This document shows, one piece after another, positions 1-64,000 of a DNA stretch of 64,000 nucleotides. Each line of letters opens with the position of its first letter. Position 1 is the stretch's first letter. Position numbers and translations under genes: made by a program. The notes beneath the pieces are model-generated. The model ran no database searches and was not told the origin of the DNA. It was given only the letters and a program-made list of their open reading frames with translations. The DNA is from Myxococcota bacterium (GTDB taxonomy: Bacteria > Myxococcota_A > Polyangia > Nannocystales > Nannocystaceae): assembly GCA_039028615.1 (NCBI GenBank), contig JBCCHT010000022.1:128001-192000 (forward strand), given 5' to 3'.

Positions 1-184
1 TCTTCGGGCACAGGCACGTGAACTCGGGGCAATCGAAGCGAATCTCGTAGCGACGCGCAGGCCGCGGGTTGGGGAAGGTCTCCAGGTTCTTGGAGGGAGC
101 GGTGGACACGGGGCGACTGTAGATCGCTCCGGCCCGCCACGCATCCCCCGCGGCGCCCCACGACGGCACCCTCGTGGACGGGCC

Positions 185-1105
185 TCAGCCCGCCTTGGCG
201 CGACGTGGCGCCGCTGCGGCAACGCTCCGTCGTGCCCGCCATGCGTCCCGATGGTCCTCCAGCCCCTCGAGCAGCGCAGCCAGCCCCGCGTGCCCGTCCG
301 CGTCGGGCCGGACCAGCACCCGGTAGTCCACGCGAGGCAGACCCGGCACGACCCGCCCCACCAGCCCCGGCGGGAGGCGACAGCAGCCGTTGACCACGGC
401 CAGGCCCAGGCCCAGGGCGACGAAGTGGATGGCCAGCTCCCAGCCCGTCGCCTCGACCGCGGGCCGCAGCGAGCCCCCGTGCTCCGCCACCGCGCGCGCC
501 AAGGTCTCCCGCTGCGGCCGCCCTTCGGGCGGCAAGACCAGCGGGTGCTCGGCCAGAGCGCTGACCGGGATGGTGCGTCGCCGCGCCAGCGGATGCGAAC
601 GCGGCATGACCAGCGCCTGCGGGATCTCGGCCAGGATCCGACTGTCGAGATCGGTCGGCACGGGCTCGACCACCGCCACCCCGACGTGGGCCTCACCGCT
701 GCGCAGCGCTCGGAGGGTGCCGTCCCGATCGCGCGTCAGCACCCGCAGCGGCGCCCGGTCACGCGCAACGAAAGCCTTGATGGCGTCGCCGAGCAGGTAG
801 AGCAACGCCCCCGCCCCGGCCGCCAGGACCACCGGTTGTCGGCTGTGCCCCGTCCGCAGGCGCTCGACGAACGCGTTCGAGCGCTCCGTCGTCTGTCGGG
901 CGAAGCGAAGGACCTCGACCCCCTCGGCGGTGAGCCGCAGCCGTCGTCCCTCGCGGCCGTAGAGCGTCACGCCCAGGGTCTCGCTGAGCCGACGGATCTG
1001 CGCGTGGAGGGCCGGCTGGCTGATGTGCAGCGCCCGAGCGGCGTGGGTGAAGTTGAGATGCTCGGCAAAGACCGCGAACCCTTCGAGCCACTCGAGCTTC
1101 ATCAT
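185..1105 (-). CDS. LysR-family transcriptional regulator
   Basis: N-terminal HTH 'LNFTHAARALHISQPALHAQIRRLSETLGVTLY...LTAEG'; about 300 aa; C-terminal 'VALGLGLAVV'. Confidence 0.95.
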   Translation of the reverse strand: MMKLEWLEGFAVFAEHLNFTHAARALHISQPALHAQIRRLSETLGVTLYGREGRRLRLTAEGVEVLRFARQTTERSNAFVERLRTGHSRQPVVLAAGAGALLYLLGDAIKAFVARDRAPLRVLTRDRDGTLRALRSGEAHVGVAVVEPVPTDLDSRILAEIPQALVMPRSHPLARRRTIPVSALAEHPLVLPPEGRPQRETLARAVAEHGGSLRPAVEATGWELAIHFVALGLGLAVVNGCCRLPPGLVGRVVPGLPRVDYRVLVRPDADGHAGLAALLEGLEDHRDAWRARRSVAAAAPRRAKAG

Positions 1106-1125
1106 GACGGGGGCAGCCTACCAAG

Positions 1126-1144
1126 CTATCTAAATTGATTATAG
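1126..1144. promoter_or_regulatory. Putative LysR recognition site (CTAT-N11-ATAG) in AT-rich divergent promoter region
   Basis: ctat-ctaaattgatt-atag is a T-N11-A dyad about 20 bp upstream of the LysR start. Confidence 0.55.
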
Positions 1145-1220
1145 TCGAACGAAATCTACTAGTTCCGCATTATATCGGGGCCGCTACCTTGGTGTCGAAA
1201 CGAAGAAGGAAATAGACACC

Positions 1221-1826
1221 ATGGGACGCAATAACCACCGTCGGCGGGGCAACGGGCCCCGCCCTGGCCCCCACTTGGCCGCTCCCCGGAGCGTCGGCAT
1301 CGACATCGGTCGCGTGCTGATCTCACCGGGGGACGGACGCGCGGACACCTCGTTCCTCTCGGGGAGCGAGGCCGACGCCATGCGCACGCCTCCGAGCCCG
1401 GGCGCGTTCGATGTCGTCACCGCGCTGGTCACCCACTTCCGTGGGCGGGCCTGGCTGGTCTCCAAGTGTGGCCCTCGCATTCAAGAACGCTCGCGTCGAT
1501 GGCTGGCCCACCACCGGTTCTTCGAGCGTACGGGCATGCCTCCGTCGCAGCTGAGGTTCTGCCGCAAGCGCGGCGACAAGGCCCCCATCTGCGCCCAGCT
1601 GGGACTCGATGCCTTCATCGACGACCGACCGGACGTCCTGCGCCCGATGGAGGGCATCGTGCCCTGGCGCTTCCTCTTTGGTCCGCAGAAGCGGCCGGGA
1701 GTGCCCCAGGGAATCATCGCGGTGCGCGACTGGGACGACGTGGCGACCGAGCTGCTGCCGCTGGCGCGGGAGCAGGAGCTCATGCCCCCGGAAACTCCAC
1801 GAACTGTGGCGGCACCCTCTCGGTGA
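1221..1826 (+). CDS. HAD-superfamily-like protein (possible phosphatase/nucleotidase)
   Basis: 'GIDIGRVL' (motif I-like), 'WLVSKC', 'FIDDRPDVL' (motif IV-like); RBS aagga upstream. Confidence 0.65.
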   Translation: MGRNNHRRRGNGPRPGPHLAAPRSVGIDIGRVLISPGDGRADTSFLSGSEADAMRTPPSPGAFDVVTALVTHFRGRAWLVSKCGPRIQERSRRWLAHHRFFERTGMPPSQLRFCRKRGDKAPICAQLGLDAFIDDRPDVLRPMEGIVPWRFLFGPQKRPGVPQGIIAVRDWDDVATELLPLAREQELMPPETPRTVAAPSR

Positions 1827-2340
1827 GCCACACCCCGTTGGGGCTGACATAGAAGCGGTGCCCCGCCTCGGCCATGGCCGCGGCGTGGACGACCAAGACG
1901 ACCGCTGCCCCACGACGAGCACCCACCGCGGTCGCCGTCGTGGGGTCTGCGGATAAATGCACGTGGTGACGCCGACCCGGGCGCAGGCCCTCGCGGCGAA
2001 TCGAGTCGAGGAAGCGCTCGACCGTGCCGTGAAAAAGCTGTGGCGGCGGGTCCTGCTGGGGGTGGCCGAGGCGGACGGGCACCGAGTGCCCCTGAACCGC
2101 GCGGATCTTCCGTCCGTCGTCGCTGATGGCGAAGCGGCGCTTGTCGGAGGTCTCGACCACGCGAACGAGACGGGCTCGGTCGACGACGAAGCCACGATCG
2201 CGACAGACCTCGAGCACGGCGTCGACATCGACCCAACCGGCCGTGTCGAGGACCAACCCGACGGTGTGCGGCTCGTGCCGAAGCATCCAGCTCAGCAGGC
2301 GGCTCAGCGGGACCATCGATGCAGTGTCATCGGTGGGCAC
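1780..2340 (-). CDS. kptA: RNA 2'-phosphotransferase (Tpt1/KptA)
   Basis: 'LSWMLRHEP', 'DKRRF', 'IRAVQGHS', 'LFHGT', 'RHHVHLS', 'NGVWLT'. Confidence 0.95.
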   Translation of the reverse strand: MPTDDTASMVPLSRLLSWMLRHEPHTVGLVLDTAGWVDVDAVLEVCRDRGFVVDRARLVRVVETSDKRRFAISDDGRKIRAVQGHSVPVRLGHPQQDPPPQLFHGTVERFLDSIRREGLRPGRRHHVHLSADPTTATAVGARRGAAVVLVVHAAAMAEAGHRFYVSPNGVWLTERVPPQFVEFPGA

Positions 2341-2435
2341 GAGTACTCATCGTACTGCGCCCGACCCCACACACGCGAGCGAGGGACACGAGGTCGGTGG
2401 CCTCACCTGCGCGAACGTAGTACGCCATAACGGCC

Positions 2436-3056
2436 ATGGACCTGCCGACGACGATGCAGACGCTCCGCCGAACCGCGGTCATGGGCCTTTCGTGCGCGGC
2501 GCTGAGCCTGGCGTGTCAGCCCAACCAGGGCGACTGCGGCGGCTTTTGTGGCGAGGGCACGGTGTGCGAGGCGGGCAAGTGCGTCGTAGCGCCACCCGAA
2601 GCCGAGCCCGAGCCCGAAGCCGAGGAGCCCGAGGGCAACAAGCGTCGCAAACGGAAGCGCAAGCGTGGAGGCGGCAGCACCCCGGCCAGCGGGCGCTTGC
2701 CCGACAAGGACGGCCACATTCCCCGCTACCGGGCCGACCGCACGGAGTCCATCGGCGAGGGCAGCGAGCGACTCTCCGACCGTCGCGTGCGCCAAGAGCT
2801 GGGCAAGGCCGAGCCTGCGTTCAACCGCTGCCTCGAGCGGGCTTCCGAGGTCACCGACGCCGCCCTCGCGGGCACGGTGAGCTTCAAGCTCGGCATCGAA
2901 CCCAGCGGCAAGGTGTGGGGGGTCAACGCGTCGCTGCCCAAGTCGTGGAACGTGCCCGGCTTGAAGGCGTGCTTCCGCAAGGCCGTCTACGCCCACCGCT
3001 TCCCCAGCTGGGACGGCCCGTCGATGGGCGTCGACTACCACTTCCAGGTCGACTGA
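2436..3056 (+). CDS. Putative lipoprotein with AgmX/PglI/TonB-C-like C-terminal domain
   Basis: Lipobox 'LSLAC', Cys-rich N-terminus, basic linker, 'FNRCLE...GTVSFKLGIEPSGKV...CF...FP..DG..VDYHF'. Confidence 0.7.
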   Translation: MDLPTTMQTLRRTAVMGLSCAALSLACQPNQGDCGGFCGEGTVCEAGKCVVAPPEAEPEPEAEEPEGNKRRKRKRKRGGGSTPASGRLPDKDGHIPRYRADRTESIGEGSERLSDRRVRQELGKAEPAFNRCLERASEVTDAALAGTVSFKLGIEPSGKVWGVNASLPKSWNVPGLKACFRKAVYAHRFPSWDGPSMGVDYHFQVD

Positions 3057-3226
3057 AATCCAGCGTTAGGCGGGTACGTCGTCGTACCGCCACTTCAGGC
3101 CTGGACCACGAGGTTTCGTCGAAGCGCGAAGCCGCCCTCCGAGGGGCGACGCGAAACGGCGTCCGATCGCCCGCCGTGCACACCGCGGTGGAAAACCGGG
3201 CGCAGACGTTGTCCAATCATCCCTGC

Positions 3227-4825
3227 ATGTCAGGCCTCACCGACAAACCGATGGCTCGCGCCCACGAGCACCTCGCGTCGGCACGCTACGCCGAAGCGGC
3301 GGGAGCGTTTCGGGCGGTGCTCCACATCGATCCGAATGCCTTCCATGCGCACTTCGGTCTGGCGGATGCCCTGGTCGCTCGAGGGCAATTCGCCGAGGCG
3401 ATCGAAGGCCTGGTGAACGCGGCGGAGTCGTGTGTGGCCCAGGACGATCATGCGGCCGCGCTGACGCTGTACGGCAAGGCGCTTGGGATCGATCCGACCC
3501 GCCTCGAGCTGCACCTCGACGTGGCCATGGCCGAGGCCGCGCTGGGCCGAGATGAAGCCGCGTATACCCGCCTCGAGAACCTGGCCGAGACGTACATGCA
3601 GGCGGGGCGCACCGACGAGGCCGCGGAGATGTATCGCTTCCTCACCAGCTGGGACGAGGAACGCGAGGCCGAGGAAGCCGAAGCGGAGGCAGACGCCGAA
3701 GCTCACGACGAGGCCGACTACGCCCAAGCGCCCGTCGAGGCAGCCGCCCCCGAGCCCGCCGCGCCGGTCGAACCGGCTGCACCCGCGGCCGGTGGCGTGC
3801 CCGGTCCGATCGCCTCCGAACACACGGTGATGGTGCCCACCATCCTCATCACCCCCGACGGACAGCTGCTGCAGATGGCGATCGATCGGCAGCCCAGCGC
3901 CCCCGTGCCCCTGCCCAAGGACGACACCATTCCACCGGTACCCGAAGCGCTGATCGAGGCCGCGCACTCGCGACCGATCGTGCTCGACGACACCTCCGGG
4001 ATCGAGCAGGTCGAAGGCACCGTCGTCGCCTTTCCGCCGCCGCCCCCCGAGCTCACCGAGGAAGCCAAGGCGGCCGCCCCCGAGGTCAGTCGGGAGGACC
4101 TCGAGGAGGCGGTGTCGGTGGCGATGGAGAACCTCGCGCAGCTCGAAGAGCTGGAAGAACAGGCGGAGACGGTGATCCTGACCCGCCCGCTGCTGCCGCG
4201 ACGCAAGAAGATCGTGTGGAAGGACGAGTCGGCCGCTGCGGCTGCGCCGACTCCCACCGCCAAGCCGGGCAAGCTTCGAATCGATCGCGCGCCTCGACCC
4301 AAACCCACGAGCCCCAAGCCGAGCGCGGCCGCGCCGTCGCCCGGTCCAGCGAGCCCGGTCGGGTCCAAGCCGAGCGCGCCCGCCAAGGGCCCCTTGCGCA
4401 TCGGCAAGTCCGGCCCGGGCAAGGCGAGGGTGAAGCCGCTGCCGCGTCCCGCCTCCGCGGCCACGCAAAACAAACCCGCGGCCACCCCGACGCCGAAGCG
4501 ACCCCTGCCCCAGCGCGCGGCCCCAGCTCGCCCCGCCGCGACCCCGAGCCCGGAGCGGCCGGCTGCGACCCCGCGACCGCGGCCTCGCCCGCGACCCCGA
4601 CCCGCGTCCACGGCCAAGCCCGCGCCGCGCACTCCCGCCGCCGCCCCGTCGCCCAAGCCGACCCGCCCCGACAACCCGCTCGTGCAACGGCTGCGGCGCC
4701 GCGCCGGCCTGAACAAGGAACAGGCCCAAGCCCGGGGAGAGCCCCAGCTGCAATCGCGACGCGCGACCCGGTCGATCTCGTTGCGTCAGCCTACCGGACC
4801 CAAATCCGGCAAAGACTCCGAATGA
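3227..4825 (+). CDS. TPR protein with long Pro/Ala/Lys-rich disordered C-terminus
   Basis: TPR helices ('YAEAAGAFRAVLHIDP', 'YGKALGIDP'); start re-picked at ATG 3227 (3251 also possible) within ORF 2126..4825. Confidence 0.75.
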   Translation: MSGLTDKPMARAHEHLASARYAEAAGAFRAVLHIDPNAFHAHFGLADALVARGQFAEAIEGLVNAAESCVAQDDHAAALTLYGKALGIDPTRLELHLDVAMAEAALGRDEAAYTRLENLAETYMQAGRTDEAAEMYRFLTSWDEEREAEEAEAEADAEAHDEADYAQAPVEAAAPEPAAPVEPAAPAAGGVPGPIASEHTVMVPTILITPDGQLLQMAIDRQPSAPVPLPKDDTIPPVPEALIEAAHSRPIVLDDTSGIEQVEGTVVAFPPPPPELTEEAKAAAPEVSREDLEEAVSVAMENLAQLEELEEQAETVILTRPLLPRRKKIVWKDESAAAAAPTPTAKPGKLRIDRAPRPKPTSPKPSAAAPSPGPASPVGSKPSAPAKGPLRIGKSGPGKARVKPLPRPASAATQNKPAATPTPKRPLPQRAAPARPAATPSPERPAATPRPRPRPRPRPASTAKPAPRTPAAAPSPKPTRPDNPLVQRLRRRAGLNKEQAQARGEPQLQSRRATRSISLRQPTGPKSGKDSE

Positions 4826-4914
4826 TGGCCTAGGAGCTCGTCTCGGGGCGAGATCGACCGCTCGACCCGGGTGGTCCCTCCGGCCGGGGCCAGACCTTGC
4901 TACGGTCGCGGTCC

Positions 4915-6729
4915 GTGGCGGACGAGCCCTCGCTCAAGAAAACGAAGGTCGACCTCGGTGGGTTGATGAAGGTGCTCGGGGAGCACCTGTACTCCACGCC
5001 GAACGTCGCGATCCGTGAGCTGGTCCAGAACGCTCACGACTCGTGCACACGACGGCGCATGGAGTCGGACGAGCCCTTCACCGCCACCATCACCGTGCAC
5101 GTCGACCCCGAGGCGCAGACCCTCAGCTTCGAGGACACGGGCGCGGGGCTCACCGATGCGGAGATCGAGCAGTACCTCGCGACCATCGGCTCGGGCTACA
5201 CACGGACGCTGCGGGACCGCGGGCACGATGGCCTCATCGGCTACTTCGGCCTCGGGTTCTTGTCGGCGTTCGTGGTCAGCGATCGCATCGAGGTCTGGAC
5301 CTGCTCGATGCAGGACCCCGAGCACGCCTGGATCTTCAGCTCCCGCAACGGGCAGAGCTACCTGGTTTCCGCCGCCCCCTCCCGCCCGGTGGGCACCCGG
5401 GTGACCCTGCACCTGCGCACCGAGTTCGCCGAGCTGTCGCACCTGTCCCCCGTGCGAAGCCTGCTCGAGCGCTACTGTGCGCTGCTCGACGTGCCGATCC
5501 ACTGCGGGAGCGGGCCGGCCGTCAACGCCGATCCACCGCCGTGGCGAGCGACCGACGAAGACGCCAGCCCGCTTCGCCACCGCCGCGAGCGACTGGAGTT
5601 CGCGCGCCGCTTCGAGGCGGGCTTCCAGCCCCTGTGCGCCCTGCCCATCCAGCCCAACGAGGGCTCCGACCTGCAGGGTGTGCTGTGGATCCAGGACGCC
5701 ACCACCTACGGCACCTCCGACAACCGCAACGTGTCCGTGTTCGTCCGCGGGATGCTGGTGAGCAGCGAAGACCGCGAGCTGCTGCCCACCTGGGCCGGCT
5801 TCGTGGGCGCGGTGCTCGAGAGCCAGACCCTCAAGCCCACCGCCAGCCGCGAGAGCCTGCAGCAAGACGAGACCTACACCGCGGCCCAAGACGCCGTCCG
5901 CGAGGCCCTGATCGAGGGGTTGCGGAGCTTGGCCACCCACGAGCCCGCGGCCTGGCGCACGGTGCTGCGTCGCCACAACGAGGCCTTGCTCGGCGCGGCG
6001 CTATGCGACGACCGCCTCTTCGACCTGCTGGCCGAGGAGCTGACCGTGCCGACCTCGTCCGGCGACCTGCGCCTGCCCGTGCTGCTGTCCCGCTCCGACG
6101 GTCGCATCCACGTCAGCCAGGCCGAGCGCGGCGGCTTCGAGGAGCTGCTGTTTCGCGCCCTGAAGGTCCCCGTGGTCGCAGGCACGCGCTACGGGTCGCT
6201 GTCCTTTTGCCGCGCGTACGCCGAGCGTCGCCGCGGCCGGCTGGTGGTGGTGGGCACCGAGGGCGGCGACAAGGAGCTGTTCGGCCAGGTGGAGTGCCCC
6301 CCCGAGCACGCGCGCGCCCTCGAGCAATGGTTCGGCGGTGACGACATCGAGGTCATCGCCGCTCGCTTCGCCCCGCCCTACCTGCCCTTCGTGGTGGTGG
6401 TCGATCGCGAGGCCGAGCTCAAGCAACGCATCGAGTCCGACGAGGCCGACAAGCGCATCGCCAGCGCCGTGCTGAGCCTCGCCCGTCAGTTCACGGGCAG
6501 CATCGCCACCAGCGCAGCGCTCAAGGTGTACGTGAACTTCGACTGCCCGGTGATCCCCGCGCTGCTGCAGGCCACGCCCGAGCGCGCGGAGCAAGGCCTG
6601 ACCCTGCTGCGCCCGCTGCTGGGCCTGCTCTCCGAGCACGACGACGAGGGACGCCTGATGCCCGTAGACCAAGCCCTGGACGGCTACTGCCAGGCGATCG
6701 TCCGCCTCACCGAGGAAGGGCCGCAATGA
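4915..6729 (+). CDS. HSP90/HtpG-like GHKL ATPase (divergent family)
   Basis: 'IRELVQNAHDS', 'DTGAGLT', 'LATIGSG', 'IGYFGLGFLSAF', 'PTASRESL'; GTG start re-picked. Confidence 0.9.
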   Translation: MADEPSLKKTKVDLGGLMKVLGEHLYSTPNVAIRELVQNAHDSCTRRRMESDEPFTATITVHVDPEAQTLSFEDTGAGLTDAEIEQYLATIGSGYTRTLRDRGHDGLIGYFGLGFLSAFVVSDRIEVWTCSMQDPEHAWIFSSRNGQSYLVSAAPSRPVGTRVTLHLRTEFAELSHLSPVRSLLERYCALLDVPIHCGSGPAVNADPPPWRATDEDASPLRHRRERLEFARRFEAGFQPLCALPIQPNEGSDLQGVLWIQDATTYGTSDNRNVSVFVRGMLVSSEDRELLPTWAGFVGAVLESQTLKPTASRESLQQDETYTAAQDAVREALIEGLRSLATHEPAAWRTVLRRHNEALLGAALCDDRLFDLLAEELTVPTSSGDLRLPVLLSRSDGRIHVSQAERGGFEELLFRALKVPVVAGTRYGSLSFCRAYAERRRGRLVVVGTEGGDKELFGQVECPPEHARALEQWFGGDDIEVIAARFAPPYLPFVVVVDREAELKQRIESDEADKRIASAVLSLARQFTGSIATSAALKVYVNFDCPVIPALLQATPERAEQGLTLLRPLLGLLSEHDDEGRLMPVDQALDGYCQAIVRLTEEGPQ

Positions 6730-9050
6730 ACATCTGGCGCTGGGTGCTGGATATCCGACGGACGCTCCGCGACAACGGACACGCACGCCTGGCCGAGCTC
6801 ATCGACGAGCTGCCCTCGCTGGCGGTGGACGACGAGCACGCGCGCGTCGACGCCCTGGTCCCCGAAGCCCTCGCGCTGGCCCGGGCCGCCCGCGAGCCGT
6901 GGCTCGAGGTCTTCGTTCGTCACTGGGCGTTGCAATCCCAGGTCCTGCATCGCTACGAAGCCCGCGAGCGCCTGGCCGAGGCGGTCTCTCTGCTCGACTT
7001 CGCCAACCGACCCGAGACCCAGGGCTGCCCGCAGAGCGTGTGCGTGACCCAGGATCTGGCCGTTTGCTACGCCTGCACCGACGGCCCCGGCTACGTGCAG
7101 GAGCGACTCGACGTGGCCGCCCAGACCCTGGCACGCATCGACCCTTCGTGGCCGTGCTTCGAGTGCATCAGCAGCGAGTATGCCTCGGCGCTGCAGGACG
7201 ACGAGCGCCACGAAGAGATGCTCGAGTGGCTCCAGGGCCAGACGGATCGAGCGGTGGCGGCGGGCGTCGCCAAGCCTTCGCGCTACGTGCTCAAGCGAGC
7301 CAGCTCGCTGATGGCGTTGGGCCGCAACGACGAGGCATGGGCCTTGCTCGAACACCACGAGGCCGAGCCCGGCGGCGGCACGAACCGAGAGGTCGACACC
7401 GAGCTCATCCGCGCCCGGGTGCTGCACGCGATCGGACGCCACGCGGAGGCCCGACGCACGCTCCCCACCTTCGACCGTATCGCCCACACGCCGAGCTTCT
7501 ACGAGGACTACGTGTTCGCCGTGGAGAGCCTGGTGGAGGCGGAGCAGCTGCCGAACGATGCCGATCTGGGCGCCCGCCTCCGACAGCTCTTCGAACGTGC
7601 CGAGCACAACGGAGCGTGGTTTCTCGCCGGGCAGATCGCCACCGTCGGGGCCCGGCTCGCGCTGGCCCGCGGTGCGTGGTGGCTCGCCGGGGTCTGTGTG
7701 CGGGACGTCGATCGCATCGCCGAGCGGCTGCGCAAGCCCGAGCGACTGCACGCATTGCTGCAGGGCGAGCGCCAGACCATCGAGCAAGGGCCGCCCGAGC
7801 CTCCCGCCCTGCCCGACTCGGTCGAGGAGGTCGGAGACGCGCTGCCCGACGAGCCCGACACCGCGCTCGAGATGCTACGCGCGGCTCGCCTGCGCTGGCC
7901 CAGCGCGCTCACGCTGGTGGTGATGCAGTCGCGCGCGCTCAGCTCGTGCGGCCTCGAGCCGATGGCCGAGGGCAACCTCCGCGAGTTCATCGCCCAAAAC
8001 CCGGACGACGAGCTCGCCGTGCTCGAGCTGGCTCGCGTCCTGGTTCGCGCCAAGCGACACGACGCGCTGTGCGAGTGGGTGGAGACCGCCATGCAGGGCG
8101 AGGGTCTGCGTAACCAGGCGCTATGGCTGATGTCGGCCTCTCACTGGCGGCGCGACGAGTACGACCCCGCGGCGATGTACCTCGAAGAGCTCCTCGACCG
8201 CGATCCCGAGGCCGACGTGCCACGGGCTCGACTCGCCATGATCGAGCGACGTCGCGGTCGCCATGCCGAGGCCCTCGCGCACCTCGATCGCCTCGTGAGC
8301 ACCGCAGAGCCGGGCAACCACGACTGGGATCGCATGACGGAGGCGGCCGCCCTCGGGAAGTGGGAGACGGTGCGGGAGTCGGCGAAACGGCTGGAGATCG
8401 AGCTCCCCGACGTCGACGACCCCACGACCCCCATCGACCTGTCCATGGGGCAGTGCCGGGTCCGCATCGTCGAGGACGACGGAGCCGAGCACGACTACTA
8501 CGCCTATCGTCGCAGCCCGGTCACCGCCCGCGTGTACCAGGTGACGAGGCCGGGCAAGGTCGAGCACTACGACGACCTCGTGGTCTTCGATGCCGCCCCG
8601 GTCAATCCCCGACCCAGCGGCGAACCGCGAGACGACGACGACGACGACGATCGCGAGAGCACTCTGCCCATCTACCCCGCCGTCGCCGTGCTCGAGCGAG
8701 GCGGCTACCGCACCTGGAGCCTCGACGGCACACACCCGGGCGACGCCGCCTGGGAGGCTCTCGAGGACGGATTGAAGGCGCTGGGCGGCATCGTGCTGAT
8801 CCAGAACGACGAGGAGTACCAGCACGAAGACCCCGACGGCGGCGAACAAACGCTGCCCGGGGTCTACGCGGTGAGCTGCGTGCCGGACTCGGTCGACGTG
8901 ACCACCCTGCACGAGACACTCACCCGGCTGACCGTCGACTGGCCTCACCCGCTGGTATGGCCAGACCTGGCCGAGGCGCTGCCCGAGGGCAAGATCCGCG
9001 ACCAGGCGCTGGAGCGCGTCGAGCAGGTCACCGAGCGCTACCAGCTTTAG
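6726..9050 (+). CDS. Large helical/TPR-repeat protein coupled to the HSP90-like gene
   Basis: ATGA overlap with upstream stop; TPR-like repeats; N-terminal 'CPQSVC' and 'WPCFEC'. Confidence 0.8.
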   Translation: MNIWRWVLDIRRTLRDNGHARLAELIDELPSLAVDDEHARVDALVPEALALARAAREPWLEVFVRHWALQSQVLHRYEARERLAEAVSLLDFANRPETQGCPQSVCVTQDLAVCYACTDGPGYVQERLDVAAQTLARIDPSWPCFECISSEYASALQDDERHEEMLEWLQGQTDRAVAAGVAKPSRYVLKRASSLMALGRNDEAWALLEHHEAEPGGGTNREVDTELIRARVLHAIGRHAEARRTLPTFDRIAHTPSFYEDYVFAVESLVEAEQLPNDADLGARLRQLFERAEHNGAWFLAGQIATVGARLALARGAWWLAGVCVRDVDRIAERLRKPERLHALLQGERQTIEQGPPEPPALPDSVEEVGDALPDEPDTALEMLRAARLRWPSALTLVVMQSRALSSCGLEPMAEGNLREFIAQNPDDELAVLELARVLVRAKRHDALCEWVETAMQGEGLRNQALWLMSASHWRRDEYDPAAMYLEELLDRDPEADVPRARLAMIERRRGRHAEALAHLDRLVSTAEPGNHDWDRMTEAAALGKWETVRESAKRLEIELPDVDDPTTPIDLSMGQCRVRIVEDDGAEHDYYAYRRSPVTARVYQVTRPGKVEHYDDLVVFDAAPVNPRPSGEPRDDDDDDDRESTLPIYPAVAVLERGGYRTWSLDGTHPGDAAWEALEDGLKALGGIVLIQNDEEYQHEDPDGGEQTLPGVYAVSCVPDSVDVTTLHETLTRLTVDWPHPLVWPDLAEALPEGKIRDQALERVEQVTERYQL

Positions 9051-10879
9051 TGTCGGCGGCGACGCAGGCCGAGCAGTCCGAGCAGCATGAGCAGGGCGCC
9101 GCCGGGGGCGGACCCATTGGAGCGACAGCCACAGCCGTCGGTCTCGGTGACCGTGCCCGCCGAGGCCGAGCCGCTCACCACCCCGCTGGTCGTCGCGCCA
9201 CCGTCGTCGTCGCCCGCCGTGTCTGCGCCCGTGCCCGAGCCTTCGCCCGAGTCACCGCCGGAAGCTTCATCCCCAGCGGTGTCGTCGAGCCCACCGGTCG
9301 TCCCCTCGGGCGCATCGAAGTCGATGATGACCGGGGCAGTCGAGTGCGGCTCGGTCAGCGGGGGCTCGCCCGCACAGCTGACGTAGTCGTAGTCCCAGCG
9401 CGGCTGGATCAGGTAGGTCACGTCGTTGGCGGGCGCACCCGTGGACACCACCTCGAACACGATCTGCCGCGAGACGCCCACCGCGATGTCGCCCACGGGC
9501 ACGCCGCCCATGAGCCCCGCGTCGTCCACCGCGTTGCCGTCGATGTCCCCGTCGTTGCCGTCGATGGCGAACGAGGACAGCTCGAGGCCCTCGGGCAGCG
9601 GCGCCCGGAACACGAGCCCGGTGGCGTCGACGAGCCCGTCGTTGCGCATGTTCACCGTGACCGTGCTGGTCTCCCCGAGCGCGAGCACCAGCGGGTCGCC
9701 TTGCGCCCCGTTGCCCTCGGAGGAAAAGTCGGGCGCGTTGACCTCGATGGCGAAGCCGGTGGCGATGGGCACGAAGGAGTCCCCCGTCGTCACCGCGGTG
9801 AGCACCGCCTCGGTCTGGCCGTTGCTGAAGTGGCCCTCGGCCGAGCTGGCCGCGATGGAGGTGACGTCCCAGCCTTGACGACCGCCCGCCACGGTAAAGC
9901 CGCCCGCCGCGTCGTGGTTGGCGTCGCCGAAGCTGCCGCTCATGTCCACGTTGCCGCTCGAGTCGTTGAGCTGCGAGCAGAAGAAGTTGTCGACCGGGTT
10001 GTTCGGCCCCGAAAGCGGCACCGAGGCCCCGCCGATGGTCTCGCCGATGCGGAAGCTGTCGCCCGTGAGCTCGGCGTCGCCCTCGATGGTGCTGACCACC
10101 ACCCGGCCCTCGAACGCACCCGAGGGCGGCGTGCAGAACCCGGCGAACTCGTAGTCTTCGACGCTGTCCTCGTCGACGAAGCTGCCGCCCACGAAGATGG
10201 TGAGGTTGCGGATCGGCTCGCCCGAGTCGCGGTAGGCCACCAGCAGGGTCCAGCCCGCCGCGTTGAGCGAGTTGATCTCCACCGTCTGCGTGGCGGGGAT
10301 GCCCGAGACCGCGTACATGCCCGCGCCGTTGTCCTGCACGAACGCCGTCACGTCGGCGGAGCGCATGTAGTAGTTGGCCTCGAAGCCCGAGAACGCGACC
10401 TCGGCCAGGTCGAGCGCGGTGATCGGGTCGGGCGTGATGAGCTCCGAGCCACCGCCCGCAACACTGAGCGTCACCGGCTCGTCGACGAAGGCCCGCACAT
10501 CCTCCGAGCCGTAAAACGAGCTACCGCCCCACACCAGCTCGGCGTGCAGCACCTCGACTTGCGGCGGGATGTCGAGCTCGGCCTCGGCCCCGTTGAGGGT
10601 CCAGTCGCCGGTCGTGCCCATCGGCCACGGATTCCCCGGGTTGGCCGGGTCGTCGTCGACCGAGGCGTCGTCGAGGCTGATGAAGGTCCCGATGGAGTCC
10701 TCGAAGCCCGGACCGTTGGCGGCGAACTCCTTGGCGAGCCCCAGGGTGTTGCCCGTAGCCACCACCTGACCGGCCGCCGTCCGCGAAAAACGCAGTTCAC
10801 TGGCCGAAGCCGGCGTCGACACGCCGACCGCCAGCAATGCCACCGTCAAACCCAATCGATAGTCTTGAATCCCCCACAT
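9047..10879 (-). CDS. Secreted surface protein with MYXO-CTERM-type anchor
   Basis: Signal peptide, beta-rich acidic body, Gly/Asp linker, 'GCGCRS...LLMLLGLLGLRRRRH'. Confidence 0.85.
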   Translation of the reverse strand: MWGIQDYRLGLTVALLAVGVSTPASASELRFSRTAAGQVVATGNTLGLAKEFAANGPGFEDSIGTFISLDDASVDDDPANPGNPWPMGTTGDWTLNGAEAELDIPPQVEVLHAELVWGGSSFYGSEDVRAFVDEPVTLSVAGGGSELITPDPITALDLAEVAFSGFEANYYMRSADVTAFVQDNGAGMYAVSGIPATQTVEINSLNAAGWTLLVAYRDSGEPIRNLTIFVGGSFVDEDSVEDYEFAGFCTPPSGAFEGRVVVSTIEGDAELTGDSFRIGETIGGASVPLSGPNNPVDNFFCSQLNDSSGNVDMSGSFGDANHDAAGGFTVAGGRQGWDVTSIAASSAEGHFSNGQTEAVLTAVTTGDSFVPIATGFAIEVNAPDFSSEGNGAQGDPLVLALGETSTVTVNMRNDGLVDATGLVFRAPLPEGLELSSFAIDGNDGDIDGNAVDDAGLMGGVPVGDIAVGVSRQIVFEVVSTGAPANDVTYLIQPRWDYDYVSCAGEPPLTEPHSTAPVIIDFDAPEGTTGGLDDTAGDEASGGDSGEGSGTGADTAGDDDGGATTSGVVSGSASAGTVTETDGCGCRSNGSAPGGALLMLLGLLGLRRRRH

Positions 10880-11005
10880 CGCCCATGAGCCTACACCTAC
10901 CTACTGTTCAATACAGCCCCGCCCGGCGTGCGCCCCCGCATGAGGGTTCCCCTTCCCTCCTCGGACCGCAGAGACACCTGACGCCCGTGGCATAAGGATC
11001 TCACC

Positions 11006-12352
11006 GTGACCGAGGCGCTGCGGCGGGAGCTGGGCCCCTACGACGCGATCGCCGTGGTCGTCGGCGCCATCGTGGGGGTGGGCATCTTCTTCACCCCCAG
11101 CCGCGTGGCGGCCCTCGCCGGATCCGACTCGCTGTTCCTCATCACCTGGGGCGTCGGCGGCCTGGTGGCGATCGCGGGCGCCATGACCTTCGCCGAGCTC
11201 GGCGGGCTCTACCCGCGAACCGGAGGCCAGTACGACATCCTGCGCGACGCCTACGGACCCGCCATCGGTTTCGTGTACGTGACCTGCAACGCCACCGCGA
11301 CGCAGGCGGGCGCCATCGGGATCATCGCGATCGTCTGTGTGCAAAACGCCGCGGTAGCGCTGGCCGGGCATTCGCTCGAGGGTGGGTCGCTGCTGGGGGC
11401 GGCGCTCGCCGTGTCCTTCGTGATCGCCTGCGCCAACGCGGCCGGCGTTCGCCAGGGCGCACGGATCCAAAACGCGACCGTCGTCGCCAAGGTCGGAGCC
11501 TTGATCGCGGTGGTCGTGATCGCGTTGCTCTTCCACGAGCCCGCCCCGGCGACGGCCACCTCCGAGCCCACGGAGTACGGGCCGCTCGCCGCCATCGCGG
11601 CCGGCCTCGTCCCCGTGCTGTTCTCGTTCGGCGGCTGGCAGATGGCCCTTTGGGTGGGCGGAGAGGTTCGCGATCCCCAGCGCAACGTCCCCCGCGCGAT
11701 CATGGTGGGCGTGGCGATCGTGGTCGTGGTGTACCTCGGCGCCAACTGGGCCTACCTGCGCCTGCTGGGTCACGCGGGGGTGGCCAGCAGCGAAGCGCTG
11801 GCCGCCGATGCCGTCACCGCGGCCGTGGGCGATGTGGGCCGACGCCTCGTCGCCGCGGCCGTGGCCGTGAGCGCGCTCGGAGTCCTCAACGCCCAGCTGC
11901 TCGGCGGACCACGATTGCTGCTCGCGCTGGCCCGTGACGGTCGGTTCTTCCGCCCCTTCGCCTCCGTGCATCCCCGCTCGGGGACGCCCATTCCCGCCAT
12001 CGCCCTGCTGTGCGGCACCGCCATGATCCTGCTCGTCGCGGCCGGGGCCGACGGCATCGATCGCCTGCTCACCGGGGTGGTGCTCATCGACGCGGTGTTC
12101 TTCCTCCTCACCGGCCTCGCCACCCTCGTGCTGCTCCGTCGGCACCCCCGCGCGGGCCGACCGGTGCGCATGCCCTGGTTCCCCCTGGTGCCCCTGTTCT
12201 TCGTGCTCGCCGAGGGCGGCGCAGCGGTGGGGGCCTGGATGGATCCCAACGTCCGAGGCGCGGCGGTCATCGGGATCGGCTGGATCGCGGCCGCCAGCGT
12301 GATCTACGCCTTATGGTTCCGCCAGCCCGCCGATCCACCCGACAAAACGTGA
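11006..12352 (+). CDS. APC-family amino acid permease
   Basis: 'GAIVGVGIFFTP', 'FAELGGLYPRTGG', 'FSFGGW', 'EVRDPQRNVPRA'; many TM segments. Confidence 0.93.
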   Translation: MTEALRRELGPYDAIAVVVGAIVGVGIFFTPSRVAALAGSDSLFLITWGVGGLVAIAGAMTFAELGGLYPRTGGQYDILRDAYGPAIGFVYVTCNATATQAGAIGIIAIVCVQNAAVALAGHSLEGGSLLGAALAVSFVIACANAAGVRQGARIQNATVVAKVGALIAVVVIALLFHEPAPATATSEPTEYGPLAAIAAGLVPVLFSFGGWQMALWVGGEVRDPQRNVPRAIMVGVAIVVVVYLGANWAYLRLLGHAGVASSEALAADAVTAAVGDVGRRLVAAAVAVSALGVLNAQLLGGPRLLLALARDGRFFRPFASVHPRSGTPIPAIALLCGTAMILLVAAGADGIDRLLTGVVLIDAVFFLLTGLATLVLLRRHPRAGRPVRMPWFPLVPLFFVLAEGGAAVGAWMDPNVRGAAVIGIGWIAAASVIYALWFRQPADPPDKT

Positions 12353-12363
12353 GTCGATGGGGC

Positions 12364-12392
12364 TTGGCGGGGTCGATTCTGCGTGCTAGATA
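12364..12392 (+). promoter_or_regulatory. Putative sigma70-type promoter of tRNA-His
   Basis: TTGGCG-N17-TAGATA about 30 bp upstream of the tRNA. Confidence 0.45.
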
Positions 12393-12421
12393 ACCGGCCC
12401 TCTCAACGAAGAGCACCACGC

Positions 12422-12496
12422 GGCGAGCGTAGCTCAGCAGGTTAGAGCGCCGGTTTGTGGTACCGGAGGTCGTGGGTTCAAGACCCATCGCTCGCC
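12422..12496 (+). tRNA. tRNA-His (GTG)
   Basis: Cloverleaf: acceptor GCGAGCG/CGCTCGC with G-1:C73, D arm GCTC/GAGC, anticodon arm CCGGT-TTGTGGT-ACCGG, T arm GTGGG-TTCAAGA-CCCAT; full CCA not encoded (CCG follows). Confidence 0.95.
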
Positions 12497-12501
12497 CCGC
12501 C

Positions 12502-12535
12502 AAGACCCCGTAGACGACAGTCTGCGGGGTCTTTT
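12502..12535 (+). terminator. Intrinsic terminator after tRNA-His
   Basis: aagaccccgtagac-gaca-gtctgcggggtctt followed by T run. Confidence 0.8.
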
Positions 12536-12623
12536 GTTGGTTTGCCCCGCCCCTCGCCGCACGCAAGAAGGGGCCCGGTCGCCGCAGCGCCGTGCCCCTT
12601 TGATGCAAGCGTCGACCGACCGA

Positions 12624-13883
12624 CTAGTGGCCGTGGTCGTCGCCCGCGGCCGGCTTGCCCCCGGGCTTGCCCGCCACCTCGGCGTGCGGGTTGGAGCCCG
12701 CCTTGCGCCGGGGCGGCCCCTTGCCATCGCGGGTGGCGGCTCGACCGAGCTTGGTGCCTCCCTTGCCGCCCTTGCGACGACCCCGTCGCGGCTCGGGCCC
12801 GAGGGTGGGCTTGATGTTGTCGGTGATCGGGTACTCGCCGAGCAGCCGCTCTTTGAGCTCGCGACGACCCTGATGCAGCTTGCGCTGACGCAGGCGGTCG
12901 CGGATCTGATCTTCGAGCGCCTCTTGGGGCAGCTCTCCCGGAGGCCATTTTCCGGTGAGCTTGATGATGTGGTAGCCGAACTTGGTCTTCACCGGCTCGC
13001 TGATCTGGCCGGGCTCGAGCTTGAACGCGACCTCGGAGAATTCCTCGGTCATGCGATCGGGGGTGAAGATGCTGATGTCGCCGCCCTTGGAGGCGCTGGG
13101 GCCCACCGAGGTCTCGGCCGCGATCGCAGCGAAGTCGGCATCGGGCGCGCTCACCCGGGCGTGAATCTCCTTGGCCTTGGCCAGCGCCTCGGCCTCCCAC
13201 TTCGCCCGCTCTTCGTCGCTGGGCTCGGGCGGCTTGCCGTCCTTGCCGCGGGCCGGCGGCTGGGGGCCGATGGGCACGAGGATGTGCGAGGCACGAACGC
13301 GGGGCTTGTCGGAGACCCAGTTGCCCTTGATCTTGTCGTAGTCCTCGGTGACCTCGGCGTCGCTGACCTCGAGGCTGCCCAGCTTCTCCAGGATGGCGTG
13401 CTCGCGCAGCTCGTTGACCACCATGGCGCGCAGGCTGTCCTCGGTCTCGCCGCGGCGCTCGAGGTGCTTGTCCCAGTCGCGGATTCCCCGGCGCTGCTGC
13501 TCTTCGCGCTTGGCCAGCGCGTCGGCGTCGTACTCGACCCCGAGCTTCTTCACCTCTTGCGCGACGACCTCGTGATAGATGAGGCGCTCGGCGATGGACT
13601 TGCGATAGCGACGGTCGGCCGAGGGCGGGATTTCACGACCGCGGTCGGCGTACTTCTTGACCTTGAGGTCGTAGATCTCGCGGAACTTGGCGTTGGGAAT
13701 CTCGGCCTCGCCGACCTTGCCGATGGCGCCCGCGGGGATTTCCCCGAGCTCGATGGCATCGGCGCTGCCATCCTTGGACTCGATCTTGTCGAGGTCCTGC
13801 GCCTTCTCGGGCTTGGGAGGCTCGGTGCAGCCGAGCGCCAGCATTGAACAAAGACCAACGAGGACGGGGATGGAACTTCTCAT
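12624..13883 (-). CDS. Parvulin-type peptidyl-prolyl isomerase lipoprotein (PrsA/SurA-like)
   Basis: Lipobox 'LALGC'; 'VRASHILV', 'SKGGDI', 'ISEPVKTKFGYHIIKL'; start re-picked at MRSSIPV. Confidence 0.92.
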   Translation of the reverse strand: MRSSIPVLVGLCSMLALGCTEPPKPEKAQDLDKIESKDGSADAIELGEIPAGAIGKVGEAEIPNAKFREIYDLKVKKYADRGREIPPSADRRYRKSIAERLIYHEVVAQEVKKLGVEYDADALAKREEQQRRGIRDWDKHLERRGETEDSLRAMVVNELREHAILEKLGSLEVSDAEVTEDYDKIKGNWVSDKPRVRASHILVPIGPQPPARGKDGKPPEPSDEERAKWEAEALAKAKEIHARVSAPDADFAAIAAETSVGPSASKGGDISIFTPDRMTEEFSEVAFKLEPGQISEPVKTKFGYHIIKLTGKWPPGELPQEALEDQIRDRLRQRKLHQGRRELKERLLGEYPITDNIKPTLGPEPRRGRRKGGKGGTKLGRAATRDGKGPPRRKAGSNPHAEVAGKPGGKPAAGDDHGH

Positions 13884-14020
13884 GACCGCACCAGCGAGCG
13901 AGGACAAACGGGCCCTAGAGCCCCGAATCGCGACGGATTGTAAAGCACAATCAAGGCCGCGCGACAACGCCGCTGGTCGCGCCCCGCGACCCTGACAGCC
14001 CGAGCCCGATCGCGTAGGCT

Positions 14021-15415
<1,395 letters not shown>

Positions 15416-15440
15416 CCCCTCGCCCCCACAAAAAAAGACC

Positions 15441-15896
15441 ATGGCCGAAAGCTCGCGATCCCCCAGCGACGAGGACGACAACCACGACGACGCCCCGCCG
15501 GCCCGGGTGAGCCGCCACGTCAAACCGCTGGGTCCGCGCGTGCTGGTGCGCGTGGTCAAGTCGCCCGATCGCTCGGAGGCGGGCCTGTTCCTGCCCCAGG
15601 GCGTCAAGGATGGCCACGCGATGGCCCTGCTGGGCGAGGTCCTCGAGGTCGCGCGCACGATGCCCAAGACCGACTCGGGGCTCGACGATGACGACGACGG
15701 TGACGAGGACGACGACGATGCCCGCACCGACCGGGCCGACTTCGGCAAGAACGTCAGCGGCATCCCGCTGCACGCCAACGTGTTGTTCGAAAAGGAGCGC
15801 GGCGTCGTGATCCCGTGGGACGAGAGCCTGCGAATCATCGAGGTGCGCCACATCCTGGCCATCGTCGACATCATCAGCGAGGACGAGCTCCAGTGA
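15441..15896 (+). CDS. GroES/Cpn10-like protein with acidic insertion
   Basis: 'VKPLGPRVLVR', mobile-loop-like 'SEAGLFLP', 'GEVLEV', 'HILAIV'. Confidence 0.8.
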   Translation: MAESSRSPSDEDDNHDDAPPARVSRHVKPLGPRVLVRVVKSPDRSEAGLFLPQGVKDGHAMALLGEVLEVARTMPKTDSGLDDDDDGDEDDDDARTDRADFGKNVSGIPLHANVLFEKERGVVIPWDESLRIIEVRHILAIVDIISEDELQ

Positions 15897-18535
15897 AGGC
15901 CGCGCGCGGGTCCTTGGCCCTGGCGGCCGCGGCATCGCTGAGCCTGCTGTCGACGCCGGCCGGTGCTCAGGTTCCCGTCGCGCAAGACCGCCACCCCACC
16001 GACGGGGTCGACCGGGTGGTGCACGACGTCTCGGGCGAGGGCGATGCGACCAGCATCGAGCTCAACCCCGCCCTGCTGTCCGATGTGCAGGGCTTCGACC
16101 TATCGCTGATGGGCTACCGCAGCGTGTCCGACTTCACCCGGGGCACGGGCTTCGGTGGTTTCGTCGCGACCAACCTCGGCTTCGGCCTCGCCACGGGCTT
16201 TGGTGTGCAGGTGGTGCGTCCGGGCTTGCGCCTGGACGGGGCCGACTTCGACGCCGCGGCCAACCCCGACCTCACCAAGCTGAGCTTCGCGTTCGCGGGA
16301 GACTTCAGCGACAGCGCCTTCGGTGTCGGCGTGCACGGCGTGCGAGCCCAGGGGCAGTGGCTCCAGCGTCCCGACCTCGACGTCGGCGGCCTGGTGCGCA
16401 TCTTCAACTACGGCTCGGCCGGCTTCAACGCGCGCTTTTCCTCCGTCGACCTCGACAGCCAGGCTCTGCCCGCGCACATGTCGTTGACCGGCGAGCTGGC
16501 GCTGCGCCCCTTGGGCACGCACCACGTCGAGATTGCCGCCGCCGCCACCCAGCAGCTGCTCGTCAGCGAAAACGGCGAGAGCCCCCAGCGGGTCGACTTC
16601 TCCGGTTTCCTGCCCCGCGGACGCGTTGCGCTGCGCTACCAGGGCTGGGCGGTCAAGGCCGAGGTCGAGCAGATCCGCAGCGCGGTGCTCGACCCCACCA
16701 CCCTCGAGCGCGTGCGCGGCGAAAAGGCCCTACGCGGCGGCGTGGCCCTCGAGGGCTCGTGGGACTTCCTCACCGCGAGCGCGGGCATCCACGCCGGCAT
16801 CTCCGACGGCATCGATGGCGTGGGCTTCTCCGCCCGCCTGCATAGCCGCGAGCGTGGGCGCGTGTTCTGGCCGCGCCAGATCGACGCCGAGCGCCTCGAG
16901 CTGTCCGACCTCGGGGACGAGCGCAGCCTCATCGCCACGCTGCAGCGGCTCGACAGCGCCCGCAAGGCGGGGGACCGCAGCGTCATCGTCATCGACGCCC
17001 GCAGCACGGGCGCGGGCTGGGCCAGCCTTCACGAGGTCCGCGAGGCGCTCATCCGGGTCCGCAACGCGGGCGGCCACGTGTTCGCCTACGTCGAGAACGC
17101 CTCGCTCAAGGACTACTACGTCGCCAGCGTGGCCGAGCAGGTCTACGTGCACCCGGCCGGGGCCCTCGACGTCTACGGCATCTCCTCCACCACGCTGTAC
17201 CTGCGGGGGGCCCTCGACAAGCTCGGGGTCTCGGCCGAGGTCATCAAGGTCGACGAGTACAAGAGCGCGGGCGAGCGCTTCACCGAGACCGAGCCCACCG
17301 AGCCCGATCGGCAGCAGCGCACCGAGATTCAAAAAGACCACCTGGCGCAGATCGTCCACGACATCGCCCAGGCGCGCGGCTTGAGCCTGCACGACGTCCG
17401 CGAGCGCTTCGACGAGGCCCCCTGGGGACCCAACGCGGCGGTCGACGAGGGCCTGGTCGACGAGGTCATCTTCCGCGACCAGCTGCTCGATCGCATCTCC
17501 GAGCGCATCGGGGCCGACGTCGAGTTCGCCTCCTACTTCGATTCCAACCCCCGCGAGTACTGGGCCGAAGAGCCCTACGTGGCGGTCGTGCTGGTCGAGG
17601 GCGCCATCGTCGACGGCGGTAGCCGGACCATCCCGTTCTTCAACCTCGGCTTCGCGGGCGGCGACACCATCGCCAAGACCCTCCGCGACCTCCGGGAAGA
17701 CCGCTTCTGCCGGGGCGTGGTCCTGCGGGTCAACAGCCCGGGCGGCTCGGCCCTGGCCTCCGACGTCATCTGGCGCGAGGTCAAGCGCACCGCGGTGGCC
17801 CACGAGGCCGACCCCCGCTTCTCGGCCCCCATCGTCGTCTCCATGGGTGACGTGGCGGCCAGCGGCGGCTACTACGTGGCCATGGGCGCGCCCGAGGTGC
17901 TCGCCGACCCGATGACCATCACCGGTTCCATCGGCGTCATCTCGATGCACTTCGACGTCTCCGGCCTGCTCAAGACCCTGGGCATCAGCACCACCACCCT
18001 CAAGCAGGGCAAGAACGCCGAGATCGGTACCCCGTTTTCGCCCTATACCGAGGACCAGCGCACCCGCATCGAAGAGTCGATTCGGCGCACCTACGACCTG
18101 TTCCGCGAGCGCGTGGCCGATGGCCGCGGCATCACCACCGAGCGCGTCAACGAGCTCGGCCGCGGGCACGTCTACTCGGGCACCGATGCGGAGGCGGTCG
18201 GCCTGGTCGACTCCATGGGCGGTCTCTACGACGCCATCGAGCAGGTCCGTACCCGCGCCGGGTTGCCCAAGCGCAAGTCGCTGCGGATCAAGGTCCTGCC
18301 CGAGCAACGCACCCTGGTCGACCTGATCCTCGAGTCGGCCCGGGGCCCTCGAGGCACGGTGCGGGCGGTAGGTCGGGCCGTCGAGCGCCGCCGCGCCCGA
18401 GCCGACGGCGCCGCGCTGCGCGATGCTCTGCCGCTGGCCCTCGACGAGGCCCTGTCGCGCGTGCCGCTGTCGCTGATGTTCCTGCCGCAGGGGCAGGCCC
18501 AGGCCATCGCCCCCGGGCTCGTGCAGGTCGACTGA
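15893..18535 (+). CDS. sppA: Signal peptide peptidase SppA (S49), long form with N-terminal beta-strand-rich domain
   Basis: 'EYKSAGE', 'RVNSPGGSALAS', 'MGDVAASGGYY', 'TITGSIGV'; GTGA overlap with groES-like gene; signal peptide. Confidence 0.9.
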   Translation: MKAARGSLALAAAASLSLLSTPAGAQVPVAQDRHPTDGVDRVVHDVSGEGDATSIELNPALLSDVQGFDLSLMGYRSVSDFTRGTGFGGFVATNLGFGLATGFGVQVVRPGLRLDGADFDAAANPDLTKLSFAFAGDFSDSAFGVGVHGVRAQGQWLQRPDLDVGGLVRIFNYGSAGFNARFSSVDLDSQALPAHMSLTGELALRPLGTHHVEIAAAATQQLLVSENGESPQRVDFSGFLPRGRVALRYQGWAVKAEVEQIRSAVLDPTTLERVRGEKALRGGVALEGSWDFLTASAGIHAGISDGIDGVGFSARLHSRERGRVFWPRQIDAERLELSDLGDERSLIATLQRLDSARKAGDRSVIVIDARSTGAGWASLHEVREALIRVRNAGGHVFAYVENASLKDYYVASVAEQVYVHPAGALDVYGISSTTLYLRGALDKLGVSAEVIKVDEYKSAGERFTETEPTEPDRQQRTEIQKDHLAQIVHDIAQARGLSLHDVRERFDEAPWGPNAAVDEGLVDEVIFRDQLLDRISERIGADVEFASYFDSNPREYWAEEPYVAVVLVEGAIVDGGSRTIPFFNLGFAGGDTIAKTLRDLREDRFCRGVVLRVNSPGGSALASDVIWREVKRTAVAHEADPRFSAPIVVSMGDVAASGGYYVAMGAPEVLADPMTITGSIGVISMHFDVSGLLKTLGISTTTLKQGKNAEIGTPFSPYTEDQRTRIEESIRRTYDLFRERVADGRGITTERVNELGRGHVYSGTDAEAVGLVDSMGGLYDAIEQVRTRAGLPKRKSLRIKVLPEQRTLVDLILESARGPRGTVRAVGRAVERRRARADGAALRDALPLALDEALSRVPLSLMFLPQGQAQAIAPGLVQVD

Positions 18536-18544
18536 GCGCCTCGC

Positions 18545-19477
18545 TCAGTCGGCGGCGATGACCCGCTGCAGGGTCTGCCCGATCTTGGCCGCCATCACCT
18601 CGAAGCCGTCCTTCTTGGGGTGGATCTCGTCGTGCCACTTGTCCGTGGCCATGCCGCGCAGGTCGACGACGTGCACGCCCGGCACGCGTCCCCCGACCAC
18701 CACCAAGTCTTCGTTGAAGCGGTCGACCAGGCGCTTGATGAGGAAGCGGCGCTGCTCGTCGTCGGTGATCCCCATGGGGTCGAGGTGCGGGCCCAGGTAC
18801 TTGCCCTTCCCTTCCTTCGCCACGCGCAGGTAGTCGTAGCCGTGCACCACGATGGGCAGCTCGGGCGCCCGGGCTCGAACCCCCTCGAGCACCGTCTGCA
18901 TCGAGCACATCACGGCGCTCATGAAGGGGTCGATGGTGTCCAGAGCCTGCTGCACGGGGTCGGACGCGAGTTCCTCGATGGCGTCGAGCGCTTCGAAGCC
19001 GTGGATGAGGTCGTTGCCGCCGCCGCTGAGCAGCAAGGCGGACGCGTCGAGCACATCGAGCGCGTGCTCCTGTTCCCGCTCCCGCGCCATGTCGTCCAGG
19101 CAGTCACCCGCCGCTCCCATGGCCCACACGTTGAACTGAAAGCGATCCTCGTCGAGCAGGTGATCGGTCAGGTCTCGCAGCTGTGGGTGCGCGACCCAGG
19201 AGTCGCCCTCGCACAGAATGATCGGCCAGTCGGGGTGGTTGCGCCGCCGCCAACGAAAGCGGCGGACGCGGAGACGACGTTCCGCCGCATTGGCCACGCC
19301 GATGAGGCGACGCACCCAGTCGTCGTCGTGATCGGCGTGCTCCTCGACCACCGGACACCAGTCGTAGGTCAATGGAGCGCGAGGCACCGGATGAAAGTGC
19401 TCGTGCAGGGTGGCTTCGACGACCCCGTCGTCGTCACTCTCGAGGCGCTCGCGTAGCTCGTGCTCGTCGACCGTCAT
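18545..19477 (-). CDS. SGNH/GDSL hydrolase
   Basis: 'EGDSW', 'SGGGND', 'HGYDY', 'DEIHP'; start re-picked at MTVDEHE. Confidence 0.85.
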   Translation of the reverse strand: MTVDEHELRERLESDDDGVVEATLHEHFHPVPRAPLTYDWCPVVEEHADHDDDWVRRLIGVANAAERRLRVRRFRWRRRNHPDWPIILCEGDSWVAHPQLRDLTDHLLDEDRFQFNVWAMGAAGDCLDDMAREREQEHALDVLDASALLLSGGGNDLIHGFEALDAIEELASDPVQQALDTIDPFMSAVMCSMQTVLEGVRARAPELPIVVHGYDYLRVAKEGKGKYLGPHLDPMGITDDEQRRFLIKRLVDRFNEDLVVVGGRVPGVHVVDLRGMATDKWHDEIHPKKDGFEVMAAKIGQTLQRVIAAD

Positions 19478-19485
19478 CAGCCCCG

Positions 19486-20376
19486 TCAGGATAACGTCGG
19501 TTCGGCCGACGATCCTACATGGGCGACGATGATGTGCACCGGAGAGCGGAGGCGGGCCAGGCGGGGCTGGGTGCCGTAGTGCGACTCGGGTCGGACCTCC
19601 TCGTACCCGTCGAACCCGGCCTCCCGCAGCGCCCGGCCCAGCGCGTCGAGATCGGCGAAGGGATCGAGCGCGCGGCGGCGGCGGGTGAGCACGCGAATGG
19701 CTCCGCGCAGGGCTTTGACGGGCCCGCCCACCCGCTGCTGCGCGACCTTGGTGTGCAGGTCGGCGACCAGCATTCCGCCGCCCGCCTCGCGCAGCCCGGC
19801 CGCCACCGACGCGAGCACCTCGCAGCGCGGCCCGGGATCGAAGTAGCTGAGCAGCCCCTCGGCCACGACCACCGGCCGATCGTTGCCTCGAATCCGCGCC
19901 GCGAGCTCGGACGAGAACGCGGGATCGAGCACATCGGCGTCGTGGACCTCGTGCCGAGACCCCATCGAGGTGCGCATGGAAGCAGGTAGCTGTGCGATGC
20001 GACGGCGCTTGATCGAGGCCATGCTGGGCAGATCGAACTCGATGCCGGGCACGCCTCGATCCGCCGCCCAGGTCACCGCGCGCCGGGTCAGCCCCGCGCC
20101 GAGCTCGACCACGCACCCGGGCTCGAGCGAATCCACCACCGCCTCCATCAGCCGATGGCGATACTCCAAGTATTCGCGCATCGACGGCACACGCGGCGAC
20201 AGCCGCGTCATCCACTCCCCCAGCGCAAAGAACCCCCAGTACAGCACCGCGCCCTGCCGCGTGGAGAAGTGCTCGGCATGGGGCAGCCCGAGGCGGTGCC
20301 ACACGTACGCGGTGTAGTGCGCGGTAGGACCGATGCGCTCCGCGTCTTGCTCGGAGAGGCTCGCGTCGGAAGTCAT
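19486..20376 (-). CDS. Class I SAM-dependent methyltransferase (LCM-like)
   Basis: 'VVELGAGL', 'EFDLP', 'ADVLD', 'VAEGLLSYF'. Confidence 0.85.
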   Translation of the reverse strand: MTSDASLSEQDAERIGPTAHYTAYVWHRLGLPHAEHFSTRQGAVLYWGFFALGEWMTRLSPRVPSMREYLEYRHRLMEAVVDSLEPGCVVELGAGLTRRAVTWAADRGVPGIEFDLPSMASIKRRRIAQLPASMRTSMGSRHEVHDADVLDPAFSSELAARIRGNDRPVVVAEGLLSYFDPGPRCEVLASVAAGLREAGGGMLVADLHTKVAQQRVGGPVKALRGAIRVLTRRRRALDPFADLDALGRALREAGFDGYEEVRPESHYGTQPRLARLRSPVHIIVAHVGSSAEPTLS

Positions 20377-20468
20377 GCGGCGCAGCATAATGCACACGCG
20401 CCCGCGGTTGGTTCGCGCGGCGTTCCGCCCCCGTGATCGTTTGCCCGCGTCGACACACTCACCATGAC

Positions 20469-21386
20469 GTGTTGAACAAAGCGCCGTCGTTCGTCCTGAG
20501 TCTCGCCCTGTTCGCGCCGTCGTTGGCATGCACCGTGGAGCCCGATCCGATCTCCGAGTCCCTGGAGGACTTGGAGACCTTCCGCGACGCCACCGACCCC
20601 ACCGTGCTGGTCCACGGGCTGACCCGGCGGGACATCCTGCCTCCGCTGATCATCGTGTTCGTGGGGGACATTGCCGCGCTCGGCTGCGGGCCGCTCGACG
20701 AGGTGTGCACGGGTCTCGACGACCAGAAGAAGGAAAAGGACACCGTCTGCACGGAGTGCTCGTTGTCGTGCACGGGCAGTCGCAATCCCGACGATTCCTG
20801 GAACGGCGCGGGCGATTGCGCCGAGAAGAGCAAGGCCGGCAGCGACACACACGAGCACACCCAGGAGGGGCAGGACTTCCCCAAGCTCGTGATCGAGTAC
20901 GACTACGAGATCGAGTCCAAGGAGATCGCCCACGCGTCGGTCGGCGGAGACGTGCCCGGAGCGGTGGGCTCCGATCCCGACCTGTTCATCGATCGGCGCG
21001 TCGTGTGGAGCTACACCTTCGAGTACACCAAGGTCACCCTGTGGCTGGCCGCCGACGACTCGCATGCTCTGCAGGTGCCCGCTCCGCTGACGGGTGAGTA
21101 CGCGGGGTGCTCGTTCGTGGCCGGCAAGTCCTGCGGAGGCGGCACGGGGACCGGGACCGGCACCGGGACTGGGACAAGCACCGGGACTGGGACAAGCACT
21201 GGGACCGGCACAAGCACGGGCACCAGCACGTGGGGCGGAACTGCGGGAGGCGATGACACCTGGACTGGCGGGGGCACGGGCGGCGACGCAACGGCGAGCG
21301 CGAGCGAGACCGGAGGCTACGAGTGGGGTCTGGAGACGGGATTCATCGAGACCACCGCGGCGGGCACCTGGGGCACGGGCGGCTAG
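20469..21386 (+). CDS. Cys-rich putative lipoprotein with Gly/Thr-rich tail
   Basis: Lipobox-like 'SLAC'; coding-like codon usage; (GT)n tract. Confidence 0.65.
   Translation: MLNKAPSFVLSLALFAPSLACTVEPDPISESLEDLETFRDATDPTVLVHGLTRRDILPPLIIVFVGDIAALGCGPLDEVCTGLDDQKKEKDTVCTECSLSCTGSRNPDDSWNGAGDCAEKSKAGSDTHEHTQEGQDFPKLVIEYDYEIESKEIAHASVGGDVPGAVGSDPDLFIDRRVVWSYTFEYTKVTLWLAADDSHALQVPAPLTGEYAGCSFVAGKSCGGGTGTGTGTGTGTSTGTGTSTGTGTSTGTSTWGGTAGGDDTWTGGGTGGDATASASETGGYEWGLETGFIETTAAGTWGTGG
21162..21215 (+). repeat. 18-bp tandem repeat encoding TGTGTS
   Basis: accgggactgggacaagc x2 exact plus one degenerate copy. Confidence 0.8.
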
Positions 21387-21497
21387 CCACGCCCGAAGAA
21401 CGGTGTCCGCGAGTCCGGCCCCTCGGACGACCGACGGCGCCCCCTCGTTCCCGAATCCAGCCGCTCGACGCTTCGGCATTTGCGGTATCGTGCCGCC

Positions 21498-22040
21498 ATG
21501 CGTCGACGCGTGTTTGCCCAGTCGGTGGTGATGACCTTCTCGATCGCCGAGCTCGCGTGTGCGGGCAGCGGCGGCGAGCCCCTGCCCGGCAACCCCCCGC
21601 CTCCGGCCGACGGCGGGGCCGCGCCCGCGGACGACGGCACGCCAGCTGGCGACGAAGGCAAGACGGTCAACCCTCCGCCTCCCGTGGACAGCGGTGCGCC
21701 AGCCGATGGCGGTGCCCCGGCCGATGGCGGTGATGGGGCAGCACCCCCCGCCGATGGCGCCGACACGACCGCGCCGACCACCAAGACCACCGTCGACCAG
21801 CGCGCAGACGGGACCTGCTGGGAGACGGTCGTCATCGACTGCCCGCCGGGCGTCGCCTGCAACCCTCCCCCGCCCAAGGAGGTCCCCTGCCCCGACGCCA
21901 TGCTGCCCGACGCCGAGGTGGCCGCCAACGTCGTCCGGCGTGACAACGGCAGCTGCTGGGAGATGAAGGACATCAAGTGCCCCGAGGGCGCCACGTGCAA
22001 CCCGCCCCCGCCGCGCCAGGTCAAGTGTCCGCCGAAGTAG
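21498..22040 (+). CDS. Secreted Cys/Pro-rich repeat protein (two C-W-E...C-P-x-G-x-x-C-N-P-P-P-P...C-P units)
   Basis: Signal/lipobox-like 'ELAC'; internal duplication. Confidence 0.75.
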   Translation: MRRRVFAQSVVMTFSIAELACAGSGGEPLPGNPPPPADGGAAPADDGTPAGDEGKTVNPPPPVDSGAPADGGAPADGGDGAAPPADGADTTAPTTKTTVDQRADGTCWETVVIDCPPGVACNPPPPKEVPCPDAMLPDAEVAANVVRRDNGSCWEMKDIKCPEGATCNPPPPRQVKCPPK

Positions 22041-22720
22041 CGACGAGCAAAGTCGCCCACGAGTGGCTGCGCCGGGTCGAAGCCGAGTACACCTCGGCCG
22101 CGATCACGCAAGAACTCGTGCTGTGGCTGATCCGGCTCGGTGCTCCGCCCGAGCTCATCACCGATGGCCTGCGCATCGTCGAAGACGAGCTCACCCACGC
22201 CAAGATGAGCCACGACGTGGCCCGAGCGGCCGGCCTCGACGAGCGCCCGCAGCTCGTTCAAGAGCGCCTGGGCCTGCCGCGGGACGCATCTCGCCCTCTG
22301 CTCGTGGACGTCGCCCTGCACGGGGTGGAGGTCTTCTGCCTGGGCGAGACGGTGGCCGTTCCGCTGTTCGTCGCCATGCGGGAGGGCTGCACGGTGCCCG
22401 TCGCCCGCGAGGCCCTCGACCGCATCGTCCGCGACGAAGTCCGCCACCGCGACTTCGGCTGGAGCCTGCTCGACTGGCTCGTCGAGGCCGCGGGCGACCC
22501 CATCCGCGAGCGCGTGCAGCAGGCCCTGCCCGGCATGCTCGCTCGAGTCCGCCGCAACTACGGGCAATCCGACTTCGACCAACGCCACGACGAGCCCACC
22601 GACACCGACGCCGCCTGGGGGCTCATCCCCACGCCGCGCTACGCCGAGATCCTCGAGCGCTGCATTACCCGGGACTACGCGCCACGCTTCGAACGCGTCG
22701 GCCTGACCCTGTCCCTGTGA
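22025..22720 (+). CDS. Ferritin-like diiron protein
   Basis: 'EAEYTS', 'DELTH', 'GETVA', 'DEVRH' give an E..ExxH..E..ExxH ligand set; GTG start overlapping upstream gene (start uncertain). Confidence 0.82.
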   Translation: MSAEVATSKVAHEWLRRVEAEYTSAAITQELVLWLIRLGAPPELITDGLRIVEDELTHAKMSHDVARAAGLDERPQLVQERLGLPRDASRPLLVDVALHGVEVFCLGETVAVPLFVAMREGCTVPVAREALDRIVRDEVRHRDFGWSLLDWLVEAAGDPIRERVQQALPGMLARVRRNYGQSDFDQRHDEPTDTDAAWGLIPTPRYAEILERCITRDYAPRFERVGLTLSL

Positions 22721-22726
22721 GCCGGG

Positions 22727-24136
22727 TCAGCCCAGACCATCGTTGCCGCCCGGACACAGCGTGACGGTGTAGTTCATCGTGTTCGGGTTCTCCGTGCTCG
22801 GATCCGGCGTCGCGCAAGTGAAGGTGCTCGTGGCGTCGTCGAAGGGGAAGCTATAGGCAGTGGGGCATGCCTCTTTGACAAAGCGCGCCCAGGGCTCGGC
22901 CAGCGCCGTCCACTCCGGGTTGGTGTCGTAGCAGGTGAAGCCCGGCGGAACGGGCAGCGTGCTGCCGTCGATCATCCACTCGGGGCAGCCACAGCAGGTC
23001 GGGTTGGCCGCGCCCATGTTGTAGCAAGAGTTGGGGTTGAAGCCGTTGCAGCCGTACAGGTCGGTGACCATGCCCTGGCCCGGCACCGCCCCCGAACAGT
23101 TCACGGGCGCGCCCGCCGTGTTGGCGGTGTAGATGCACAGCTCGTCCGCCGTCCACCAGCCCAATGGAGCGCCGCACACCGTCTCGATGGTCGAGCCGCC
23201 GAAGGTGATGGCCGTGCCGCAGACCAGCCCGGCCCCGCACTCGTCGTCGCTCGTGCAGGCCGTGCCCCCGGGGGCGACCGCCTGCAGCAGCGTGCTCTGG
23301 TCGGTGGACATGCCGTCGAGCTCGATCTGCGGGTCGAAGTTCCACGAGCACCCGAGCAGCCCGCTGGCGCTCCCCGTAGCCGACCCCGCCGTCTCGCAGG
23401 TGTAGGGGTCGTCGCCTCCCTGCGTCCCGCCGTCGGGGCCCATCGAGATCGGGATGTTGGCCCCGTTGATGATCGAGATGTCGTAGAAATCCGAGCCGTC
23501 GAAGGAGAACGTGAACTCGGCCAGGCTCGCCGGTCCCTGCGGTCCGACTCCGTTCGCACACGGCTGCACCACCGTCATGCCCGCCTCGGACACGCCACAC
23601 ATCGCGGTCTGACACCCGCTGCCGTCGCTCTCACACTGGGTGCTGGCGTAGAGGTTGCCGCTCCACTTGACGTTGATCGTCTGGCCCGACGCCGCCCCGC
23701 TCGTGATGGCCTGCATGATCGGCGGCGCCGTCAGCTCGTAGGTGACCGAGTCTCCCGCCGCGAGCACGGGGCTGCCCGAGCTCGGCGCAGGGAAGTCCCA
23801 AAAGCACCCGGGGGGGTCTCGCGTGGTCAGGCAGGAGGTCCCGTCGGGGCACGAATCGCCCGCGCCGCAGTCCTCCACGTAGCCGCCGTTGATCCCCACA
23901 ACCACGGTCTGCCCCGCGCACTCGCTGGTCACGGTGACCACCCGATCGCCGTTGGCCGGATCGATCCCCGAGCCGCCCTCGGCGGTCTCGTCCGCGCTGG
24001 CCGACGAGCCATCGGTGGACACCGAGCTGTCGGTGGCCGCCGACTGGGTGTCGGAGCCTCCCGTGTCATCGCTGCAGCCGGCGCTCCCGATCGTCACCAG
24101 CAAGCAACCGACTCCCCATCCGCTACGCCACCGCAT
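22727..24136 (-). CDS. Thaumatin-like (PR-5 type) lipoprotein, possible beta-1,3-glucan-active protein
   Basis: 'PASLAEFT', 'DFYDISIINGANIPISM', 'KEACPTAYSFPFDDATSTFTC', 'YTVTLCP'; lipobox 'SAGC'. Confidence 0.88.
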   Translation of the reverse strand: MRWRSGWGVGCLLVTIGSAGCSDDTGGSDTQSAATDSSVSTDGSSASADETAEGGSGIDPANGDRVVTVTSECAGQTVVVGINGGYVEDCGAGDSCPDGTSCLTTRDPPGCFWDFPAPSSGSPVLAAGDSVTYELTAPPIMQAITSGAASGQTINVKWSGNLYASTQCESDGSGCQTAMCGVSEAGMTVVQPCANGVGPQGPASLAEFTFSFDGSDFYDISIINGANIPISMGPDGGTQGGDDPYTCETAGSATGSASGLLGCSWNFDPQIELDGMSTDQSTLLQAVAPGGTACTSDDECGAGLVCGTAITFGGSTIETVCGAPLGWWTADELCIYTANTAGAPVNCSGAVPGQGMVTDLYGCNGFNPNSCYNMGAANPTCCGCPEWMIDGSTLPVPPGFTCYDTNPEWTALAEPWARFVKEACPTAYSFPFDDATSTFTCATPDPSTENPNTMNYTVTLCPGGNDGLG

Positions 24137-24221
24137 TGCACGATGATAGCGCCCGGCGGGCGGCCAATGGCGCGCATCGGTGCCCCGCGTTCGAGGGGTT
24201 GCGATCGGGACTCGCGTCGAG

Positions 24222-24938
24222 TCAGCGCACCAACATGCGCTCGGCGGCGTCGTCGGAGATGGCCAGCTGCGACGCGACCTCGATGAACAACGCGCGCTCC
24301 CGCTCCCCTTCGGCGCTCGCCCGAACCAGCGGCACCAGGGCCATCAGCGCGATACTGCGTTCCTCGCCGTCCATGGCCAGCAATTGAGCCACGATGCCCT
24401 CGAGCGCAGGCGGCTCGTGGCGCAGGGCCAGCAGCGCGGGGCGGCGCCCCTCGGCGACGGGCAGTCGCTCGGTCAACGCATCGAGCTCTTCCGCCTCGGC
24501 CGGATCGAGCTGACCGTCGAGATTGGCCAGGATGGCCGCGAACCCGGCGACGAGCTCGGAACGCTTGTGTGCTTGCGCCAGCCACAGTGCGCGAAGACGC
24601 GCAGCCTCGTCGGTGGGCAGCCCCAGCTTGGTGGCGAGCTCGTCGTGCACCTGTGTTTCTTGTTCGCTGCCCTCGCCGTCGGCCAGCGCCATGCGCCACG
24701 CCTTCTCGAGGATGGGCTCGACGAAGAACGGCATGGGCGGCGCCAGCGAGTCGAGATGCGCCGACAAACGCTGTCGATCGGCCAGCAGCTCGATCCACGC
24801 GGTCGCGTCCTCTTGGCGGAGGCGCTCGTCGAGCATCCACAGCACCCGATCCCACTCCCCGGCCTCCAAGATCCCATCGGCATGGGCCACGAGACCGCAC
24901 GCGGCGAGGGTCCACTCTTGCTCGGGTGAAAGTGGCAT
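24222..24938 (-). CDS. TerB-like protein with tandem domains
   Basis: 'VAHADG...E', 'MALADGEGSEQE', 'NLDGQLDPAE', 'RERALF..VASQLAI'. Confidence 0.75.
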   Translation of the reverse strand: MPLSPEQEWTLAACGLVAHADGILEAGEWDRVLWMLDERLRQEDATAWIELLADRQRLSAHLDSLAPPMPFFVEPILEKAWRMALADGEGSEQETQVHDELATKLGLPTDEAARLRALWLAQAHKRSELVAGFAAILANLDGQLDPAEAEELDALTERLPVAEGRRPALLALRHEPPALEGIVAQLLAMDGEERSIALMALVPLVRASAEGERERALFIEVASQLAISDDAAERMLVR

Positions 24939-25022
24939 GGCGATCAGGCTAGCAAGGGGAGCGCAGGCGAGCCACGATCGTATTTGTCAGGCTATCCTTT
25001 GCCGCGACGAGGGCATGAATCC

Positions 25023-26111
25023 GTGACGACGACGAGTGCCAGAATGATGCGCCGCGAGGATGCGCCCGCCGTGGCCCGCATCGTTGCCGCCCGGCTCCGA
25101 TCGGGACGCGAGGTCGACCTCGATCTCGTCGCACGACGCCTCGTTCGTTCGTACTTCGATCACCCCTGGCCCGACCCCGAGATTCGCCCCTGGATCTGCG
25201 AGACCAGCACCGGGCAAATCATCGGATTTCTGGGCGTGACGGCCCGTCCACTGCGGTGGGGCCCGAGAACGCTGCGAGCCGCGATCATCGGCAACCTGGT
25301 CGTCGACGAGGAGCACGGCGGCGCCGGAGCGAGTCACACGATCATCAACGAGTTTCTGCAGGGCCCCCAAGACCTGGCGATCAGCGACCACGCCCTCGAC
25401 GTCACGCGAAAGATTTCAGACCGCTTCGGCGGCGCCACCATTCGCCTGCTCAGCCTCGACTGGGATCTCCAGCTGCGCCCCGCCACCATCACCCTCGATC
25501 GCCGGATCGGCCGCCGCTTCAATCGCATGGCCCAAGGGTTGGCGCCCGTCGCTAACGCCATCGACACCCTTGGGCGTCGCTTCGAGCGCGGGCCCTGGTG
25601 GGTCGAGCGCAACGAATGCGAAGTCCGCCCCCTGACCATGGCGCGGCTCGCCGAGCTCGTCTCGCACCTGGGCGGCGACTCCATCACCCCCATCTACGAC
25701 GCCGAGTCGCTCGCGTGGATCATGGCCACCCCTCGTGGCCACGGCGAAGGGCTGCGCGCCCGCGAGGTCCTCAACGAACGCGGACACACCCTGGGCTGCT
25801 TCGTGCACTACGTCGACCGCGACTCCGAGGTGCTGCACCTGGGCGCGGAACTCGGCGCCGGCGAGCGGGTCTTCGAGTGCCTCGTCGCCGATGCGATCTC
25901 GGCCAATGCCCGGGCCCTCAACGGGCGGATTTGCCCCCCGCTCATGCGAGAGATGTCGGCCAAGGGCGTGCGCTATCAGACCAACAGCTGGTTCATCCTG
26001 CACACCAAGCGCCCCGAGATCGTCGCCGCCTTCCACGGAGGCGACACGTATTTCTCGCGGCTCGACGGCGAGCGTTGGTCGATGCGCTTCGTCGACATCG
26101 CCGACGAGTGA
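25023..26111 (+). CDS. GNAT-fold acyltransferase-like protein
   Basis: 'GQIIGFLG', 'IGNLVVDEEHGGAG' (motif A-like); start uncertain (25023 or 25044). Confidence 0.65.
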   Translation: MTTTSARMMRREDAPAVARIVAARLRSGREVDLDLVARRLVRSYFDHPWPDPEIRPWICETSTGQIIGFLGVTARPLRWGPRTLRAAIIGNLVVDEEHGGAGASHTIINEFLQGPQDLAISDHALDVTRKISDRFGGATIRLLSLDWDLQLRPATITLDRRIGRRFNRMAQGLAPVANAIDTLGRRFERGPWWVERNECEVRPLTMARLAELVSHLGGDSITPIYDAESLAWIMATPRGHGEGLRAREVLNERGHTLGCFVHYVDRDSEVLHLGAELGAGERVFECLVADAISANARALNGRICPPLMREMSAKGVRYQTNSWFILHTKRPEIVAAFHGGDTYFSRLDGERWSMRFVDIADE

Positions 26112-26121
26112 GAAACCGTGT

Positions 26122-27021
26122 TCAGGCGGTGCTACTCGCGGCCACCCGAGGCGTGAACAGCCGCGCAATCCACTTGGGGTTGAAGCCGGAGAACGCGAAC
26201 GAGCTGGAGATGTGCACGTAGCTCCACAGGAAACACTGGAGCACCCAAAACTCGTAGGTCAGCGCGGAAAACACCCCAATGAGCGGGGTGAACACCAGAA
26301 AGAAGGCACTGACTGCGGCAGTTTGCCCCACGAACTTCACCCGCTGCTTCGTGTCGCGAAGTTGGTAGAGCGGCAGGTAGATCCACACGAACAAGTGATA
26401 GAAGGCCGCGTCGAAGAAGTGCACCTCGGTGAACAGCACGATGCACGAAGTCGCGACACCGGCCACTTCGAATCCGATGACATCGAGCAGGGCATTTCGT
26501 TCGAGTGACTTGGCCACTGGGACCAGGCAGATCACGAAGGCAACGAAACTCAGTCCGAGCACGCCGAACGCCATTACGAACGGAATCTCGACGACAGAGG
26601 TGACCCGGGGGTCGCGGATCATGATGGTGCAGAAGCCCACGAAGGCCAGCACCACGCGCGAAATCAACAGTCGCGTCTGCGCCGGATCGAGCGAACCCGC
26701 CTTGCGCCCCACCACCATGTAGCCCTCCGTCAACGCGTGATGTGAGCCGAAATACACATACAGAGCGAGTGGAGGAAGCAGCAGGAACGGCGGGAGCATC
26801 AGCACCGGAGGCAGCACGACCAGCGCGATGAAACCGGCGAGCACCAGAAACGAAATCTGCCCGGTCACCACCGGTTTGACGCGCCGACGCCCGTACCACC
26901 CCGCCAAAACGTAGTGTCCGAACAGTACGGCGACGAAGAGCGAAAAGTACGACCACGGATCGACCAGCCATCGTAGACCGAGGATGCTGGCGACACTGGC
27001 GATTCGAATTAGCGTGAACAT
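26122..27021 (-). CDS. Polytopic membrane protein with several membrane-embedded His residues
   Basis: Multiple hydrophobic helices; 'FGHY', 'GSHHALTE', 'FYHLF', 'YVHI'; RBS-like ggagg/gaggg upstream of MFTLIR. Confidence 0.7.
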   Translation of the reverse strand: MFTLIRIASVASILGLRWLVDPWSYFSLFVAVLFGHYVLAGWYGRRRVKPVVTGQISFLVLAGFIALVVLPPVLMLPPFLLLPPLALYVYFGSHHALTEGYMVVGRKAGSLDPAQTRLLISRVVLAFVGFCTIMIRDPRVTSVVEIPFVMAFGVLGLSFVAFVICLVPVAKSLERNALLDVIGFEVAGVATSCIVLFTEVHFFDAAFYHLFVWIYLPLYQLRDTKQRVKFVGQTAAVSAFFLVFTPLIGVFSALTYEFWVLQCFLWSYVHISSSFAFSGFNPKWIARLFTPRVAASSTA

Positions 27022-27179
27022 TGACCCCTCGCCTCCCCCTCGGCGCAACTGGTCACGCATTCACTTTTCATCACCGGTCGGAGTAGCTGAAAGCAGCAGG
27101 AGCGTCCAGCACAAATCCCCTCGACGCGGCTCGCGAAGCTTGCCGATCCGATCAGGGTGTGGTCCCTTAAACGCTCACC

Positions 27180-29252
27180 TTGCACTGGCGCAACCGCACT
27201 CCAATCGAAACTCGACGGTTCCTGTTCTCGCTGCTGCGACCGCACGTTCCTGGGCTTGCGGCCGACCTGAGCAACGCGGCGCAGAACACCGATAACGTGC
27301 CACTGCCCGCACTATGCGAAGCACTGGGACAGTACTTCGGGCGTCCGCCCATCGACACGCCGTCTTCGCTCGCCGACTTCCTCGCGCGTGCCGACGAGCT
27401 GTCGGCGGAGCATGCTGCGCTCCCCCCTCGGGAGGCGGCTCGAGTGAGTGCCGACGGGGGTTGGTCGCCGCGAGCCAACGGCGAAATCACACTGGTTGAA
27501 ATCCTTCGTAAGCGCGCCCGCGAGCAACCTTCGCGCGTGGCGTTCACGTGGCTCGCAGCCGGCGAGCGCGAGGACGGGCAGCTCACGTACGCGCAGCTCG
27601 AGGAGCGCGCCCGGGCCATCGCGGCCGAGCTGCAGTCGCGCACCGAGCCCGGCGACCGCGTGCTGCTGCTGTACGAAGGCGGCCTGCAATTCGTCGAGTC
27701 GTTCTTCGGCTGTCTGTTCGCCAAGGTCGTCGCCGTCCCGGCCTACCCGCCCGACCCCTACCGGCTGCAGCGGAGCCTCGATCGCCTGCTGGGCATCGTG
27801 CGTGACGCGGAGCCCACGCTCATCCTCACCACCGCCTCCATCATCGCCATTCGCGATGGCCTGAAGCTCGACCTCGGGCAAGACCTCGCCGGACTCGAGT
27901 GGCTCGCCACCGATGCGGTGGACACCGCGCGCAGCGAGCAGTGGGAGGCCCGCCTCGCGGTCCCGGCCGACCTGGCCATGATCCAGTACACCTCGGGGTC
28001 CACTGGGACCCCCAAGGGGGTCATGGTCAGCCACGCCAACCTCCTCTACAACGAGGAGATGATCCACCAGGCCTTCGAGACCCACCCGGGCTCGGTGGTG
28101 GTGGGCTGGCTGCCGCTGTTCCACGACATGGGTCTCATCGGCAACGTGCTGCAGCCGGTCTATACCGGCTTCCACAGCGTGCTGATGTCCCCGCTGGACT
28201 TCCTCAAAAAGCCCCTGCGGTGGCTGCAGGCGATCAGCAACTACGAGGCCACCATCGGCGGCGGCCCGAACTTCGCCTACGAGCTGTGCATTCGAAAGGT
28301 GAGCGACGAAGACCTCGCGTCGCTGAAGCTGTCGCAGTGGCAGGTCGCGTTCAACGGCGCCGAGCCCATCTTCGACGACACCCTCGAGCGCTTCCGGGCC
28401 CGCTTCGCCCCCTGTGGCTTCCGACGCCAGGCCTTCTACCCGTGCTACGGGTTGGCCGAGACCACGCTCATCCTGACGGGCGGAGCACGCAACACCGAGC
28501 CGGTCTGCGTGCGCGTCGACGCCGAAGCCCTCGGCCATGGCCGCGCCGTGCTCGTCGAAGGCGAGGGCAACGACAGCGTCACCCTGATGGGAAGCGGCCG
28601 CCAGCTCTTCGCGCAGGACTATCGCATCGTCGATCCCGAGACCAAGGCGGCCTGCGAAGACGGTCGCGTCGGCGAGATCTGGGCCAGCGGCCCCGCCATC
28701 GCCCAGGGCTACTTTCGCCGCGAAGACGCCACCGCCGAGGCCTTCGGACACCGCGTCGCGGGCGACGACGGCACGGGCCCGCAGTTTCTACGCACGGGTG
28801 ACCTCGGCTTCGTCCTCGACGACGAGCTTTTCGTCACCGGGCGGATCAAGGACGTCATGATCCTCCGCGGGCGTAACCACTACCCGCAGGACCTCGAGCG
28901 CACCATCGCCGGCTCGCACGCGGCGCTTCGGCCGGGCTCCACCGCGTGCTTCACCGTTCGTCACGACGGCGAGCAAAAACCGGTGGCGGTGCAGGAGTTC
29001 AAAAAGGGCACCGCTCGGGAGACTCACGCCGACATCTTCGGCTCCGTGCGCGAGGCGGTCGCCCGCGACCACGGCCTGCGCCTCCACGACGTGCTGCTCA
29101 TTCCCGCCGGCACCATCCCCAAGACCTCCAGCGGCAAGATCCGCCGCCGCAAGTGCATGAACATCTACCTCGCGCGCCTCCGGGCCGCGCCCGACGACGC
29201 CGTCGGGACGCTGATGCGAGCGCCGAAACCAACCGAGGCCGATCATGGCTGA
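27180..29252 (+). CDS. Fatty acyl-AMP ligase (FAAL)
   Basis: 'QYTSGSTGTPKG', 'WLPLFHDMGL', 'GGPNFAYELC', 'CYGLAE', 'RTGDLG', 'GRNHYPQD', 'KTSSGKIRR'; start uncertain. Confidence 0.93.
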   Translation: MHWRNRTPIETRRFLFSLLRPHVPGLAADLSNAAQNTDNVPLPALCEALGQYFGRPPIDTPSSLADFLARADELSAEHAALPPREAARVSADGGWSPRANGEITLVEILRKRAREQPSRVAFTWLAAGEREDGQLTYAQLEERARAIAAELQSRTEPGDRVLLLYEGGLQFVESFFGCLFAKVVAVPAYPPDPYRLQRSLDRLLGIVRDAEPTLILTTASIIAIRDGLKLDLGQDLAGLEWLATDAVDTARSEQWEARLAVPADLAMIQYTSGSTGTPKGVMVSHANLLYNEEMIHQAFETHPGSVVVGWLPLFHDMGLIGNVLQPVYTGFHSVLMSPLDFLKKPLRWLQAISNYEATIGGGPNFAYELCIRKVSDEDLASLKLSQWQVAFNGAEPIFDDTLERFRARFAPCGFRRQAFYPCYGLAETTLILTGGARNTEPVCVRVDAEALGHGRAVLVEGEGNDSVTLMGSGRQLFAQDYRIVDPETKAACEDGRVGEIWASGPAIAQGYFRREDATAEAFGHRVAGDDGTGPQFLRTGDLGFVLDDELFVTGRIKDVMILRGRNHYPQDLERTIAGSHAALRPGSTACFTVRHDGEQKPVAVQEFKKGTARETHADIFGSVREAVARDHGLRLHDVLLIPAGTIPKTSSGKIRRRKCMNIYLARLRAAPDDAVGTLMRAPKPTEADHG

Positions 29253-30255
29253 GACCGCCGACCCCGAGACCCCGCTCTCCGACGAAGCCAACGCGTCGAT
29301 CGGACGCCGCAGCGGCGGCATCGAGCGCCTCGATGCCCAGTTCGCCTACGTCACCTCGTTGTCGCCGCTGCTGATGACGATCTTGGCGTTCGCGCTGCTG
29401 CCCTTCGGGTTCATGGTCACGTGGGTCGAGGTGATGCTCTTCCTGGTGATGTACGTGCTCGTGATGATCGGGCTCGAGGTCGGCTACCACCGCTACTTCT
29501 CGCATCACCCCTTCAAGGCGTCGCGACCGGTCAAGATCGGCCTGGCGGTCCTGGGCTCCATGGGCTTTCAGGGCCCCGTGATCTGGTGGGCGGCCACGCA
29601 TCGCCGACACCACCGCTACTCCGATCACGATGGCGACCCGCACTCCCCTCGCCGCACCGGTCCCGGCTGGCGCGGGGCGCTACGCGGGCTCTACGAGGGT
29701 CACATGGGCTGGCTCTTCGACAAGAACCGAGCCCGCCCCGACAACTGGTGGATCTACGCCAAAGACCTCTACGCCGACCCCGACATCTTCAAGATCCACT
29801 ACCACTACTTCTACTGGATGCTCTTCGGACTGGTGTTCCCCGCCGTCGTGGGCGGCCTGATCCACGGCACCTTGAAGGGCGCGTTCATGGGCCTTTTGTG
29901 GGGTGGCTTCGTGCGGGTGTTCTTCGGCGATCACTTCATTCGCACCGTGAACTCGGTGTCGCATGTCGTGGGCTCGCGCGCCTTCGAGACCACCGACAAT
30001 AGCCGCAACAACTTCTGGCTCGCGGTGCCGACCCTGGGCCAAGCCTGGCACCACAACCATCACGCGTTCCCGGCCATCGCCACCACCAAGATCGAGTGGT
30101 GGCAGGTCGACCTCGGCTACTGGGTCATCCGCTCGCTCGAGCTGGTCAAGCTCGTCTCGCGGGTCCGCCTGCCCACGCCGCAATCCATCGCCGCCAAGCG
30201 CATCGGCGCCGGGGCGGCCGCATCCCCCCAAGGAGAATCGAATGACGTCGCCTAA
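29245..30255 (+). CDS. Membrane fatty-acyl desaturase / possible acetylenase (JamB-like)
   Basis: His boxes 'HRYFSH', 'HRRHH', 'HHNHH'; 'DGDPHSP'; 'WWQVDLGY'; overlaps FAAL stop. Confidence 0.9.
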   Translation: MAETADPETPLSDEANASIGRRSGGIERLDAQFAYVTSLSPLLMTILAFALLPFGFMVTWVEVMLFLVMYVLVMIGLEVGYHRYFSHHPFKASRPVKIGLAVLGSMGFQGPVIWWAATHRRHHRYSDHDGDPHSPRRTGPGWRGALRGLYEGHMGWLFDKNRARPDNWWIYAKDLYADPDIFKIHYHYFYWMLFGLVFPAVVGGLIHGTLKGAFMGLLWGGFVRVFFGDHFIRTVNSVSHVVGSRAFETTDNSRNNFWLAVPTLGQAWHHNHHAFPAIATTKIEWWQVDLGYWVIRSLELVKLVSRVRLPTPQSIAAKRIGAGAAASPQGESNDVA

Positions 30256-30505
30256 CGACCGCACGCAGGAGATCACGGACTGGCTGGTCAAGACGGTCGC
30301 CAAGACCCTCGAGATTCCCGCGTTCGAGATCGACACCACCGCCTCCTTCGAGCGCTACGGCATGGACTCTTCGGCCGCGGTGCACATCGTGGGCGAGCTC
30401 GAGAAGTGGCTCGGTCGCAAGCTGCCGAGCAACCTGGCGTATCAGTACTCGTCGATCTCCGCGCTGGCGCAATTCATCGCGTCCTCCGAGCAGGCCGCGA
30501 GCTAG
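30242..30505 (+). CDS. Acyl carrier protein
   Basis: 87 aa; 'FERYGMDS' phosphopantetheine Ser; RBS aaggag; overlaps desaturase stop. Confidence 0.92.
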   Translation: MTSPNDRTQEITDWLVKTVAKTLEIPAFEIDTTASFERYGMDSSAAVHIVGELEKWLGRKLPSNLAYQYSSISALAQFIASSEQAAS

Positions 30506-30812
30506 CCCCGCCATCGGCCGCAGCGCACCACGCCGCTGCTCGCGACGCCGAGCGGCGGCATTCGCATGCCGCGATTTCGACGGAGCGATGGATGCTCGTA
30601 CGCCCAAACCCACGGGTATGACAACCTCCTCGGTTTTCATTCAGCTCGGGTGACGATTTCCTCCGTTCGGCGAAAAAGGGCGGGCTCACGGCCCTTTGCC
30701 CCCGAGAAAAACGAGGTCGGCTGAATAATCCCCGCGAAACAAGCGATCCACGCTACGTCGCGCCACTGCGCTCGAAGCCCCTCCTGGAGCCGGCGCGACG
30801 AGGGATTTCGCC

Positions 30813-33769
<2,957 letters not shown>

Positions 33770-33773
<4 letters not shown>

Positions 33774-34654
33774 ACCGGGGTCCAGCGCACGTAGAGACTC
33801 GCGTGACCGTTGTCGAGACCGCTCGACTCGTACTCGGCCCGCACGCGGATGCTTGGGCCTTCCCCGCGAGCGAAGTCGTCGTCGTCCACGGCGCGGTCGA
33901 AGCCGGTCCCCTTCAGGGCTTGCTCGATCTCCCGGTGACGCTCCTGGTCGGCCGGGAGCGCGGGATGGGTCTCCATGGTGGTGCGTCTGGCCTGGTAGGC
34001 CTGCTCCCAGCGGCGCCAGATCTGCCAGTCCTCGAGGGCGAGGCGGAACACCTCGTCGGACAAGGGCGTGAGCGCATAGATGTCGTCGTCCGCGTCGATG
34101 TCGGCGAACTCGGAGGCAAAACGATGGGGCACGCCGCGAAAGTTGGTGACTCCCCCTCGAGGATGATCCCACCAATCGGGCACGGAGTAGATCTTGTCCC
34201 ACCCGTCCGGAGGCGGCGCAGGCAGCTCGCCCGTGGCGCGCACGACGATCGCCTGCAGGCCGCCGCCCGCCTTCGCGAAGTGCAACTCGGCCCCGCCCTC
34301 GACCTGGAGCACTTCACCATCATCGCGCGCTTCGACGGGGCGGGCGTCGATCTCGTGGCGCTGCAGCAGCGCCCGTACGGCCGACGGCGACGCTCCCGAA
34401 AGCTCCGCCAGGATCCACGGGTCGAGGGTCCGGCCCTCCCCCGCATTGGGCTGCCCGAGTTCCGCGAGGGATAGCCGACCGACGCGCCCACACGCGAGCA
34501 GGTGCGCCTCGAAGCTGCCGTAGCGCCACACCTGCTGGGCTCGAGCGTCGCGCTCACCGAGGCAGGCACGAAGCTCGTGGCCGTCGATGCCGAGCAGCGC
34601 GCCCCCCAATGAACCCCGTACGATCAGGTCCTCGATCGAAAACACCACGGTCAT
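33770..34654 (-). CDS. Hypothetical protein, apparently two domains
   Basis: 294-aa ORF with plausible composition; stop overlaps the kinase stop (CTAG). Confidence 0.6.
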
Positions 34655-34708
34655 GGCTTCGGTCGAGCACCACGGTAGGCCAAAGCCACGGGGGCTTCCA
34701 CCGCGGAC

Positions 34709-35929
34709 TCAGAGCTTGGACGCGCGGCCGAGATACACGCTGCCGGGGTGAGCCTTGCGTAGCGCACCGATGGCCGCGTCGCGCTGCTCGATGCGCCCGA
34801 GTCGGTGGAGCGCCTGGACCTTGCCCCAATGCGCTTCCTCGGCCAGCGCACCGCCTCCGCCGTCGAGATAGCGCGCAAAGGCCCGCAGCGCCGCCTTGGA
34901 CCGGCCCCGACGCAGCTCGAGCTCACCGACCGAGACGTTGGCGGTGTGAGCCTCGGCGGACCGCGGATGCTGTCGGCGCAAGGTCGCGTAGGTGGCCAGG
35001 GCCCGACCGGAGTTGCCCGCCGCCACGTGTCGCCGCGCCGCGCTGAGCAGCTCGCCCGGTGTCGTGGTCGGAGGCCGAGGGCTCACCGCCGGCTCCGGCT
35101 CGGGCTCCACCTCGGCCGCGGGGGGCTCGACGACGACGTCCGCCACCGCGGGTTCCGGGGCGACCGGCACGGGCTCGGGTTCGACGGCCGGGTTCGGCTC
35201 GGCCTGGGCCAGCGCCTGCTCGCCTCCCCACGCGATGCGCTGACCGGGCTCGACGGTCTGCGACTCGAAGGTCACCTGCCCGCGCTCGGCCTGCAGCCAT
35301 CCCCCGTCCGGGGTGAGCACCAGCTCGAATGCAGCCTCGGTCGCCACGAGGTTGCCATGGCGCGTCTCGAAACGACCCGAGCCCTCGAACGTCAGCTCGC
35401 CCGTGTCCAGCTCGATGGCGTCGCCACGGGTGCGTAGCCGGGCTGACGCCGACACGCACCCCTGCCCCTTCGCCACGTCCACACACGCGCGCTCGCGGGC
35501 CACCACCCAGCGCTCGACCGGTAGCTCGTCGCCCGACGACAGCGCCAGGTCGTCACTCATGAGCGTGCCGCTGGTGACCACCGCCCGCCCTTCCGCCTCG
35601 TGCAGCGTGGTGCGATCGGGCAGCCCGGTCCACAGCACCAAAGCCGCCGCTGCAGCCACGAAAGCCGCCCCGACACCCATCGCCACGCGACGGGAAGGCG
35701 GAGGCGCCTGCTCGCGGCGGAACCGAGCCAAGGTCTCCTCTGCCCGCGCGAGGTCCTTGGCCAGCACCGGGCCCGGCTCGCCCGCGCGCTGCATGGAACG
35801 ATACAGCTGCCGCTCGCGCTCGACCTCGGCGTCGTCGATCTCGGCCAACAGCCGCAGCTCGGACTCGGTCAGCTCGTCGCCCACCGCCTCGGCGTCGGCC
35901 AGCTCGGCCCAACGGGTCGCGTCGCTCAT
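34709..35929 (-). CDS. Putative anti-sigma factor (TM, FecR-like beta region, TPR)
   Basis: ATGA overlap with the ECF sigma; single TM; C-terminal TPR 'ALRAFARYL'. Confidence 0.75.
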   Translation of the reverse strand: MSDATRWAELADAEAVGDELTESELRLLAEIDDAEVERERQLYRSMQRAGEPGPVLAKDLARAEETLARFRREQAPPPSRRVAMGVGAAFVAAAAALVLWTGLPDRTTLHEAEGRAVVTSGTLMSDDLALSSGDELPVERWVVARERACVDVAKGQGCVSASARLRTRGDAIELDTGELTFEGSGRFETRHGNLVATEAAFELVLTPDGGWLQAERGQVTFESQTVEPGQRIAWGGEQALAQAEPNPAVEPEPVPVAPEPAVADVVVEPPAAEVEPEPEPAVSPRPPTTTPGELLSAARRHVAAGNSGRALATYATLRRQHPRSAEAHTANVSVGELELRRGRSKAALRAFARYLDGGGGALAEEAHWGKVQALHRLGRIEQRDAAIGALRKAHPGSVYLGRASKL

Positions 35930-36627
35930 CCGCCCGCTCCTTCGCGGCGGGGTGCCAGCGCAGCGTCGCGGCGAATCAGAGCCCGCAGAGCGCGGCGACC
36001 GTACAAGAGCCGAGACTTGACCGTGTCCACGGGCGCGCCGACCAGCTGCGCCACCTCGGCCACGCTGTGGTCGAGCACGTGACGCAGCACCAACGCCTCG
36101 CGCTGCGGCTCGGACAGCGAGCCGAGGTACTCCTCGAGCTCGCGCGGCAGCCCTTCGCCCAGGCTGGGAACCGGCGCGGGCTCGGGCGCGGCGGGCACTT
36201 CGGCCGACAGCTCCACCACCCGCAGCCGACGTTGGTTCTGCTCGCGCAAGCGCAGACAGGCATGCGCAGCCACGCGTCGAGACCATCGCACCAGGCTCGA
36301 GTCACCGCGGTAGGTCGGTAACCCCTCGAGCACCCGCATCAGGGCGACCTGCACCGCGTCGTCGACATCCGCCGGGTTGTGGAGGATGGCCCGCGCCACC
36401 ACCCGCAGGTGCGGCAGCAGGCGCTCGAGCAGCTCGCCTTCGGCCCGCGAGTCCCCGCGACGCACCCGACGCGCCAGCGCCACGTCCTCGCGGCGGCGTG
36501 CGGCCGGATCCGGGGCGGTGGAAGCGTTCGCGGCTCGCGCGAGGCTCAGCACCCAGGTCCGCGCGCGCTCCACCCACGGCGGGAGCCGCAGCGGAGGAGC
36601 GGGCCAAACGGCAACATGCGCGGGCAC
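35926..36627 (-). CDS. ECF RNA polymerase sigma factor
   Basis: 'DVDDAVQ', 'YRGDSSLVRW', 'QREALVLRH..SVAEVA..VDTVKSRL'; start uncertain. Confidence 0.9.
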   Translation of the reverse strand: MPAHVAVWPAPPLRLPPWVERARTWVLSLARAANASTAPDPAARRREDVALARRVRRGDSRAEGELLERLLPHLRVVARAILHNPADVDDAVQVALMRVLEGLPTYRGDSSLVRWSRRVAAHACLRLREQNQRRLRVVELSAEVPAAPEPAPVPSLGEGLPRELEEYLGSLSEPQREALVLRHVLDHSVAEVAQLVGAPVDTVKSRLLYGRRALRALIRRDAALAPRREGAGG

Positions 36628-36705
36628 GGTGGATCTCGATACCCGAGCGGGGCCATCGGGGTGAAGTCGGATCGCAGTTTTTTCCTGAATGGCGCTACAG
36701 GCCCG

Positions 36706-37878
36706 CTAGCGCAGCCGAAACAGCAATCCGGCACGCACGCGGGGGCGCACGCGCCAAGGGTCCAGCGCCACTCGCCGGGCACTGCCCTCACATGTCGGTG
36801 CCGCCTCGTCGCACTCGATGAACGCGAAGCGATTGAGCACCACGCCGACCCCGGGCTCGAGTACCACGGCAACCCGCGGGCTCACGTCGAGCGCTACGCC
36901 ACCGTCGATGCCCGCGCTCGCCATGACTCGCCACCCCGTCGTGCTCGTCGTGCGGTCGATCCAGCGCAGGCCCTCCGCCGCCACGCCACCCAGCGCATGG
37001 AGGCTCACCCGCGATCCCACGCGCCACTGCGGGCCTGCGCGCAGCTGCCCCGCTTGCCGCCAGGTTACCGCCGGGTCGTCACCGAACCACGGGATCATGA
37101 GGTCGTAGTCCGCGGTCAGGCGCCAGCGAGCGCCGAGCTCCAAGAAGCCACCGATCGAGACCCCGCTCTGCCACGGTACCGCGGCCGCCAATCCCTCGCC
37201 GCGATAGGCCAGCGACAGGCCCCCGCGAACCCGCGGCGGTGGCTGACTTCGCGGGGGCTCGGGCGGTGTTTCGACCTCGGGCTCTGGCTCCGGTTCGGGC
37301 GCTGGTTCGGGTTCGGCTGCAGGCTCGGGCTCGGCCGGCTCCGGGCCTTCTTGCGTGGCCAGCTCGGCGGTGGAGGCCTCCTCCATCGCCAGCTCCGTGC
37401 CCGCCGCCAAGGCCAGGCTCCCCGCCTTGACGATGATCCACAGCGCCTCGCGACTGGCCTCCTCACTGCTGGGATCGACCGGCACCCGCCGCACGAAGGC
37501 CGCCCCCTCGGACGCCAGCAGGAACACCCGGATCTCGGCCGGATCGCGGGCATCGAACCAGAACACGCCGCGCACGGGCGCATCGCCCTCGAGCAGCTGC
37601 CTGGCCAGCGGACCCGAGACCTCGTCGGCCGTCTGCGGCCGCACCACCAGCTCGATGTCCTCCCCGCGCAGCTGAGCCGCCGCGGCCCCGAGCGCCTCGA
37701 TCAACGCCGGATCCTCCTCGGTCCGCACCAGCACGTAGACCACGGTGGCATCCACCACCGGGTCGCTCGCCTCGGGCTCGGGCGACGCGACGACCATCGC
37801 GGGGGGCACTGCAACACCGGTCAGCACCGCCCCGAGCAACCATGAGCCGCACCTCGTCGTCGCTCGCGCCAGGCTCAC
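36706..37878 (-). CDS. Exported protein with probable C-terminal outer-membrane beta-barrel
   Basis: Signal peptide, Pro/Glu linker, alternating beta strands ending 'RAGLLFRLR'. Confidence 0.65.
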   Translation of the reverse strand: MSLARATTRCGSWLLGAVLTGVAVPPAMVVASPEPEASDPVVDATVVYVLVRTEEDPALIEALGAAAAQLRGEDIELVVRPQTADEVSGPLARQLLEGDAPVRGVFWFDARDPAEIRVFLLASEGAAFVRRVPVDPSSEEASREALWIIVKAGSLALAAGTELAMEEASTAELATQEGPEPAEPEPAAEPEPAPEPEPEPEVETPPEPPRSQPPPRVRGGLSLAYRGEGLAAAVPWQSGVSIGGFLELGARWRLTADYDLMIPWFGDDPAVTWRQAGQLRAGPQWRVGSRVSLHALGGVAAEGLRWIDRTTSTTGWRVMASAGIDGGVALDVSPRVAVVLEPGVGVVLNRFAFIECDEAAPTCEGSARRVALDPWRVRPRVRAGLLFRLR

Positions 37879-37941
37879 GACGGTATCACGGCGCGAACGG
37901 GTGCCCGCGGGGCACGATTCTCCCCGCGGGACTGCACGAAC

Positions 37942-38841
37942 TCAGCCGGTGGACGCGACCGGGCGAGGGCCCTTGCGCGCACCAAAGGTGTGCTCTTCGC
38001 CGGGAAATTGTCGCCCGCGGACTTCGTCGCCGTAGCGCTTCACCGCGGCCACGCTGCGATCGAACAGCTCGTCGTAGCGCTTGACGAACTTGGGACGCAG
38101 GTCGGGGGTGAGGCCGAGCAGGTCGTAGCAGACCAACACTTGCCCATCGCACTCCACCCCGGCCCCGATCCCGATGGTGGGGATGTCGATCTCGGCGGTG
38201 ATGCGGGCGGCGAGCTCACCCGGAATGCCCTCGAGCACCAGCGCGTAGGCCCCGGCGTCGGCCACCGCGTGCGCGTCGGCCAGGATGCGACGGGCGTCGT
38301 CCTCGTCGCGCCCTTGGACCCGGAAGCCACCCATCGCATGCACGCTCTGGGGGGTGAGCCCCACGTGGGCCATGACGGGAATGCCCGCCGCGACCATGCG
38401 CGCGATGGTGGGCGCCACCGAAGCACCGCCCTCGAGCTTCACCGAGTGGGCCCTTCCCTCGGCGATGAGACGCCCGGCGTTGCGGACCGCCTCTTCGGGG
38501 GTGACCTGGTAGCTGAGGAAGGGCATGTCGCCCACGATGTGAGCCGTTCGGGCCCCTCGCGCGACCGCCTTGCAGTGGTAGATGATCTCGTCGACGGTGA
38601 CGGACAGGGTGTCGTCGTTGCCCTGGACCACCATGCCGAGCGAGTCGCCTACGAGCAGGATGTCGGCCCCCGCTTCGTCGAGGATGCGAGCGAAGGTCGC
38701 ATCGTAGGCCGTGACCATGACCAGCGGGTCGGCGCCTTTGGCCGCGCGGATCTTGGGGACGGTGACTTTCTTTCGAGGTGCGGGGGTTGGCTCAGCTCCG
38801 ACGCGTCCGTAGCTGGCCTCACGAATCTCGTTTTTGGACAC
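37942..38841 (-). CDS. panB: 3-methyl-2-oxobutanoate hydroxymethyltransferase
   Basis: 'MVTAYD', 'LVGDSLGM', 'DMPFLSY', 'VKLEGG', 'HVGLTPQ', 'GIGAG..CDGQVLV'. Confidence 0.97.
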
Positions 38842-39108
38842 TTTGGTTTTGTGGCGCCTGGGTCGCGGCCGAGTTCATCCCGGTCCACGCCTGTTGGAAC
38901 GCAGGCGGAATCTAGCACGAGGCTCGAAGTTGGCCGCCCCTGCCCTCGGGACCCGACGTGACCGGAGCCCCTACTGTCGTTCATCTGCCCGAAATTCCAA
39001 CAAAAAGCGCCGTTTGACAGCGATTCGGAGCGCATGACAGATTTCCGCGGTCGTTTGGATGATGTGCCGCGCAGCGGCCTCCCGAGCGACGGATCAAAGG
39101 AGATCATC

Positions 39109-39693
39109 GTGAGCTTCGAGTTGCCCAACCTCCCCTACGCCAAAGATGCGCTCGCGCCCCATATGAGCGCCGAGACCTTCGACTACCACCACGGCAAGCA
39201 TCACCAGGCCTACGTCAACAAGCTCAACGCGCTGACCGAAGGCACCCCCAACGCCGACAAGTCCCTCGAGGAGCTCATCAAGAGCACCGACGGTGGTCTG
39301 TTCAACCAAGCCGCTCAGGTCTGGAACCACACGTTCTTCTGGAACTCGATGAAGCCCCAAGGCGGCGGCGCTCCCTCGGGCGACCTCGCGGCGGCCATCG
39401 ACCGTGACTTCGGCAGCCTCGACGGCTTCAAGGAGGCCTTCACCAAGGCCGCCGCCACTCGCTTCGGCTCCGGCTGGGCCTGGCTGGTCAAGGGCGCCGA
39501 CGGCAAGCTCTCGGTCACCAGCACCGCCAGCGCGGACAACCCCATGACCGACGGCCTGACCCCCATCCTGACCCTCGACGTCTGGGAGCACGCCTACTAC
39601 GTGGACTACCGCAACGCGCGGCCCAAGTTCATCGGCGCCTTCCTCGACAGCCTGGTCAACTGGGACTTCGCTGCCGCCAACTTCAGCAAGTAA
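39109..39693 (+). CDS. sodB: Superoxide dismutase [Fe]
   Basis: 'HHGKHHQAYV', 'AAQVWNH', 'FGSGWAWL', 'DVWEHAYY'; GTG start after aaggag. Confidence 0.96.
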   Translation: MSFELPNLPYAKDALAPHMSAETFDYHHGKHHQAYVNKLNALTEGTPNADKSLEELIKSTDGGLFNQAAQVWNHTFFWNSMKPQGGGAPSGDLAAAIDRDFGSLDGFKEAFTKAAATRFGSGWAWLVKGADGKLSVTSTASADNPMTDGLTPILTLDVWEHAYYVDYRNARPKFIGAFLDSLVNWDFAAANFSK

Positions 39694-39710
39694 GTCCCGG
39701 CGTCGCCGAC

Positions 39711-39743
39711 GAAGAAGCCGCTCCCTCGGGGGCGGCTTTTTTC
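39711..39743. terminator. Intrinsic terminator after sodB, likely bidirectional
   Basis: gaagaagccgctcc-ctcg-ggggcggcttttttc. Confidence 0.85.
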
Positions 39744-39748
39744 GTGCC

Positions 39749-42484
39749 TCAGTCGGAGATGATCCAGGTCTCGCCGGCCAGCGCCATCATGTTGGGCTCC
39801 TGGCCCCACCACAGCGCGACCGGCAGGTGCTTGAGCGCGGTGAGCATGCCCAGCGGCACCGCGCTGCGCAACGCCATCATGGCCGGGGTGGCGCTGCCGA
39901 AGGCCGATGCTCCGGTACGACCCAGCGGCGAAGGGATGTCGAAGCCGAACATCGCCCGCAGGTTCTCGATGGGGCGTCGAGCGGCGGGTACGATTTCCAC
40001 CGTGCCTTCGTCGGGCTCGAGGCCGGCGATGGCCCGGGCCCGCAGCACCGCCTCTCGCACGCCGCCGTAGTCGTCGACCAGGCCCTCCTCGATGGCTCGC
40101 ACGCCGGACCACACGCGGCCCCGCGCCACTCGATCGGCCTGCGCCAGCGTCATCGAGCGGGCTTTGGCCACGCGTGAGAGGAACTGCCCGTAGACCATCT
40201 CGACGTCGGCCTGGGCCGCGGCGCGCTCGTCTTCGTCCATGGGCCGCAGCCACGAGCGCATGCCCGCCCGGCGGCCGAAGTCTTCCTCGTCGACGGTGAT
40301 GCCCAGCCGCTCGAGCGCGCCGGACACGTCCACCTTGGGGAAGAACACGCCGATGCTGCCCGTGAAGGTCGTCGCGTCGGCGTAGATGTACTGGCCCGAG
40401 GTCGCGATGTAGTAGCCCCCGCTCGCGCACGCGTTGCCCATGGAGATGACGACCGGCTTGACCTTGCGGACCAGGTCGAGCTCGCGGGCGATGGCGTCGG
40501 CCGTGCCCACGTCGCCGCCGAGGCTGTTGACCCGCACCACCACCGCGCGGACGCTGGGGTCCTTGCGCAGGCGCTCGATCTCCTTGGTCAGGGTGCGATC
40601 GCCGGCCACCGTGCGGTCGATGATGGGGATGGTGAAGCTGTCGCCGCGGACGAGGTCACCCTCGATGAGCAGCACCGCGATGCGCGGGGGCGGGCCGAAG
40701 GCCATGCGGTGCTGCTGCGACTGTTGCGGGGTCTCGATGCGAATGCGTCGGCCCAGCCACTTCTCGAGCTTGGCGTCGAGCTCGTCGGGGAAGGCCAGCT
40801 CGTCGACGATGCCGCGCTCCAGCGCCTCTGGGGAGGACATCGGCTGGTCGTCGATCCACTCTCGGACCACCCGCACGTCCTCGCCGCGGTCGCGCGCGAT
40901 CATCCGCAGCACGTGGTTCCAGACGTCGGCGTACAGGTGATGCCGCTGCGAGGCCACGGGCGCCGAAGCGGTGCTGCGGTGGGCTTTCTCGGGCCACGCT
41001 TTGTACTCGGCCACCCGCACGAACTCGGGCACGACCCCCAGCTTCTCGAGCAGCTCGCCGTAATACAGCGTCTGCGTCCGCATGCCGGTCATCTCGAGAC
41101 CCAGGTGCGGGTGCACGATGATGCGATCGGCCGCGCTGGCGAGGAAGTAGCTGCGCAGTGCGCCGCCGTTCATGTACACGATGACCGTGCCGCGACGGTT
41201 GCGGACCCTCAGCATCGCCTCGCGGATTTCCTCGATCTGGGCGAAGTCGAAGCCCATCGAGCGGGTCTCGAGCAGCACCGTGCCGCGACGCTCCGCCGCG
41301 TCGTCGAGCTCGTCGAGCACCGCCATCATGCCGCGGTCGCCGTCGTAGCGAGCCAGGGCGAGCTTGGCGACCACGCGCGGCCGCGATGCCACCGCGGGGT
41401 ACCGATCTTGCGAGATGCGTAGGCGCGCCGCCGCCCCGTCGACCCCGAAGCCGCTGCCGTTGCGGGCGTTGATCGACGCCAGCGGCGCGACCGCGAAGCC
41501 CACATTGGCGAAGTTGATCTCCACCCCCGCCTGGACCCGGGCCGCGACGCGAGCGGCGGCCAGGTTGTCCTCGAAGACGATCGGGTTGAAGCGCATCATC
41601 TCGGCCTCGGCGAACAGCCGCACGCCCCCAAACGAGGTCATGATGCGCCCGCGAGGGTCGGCCTCGTTGATCCGAAAGCGACGCAGCGCGCCGGGAATGG
41701 CCGGGGCAAAGCGAGCCCCCACCGCGACCTCGAAGGCCGGCGTGCCCAAGGGGCGGATGGCGATTTCCGGGTCGATGACGACCGGCTGGATCTCGGCCTC
41801 TTCCCGACCGGTACGCGGCATGTTGATCGCCCGCCCCACCAGGCCCATGGCCAAGAACCGGCTGGGCCAGTAGCTCACCGCCAGATCGAACTGGTTGGTC
41901 CCGTGGGCGTGGAAGTTCCCCGAGGAGACCGAGCGCGAGACACCAAAGCCGATGGACAGCCGGTCGAGACCGCGGGCGAGGCTCTTGGCGCGCGGGCGAA
42001 AGACCCGGACCCAGGAGCCCAGCGGAATGGAGGTGGCGAAGGTGACCTTGTGGAACAGGTCGTCCGTGCCCTGCGGATCGGCCAGGTCCTCGCCGTCGTC
42101 CGACTGCGGCCCCTCGGGCTGGAACGGCAGACCCAGCTGATAACCCAGGCCCAGCGCGATGAGGCGCAGCGGCACGGGGATGCCGATGAAGGCCCCCACC
42201 CCGCTGCCCCTACGACGGCGCTGTTGCCCCATCAACGAGAAATCGATCACCCCGTTGATGCCGTCGAGAAAGCCGAGGTTGGCCGGGTTGGTCACCGTCG
42301 ACGCGCCGTCGCCCTCGCCGGCCACGACCGTGTAGACCCGATCGTTGTCCCGCGTGATCGGTCGCGCCTCGCCCTCGAGCGGGTTGGCGTGGGTCGGGCC
42401 GGGCGCCAGGGTGAGGGCTGTGCCCGCGATGGCAGCCAGTCTCGCCAGGCGTCGCGCGAGCGCAGAGATCATCCCTTGATCCAT
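39749..42484 (-). CDS. sppA: Second long-form SppA (S49) with N-terminal beta-rich domain
   Basis: 'EYKAWPE', 'RVNSLGG', 'MGNACASGGYY', 'TGSIGV', 'RGRVWSG'; signal peptide; 'NPANL'. Confidence 0.88.
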   Translation of the reverse strand: MDQGMISALARRLARLAAIAGTALTLAPGPTHANPLEGEARPITRDNDRVYTVVAGEGDGASTVTNPANLGFLDGINGVIDFSLMGQQRRRRGSGVGAFIGIPVPLRLIALGLGYQLGLPFQPEGPQSDDGEDLADPQGTDDLFHKVTFATSIPLGSWVRVFRPRAKSLARGLDRLSIGFGVSRSVSSGNFHAHGTNQFDLAVSYWPSRFLAMGLVGRAINMPRTGREEAEIQPVVIDPEIAIRPLGTPAFEVAVGARFAPAIPGALRRFRINEADPRGRIMTSFGGVRLFAEAEMMRFNPIVFEDNLAAARVAARVQAGVEINFANVGFAVAPLASINARNGSGFGVDGAAARLRISQDRYPAVASRPRVVAKLALARYDGDRGMMAVLDELDDAAERRGTVLLETRSMGFDFAQIEEIREAMLRVRNRRGTVIVYMNGGALRSYFLASAADRIIVHPHLGLEMTGMRTQTLYYGELLEKLGVVPEFVRVAEYKAWPEKAHRSTASAPVASQRHHLYADVWNHVLRMIARDRGEDVRVVREWIDDQPMSSPEALERGIVDELAFPDELDAKLEKWLGRRIRIETPQQSQQHRMAFGPPPRIAVLLIEGDLVRGDSFTIPIIDRTVAGDRTLTKEIERLRKDPSVRAVVVRVNSLGGDVGTADAIARELDLVRKVKPVVISMGNACASGGYYIATSGQYIYADATTFTGSIGVFFPKVDVSGALERLGITVDEEDFGRRAGMRSWLRPMDEDERAAAQADVEMVYGQFLSRVAKARSMTLAQADRVARGRVWSGVRAIEEGLVDDYGGVREAVLRARAIAGLEPDEGTVEIVPAARRPIENLRAMFGFDIPSPLGRTGASAFGSATPAMMALRSAVPLGMLTALKHLPVALWWGQEPNMMALAGETWIISD

Positions 42485-44979
42485 ACCACGGTCACCGCGT
42501 CTCCCCCTTCGGCGGGCAAGCCGGACCGATGGCGATGAACATGGGGCAATCGTGGCAGGTGCTCCCGCACCACGCGGCGCAGGGCTCCCGACCCGTGGCC
42601 GTGCTGCAGCACGACGACGTCCTGGTCGTCACCGATCGCCCGAGCGAGGAACACCTCGAGCATGGCCATCGCGTCGTCGGCCCGCTGCCCCCGAAGATCG
42701 AACTGATTTTCGAAGGTCTTGCGCACGGGCTTGGCGTCGTGACCGAAGTGACGACTCGCGGTGGAGGGCGGTCCCTTGGGCGCCTGCACGACCTTGGGCC
42801 GGGGCCGGGCCCGCCCCCGCAGAGCGGAGCGCTCGACCACCGTCTTGGCCAGCGGAAGCTGCACGGTGATGCGGTCGCCCTTGACCGCGAGCACCTCGCC
42901 CTCGGCTCCCAGGGTCTCCACGAACACGCGGTCGCCCACTTTGATCTCGTCGGGCGCCTGGCCCGGCGTGGGCTCCGAGGGCACGCGCCCCTTGTGCACC
43001 CCGCCGCGTGCTTGCTTGGCAAAGCTGCGGGCCTCGGCTTCGCTCGGCGCCACCTGGCCGTCGCGAGCGGACTGCAGCGGGGCCTGGCGCAGGCGTTTCT
43101 TACGGCGCCGAATCTCGTCCTCGAGCGCCCGGAGCTCGCGGGCCGCCGCATCGTGGGCCTTGGCGCGACGCTTCTGCGCTTGCTCGACCTCGCCGCGCTC
43201 GCGGGCCTCGAGCCGAGCCTCGGCCGCCTTGACCGCGGACCGCTCGGACTCCAGCGCCTCCCGCAGCTCGGCCATGGCCACTCGCTCCGCCTCGAGCGCC
43301 TGCAGCAGCACGTCCACCCGCAGGCGCTCGTCGCTGAGCATCGCCTCGGCGTCTTCCAGGACCGCCTCGTCCACGCCCAAGCGTCGGGCCACGGCGATGG
43401 CCGAGGAGCTGCCCGGCACGCCCATGTTCAGCTCGAAGGTCGGCCGCAGCTGCGCCAAGTCGAAGCCCACCGCCGCGTTGGCGAAGGCCCCGCTCGGACC
43501 ATGGGTAGCCAACAGCTTGAGCCGCTCGTAGTGGGTGGTCGCCACCACCGTCGCGCCCCGCCCCACCAACCGTCGCAGGATCGCCTCGGCCAGCGCCGCG
43601 CCCTGCTCGGGATCGGTGCCCACCGCGACCTCGTCGAGCAGCACCAGGGTCCCCGCCGCGTCCTCGGTCGCATGGTCGAGCGCCTCGATGACGTGCTTGA
43701 TGTGCGCGCTGAAGGTGCTGAGGTTGGCCGAGATCGACTGGTCGTCGCCCACGTCGGTGATCACGTGGCGATACAGCGGCACCGTGGCAGGCTCGACCGT
43801 GGGCAGGCGCAGCCCCGCCTGACTCATCAGGACGCACAGCCCCAGGGTCTTGAGCGCGACCGTCTTGCCGCCCGCGTTCGGACCGCTGATGACCAAGCCC
43901 CCGCCCAGGCGCACGCGCAGATCGTTGGGCACCACCTCGGCGCCCGACAGCACCATCAAGGGATGACGGGCGGCGGGCAGGTCGAGCGATGCGTCGGGCT
44001 CATCGGGATCGACGACGGCGGGAGGCTGGCCGCCCACCGCCTCGCCGAGCAGCAGCCGAGCACGGATGTGATCGAGCCGAGCCAGCGCGACGAGGCCTTC
44101 TCGCAGCGCGTCGGCCAGGGCTCCGACCCGCGCCGAAAGCTCGGCCAGGACGCGCCGCTCCTCGGCCCGCGCGCCCATCTGGGCCTCGCGCAGGCGGTTG
44201 TTGTCGTCGACCAGGCGGGTCGGCTCGACGAACAAGGTGTGCCCCGTCGTGCTCGCCCCGTGGATGATCCCCGAGACCGTGCCCGGCGTGCCCACCCGCG
44301 AAAAACCACTGCTGCGCACGGGCAACACCACTCGACCTTCGCGCTCGGTCCAGTAGCGGTCGGCCAGCGCGTCGGACAGCTCCGAGCTCTTGGCCATGCG
44401 CTCGGCCCCTCGCACCAGGGCCTGCCGCGCGCTGCGAACCTGACTGCGAGCCTTGGCCAGCGCAGGGCTGGCATTGTCGGCCACCGTGGGTTCGCCCTGA
44501 GGCCCCTCGAGGGCGATCGCCTTGGTCAGCGCCGCGGCCAGCTCGGGCTGGGCCACCAACCCGGGCAACGCCTCGACCAGCGCTTCGTGCCCGGAGCGCA
44601 TGCGGTCGCTGGCCTGGGCCCACACCGCCTCGTCCACGGGTCGCACCAGGGGCGCCAGGCGTCCGAGCGCATCGGCCAGCTCGCCCACCGCCCACAGCTC
44701 GGCCGGCTCCAGCGAGACACCGCGAGCGGCCCGGGCCAAGGGCTCGTCCAGATCTTCCACTCGCTCGAGCTGCCCACCGACTCCGAGCTCGCCGTACCAC
44801 TGCACGGCCGCCTCGAGTCCGTCTTGCTCCGCGAGCAATCGCCGAACGGCGTCGGGCTCATGATGCCGCTCCCAGGGTTGCGCACTGCGATCGAGATTGC
44901 GCGCGAGCGGGCTGGCCAATGCGGCATCAAGCCGTTCGCACAGCCGATGCCACTCCAAATGCTGAAAACAGGAGCTCAT
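42469..44979 (-). CDS. mutS2: MutS2 family ATPase with Smr domain
   Basis: 'ISGPNAGGKT', 'NLSTFSAH', 'LDEVAVGTDP', 'TTHY', 'GVPGSS', KOW-like region, Smr 'DLRG...HGHGSGALR'. Confidence 0.94.
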   Translation of the reverse strand: MSSCFQHLEWHRLCERLDAALASPLARNLDRSAQPWERHHEPDAVRRLLAEQDGLEAAVQWYGELGVGGQLERVEDLDEPLARAARGVSLEPAELWAVGELADALGRLAPLVRPVDEAVWAQASDRMRSGHEALVEALPGLVAQPELAAALTKAIALEGPQGEPTVADNASPALAKARSQVRSARQALVRGAERMAKSSELSDALADRYWTEREGRVVLPVRSSGFSRVGTPGTVSGIIHGASTTGHTLFVEPTRLVDDNNRLREAQMGARAEERRVLAELSARVGALADALREGLVALARLDHIRARLLLGEAVGGQPPAVVDPDEPDASLDLPAARHPLMVLSGAEVVPNDLRVRLGGGLVISGPNAGGKTVALKTLGLCVLMSQAGLRLPTVEPATVPLYRHVITDVGDDQSISANLSTFSAHIKHVIEALDHATEDAAGTLVLLDEVAVGTDPEQGAALAEAILRRLVGRGATVVATTHYERLKLLATHGPSGAFANAAVGFDLAQLRPTFELNMGVPGSSSAIAVARRLGVDEAVLEDAEAMLSDERLRVDVLLQALEAERVAMAELREALESERSAVKAAEARLEARERGEVEQAQKRRAKAHDAAARELRALEDEIRRRKKRLRQAPLQSARDGQVAPSEAEARSFAKQARGGVHKGRVPSEPTPGQAPDEIKVGDRVFVETLGAEGEVLAVKGDRITVQLPLAKTVVERSALRGRARPRPKVVQAPKGPPSTASRHFGHDAKPVRKTFENQFDLRGQRADDAMAMLEVFLARAIGDDQDVVVLQHGHGSGALRRVVREHLPRLPHVHRHRSGLPAEGGDAVTVVWIKG

Positions 44980-45196
44980 CTCGTCGTCCTCGAGCGCGTG
45001 GACCTTACACGAAAGTCAGCCGTGAAGACTGCATCACGGATCGCCGCCTGCCGCATTCGGAAGGCCCGCTGCCGGCCAAAATCCCCTCCTGGGTCCCTGC
45101 GGATGGCCCTAGATGGAACGGCGTACCGGGCATAAGATGCCGCAACCTGGCCCTAGTCCGCGCGCGACGACGGCCGCTCACACCTGGGAGGCATCG

Positions 45197-46624
45197 GTGA
45201 CCGCCACTCGCTCTCGTCCACGCTCGCTCCGCTCCTTCAGTGTCCCCACCCTCTTGGCCGTGCCGCTCGCGATGCTGGCCACGACCTTGCTCCCGACTCT
45301 CGCCTGGGCCTCGGGCGGAGGCGAGGGTCACTCGGCTGCGATTCCGCCCCTGTGGACCACCTCGTTCTTCGTGGTGATGCTGCTGTCCATCGCCATCTTG
45401 CCGCTCACTCCGCTCGAGCACTGGTGGCACAAAAACGGCAACAAGCTGCTCGTGGGCGTGGTGCTGGCCGCATACCCGCTGCTGCAGGTCACCGTCATCC
45501 AGCCCAACATGCACGCCCTGCTCGAGACGGTGCACGAGTACGTCTCGTTCATCGTCCTTCTGGGCACGCTGTTTTATGTCAGCGGCGGCATCTTCTTGTC
45601 GGGTGACCTCAAGGCGACCCCGGGCACCAACCTCAAGTTCCTCGCCTTCGGTACCGCCATCGCCTCGGTGGTCGGCACGACGGGCGCGTCGATGTTGCTC
45701 ATCCGCCCGGTGCTCCGCACCAACCACGAGCGCAAGTTCAAGGTCCACGTCGTCGTGTTCTTCATCTTCCTGGTGTCGAACATCGGCGGCTCGCTGCTGC
45801 CCATCGGTGACCCGCCCCTGTTCCTCGGCTACCTCCGCGGCGTGCCCTTCTTTTGGACCCTGGGCCTGTGGAAGTTCATGCTGCTGGTCTCCGGGGTGCT
45901 GCTGACGATCTTCTACTTCATCGATCGGCACTACTACTCCAAGGAGGCCAAGAGCGACAAAACCTACGACGCCGCCAGCGTCGAGCCGCTGTCGATCAAG
46001 GGCAAGATCAACCTGGTGTGGCTGCTGGGCATCGTGGCCTGCGTGGCCTTCATCGGTCCCGAGTACGGGCTGGCGCGCGAGGGCGCGATGATCGCCTGCT
46101 GTGCGGCCTCGCACTTCACCACCCCCGAGGGACTCCGCGAGAAGAACTCCTTCACCTGGTTCCCCATCCTGGAGGTTGCCGCGCTGTTCATCGGCATCTT
46201 CCTGACCATGATCCCCGCCCTCGAGATCCTCAAGTCCCAGGGCGGCTCGCTCGGCGTCGACACCCCGGCTCGGTTCTTCTGGTTCACCGGTATCCTGTCG
46301 AGCTTCCTCGATAACGCCCCGACCTACCTCGTGTTCTTCAGTACGGCGCAGGGCATGGTGGAAGAGGGCGCGACCGCCTTCCAAGGCCTCGAGATGGTGG
46401 ACAGCGTCGGCATCCCCGTCATCATCTTGCAGGCCATCTCGGTCGGCGCGGTGTTCATGGGCGCGAACACCTATATCGGCAACGGGCCGAACTTCATGGT
46501 CAAGGCCATCGCCGAGGAGCAGAAGGTCGAGATGCCCGGCTTCTTCGGCTACATGAAGTGGTCGGTCGGGTTCCTGATCCCGTGCTTCGTCGCGGTGACG
46601 GTCGTGTTCTTCCTGACCCAGTGA
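45197..46624 (+). CDS. Putative Na+/H+ antiporter (IT superfamily)
   Basis: 'GTTGASMLLIRP', 'SNIGGSLLPIGDPPLFLG', 'SSFLDNAPTY', 'TYIGNGPNFMV'. Confidence 0.85.
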   Translation: MTATRSRPRSLRSFSVPTLLAVPLAMLATTLLPTLAWASGGGEGHSAAIPPLWTTSFFVVMLLSIAILPLTPLEHWWHKNGNKLLVGVVLAAYPLLQVTVIQPNMHALLETVHEYVSFIVLLGTLFYVSGGIFLSGDLKATPGTNLKFLAFGTAIASVVGTTGASMLLIRPVLRTNHERKFKVHVVVFFIFLVSNIGGSLLPIGDPPLFLGYLRGVPFFWTLGLWKFMLLVSGVLLTIFYFIDRHYYSKEAKSDKTYDAASVEPLSIKGKINLVWLLGIVACVAFIGPEYGLAREGAMIACCAASHFTTPEGLREKNSFTWFPILEVAALFIGIFLTMIPALEILKSQGGSLGVDTPARFFWFTGILSSFLDNAPTYLVFFSTAQGMVEEGATAFQGLEMVDSVGIPVIILQAISVGAVFMGANTYIGNGPNFMVKAIAEEQKVEMPGFFGYMKWSVGFLIPCFVAVTVVFFLTQ

Positions 46625-46642
46625 ACGAAGCGAGCGTGCGGC

Positions 46643-46675
46643 AAAAAGGCGCGTCCCTCGGGGCGCGCCTTTTTT
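46643..46675. terminator. Bidirectional intrinsic terminator
   Basis: aaaaaggcgcgtcc-ctcg-gggcgcgccttttt between convergent genes. Confidence 0.88.
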
Positions 46676-46681
46676 GTCGTC

Positions 46682-47347
46682 TCAGTCCGACTCGAGCCGG
46701 GCCTCGATGAACGCGGTGGGATCGTAAAACCGCGAGACCTTGCAGAAGCGGGGGCCGACGTAGCCGCACACGTGACCGTCGTACTCGCCGCGGCGGATCC
46801 CGAGGTGGATGTGCTCGGGGCCGTGGCCGTTCTCGTCGTCGTCGCCGATGTAGCCGAGCAGCTCGCCCTTGCGCACGACGTCGCCGACGTCGACCGGGAT
46901 CCGGTGCCCCGAGTGATTGCACAGGTGACCGTAGATGGACACGACGTACTCGCCGCTGGGCAGCTGGTGCTCGACCGCGACGACCGAGCCATAGCCCTCG
47001 AGTCCCCCGCGCCGAGCCTGGCGCACGATGCCGTGGCCGATGGCGAAGACCGGGGTGAGGTGCTCGTGTTTGCTGTCGTCGCCGACGTGGTTGTTCGGCA
47101 CGAGGAACCGCCGCCCGTGGGCGGATCCGGCCTCGTAGCCCTCGGTCGGGAACTGGAACGACGTGGCGACTTCGGGCTGCGGCGGCGCGGCCTCGGGTCG
47201 CGGCGGCGGGGACGGTTCGTCGATCTCGGGCCTCGCTACGGCGGGCGCCGCCGCGGGCGGCTCGCTCGGTGGGGGCTGCCCGCCCGCAGGAGCACACGCG
47301 ACGCAGAGCGTCAGATCCCACAGCAGTGCGCGGCGAAGCAACGACAT
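46682..47347 (-). CDS. M23-family peptidase, probable lipoprotein
   Basis: 'HVGDD' (HxxxD), 'YGHL', 'VGDVVRKGELLG', 'HIHLG' (HxH). Confidence 0.85.
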   Translation of the reverse strand: MSLLRRALLWDLTLCVACAPAGGQPPPSEPPAAAPAVARPEIDEPSPPPRPEAAPPQPEVATSFQFPTEGYEAGSAHGRRFLVPNNHVGDDSKHEHLTPVFAIGHGIVRQARRGGLEGYGSVVAVEHQLPSGEYVVSIYGHLCNHSGHRIPVDVGDVVRKGELLGYIGDDDENGHGPEHIHLGIRRGEYDGHVCGYVGPRFCKVSRFYDPTAFIEARLESD

Positions 47348-47792
47348 CGAGTTCCTCTTCGACCCCCGCGATTTCAATACGCAACAACCAGGGCTCGCGC
47401 CAGCTGACATCGTTCAGCGGCCTCGAAACGAAGTGTTTGCCGCAGTTGCTTCGCCGTCGTCACGTTGGCTCCAGCACTCGAGACAGGCCCGACGACCGCC
47501 CGGCGCGAAAACATCGTGAACCAGCGGCCCGTTCACGAACACCGTCCAGCTCTCCGTGCGCTTCCCCCCGCACTACGAGGCGTTTCGGGCCCTCCACGTC
47601 GCATACGAGTGCCGTGCCCTGCCCGCTATTGTTCAATGATCCCGTCGCGTTCACCCCGAACCAAAACGATCGGTGACCGGACTCGCAACGAACGCTCGCG
47701 CGCATGTTCACACACCGCCGGGGGGTGCAGGGCTTGTTCCGCTCGGACAACCTGTGTCAGAAGCCGCAGACAGGCAAAGGGGCGGAAGAACG

Positions 47793-48704
47793 ATGGATTC
47801 GAAGACTTGGCTCATTGGTGTGGACCTTCGACAAAATGCCGAGGGGGCCCTGGCCTTTGCTGCGTGGTTGGCCAGCGTCAGTCGAGAGGACACCTTCATT
47901 CCGGCGCACGTGCTCGTGGCCGAGCACCTGCAAGCGGTGCTGCAGCGACATCACCTGGCCGAGGTCCAAGACGCGGCCAAGGTCGCGATGAAGGCTCAGA
48001 TCGAAAAGCACGACACCGACGGTCACTTCGCCGATCCGATCCTCATCGAAGGCGGCACCGCCGAGGGCCGGCTCGAGATCGTTCGCGAGGAGCGAAGCGC
48101 CAACGTCCTCGTGGTCAATCGTTTCGCCACCGAGTCGCGCCGACGCTTGCGTCGCCTCGGCCGCGTCGCTCGTCGCTCGCTTCGGGCCCTGCGCTCGCCC
48201 GTCATCACCTGCCCTCCCGGACTCACCGTGGATCGCGTGGGCAAGGGACCGGTGGTCGTCAGCACCAACCTCACCGAGGAGTGCGGTCAGGCCCTCAAGT
48301 TCGGGGCCGACCTCGCCAAGCGAACCGGCCGCAAGCTGGTGGTCGCCACCGTGCGACGGCTCCCCGACCAGCAGGCGCCCGCGTACCTGGGCGACCAGAC
48401 CGCCAGCAAGGTGGCCGAGGCCCGCAAGGAAGAGGCCGGCGTCGCCCTCACCAAGTGGATCGAGGACCACGGCGTCACCGTCGATGATCAGGCGGTGCTG
48501 CTCGGCGAGGTGGTGACCAACATTACCGACTACGCCGCAGAGCAAGACGCCTGCGTCATCGTGGCCGGCTCGCGGCTGCTGTCGAAGATCGAGCGCATGT
48601 TCCTGACCTCGGTGGGCCGGGGCCTGTCGGCCGTCAGCACCACCCCGGTCGCCATCGTGCCGCCCAAGGACGCCGAGGCCCAGGTCACCAAGGCCGCCAG
48701 CTAG
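47793..48704 (+). CDS. Universal stress protein with tandem USP domains
   Basis: 'LIGVDL...ALAFAA', second domain 'VVVSTNL...IVAGSR...SVGRGL...PVAIVPP'. Confidence 0.85.
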   Translation: MDSKTWLIGVDLRQNAEGALAFAAWLASVSREDTFIPAHVLVAEHLQAVLQRHHLAEVQDAAKVAMKAQIEKHDTDGHFADPILIEGGTAEGRLEIVREERSANVLVVNRFATESRRRLRRLGRVARRSLRALRSPVITCPPGLTVDRVGKGPVVVSTNLTEECGQALKFGADLAKRTGRKLVVATVRRLPDQQAPAYLGDQTASKVAEARKEEAGVALTKWIEDHGVTVDDQAVLLGEVVTNITDYAAEQDACVIVAGSRLLSKIERMFLTSVGRGLSAVSTTPVAIVPPKDAEAQVTKAAS

Positions 48705-48744
48705 GCGGACCTCGAACGCCAGGGTCGGCGGGCAACAGGCTCGC

Positions 48745-51700
48745 TCAGCCGCCCTTGCGGACCTTGGCGTGGGCGTTCCACCAGCCCTTCTTCGCCAGCT
48801 TGCTGCGCGGGTTCACCTTCTTGGCGTCCGCATACGTCGCCTTGGACTCCGCGTAGCGGCCGAGGTCGTACAAGGCCTCGCCGCGGAGCAACAACCCGCG
48901 CAGGTCCTCGGATTCCATCGCGAGGATTTCGTCGGCGATGGCCAGCGCCCGCTCGGCGTTGCCCGACCGCGCCCATACCTTGCCTTCGTGCCGCAGCGCC
49001 TCGAGCAGCCCTTCGCGGGCCTCGGCGTTGTCCGGCCACACGGAGGACAGGTCGCGGTAGGCCGCGCTCGCGTCGCTCCAGACCTTGCGGCGAAGCCCTC
49101 GCTCGCCCTTGGGTAGCAGCTGGTCGGCGGCCGCCCGTCGGAAGCGGGTCAGCGCCTCGTGCCCGGGGTCGATCAACGCCAGGTTCGCCAGCGCGAGGGC
49201 GAGGCTCTTCTCCGGCGGATCCCGCCAGTGCGACGCCGCCAGTGCGGCCTCGGCCTGCGCCACGAGCTCTTCGGCGGTCACCGGTCCAGCCGGGCGGGCG
49301 GGCGGAACGACCTCGGGGCCCTGAATCTGCTCTTCGCCCCCGCTCTCGTCGTCGCTCAGGATGAGCTCGTCACCAGTATCGCCGGAGTCCTCGGGGAGCA
49401 CGACGAGGTCGGAGCCCGTGTCCGCGTCGACCACCGCGGCCTCGACGGGCGCGGGCTCGGGCGCAGGAACGGTGGTGGGCGGCGTGGGGGTCGGTGCCGC
49501 TTCGACGCCGCGCTCCTCGGGCCGGTCCTCGCGCGGAGGATCGCCGTTGAGCAGGCGCCCGAAGATGTCCGGGCTCAAGGCCAGCAGCACCGCCGAGGCG
49601 AGCAGGCCCCCGAGCAACACGAACGCGAGCGCCTTGACGCCGCCCGCCATGCCGCCGCGGGTCTGCCCGGTGGTGGTCGCGACCACGGGGGTGGGCGCAA
49701 AGGAGGTGGACGGCAAGGCGGCGGAGAACGACGGGCCCGAGGGGCCCCGCGGCGCGGGAGCGACCAGCGTGCGCTCTTGCTTGGGTCGCGCGGCCACCTG
49801 GGTCATCTCGCGGCGCTTGTAGGGCTGCGTCTGCATGTCCAGCGACGCGATCGCAGCGCGATGGAAGCTGGCCGAGGCGGCGGGCGAGGGATCGTCGGCC
49901 GAGGGCTTCGGGCCGCTGTCCCCTTCCATGTTGAGCCCGAGCACGGCCGCCACCGCGGTGGCTCGCCCGTCCACCGCACGAGTGAGCTCGTACTCCAGCG
50001 CCCGCATGGTGGGCGGTCGATCTTGAGGCGACCGCATCAGGCACCGGGCGAGCACCGAGGCCAACGCATCGGGCACCTCGGGCCGATACTCGGTGACCCG
50101 GTCGGCCTCGCGCGCGCCCTTTTGCATGAGCACGTCGATGGCGTTGCGCCCCTCGAAGGGCAGCCGCCCCGCCAACATCTCGAACACGATGCAGCCCACC
50201 GCGTAGATGTCGGAGGACACGGTGGCCTCGAGCCCCGCGCCCTGCTCGGGCGCCATGTAGTCGGGCGAGCCCATCACCACCCCGGGCGAGGTCTGCCGCG
50301 AGTCGGCCCCGTTGGTCTTGCAGATGCCGAAGTCGAGGACCTTGACGAAGTCGGGGTCCTTGCCGCGCGAGGTCAGGATGACGTTGTCGGACTTGAGGTC
50401 GCGATGGATGATGCCGACCTCGTGGGCGGCCGCCACCGCGCGGCAGATCTGGCGAGCGATGTGCACGGCCCGGCGCACGGCCAGCGGCCCTTCGGTCCCC
50501 ACCACGTCGCCGACGTTGCGCCCCTCGAGCAGCTCCATCACGAAGTAGACGTCGTCGTCCTCGGTGGTCCCGATGTCGACGACGTCGATGATGTTGGGGT
50601 GCCCGGTCTGGGTCGCGGCCCGGGCCTCCTTCTGGAAGCGAGCGACGATGTCGGCGTCGCGGGTGTAGACCCGGTGCAGGATCTTGAGGGCGAAGGTCTT
50701 GCCGAGCGACAGGTGCTTGACGCGGAACACGGCCCCCATGCCGCCGATACCGATGATGCCTTCGATGCGATAGCGCTTGCCGACGATCTGGCCCACCCAG
50801 GCCTTGGCCGCGTCGCGAAGGTTGTCGCTGCTGGTGCCCCAGACCCGCCGCGCCTGCGACAGCTCCACGACCTCGGAGTCGCGCAGGGGCATGGTGCCGA
50901 GGGAGTCTTCGTCGGCGGCGGCCACCAGGGCCTCGCTGATGCTGATCGCGCTGCTGTGCTCGGCCGCCTGGCGCAGCGAGGAGAAGTCGCGCTGCGACAG
51001 CGCCGTGATGTCGCGCCCCTCGAGCTTGTACTCGCGCGCAAAAATCTCGCGCATGAACTCACCGACGCGGTCGGCGTCGCAGCCGGGGAAGTGCTCGCTC
51101 AGCACCTTGCTCAGCGCGGCCCGAAACTCGCCTGCGTTCTGGTAGCGCTCGCGAGCATCCTTGGCCAAGGCGCGCAGGATGACGGCATCGAGCCCCTCGG
51201 GGATGCCCGGCACCAGACCCGAGGGCGTCTTGACCTTGGGATTGCGAACCGCCGCCAGCGCCTGCTGGTGGCTCCGGCCCGCGGAAGGAAAGAGCTGGCG
51301 CCCGGTGAGCAGCTCCCACAGCACGATGCCGCAGGCGTAGATGTCGGTACGCCGATCGGCGGGCAGGCCCTTGGCTTGCTCGGGCGCGAGGTAGCTGTAG
51401 CGGCCGAACACGACGCCGGGGCTGGTCATCTCGCGCTTGATGGCGCTCTTGGCCAGGCCGAAGTCGGTGAGCTTCACTTCGCCACGGTAGCCGACCAGCA
51501 AGTTGGGCGGCGAGATGTCGCGGTGGACCAGCTCGAGCGAGAAGGCGTCATGAGCGTACTCGAGCCCACGAAGAATCTCGCGGATGACGAAGATGGCGAC
51601 CTCGACCGGGATGCGGCGGTGGAGCTTGGCGCAGCGATTCCACACCGCGCGGAGGTCCTTGCCCTCCACCAGCTCCATGGCGAGGTAGTACTCGTCGTCG

Positions 51701-52029
51701 ATTCGACCGGCGTCGAAGACCTGCACGAGGTTGGCGTGGTTGAGCCGCACCACGACCTTGGCCTCGTCGAGGAAGCGCCGATGCACGCCCTGGTCCTCCA
51801 CGCTGTGGAGCACCTTCTTGACGACGCACATCTTTTCGAAGCCGCCGGTCTCGCCAGCGGCGGTGAGGAACAACTCCCCCATGCCGCCGCGGGCCATCGG
51901 GCGCACCAAGACGTACTTGCCAAAAACCTTGGGGAATCCCCTCGATTCGGCCTCATTGCCGGTCGTCGTCCGAGCCTCCCCCTGCGAGCTTGACACGCCT
52001 CGCGCATGATAACCCGGGCTCGGGGGCAT
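48745..52029 (-). CDS. Membrane Ser/Thr kinase with two tandem kinase domains and C-terminal TPR
   Basis: KD1 'GGMGEL..HRDISPPN..DFGLA'; KD2 'GIGGMGAV..ALKIL..HRDLKSDN..DFGIC'; TM; true start may be GTG 51996. Confidence 0.93.
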   Translation of the reverse strand: MPPSPGYHARGVSSSQGEARTTTGNEAESRGFPKVFGKYVLVRPMARGGMGELFLTAAGETGGFEKMCVVKKVLHSVEDQGVHRRFLDEAKVVVRLNHANLVQVFDAGRIDDEYYLAMELVEGKDLRAVWNRCAKLHRRIPVEVAIFVIREILRGLEYAHDAFSLELVHRDISPPNLLVGYRGEVKLTDFGLAKSAIKREMTSPGVVFGRYSYLAPEQAKGLPADRRTDIYACGIVLWELLTGRQLFPSAGRSHQQALAAVRNPKVKTPSGLVPGIPEGLDAVILRALAKDARERYQNAGEFRAALSKVLSEHFPGCDADRVGEFMREIFAREYKLEGRDITALSQRDFSSLRQAAEHSSAISISEALVAAADEDSLGTMPLRDSEVVELSQARRVWGTSSDNLRDAAKAWVGQIVGKRYRIEGIIGIGGMGAVFRVKHLSLGKTFALKILHRVYTRDADIVARFQKEARAATQTGHPNIIDVVDIGTTEDDDVYFVMELLEGRNVGDVVGTEGPLAVRRAVHIARQICRAVAAAHEVGIIHRDLKSDNVILTSRGKDPDFVKVLDFGICKTNGADSRQTSPGVVMGSPDYMAPEQGAGLEATVSSDIYAVGCIVFEMLAGRLPFEGRNAIDVLMQKGAREADRVTEYRPEVPDALASVLARCLMRSPQDRPPTMRALEYELTRAVDGRATAVAAVLGLNMEGDSGPKPSADDPSPAASASFHRAAIASLDMQTQPYKRREMTQVAARPKQERTLVAPAPRGPSGPSFSAALPSTSFAPTPVVATTTGQTRGGMAGGVKALAFVLLGGLLASAVLLALSPDIFGRLLNGDPPREDRPEERGVEAAPTPTPPTTVPAPEPAPVEAAVVDADTGSDLVVLPEDSGDTGDELILSDDESGGEEQIQGPEVVPPARPAGPVTAEELVAQAEAALAASHWRDPPEKSLALALANLALIDPGHEALTRFRRAAADQLLPKGERGLRRKVWSDASAAYRDLSSVWPDNAEAREGLLEALRHEGKVWARSGNAERALAIADEILAMESEDLRGLLLRGEALYDLGRYAESKATYADAKKVNPRSKLAKKGWWNAHAKVRKGG

Positions 52030-52068
52030 AAAGCCCCATCACCGATTCCCATCCCCGGACGCCGGCGG

Positions 52069-53403
52069 TCAGGGCTCCGATCCAGCGTGTAGCACCACGA
52101 CTGGGTCGGTTGTGGCCCCCGTCACCTCGGACGCCGACAACTCCCATTCCCGCGCTCGAGCCCGCTGCCGGGGCGGCTTCACTCGCGAAATGTAAGTTCC
52201 GGGCACGACTCGCCGGGCGCGCACGAGCCCCTGCGCATCCGTTCGCTGGCGCCGAAAAGGGCCTCCGTCGACCTGGACGTCGGGCCAGGGGTTGCCGTCG
52301 GTGTCGACCACCCGCACCGCAATGTCCATCGAGATCTCGTCGAGTCGCAGCTCGACGGTGGCTCCCGGCTCGACGCTGCCGCGCTGCAGCAGCTCGCGAC
52401 CGTCCTGAATGGCCCGAAGGGTGTAGGGCCCGTCGGCGAGCCCCTCGAACGCAAACACGCCGCCCTCCGCCTCGGCCCGGTGCTGCTCGTGACGGCGCAG
52501 CTCGGAGCGCGCCAGCACGACCGCCCGGGGCAGCGCTTCGCCGGCCGCATCGAGCAATCGACCGGTGATGGCCGCCTCCGCCTCGCGCAGCACGAGCTTC
52601 ACCGGGTTGTCGGCGTCGCCGACCTCTTCGAGGTCGATGTCGATCGAGCCGGGGGCAAAACCCGGGACGCGGGCGGTGATCAGCACGCGGTCGATCACGG
52701 GCAGTAGGTCGGTGTGGCAGGCCTCGCGCGCCTGCTGGCAGGGGTCGCACGGGGGCCGCTCGATCTTCGCCAGGGAAAACTCGCCGTCGGCATCGCTCGA
52801 GGTCCGCGGGCTCACCACGGGCAGCACCGCGCCGGGGTCCTCGTCGGTCGGGGCCGCGACCACGATCTGCGCCCCCGCGACCGGCTGCCCCTGCGGGTCG
52901 ACGACCTGCCCCCATAGTCGCGCCAAAGCCCGTGTCTCGAGCTCGGCCTCCACGCCGGGGCGCAGCGTCCAGGGTGCGGCGGGCACTCGCGCCGGGTGGT
53001 TCAGCTGCGGACACACGCGCCCCTTGCAGCCCGGGCCCTCGAAGTGCCCTTCCCGATCGAGCGCCACCACGCCATCGCGGATGCGCGCCACCTCGCCGTC
53101 GGCATTCAGGCACCACAGGATGAGCTGACCTTCGACCACCGCGCCGCCGTCCTCGTCGACGACGTGGCCGGAGACGCGGCCGTGTCCGGCGATGGTGACC
53201 TCGCGCGCGGCAACGGCCCCTCCGCGTCGGCCACCGGCCGCGGATCCCTTCGCCGACCCGCCATCCGCCGACGCATCGTCGTCTCCGGCACGAGCCGAAC
53301 GCCGCGACGAACGATCGGCGGGGCCATAGAGCACCCACAGCGCCGCGAGCACGGCGAGCACCGCCGCGACGAGCCCCAGCCCGCGGACTCGGGCCGAGGT
53401 CAT
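52069..53403 (-). CDS. Membrane-anchored protein with carboxypeptidase-regulatory-like repeats
   Basis: Repeated 'SGHVVDEDG', 'GQVVDPQGQPVAGA', 'TGRLLDAAG', 'VVDTDGNP'; N-terminal TM. Confidence 0.8.
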   Translation of the reverse strand: MTSARVRGLGLVAAVLAVLAALWVLYGPADRSSRRSARAGDDDASADGGSAKGSAAGGRRGGAVAAREVTIAGHGRVSGHVVDEDGGAVVEGQLILWCLNADGEVARIRDGVVALDREGHFEGPGCKGRVCPQLNHPARVPAAPWTLRPGVEAELETRALARLWGQVVDPQGQPVAGAQIVVAAPTDEDPGAVLPVVSPRTSSDADGEFSLAKIERPPCDPCQQAREACHTDLLPVIDRVLITARVPGFAPGSIDIDLEEVGDADNPVKLVLREAEAAITGRLLDAAGEALPRAVVLARSELRRHEQHRAEAEGGVFAFEGLADGPYTLRAIQDGRELLQRGSVEPGATVELRLDEISMDIAVRVVDTDGNPWPDVQVDGGPFRRQRTDAQGLVRARRVVPGTYISRVKPPRQRARAREWELSASEVTGATTDPVVVLHAGSEP

Positions 53404-55223
53404 GAGTTCAATACCGAGGCCATGATCCCCTCGGCCCGCGCCCTCGCCTCGGCGAGCACGTCGTCGACCAGGGCATCGACCTCGGTCTGCACGGCGGCGA
53501 TCTGGCTGGGCTCGAGCCCGCCCTCGCTGCCCGCGAGTGCGTAGACCTTGGCCTTGGGCTCGGTGCCGCTGGGGCGCACGGTGAGCCGACACCGCGCCTT
53601 GCGGCCCCCTCGCGTGCCTTCGAGGTCGTAGAGCAGCACGTTGCCCGGAAGGTCGCGGGTGGCACTGCCCGTATCGCGGGGCAGCGAGCGATCTTCGACC
53701 CGCACCACGTCGAGGCCCCCGATGCTCGGCGGCGGATCGGCCCGCAGCTGTCGCATCAGCTCGGCGATCGCCTCACGGCCCGCCGCACCATGGGCGTACA
53801 GGTTCTCGGTGCGCTCCCGGTGATAACCGTGTGTGCACCACACCCGCTCGAGCATGCCGAACAGGGTCAGCCCCTCGGTCTTGGCCATGGCCGCCGCCTC
53901 GACCAACAACCGGGCCGCCACCGCGCCGTCCTTGTCGTGCACGTGGTCGCCCCGCATGAAGCCGTGGCTCTCTTCGCAGCCGAAGAACACGGTCTTGTCG
54001 GGCTGCTCCGCCTGCATGCCCGCGTGGTGCTTGAAGCCCACTAGCAAGTCGTCGACGACCTCGATGCCCGCGTCGCGGGCCATGCTCCCGATGAGCGGCG
54101 TGGTGACCAGCGTGGTGAGCACCCAGCCGTTGGGCGGGCGCGAGGCGTGCCGCAGCACGTGGTCGAACATCAGCACGCCGAGGCGGTTGCCATCGATCGC
54201 GTGGAACTGGCCGTCGGCGTCCTTGGCCAGCGCGCCGAGCCGATCTGCATCGGGATCGGTGGCGATCACCAGCTCGGCGCCTCGCTCGGTGGCGAGCTGA
54301 CGACCAAGCTCCATCGACGCGGGCGACTCCGGGTTCGCGCTCTTCACCGTGGAGAAGCGTCCGCCGTCGGGGTCGCACTGGCGCTCGACCAGGTGCAGCG
54401 TGACCCCCGTGCCCTCCAGCGCAGGAACCACCGCGGTGTGCCCCACCCCGTGCAATGGAGTGAAGACGACCGAGAGCCCGGCTGCCGCCATCGGCTCGGC
54501 CGGAGCCACGCCCTGGTCGCGCACGAACTGGTGGTACGCGGCGTCGACCTCATCGAGGGACAGGCACTCGATCCGTGCGTCCGCCTCGGGGTCGAGCGGC
54601 GGCAGAGCTTCGGTCATCGCCTGCCGAATGGCCGCCATCAGCGCTTTATCGCGCGCTCCGAGCACCTGCGCGCCGTCGGGGCCGTAGATCTTGATCCCGT
54701 TGTCGCCCGGCGGGTTGTGGCTCGCCGAGATCACGATGCCCGCTCCGCAGCCGCGGTCCCGCACCACGTACGACAGCTGCGGCGTGGGCCGAGCCGCGTC
54801 GATGAGCAACACCGAAACCCCGTCGCTGGCCAGCTGCCGGGAGACGACGCGCGCGAACACGTGACTGTCGCGTCGCGTGTCGAAGGCCACCGCGACCTTC
54901 ATCGGCACCCCTTCGTCGCGCATCGCCGCGACCAAGCCCCGCGCCGTCTCGCGCAGCACGATGGGGTTGATGCGATTCGGCCCCGGACCCACCAGGCCAC
55001 GACGCCCCCCGGTTCCGATCGGCAAGGGCCCCTCGAATGCATCCGCCAGCGAGGCCCGAGCCTCGGCGTCCCCGTCCCGCGCTCGATCGACCTGAGCCTT
55101 CAGCTCGTCGCGGAACTCGGCGTAGGTCGGTTCGGTCAGCCACCGCACGATCGCGGCATGGGCCGGCGGTGGGACTCCGAGATCACTCGGCGACAAATCG
55201 ATCGGTGCGTCGTTCTTGGACAC
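53400..55223 (-). CDS. Phosphoglucomutase/phosphomannomutase
   Basis: 'SASHNP', 'DPDADR', 'EESHG', 'DKDG', 'RPSGTEPKAK'. Confidence 0.95.
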   Translation of the reverse strand: MSKNDAPIDLSPSDLGVPPPAHAAIVRWLTEPTYAEFRDELKAQVDRARDGDAEARASLADAFEGPLPIGTGGRRGLVGPGPNRINPIVLRETARGLVAAMRDEGVPMKVAVAFDTRRDSHVFARVVSRQLASDGVSVLLIDAARPTPQLSYVVRDRGCGAGIVISASHNPPGDNGIKIYGPDGAQVLGARDKALMAAIRQAMTEALPPLDPEADARIECLSLDEVDAAYHQFVRDQGVAPAEPMAAAGLSVVFTPLHGVGHTAVVPALEGTGVTLHLVERQCDPDGGRFSTVKSANPESPASMELGRQLATERGAELVIATDPDADRLGALAKDADGQFHAIDGNRLGVLMFDHVLRHASRPPNGWVLTTLVTTPLIGSMARDAGIEVVDDLLVGFKHHAGMQAEQPDKTVFFGCEESHGFMRGDHVHDKDGAVAARLLVEAAAMAKTEGLTLFGMLERVWCTHGYHRERTENLYAHGAAGREAIAELMRQLRADPPPSIGGLDVVRVEDRSLPRDTGSATRDLPGNVLLYDLEGTRGGRKARCRLTVRPSGTEPKAKVYALAGSEGGLEPSQIAAVQTEVDALVDDVLAEARARAEGIMASVLNS

Positions 55224-55540
55224 GGCGCGGATCTTACGCCGGAGCAGCACGCATGTTGAGGGGGCGCGGCGGAGCCAAATGCGCCACCGATATGGACCGC
55301 GCTACGACGCCGTTTAGATGGGTACGAGCGGTCACCCCCGCGCTCGTGACATCGATCGACCTAGCGTGAAATCGACGAGCCCGGTCGTGCGTTGGGAGTC
55401 TGGCGACACGAGCCGTCCCGCGGGTCGTCGCGTCCCCGTTTTGCCCCGAGCCAAGCTCGACGATTTATGGAACACTACGAAAAGCTCGGTGTCGTGTTTT
55501 TGCTGTTCCAACCCCGGTGAGTGACGAAGGAGTCTTCTCG

Positions 55541-58069
55541 ATGCGCCAACCTCTATATAACCGGCTGCGGCCATTCCTTCGCCGTGACCTACGGGCTCGA
55601 CTCGTGTCCGCCCTGGTCACCGTGCTCGTCCTGACGGGCCTGAGTTGGCTGGGCATCTCCGCCCTGACCAACATCGACAGCCGCGAGGCCCACGAGCTAC
55701 GCGTCGCGGCCGGCCTCGAGCACGTCGACGCCGTGTGTGGGACGGGCTCGCACCTTTCGGAGTGCAACTACGACGATCGCACCCAAGAAAAGGTCGACCG
55801 CGAGTTCTTCCGTCGCCGCGGCATCCGGGTCGCCATCCTCTCCGAGCTCGAGCAGCGCATCGAGATGGCCATCAGCCAGCTCGACGAGGCGGACCGCCTC
55901 CTGCAAGACATGGAGCTCGACCCCCGCACCGGGGAAATGGCCGGCGACACCGTCGCCCTGCGGGCCGCGCTCAGCGAGTCCATCATCAATGTCGCCCCGG
56001 CCACCATGAGCTCGGTCGAGGTGCGGCGCGCCCGGCTGCTCGAGCGCCTCGACGAGTTCGAGCCCGCGCCCAAGAACGCACGCGAGGTCGAGCGCCGCCT
56101 CGGCATGTTCGCCAAGGTCAACGGCAAGGACGTCGAGGTCCACCAGGACCCGACGCCGAAGGGAATCGGCTGGATCAAGGCGGATCGCCGCTCCAACATC
56201 CAGGCCAACTCCGTGCACGACGACCTGGTCTCCGCGGTGAGCTCCGAGCGCGTCGAGCTGCTCGCCGTTCGCACCCGGGTCCGAGCCATGCTCCAGCGCG
56301 ACGGGGTCCGGGGCGGCGAGCGACAGCTGACCAACCGCGTCGAGCTCATCGAGAACATCGAGCGTGGGCTCGGCCAGGGCAACGACCCCAACTCCGAGCT
56401 GTTCGCTCAGCGCATCGAGGTCGCCACCTGGCTCGCCAGCAAGGGGCACGTGGACTGGCTCGACGGCGACGCCGGGTTGGACGTGGGCGCCGCCATGATG
56501 CACAAGCCGGTCGCGACGCTCATCTCCGACTCGATGTACGACGTCGATCTCGACCTCGCCCGGGTCGCCCACAGCGACCTCGAGACGCTGCACGCGATGA
56601 TCTCCGACCCCAGCCACGAGCTGTGGGCCAGCGGCTGGATCGACAGCCTCGCCGCGCGCACCACCATCCTCAAGCCGATGGTTCGCTACCGCTCGCCCAT
56701 CGGCGGCGGTGAGCGCTGGCGCCTGTTCGGCGTGGTCACCTTCCTGCTCTCGGGCATCATGCTGATGCTGGTCGGTCCCATCGTGACCGCCACCTCCACC
56801 GCTCGCGAGCGCGAGGCGGGCACCCTGCCCGTGCTTCGCATGACCGGCCTGTCCGCAGGCGACCTGGCCCTGGCCATGGCCATCGGGCCCAACGTCTTCG
56901 CCCTGGTCACCGGGGCGGGCCTGTTGGTCCTGGCGCTGCCCGTGCTCGCCCTGACGGCGGGCCCGAGCGCGATGATGGTGCCGGTGGGCCTGCTGCTGCT
57001 GCTCACCGCGGCCACCCACCTCACCGCCATCGGTCTGGGCGATGCCCTCGGTCAGCGCGTCAACGCGATGGTCGTCGGCGGTCTGCTCGGCGTCGCCGTC
57101 CTGGGCCCCGGCCTGGTCGGCGCGGTCATGGTGGTCGGCGACATGGCGGCCACCGGCCTGCTGCTCGGGCCCCTGCCCGCGCTGGTGGGTGAGGCGGTCG
57201 GTATGAGCGGGCTGCCCTACGCCAACCTGCTCGAGCACGGTCACCTCAGCTCGTCCATCCTCGGCTACACCGTCGCGGTGCAGACCTTGCTCGGCGGCCT
57301 GTGCCTGCTCAGTTGGCGACGCCGCGTCGAGCAAGCCTGGGCGCCGCTGTTCCGTCCCATCGAGGGGGCGGCGTTGGCCCTGGCCTCCGTGGGCTGCAGC
57401 GCCCTGGCCGTCTTCGACTTGTCGCAGCGGCTCGACGTCCAGACCTACGACACGGTCAACCTCATCACCTTCGTCTCCACGGCCTTCCTCATGCCCATCC
57501 TCGGGTGGCTGCTGGTCTCCAGCCTCGTTCGCCCCGCGCGAGCGAGCGCCATGGCCAGCGTGTCCGAGGTCCGACGTGCCTTCCTGCGCTTCCAGCTGTT
57601 CGTGGTGCTCACGGGCGCGGCCCTGGCCGCTGCGTATGCGCTGGTGCTCGACGGCACGCACCTGCGGGCCGAGAAGTCCGAGGTCATGTGGGCCACGCTG
57701 ACGCAGGGCCTGCTCGTCGCCGAGACGGCGGTGGCCACCCTGCTGCTGGCCTCGCGCCGTCGCAAGGGCCGGCACCGCGTGTTCTTCGTCGGCACCGCGG
57801 TCGCCCTGCTCCAGCTCGGGTTCGCGGTCGCCGTGTACAACCTCGAGGTCGAGCACGTGGCCTTCACCCAGAAGGCCGGCCTGCCCTTCATGGTCGGCAT
57901 GGATGCCTCCCCGTACTGGATGGCCTTCCTGCTCGTCGCGTGGGCGGCCGGGCTCGGGCTGGTGCTCGCCGCCCTGCTCCGCGAGCGCGGCCGCGAGGAG
58001 CAGCAGCCGCAAGAGGCCGCGTCCGCTGCAGACGACGAGGTCGAGAAGGGTCGACGCTGGCTCCACTGA
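55541..58069 (+). CDS. ABC-2-type permease-like membrane protein with large soluble domain
   Basis: 'STAREREAGTLPVLRMTGLS' motif; one N-terminal TM, long coiled domain, many C-terminal TMs. Confidence 0.7.
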   Translation: MRQPLYNRLRPFLRRDLRARLVSALVTVLVLTGLSWLGISALTNIDSREAHELRVAAGLEHVDAVCGTGSHLSECNYDDRTQEKVDREFFRRRGIRVAILSELEQRIEMAISQLDEADRLLQDMELDPRTGEMAGDTVALRAALSESIINVAPATMSSVEVRRARLLERLDEFEPAPKNAREVERRLGMFAKVNGKDVEVHQDPTPKGIGWIKADRRSNIQANSVHDDLVSAVSSERVELLAVRTRVRAMLQRDGVRGGERQLTNRVELIENIERGLGQGNDPNSELFAQRIEVATWLASKGHVDWLDGDAGLDVGAAMMHKPVATLISDSMYDVDLDLARVAHSDLETLHAMISDPSHELWASGWIDSLAARTTILKPMVRYRSPIGGGERWRLFGVVTFLLSGIMLMLVGPIVTATSTAREREAGTLPVLRMTGLSAGDLALAMAIGPNVFALVTGAGLLVLALPVLALTAGPSAMMVPVGLLLLLTAATHLTAIGLGDALGQRVNAMVVGGLLGVAVLGPGLVGAVMVVGDMAATGLLLGPLPALVGEAVGMSGLPYANLLEHGHLSSSILGYTVAVQTLLGGLCLLSWRRRVEQAWAPLFRPIEGAALALASVGCSALAVFDLSQRLDVQTYDTVNLITFVSTAFLMPILGWLLVSSLVRPARASAMASVSEVRRAFLRFQLFVVLTGAALAAAYALVLDGTHLRAEKSEVMWATLTQGLLVAETAVATLLLASRRRKGRHRVFFVGTAVALLQLGFAVAVYNLEVEHVAFTQKAGLPFMVGMDASPYWMAFLLVAWAAGLGLVLAALLRERGREEQQPQEAASAADDEVEKGRRWLH

Positions 58070-58515
58070 GCCCCGTCCCTCTTCCCGGGAGCCCATCGGC
58101 TCCTTCGGCGGCCCGCGATCCCCTCGGATCTCGGGCCGTCGCCCGTTTCGAAGCGGGAGCCCAGGCCGGCTTCGGCCCCCGAACGAGGCCCGCGATCACC
58201 GCAGAATGAGGCCCGGATCACCTCGATCCCGCGTTTTTTGCGCGGGTATGAAATTGTAGGGCCGGATGCATGCAACGATCGGCAAATCGTTACGTCAACA
58301 GTGGTGCGGGGGCGCGACCCGCGTTTGAGTTCTCCGTGCAGGGTGCGTCTTTGGGTCCGTGGTGGGGCCGACGGAGAAACAGGCAATTCGGCCTTACGCG
58401 ATTCGCGCCTCCGCTCATTCCTTCGAAGCCTAGTTCAGATCGCTCTCCTACCTTTCCTCTCAACAAGGGGAAACGTAAGGTGCGGTGGTCTCCCGCGCCT
58501 CGAGGAATGTCCCCA

Positions 58516-59877
58516 ATGAAGCCATCGATCGCTCTGGCCCTCCCCCTCCTCACGCTCACCCTTGCCATCGGCGCTGCCCCGGCCTCGGCCAGTGAGCCGG
58601 TCGATCCACTGGATACGCCGGAAGGGGCGATTCCGATGGGCCCGCAGATCGGCCCCGGCCCCGGCAGCCTGGTGTCCGACGAGCGACCCCAGCACCTCGG
58701 CGACAAGATCCTGTTCGTCAACTTCGACGGCGCGGACATGAACGCCTGCGGGAACAACAACCCGCAGAACAACTGCTCGACCATCTTCAACGGCACGGTG
58801 CTGCCGTTTTCGGGCACCGACGTCCAGCAGGCGTCCATCATCCAGGTCATCCGCAAGCGGGTGCAGGACTTCGGCATCACCGTCACCAACGTGCGTCCCG
58901 CCAGCGGCGACTACGACATGGAGATGGTGGGCAACTGGCAGGGCGCCGACCCCTCCTTTGCCGGAGTTGCGCCCAACATCGACTGCTTCGACAACGCGGG
59001 CGGCGAGACCTCGTTCACCCTCGAGGCCAGCGGCTCCGCCGACGGCATTGCGGAGATCGTGCTGCAAGAGCTCGCCCACACCTGGGGCCTCGAGCACATC
59101 GACGACCAGTCCGATCTGCTCTATCCGACCACGCAGGGCAGCAACAAGACCTTCCGCGACGAGTGCATCAAGATCGTCAGCGACACCGACCTGAACCCGA
59201 GCAACGGCATCTGCAACTCGGTGCACACGCAGTTCTGCGACTTCGGCTGGCAGAACAGCTACCAGGAGATGCTGTACCTGTTCGGACCCTCGGTGGCCGA
59301 CACCGCGCCGCCGAGCGTCTCGATCGTCAACCCCAGCAACGGGGAGAACATCGAGGGCGGTGACCTCGAGCTCATCATCTCGCTGGTCGACGATCAGACG
59401 CCGGCCGTCATCGGGGCCGAGATCGTGATCGACGGCGATGCCCTGCCCGAGCCGCTCGAGGCGGGCGGTGCCTATGCGGCCCCCGGCGAGCTCACCTTCC
59501 CCATCGAAGGCCTGCCCGACGGCAACTACACCGTGCGCGTCGACATCGAGGACGAGTCCGACAACCCCGCGTCCGACGAGGTCAGCTTCACCGTGGTCGG
59601 CAACCCCCAGGGCGGGGGCGAAGACGGAGGCGGAGCCGACGAGTCCGGCGGAGGTGAAGGCGCGGACGATGCCGGCGGAGGCGGAACCGGAGGCGATGCA
59701 GGCGGTGGCGACGGAGGCAACGCCGATGGCTCCGGCGGCGACGATGCGGGCATTGCCGACCCGGGCCAGCCCACCAACGACGGCTGCGACTGCCGAACCG
59801 ACGGTGGCCACGGCCCAGGCACCGCATTGGGCCTGCTCGGCCTGCTCGGCCTGGTGATTCGCCGCCGTCGCGACTGA
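58516..59877 (+). CDS. MYXO-CTERM metzincin-like protein 1 (QExxH variant) with Ig-like domain
   Basis: 'LFVNFDG', 'QELAHTWGLEH', 'GCDCRT...LLGLVIRRRRD'. Confidence 0.82.
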   Translation: MKPSIALALPLLTLTLAIGAAPASASEPVDPLDTPEGAIPMGPQIGPGPGSLVSDERPQHLGDKILFVNFDGADMNACGNNNPQNNCSTIFNGTVLPFSGTDVQQASIIQVIRKRVQDFGITVTNVRPASGDYDMEMVGNWQGADPSFAGVAPNIDCFDNAGGETSFTLEASGSADGIAEIVLQELAHTWGLEHIDDQSDLLYPTTQGSNKTFRDECIKIVSDTDLNPSNGICNSVHTQFCDFGWQNSYQEMLYLFGPSVADTAPPSVSIVNPSNGENIEGGDLELIISLVDDQTPAVIGAEIVIDGDALPEPLEAGGAYAAPGELTFPIEGLPDGNYTVRVDIEDESDNPASDEVSFTVVGNPQGGGEDGGGADESGGGEGADDAGGGGTGGDAGGGDGGNADGSGGDDAGIADPGQPTNDGCDCRTDGGHGPGTALGLLGLLGLVIRRRRD

Positions 59878-60033
59878 GCCCGCGGCCTCGTCGACCCCCG
59901 CGCCACCGCCCATCTCGGACGACGGCGGGGCGTCGTGGGCGAATATCGGCGAACGACGCCGGGACTGCCGCCGCGACGAAGCGCCCCACGGCATGGTGAG
60001 CGAGCGCGCGGCCTGCTAGCTTTTGGTGTGCCG

Positions 60034-61203
60034 ATGCTCGGCCCCTTCGCTCTGTTCCTCGCGCTGGATCCCAGCGCTGCCAACGATCTCGCGCTGCCCC
60101 TGAGCACGCCCGCCCTGCCGGCTGCGCCCCTGCGCGCCGACACGTTTCCGCGGGCCATGGGCGAGCCCGAGATCCTCTACATCAACTTCGACGGAGGGGT
60201 CCTGCAGACCGGGTGCGGCAACGATCCGCACTACGACTGCAGCACGCTGGCCGGGCTCTTCGACGGCTACGTCGGCCCCTTCGAGGGCAACGAGACCCAG
60301 CGGATCTCCATCCTCCAGGCCACCCGCAAGGACGTCCAGGACTTCGGCGTCCGCGTGGTGCTCGATCGGCCCCCCGAGGATCAGGACTACACCATGGTCA
60401 TGTACGGCGACCTCGGGCCGCAGAGCTTCGCCGGGGTCGCACCGTACATCGACTGCGAGGATCGCCGGGCGGGCGACACCAGCTTCACCCAGGGCTTCAC
60501 CGGTTCGAATACCGGGTCCACCGTCATCCTCCAGGAGGCCGCGCATACCTGGGGGCTCGAGCACGTCGACGCCGAGTTCGACATCCTCAACCCCTTCAAG
60601 GCGGCGGGGCTCAATCAGTTCTTCAACGACGAGTGCTTCAAGATCGTCGCCAATACCGATCTCGAGCCGACCACCGGGTCCTGCAACCAGGTCCACACCC
60701 AGTTCTGCGAGACGGGCTATCAAAACAGCTGGCAGGAGATGAACCTGCTGTTCGGGCCGGCGGTGGCCGACGTCACCGTGCCCACGCTGGAGATCACCAA
60801 CCCGCTCGACGAGAGCACCTTCGTGCTGCCCACCACCATCGCGCTGCTGGGCGAGATTCAGGACGACCAGCACCCGCAGTTTTACAACCTCCAGATCTTC
60901 GACGGCGACACGATGATCTTCGACGACACCCGGGTCGGCCTCGACCTGCTGCTCGTCAACCCGCCCGAGGGTGAGTACGACCTGCGGGTGGTCCTCGCCG
61001 ACGAGGCGGGCAACGCGACCGAAGACCGGGTGCGCTTCACCATCCTGCCCGAGGGCAGCGAGCTGCCGCCCGATCCCGACGACGAAGACGACCCCAACGA
61101 GCCCGAGCCCGCCGGATGCCGCGCGGCGGGAACCGCCGGCTCCACGTGGGCGTTGATGGGCTTGCTGCCGCTGTTGGTCGCGCGTCGACGGAGCCGCGCA
61201 TGA
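60034..61203 (+). CDS. MYXO-CTERM metzincin-like protein 2 (QExxH variant)
   Basis: 'LYINFDG', 'QEAAHTWGLEH', 'AGCRA...LLVARRRSRA'. Confidence 0.82.
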   Translation: MLGPFALFLALDPSAANDLALPLSTPALPAAPLRADTFPRAMGEPEILYINFDGGVLQTGCGNDPHYDCSTLAGLFDGYVGPFEGNETQRISILQATRKDVQDFGVRVVLDRPPEDQDYTMVMYGDLGPQSFAGVAPYIDCEDRRAGDTSFTQGFTGSNTGSTVILQEAAHTWGLEHVDAEFDILNPFKAAGLNQFFNDECFKIVANTDLEPTTGSCNQVHTQFCETGYQNSWQEMNLLFGPAVADVTVPTLEITNPLDESTFVLPTTIALLGEIQDDQHPQFYNLQIFDGDTMIFDDTRVGLDLLLVNPPEGEYDLRVVLADEAGNATEDRVRFTILPEGSELPPDPDDEDDPNEPEPAGCRAAGTAGSTWALMGLLPLLVARRRSRA

Positions 61204-62441
61204 ACCCCCTGGCGCTGCTCCTGCTCGCGGCAGCGCCAGTCGAGCTCGTCATCCCCTCCGAGGGGGCTCCCGGGCCCACCGCGGACGAAGCCTCCGAGTC
61301 CGTGCCCGTCTCCCAGCGGCGGCATCGCATGGACATGCCGCTGCCGCCTCGGCCCAGCGCGCTCACCAGCGACCCGCAGCCGACGGCCGCTCGCGAGGTC
61401 GGCACCAACACCATCGTGTTCGTGAACTTCGATGGCGTGGAGCTGGGCTCGTGCAACCCGAGCAACAGCAAGCGCAACTGTCACTGGTACAACACGGAGA
61501 AGGCCTTCCCGCCCTTTTCCGGCACCATCCAGACCAAGGTCTCCGTGCTGCAGGCCATGCGCCGCGACGCGGCCGACTTCGGCGTACGCATCACCGGTCA
61601 GCGGCCCCCCGACTCCGAGGACTACACGATGGTCATCTACGGGGGCACCGAGGCGGAGTACGGCGCCTTGGGCAGCGCCCCCGCGGGCGACTGCCTCGAC
61701 CAGAACCCCAACCAGATCGCCTTTGCCCACGTCGACGGCGACCTGGTCGAGTGGATCAACGGCGGGGCGACCACCGCCCTGCACGAAGCGGCCCACAGCT
61801 GGGGCCTCGATCACATCGATACCGAGGGCACGATCATGTTCCCCTCGGGCAACAACCAGCCCACCACGTTCTTCGACGGCTGCGCGGCGGTGGTGACCGA
61901 CGTCGAGCTCACCCCCGGCGCCGGCTCCTGCCCCGAGATCAACGAGCAGAACTGTGGCAGCGAAGGCTCGCAGGACCCGCGGGCCACGCTGGCCGAGCTG
62001 TTCGGCGAGCCCTACGTCGACGTGACCCCGCCCACGGTCGAGCTGGTCGAGCCCCGCGATGGCCAGTACTTCCAGGCCCCCGCCGACTTCGACGTCATCC
62101 TCGACATCCAAGACGACCTGCACCCGCAGGTCTACGACGTCGCCTTCTGGCTGGGCGCCGATCCCAAGCCCGAGAGCAGGCCCTTCGTCGAGAACTACTT
62201 CTCGGTAGCGCAGCTGCCCGTGGGCACCTGGGAGTTCCACGTCGAGTTCGTCGACGAGGCCGGGCACGCGGCCCGGCTCGACTTCGAGATCGAGGTCGGG
62301 GAAGACCCCCCGCCCACCCCGACCGAAGACGGCTGCTCGGGCTGCGGCGTCGCAGCGGGGCGCACGCCGGGTGTAAGCGGACGCGCGGGGCTCGTTGTCT
62401 TGCTGCTGGGGCTCGTGGCATGTCGCCGCCGCCCGCGGTAA
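61200..62441 (+). CDS. MYXO-CTERM matrixin-like zinc metalloprotease 3 (intact motif)
   Basis: 'VFVNFDG', 'HEAAHSWGLDH', Met-turn 'TIMFP', 'GCSGC...ACRRRPR'; ATGA overlap. Confidence 0.85.
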   Translation: MNPLALLLLAAAPVELVIPSEGAPGPTADEASESVPVSQRRHRMDMPLPPRPSALTSDPQPTAAREVGTNTIVFVNFDGVELGSCNPSNSKRNCHWYNTEKAFPPFSGTIQTKVSVLQAMRRDAADFGVRITGQRPPDSEDYTMVIYGGTEAEYGALGSAPAGDCLDQNPNQIAFAHVDGDLVEWINGGATTALHEAAHSWGLDHIDTEGTIMFPSGNNQPTTFFDGCAAVVTDVELTPGAGSCPEINEQNCGSEGSQDPRATLAELFGEPYVDVTPPTVELVEPRDGQYFQAPADFDVILDIQDDLHPQVYDVAFWLGADPKPESRPFVENYFSVAQLPVGTWEFHVEFVDEAGHAARLDFEIEVGEDPPPTPTEDGCSGCGVAAGRTPGVSGRAGLVVLLLGLVACRRRPR

Positions 62442-62455
62442 GACTTCGCCCGCTC

Positions 62456-63208
62456 ATGCGCGCCACGCTTCGCTCCGTATCCCTGGGCCTGCCCGTCCTC
62501 GCCGCGCTGTCCATGGTGGCTGGCTGCCCCACCGACGCCGGCAACCCCTACGCCACCAAGGCCAAGAAGCCCCCGGCCCCTCAGGTGGGCGTCGAGGATC
62601 CTCGCGTGGTCGAGCGCGACGGCGAGCTGTACACGCAAAAGACCATCGAGCGCATCGAGGAGCGCGAGCGCGACGAGAGCAAGGAGCGCGGCCTCGGCTC
62701 GGGGCGCCCCGACGAGACCAACGGCGTGTGCCGACTCTACGCGCCCGAGCTCCCCCACCCGCAGTGCTGCAAGGCCGAGTTCGGCTTCGACGTCGAGGCC
62801 GCCCAGAAGCACTGCGACGTCGACATCTACCTGGGCGAGTCGTTCCGCTACTCGTGCGGCTACTACTTCCACGACGACGCCGGGTACCGCTGGTTCCGCC
62901 TGAGCAAGCTGCCCGACACCGACCAGGCCAAGGCAGCCGAGCACCACGACCGCAAGCTCGTCGAGTCGCTGGGCGACAAGTACACCAAGTCCAGCCCCGT
63001 CCCCGGCGTGCCCGGAGCCTACTGGAGCCGTCACGAGCGCTTCCGCTGGGCCTTCCTGCCGGGCTGGGACAACGTGCGTCAGCTGAGCTGGGACCAGCGC
63101 TCCTGCACCGACGAGGGCATCACCGAGCTCATCAAGGAGATCATCGCGGCCAAGCCGGCCCCCGAGGGCGGCAAGCGGCTGGGCAAGATCCCCAAGGCCC
63201 GCAAGTAG
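62456..63208 (+). CDS. Hypothetical lipoprotein
   Basis: Lipobox 'VAGC'; coding-like codon usage; 3' part of ORF 61451..63208. Confidence 0.7.
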   Translation: MRATLRSVSLGLPVLAALSMVAGCPTDAGNPYATKAKKPPAPQVGVEDPRVVERDGELYTQKTIERIEERERDESKERGLGSGRPDETNGVCRLYAPELPHPQCCKAEFGFDVEAAQKHCDVDIYLGESFRYSCGYYFHDDAGYRWFRLSKLPDTDQAKAAEHHDRKLVESLGDKYTKSSPVPGVPGAYWSRHERFRWAFLPGWDNVRQLSWDQRSCTDEGITELIKEIIAAKPAPEGGKRLGKIPKARK

Positions 63209-63295
63209 CTCCCGCGAGCCTCCTGAAGCAAAGAGCCCGAGCTGGTCACGCAGACCTGCTCGGGCTCGACTCGTTGGGGCGAAGGATGGCCGGGT

Positions 63296-64000
63296 TCAGG
63301 CGCCGCAGGACCACTTGCCGAGGCGCTCGGCCTTGTTGCCCTCGAGCTTGATGATGGCGTCGCCCGCCCCCTCTTCGTAGATCATCCGAACCCACAGCTC
63401 GTTGGACCCGGTGCCGTCGATGTCGAGCACGCCCATGACCTCGAAGACGTCTTTGCGGGACTGCGACTTGGCCAGCAGGATGAGGTCGTCGAGGTTGCCG
63501 TCGCGGGCGAGGAACACACCGCTCCACTTGTACTGCTCGGCCATCGTCGGGTGCGGCACGAACACGGAGTAGATGCCGTCCTTCTTGTCGTTGCCGTCGA
63601 TGTCGATCTCGGCGACCTGGTGGGCGCTGACCTCTCCCTTGCCCGCCTTGGCGGTGAGCTTGGCCTTGGTGTCGTCGTCGAGGGTCACGGCCGCGGGCGC
63701 GGTGGACTCGTCGGGGACGAGCTTGACGATCTTCAGGGCCGAGGGCGGCCATGCGCCGTAGGAGAACTCGGCTCCGCCCTTCACGCCCTCGGCGCTCAGC
63801 GCAATCTTCTTGCCCGAGCCGGCCATGCACGCGGGCTCGGTCTTCTCTCCGACCTTCTTGTTGAAGGCCTGGTCGCCGCCGCTGACCCGGACATCCGCGC
63901 CGTCGGGCACCATGGACAGGCACTCGGTGCCCGCCTTGACCGTGCCCTTGTCCTTGTCGAAGCACGCCAGCGGGATGAGGGCGCCCTCGATCTGGAAGAA
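63296..64000 (-). CDS. Hypothetical protein, 5'-truncated, with DxDGx Ca-binding-like motifs
   Basis: Frame open to the window edge; 'DIDGNDKKD', 'DIDGTGSNE'. Confidence 0.65.
   Translation of the reverse strand, partial: FFQIEGALIPLACFDKDKGTVKAGTECLSMVPDGADVRVSGGDQAFNKKVGEKTEPACMAGSGKKIALSAEGVKGGAEFSYGAWPPSALKIVKLVPDESTAPAAVTLDDDTKAKLTAKAGKGEVSAHQVAEIDIDGNDKKDGIYSVFVPHPTMAEQYKWSGVFLARDGNLDDLILLAKSQSRKDVFEVMGVLDIDGTGSNELWVRMIYEEGAGDAIIKLEGNKAERLGKWSCGA

Follow-up and report, generated by a model that had tools for sequence, protein, structure and literature searches.

A cassette of genes for fatty acyl-AMP ligase (FAAL), membrane desaturase and acyl carrier protein (ACP) in the window, i.e., the whole 64,000-nucleotide stretch of DNA that was analysed, is supported as a thiotemplated desaturation set in JamABC gene order, and two neighbouring genes for a tandem-GNAT acyltransferase and a four-histidine membrane protein appear to travel with it. 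It is tempting to speculate that the five genes form a pathway to an unsaturated fatty amide, a reading that we favour tentatively. Starting from the observed gene identities, folds, conserved residues and tree position of the desaturase, family knowledge suggests that the FAAL would attach a fatty acid of medium to long chain (the length is a guess) to the dedicated ACP, that the desaturase would oxidise the ACP-bound chain to an alkene more likely than to a terminal alkyne, and that the tandem GNAT would release the chain by transfer onto an amine. The membrane protein may add a metal-dependent tailoring step, a role that is guessed as is the acceptor, for which an amino sugar is the lead because distant GNAT kin sit in a polysaccharide setting. 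The features are:

25023..26111, plus strand: tandem-GNAT acyltransferase of about 360 aa, start at 24984, 25023 or 25044 (AF2 model, Foldseek, VIA)
26122..27021, minus strand: helical membrane protein, 299 aa, no named family; H36, H94, H209 and H270 near-invariant, plus E99 and E185
27022..27443, no strand: intergenic region from which membrane gene and FAAL gene diverge (GC3 is low where the FAAL extension would lie)
27444..29252, plus strand: FAAL, 602 aa from GTG 27444 (Pfam AMP-binding)
29245..30255, plus strand: membrane di-iron-type desaturase, 336 aa, His boxes intact (Pfam FA_desaturase, tree, residue counts)
30242..30505, plus strand: free-standing ACP, 87 aa, GMDS motif (Pfam PP-binding)

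The three cassette ORFs overlap by 8 bp (FAAL/desaturase) and 14 bp (desaturase/ACP), which together with the GMDS motif agrees with the first-pass annotation of this locus. Pfam assigned AMP-binding (2e-69), FA_desaturase (2.5e-18) and PP-binding (1.4e-15), respectively, and the top NCBIfam matches of the FAAL are FAAL families, each under its curated cut-off. The most likely start of the FAAL is GTG 27444 and not, as annotated in the first pass, TTG 27180. An extra N-terminal domain on the FAAL was ruled out by the low GC3 of the extension (0.73 in 27180-27443 compared to 0.89 in the remaining gene) and by six homologues, which lend it no support; a GGAGG is found upstream of 27444. The intergenic region likely holds the promoters of both the membrane gene and the FAAL gene; no sigma-70 consensus was found in a promoter scan of this region. 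The ORF listing of the window contains 193 ORFs of at least 120 aa, many of which are alternative frames, and 47 window ORFs were scanned with Pfam; in agreement with the earlier description, PKS, NRPS and thioesterase domains were found in none of these 47.

In the best tree, the window desaturase is nested in a 91-row non-DesC clade (support 95/96); it also sits in a 44-row clade (93/91) and belongs to a clade of 10 rows (100/99) whose marks are Asp229 and Arg233. Identity is 44-45% to VatB and a PgnE-like protein; a DesC reaches 33%, and two separate DesC-like paralogues of the host genome 35-38%. Of the resemblance to JamABC/TtuABC proposed earlier, the gene order and a place in the broad JamB/PgnE/PgnF-related group are supported, but JamB orthology is not, since an AU test with 40 rows rejected the union of the window clade with the JamB/VatB clade (p=0.00017). 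Judged from these alignments, the desaturase is a clade of its own and no JamB orthologue. The phylogeny proposed in the first pass as a check on this enzyme thus puts it outside DesC in the best trees and apart from VatB, with the qualification that the AU test (40 rows) did not reject a placement of the window clade on the housekeeping side (p=0.10), where long branches are involved. The latter result, and the database name 'stearoyl-CoA desaturase', would suit a delta-9-type lipid desaturase of the ordinary kind that has an accessory for acyl loading and serves membrane lipid remodelling. We consider this highly improbable in view of the nesting in the best tree, the two separate DesC-like paralogues, the patchy distribution, and the dedicated FAAL and ACP translationally coupled to the desaturase.

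Asp occurs in column 229 in 26 of 347 aligned rows, comprising 11 of the window clade, 11 JamB-type enzymes, one PgnE-like and one PgnF-like polyyne-cluster enzyme, and two stand-alone genes. Arg233 is confined to the window clade, the usual residue being Trp (228 of 347 rows) and in JamB-type enzymes Leu. It had been remarked that the desaturase carries Asp where ordinary delta-9 desaturases have His and JamB has Asp. VatB/CamB-type enzymes indeed have Asp in column 229 (VVDNSILSINS), but in DesC-type enzymes Phe or Trp occupies this column and the His follows in the next; this His is kept in the window desaturase as His230. The Asp-for-His substitution as first stated is ruled out, the comparison having been one column off. 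Compared to the JamB-type motifs D-N-S-I-L-S-I-N-S and QxxHH, which were read off VatB/CamB (a published criterion was not found, and the trees are without TtuB), the window desaturase has the Asp in common and lacks the Asn and the Gln, with His in column 230 and HxxHH as third box.

The rarity of Asp229 and its presence in JamB-type and PgnE/PgnF-like enzymes, the clade-specific Arg233, the jamABC gene order, and a window without a cyclopropane-synthase-type methyltransferase (CMAS) gene to use an alkene all speak for a variant of the five-gene logic in which the desaturase would be an acetylenase that evolved independently, with the GNAT releasing an alkynyl amide. This variant remains doubtful in our view, given the AU rejection of a joint clade with JamB, the missing Asn230 and third-box Gln, and the absence of a sequence rule for acetylenase activity in the literature searched. 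In addition, FAAL and ACP are nearer to those of a CMAS-linked cassette (L184; 50% and 49% identity) than to the VatA-position FAAL (44%) and VatC (32%). Unlikely, too, is a more far-reaching version with Asp229/Arg233 marking a second acetylenase lineage, whose alkyne would be passed by the NMT-like GNAT to an amine of a sugar, amino acid or protein and oxidised by the four-His protein as a metalloenzyme, all of it PKS-free. If true, click-tagged amides could be made by a genetically encoded route, and the four-His protein would be the first in an undescribed membrane metalloenzyme family to have a function. Asp229, common to JamB and PgnE yet arisen in a separate clade, makes this enzyme a natural test of acetylenase versus desaturase.

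A CMAS-type methyltransferase gene is present in 15 of 40 FAAL-desaturase-ACP neighbourhoods; therefore alkenes are implied for these, and the gene order is not diagnostic of an alkyne. The nearest desaturase relatives with readable context adjoin such genes, and all four loci of known context in the 44-row clade (L007, L008, L010, and L176) carry one. According to PMC13548996, the CMAS-type FshF acts on an olefinic precursor. Due to the lack of a CMAS gene in the window, the argument for an alkene is one of kinship only. Of the alkynyl or unusually desaturated ACP-bound chain predicted in the first pass, an unsaturated chain is likely, whereas the alkyne is not established and would be an improbable product, though one worth considering. 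Alkyne capacity may be overestimated where Jam-like gene order is taken as its measure, because many of these cassettes adjoin cyclopropane-synthase-type genes.

Product release had been left unexplained; the tandem GNAT, encoded two genes upstream of the FAAL, is a candidate that was overlooked. It has no Pfam or NCBIfam match, and among its Atlas neighbours at 0.97, Acetyltransf_9 occurs in 14-27% of members. The AF2 model (pLDDT 85.6) comprises two GNAT domains in one chain in the NMT/Eis double fold, with a Foldseek match to human NMT1 (E 1.6e-12) and VIA matches to the Eis-like 2hv2 (Z 19.9, rmsd 3.5, 283 aligned) and the NMT 8fbt (Z 19.7, rmsd 5.3, 295 aligned). The sequence is about 10% identical to solved tandem GNATs, and a PDB sequence search with the GNAT returned nothing significant. 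Judged from this model, the protein is likely a putative acyl-ACP release or transfer enzyme, for which context and fold suggest transfer from acyl-ACP to an amine. Rhizobial GNAT kin (about 30% identity) are situated in a surface-polysaccharide cluster, as read at one locus. Among the loci compared, a member of the GNAT family occurs in only one besides the window's own.

The membrane protein has 374 relatives at E<=0.001. In 140 aligned rows, H36, H94, and H209 are present in 100% and H270 in 99%; neither Pfam nor NCBIfam gave a consistent family for these 140 members, and the window protein itself has no Pfam match. Despite a pLDDT of 94.9, its AF2 model yielded no Foldseek match at E<=0.001 and no clear solved-fold match, the best VIA result being Z 6.0 to rhodopsins, within the helical-bundle background, so that the fold search on this model is taken as evidence neither of kinship nor of a new fold. 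Internal repeats, profile matches to desaturases and significant PDB sequence matches were likewise not found, and a plasmid search gave no match for the membrane protein or P0157. The family was detected in 2 of 401 genomes of the phylum sample and 1 of 401 of the class sample, G000 counted; the distant homologue in G253 lies at a contig edge, and that genome has no GNAT of the window family. The four His may resemble those of the Brp/Blh four-His membrane dioxygenases; PF15461 (Brp/Blh) is absent from the Pfam matches of the 140 members. We propose the protein as a candidate metal-dependent tailoring enzyme, and the locus is the first testable context for a membrane protein family that has no name, at least 374 members and a likely metal site.

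The assignment of release to the GNAT could also be reversed, with the membrane protein, e.g., as a His/Glu metal hydrolase, releasing or exporting the product and the GNAT serving as an Eis-like acetyltransferase in tailoring or self-protection. The near tie of Eis-like and NMT folds, the divergent intergenic region common to membrane gene and FAAL gene, and four His and two Glu suited to a metal site are in agreement with this, but five desaturase homologues show linkage to the GNAT and only three to the membrane protein. Moreover, locus L096, read directly, has a PPTase and a tandem GNAT (hhalign 95%, E 3e-8) divergent from FAAL-desaturase-ACP-desaturase-desaturase, with no membrane-family match in the 7 kb compared. 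We regard the reversed assignment as distinctly unlikely.

The description of the cassette as stand-alone is not supported, as both neighbouring genes appear linked to it, although they form separate transcription units. Linkage was deduced indirectly, from equal sizes of the longest contigs of the closest homologues:

13281 bp: desaturase P0003, GNAT P0131, membrane protein P0123
19057 bp: desaturase P0128, GNAT P0132, membrane protein P0122
42470 bp: desaturase P0004, GNAT P0135, membrane protein P0147
11546 bp: desaturase P0006, GNAT P0134
7652 bp: desaturase P0005, GNAT P0136

For the GNAT, 5 of 15 homologues match a desaturase contig in size (5 of the 6 closest and none of the 9 distant ones), and for the membrane protein 3 of 5 with visible contig size; in 200,000 draws of a jitter null there were never more than 3 matches. 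Contigs of 2803 and 9034 bp are also common to GNAT and membrane homologues. Two scans for related loci did not contain the closest relatives among the matches listed. From these sizes, GNAT and membrane gene appear to travel with the cassette, and joint occurrence of all five genes is strongly suggested. Among the sequencing runs that contain the locus, no RNA run is listed. In run X2 of another study, an approximately 88-90% relative covers 22000-30503 in separate pieces, one of which bridges the GNAT end, the membrane gene and the FAAL start; since the flanks are kept too, this reflects synteny only. Unrelated TerB and kinase genes flank the locus.

Local synteny would also explain the neighbours as passengers of a three-gene cassette that feeds a PKS or other acceptor in trans, e.g., the multimodular PKS on contig C26. 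A KS is present in 18 of 40 neighbourhoods, PKS clusters lie on C26, C14, and C15 of the genome, and for three distant relatives of the GNAT from the same genome family the surrounding 3.7-20 kb contain no FAAL, desaturase or ACP match. We nevertheless hold this to be improbable: at identities of 67-69% (desaturase) and 56-60% (GNAT) the linkage still holds, 72 other genomes of the order (five of them congeners) yielded no close copy, and the C26 cluster has adenylation-like genes of its own, as judged from N-terminal sequence only.

The proposed five-gene pathway to an unsaturated fatty amide looks undescribed, as the first pass had suggested: a FAAL-desaturase-ACP-GNAT cassette was not found in the literature searched, which included few subscription papers, and the window clade may already feature in the Fig. 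S1 trees of PMC8406139. With the JamABC, CamABC, VatABC, and TtuABC alkyne cassettes, the locus shares the gene order and Asp in column 229. Identities to VatABC locus L186 (P0305 and P0318 are named VatB and VatC by the sources) are 44% for FAAL, 44% for the desaturase and 32% for the ACP. Compared to the JamABC type, in this case without TtuB, the window desaturase differs in its separate clade, His230, HxxHH, and Arg233. The FAAL does not group with the VatA-type enzyme in its tree, and its pocket motif is LPLFHDMGLIGNV instead of VPHFHDYGLVDG. A 3-residue indel common to both FAALs also occurs in L012, L171, L173, and L176 and was rejected as a sign of VatA kinship. Instead of a downstream PKS, the window has the linked GNAT and four-His membrane genes.

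FAAL/ACP-templated desaturation is likewise found in the polyyne clusters (pgn, cay, ccn), and the PgnE-like protein of L015, 44% identical to the window desaturase, also has Asp-His at 229-230. The seven-gene polyyne cassette contains three desaturases, a thioesterase and a rubredoxin beside FAAL and ACP (PMC8406139, PMC9828172), whereas the window has one desaturase, and neither thioesterase nor rubredoxin was found near the cassette among the 47 ORFs scanned (for rubredoxin, those of 60 aa or more). The FAAL-desaturase-ACP-CMAS cassettes of L007 (desaturase 45%), L008, and L184 have the same three genes, and the fischerazole fsh cluster has all four parts; the window is without CMAS and PKS.

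The GNAT shares its fold with long-chain amine-acylating enzymes, namely the streptomycete acyl-ACP-to-RiPP GNAT, KspN/PhaN, and N-myristoyltransferase. Transfer of long chains, including that from acyl-ACP to a peptide amine, has a precedent (PMC10088813). In contrast to the streptomycete system, no RiPP precursor was recognised at the window locus. To our knowledge, the chain goes on to a PKS/NRPS or a thioesterase in characterised alkyne cassettes; exit by a GNAT would be a new way out for a cassette-bound chain, useful if an alkyne tag lands on amines.

The window carries the FAAL, desaturase and ACP genes described in the first-pass annotation, with overlaps of 8 bp and 14 bp and GMDS in the ACP. 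GTG 27444 is the most likely FAAL start. With two neighbouring genes, the arrangement is as follows:

about 25023-26111, + strand, tandem-GNAT protein gene, upstream of FAAL
26122-27021, - strand, four-His membrane protein gene, upstream of FAAL
27444-29252, + strand, FAAL gene
29245-30255, + strand, desaturase gene
30242-30505, + strand, ACP gene

Among the 47 window ORFs scanned, no PKS, NRPS or thioesterase domains were found, as the same annotation had stated, and neither a PPTase nor a small electron donor could be recognised near the cassette. The window (contig C22, 128001-192000, of a 12.3-Mb genome with 68% GC) has TPR kinases and an ECF sigma factor, a gene content suggestive of a myxobacterium, as well as two long peptidase S49 (SppA-like) genes (15815-18535 and 39749-42484). 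The sequencing run flagged as a possible source (X1) is a marine metagenome. Another contig (C26) holds, at about 9000-55000, an extensive multimodular PKS cluster in which P450, HMG-CoA-synthase-like and adenylation-like genes also occur. A search of 72 other genomes of the order, including five congeners, brought up no close copy of the desaturase; matches of 42-49% at most occur in five of these 72.

The desaturase (motifs FGDHFIRTVNS and WHHNHH) was aligned with VatB (P0305, so named by its source; VVDNSILSINS, WQNNHH) as JamB-type reference, together with a CamB-type sequence from the same 90% cluster, with a PgnE/PgnF-like polyyne pair at a Pseudomonas danubii locus (L015; orthology inferred from gene order), and with DesC-type enzymes (VFHCTWFVNS in the same region) as ordinary desaturases. 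An Asp shared with JamB had been proposed to replace the His of ordinary desaturases. JamB-type enzymes do carry this Asp, but the ordinary His is retained in the window desaturase, since the aligned VatB, window and DesC motifs place the DesC His one column past the Asp. Asp229 is present in 26 of 347 aligned rows (window clade 11, JamB-type 11, polyyne-cluster-like 2, stand-alone genes 2), Arg233 in 11, every one from the window clade, and the third-box Gln in 16, the window desaturase not being among them. In the alignment, Arg233 takes the column of the Trp in SCD1 NATWLVNS, which presumably lines the substrate tunnel.

In an IQ-TREE phylogeny (LG+G4; 95 rows chosen out of 347, TtuB not included), the window desaturase falls into a 10-row clade (support 100/99) nested in a 44-row group (only 93/91), separate from the JamB-type clade, and both clades lie inside a 91-row non-DesC clade (95/96). 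The comparison with JamB-type, polyyne-like and DesC-type enzymes, proposed in the first-pass annotation, thus placed the enzyme outside the DesC type in the best tree, but grouping of the window and JamB clades was rejected (AU test, 40 rows, p=0.00017). A housekeeping role appears highly improbable given the best tree, even though the union with housekeeping enzymes was not rejected in the same test (p=0.10), which is affected by long branches. An alkyne product released by the GNAT, to which the shared Asp229 would be related, is considered doubtful in view of the rejected JamB grouping. The accessible portion of PMC9828172 describes HxxHH/QxxHH boxes in cay/pgn desaturases and gives no rule for alkyne formation. 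In the FAAL tree, the window FAAL and the VatA-type enzyme do not group together, and its motif LFHDMGLIGNV resembles that of longer-chain FAALs; chain-length prediction is weak according to the available part of PMC11837247 (section 4.2), whose main text, as far as available, does not mention a GNAT.

The order FAAL-desaturase-ACP does not signify an alkyne. Among 40 fetched loci having all three genes, a set in which one cyanobacterial genus supplies near-duplicates and three of the groupings are loose (L085, L171, L173), and from which 12 loci from the window itself or overlapping larger regions had been dropped beforehand, a cyclopropane-synthase-type methyltransferase (CMAS) occurs in 15 and a KS in 18. 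CMAS calls were upheld by Pfam in 6 of 6 tested, and all four loci of known context within the 44-row group contain CMAS. In fischerazole biosynthesis, a CMAS-type enzyme works on an olefinic chain, the role of the desaturase being left open by the authors (PMC13548996, in the part available). That the cassette would serve a PKS in trans is very unlikely in our view; the KS genes in the compared neighbourhoods are a point in its favour. The trio alone is not new, because 4,990 jamABC-like cassettes, Deltaproteobacteria included, are counted in the accessible part of PMC8406139.

Several comparison loci differ in composition. A FAAL, a tandem of four desaturases and an ACP make up cyanobacterial cassettes L021, L191, and L198, the latter two each with a JamB-type (DN/QNNHH) member. 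L012 of a marine gammaproteobacterial genome reads desaturase-ACP-CMAS-desaturase-amidohydrolase-FAAL-hydrolase, and a plasmid of Burkholderia gladioli bears the same cluster with IS elements at its flanks (L176). Gene content of the acidobacterial FAAL-desaturase-ACP loci L028 and L038 suggests a sphingoid-like lipid, L028 being read with an aminotransferase-like gene upstream and a short-chain reductase downstream. In the related genomes G049 (L171) and G052 (L173), a radical-SAM-like gene lies directly 5' of FAAL-ACP, with a PKS fusion in L173.

Linkage of the two neighbours to the cassette was inferred from exact size matches of the homologues' longest contigs, not from reading those contigs. 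Sizes 13281, 19057, and 42470 are common to the closest homologues of desaturase, GNAT and membrane protein, 11546 and 7652 to those of desaturase and GNAT, and 2803 and 9034 to GNAT and membrane-protein homologues. Matches with desaturase homologues were obtained for 5 of 15 GNAT homologues (5 of the 6 closest) and 3 of 5 membrane-protein homologues checked; the null gave at most 3 in 200,000 draws, the homologues being kin and hence not independent.

The GNAT has no match in Pfam or NCBIfam, and its predicted structure shows, on fold comparison, a confident tandem-GNAT fold, NMT- and Eis-like. Three further genomes of the same bacterial family have distant GNAT kin but, in the regions examined, no cassette; these and the rhizobial kin among polysaccharide genes speak against a general GNAT-cassette link. 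In L096 (225-6953), which was read directly, a PPTase and a distant tandem GNAT are divergent from FAAL-desaturase-ACP-desaturase-desaturase, one desaturase having YQNNHH; this locus may encode a pathway to a polyunsaturated or alkynyl amide. At 21480-22720 (+), 2.3 kb from the GNAT gene, a Pro/Cys-rich repeat lipoprotein-like ORF precedes a gene whose 247-aa product contains ferritin-like ExxH motifs and gives a weak DUF455 match; the two are possibly a di-iron oxidase pair. Next to them a bacterial thaumatin-domain protein is encoded (22727-24136, -; PF00314 1e-19; NCBIfam LegT 7e-45, far under the family cut-off).

The membrane protein likewise has no match in Pfam or NCBIfam. It is helical, with 374 relatives; four of its His are near-invariant and two acidic residues are conserved, on which basis a metal site is predicted. 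Fold searches with its model (pLDDT 94.9) gave no clear solved-fold match. The gene has 60% GC, compared to 64-70% in neighbour genes, probably due to hydrophobic composition. A distant four-His family member is situated at a contig edge where upstream sequence is absent (L169, G253:C216:54-824). The membrane protein itself could release the product, in line with the putative metal site; we regard this as rather unlikely.

An alkene product with GNAT release is the reading we tentatively prefer. FAAL-family enzymes adenylate fatty acids and subsequently acylate holo-ACP. The window FAAL would act in this manner (loading as described in the accessible part of 10.1101/291195), the desaturase would oxidise the chain while ACP-bound, and the GNAT would move it onto an amine, a transfer with precedent (PMC10088813, available part). 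As a guess, the membrane protein might supply a metal-dependent step or aid export; PPTase and small electron donor would be supplied in trans. The cassette is of the JamABC type in its predicted loading and desaturation logic, yet its desaturase belongs to a distinct clade outside the JamB clade; what is new here is this clade together with the proposed exit enzyme and the unnamed membrane family.
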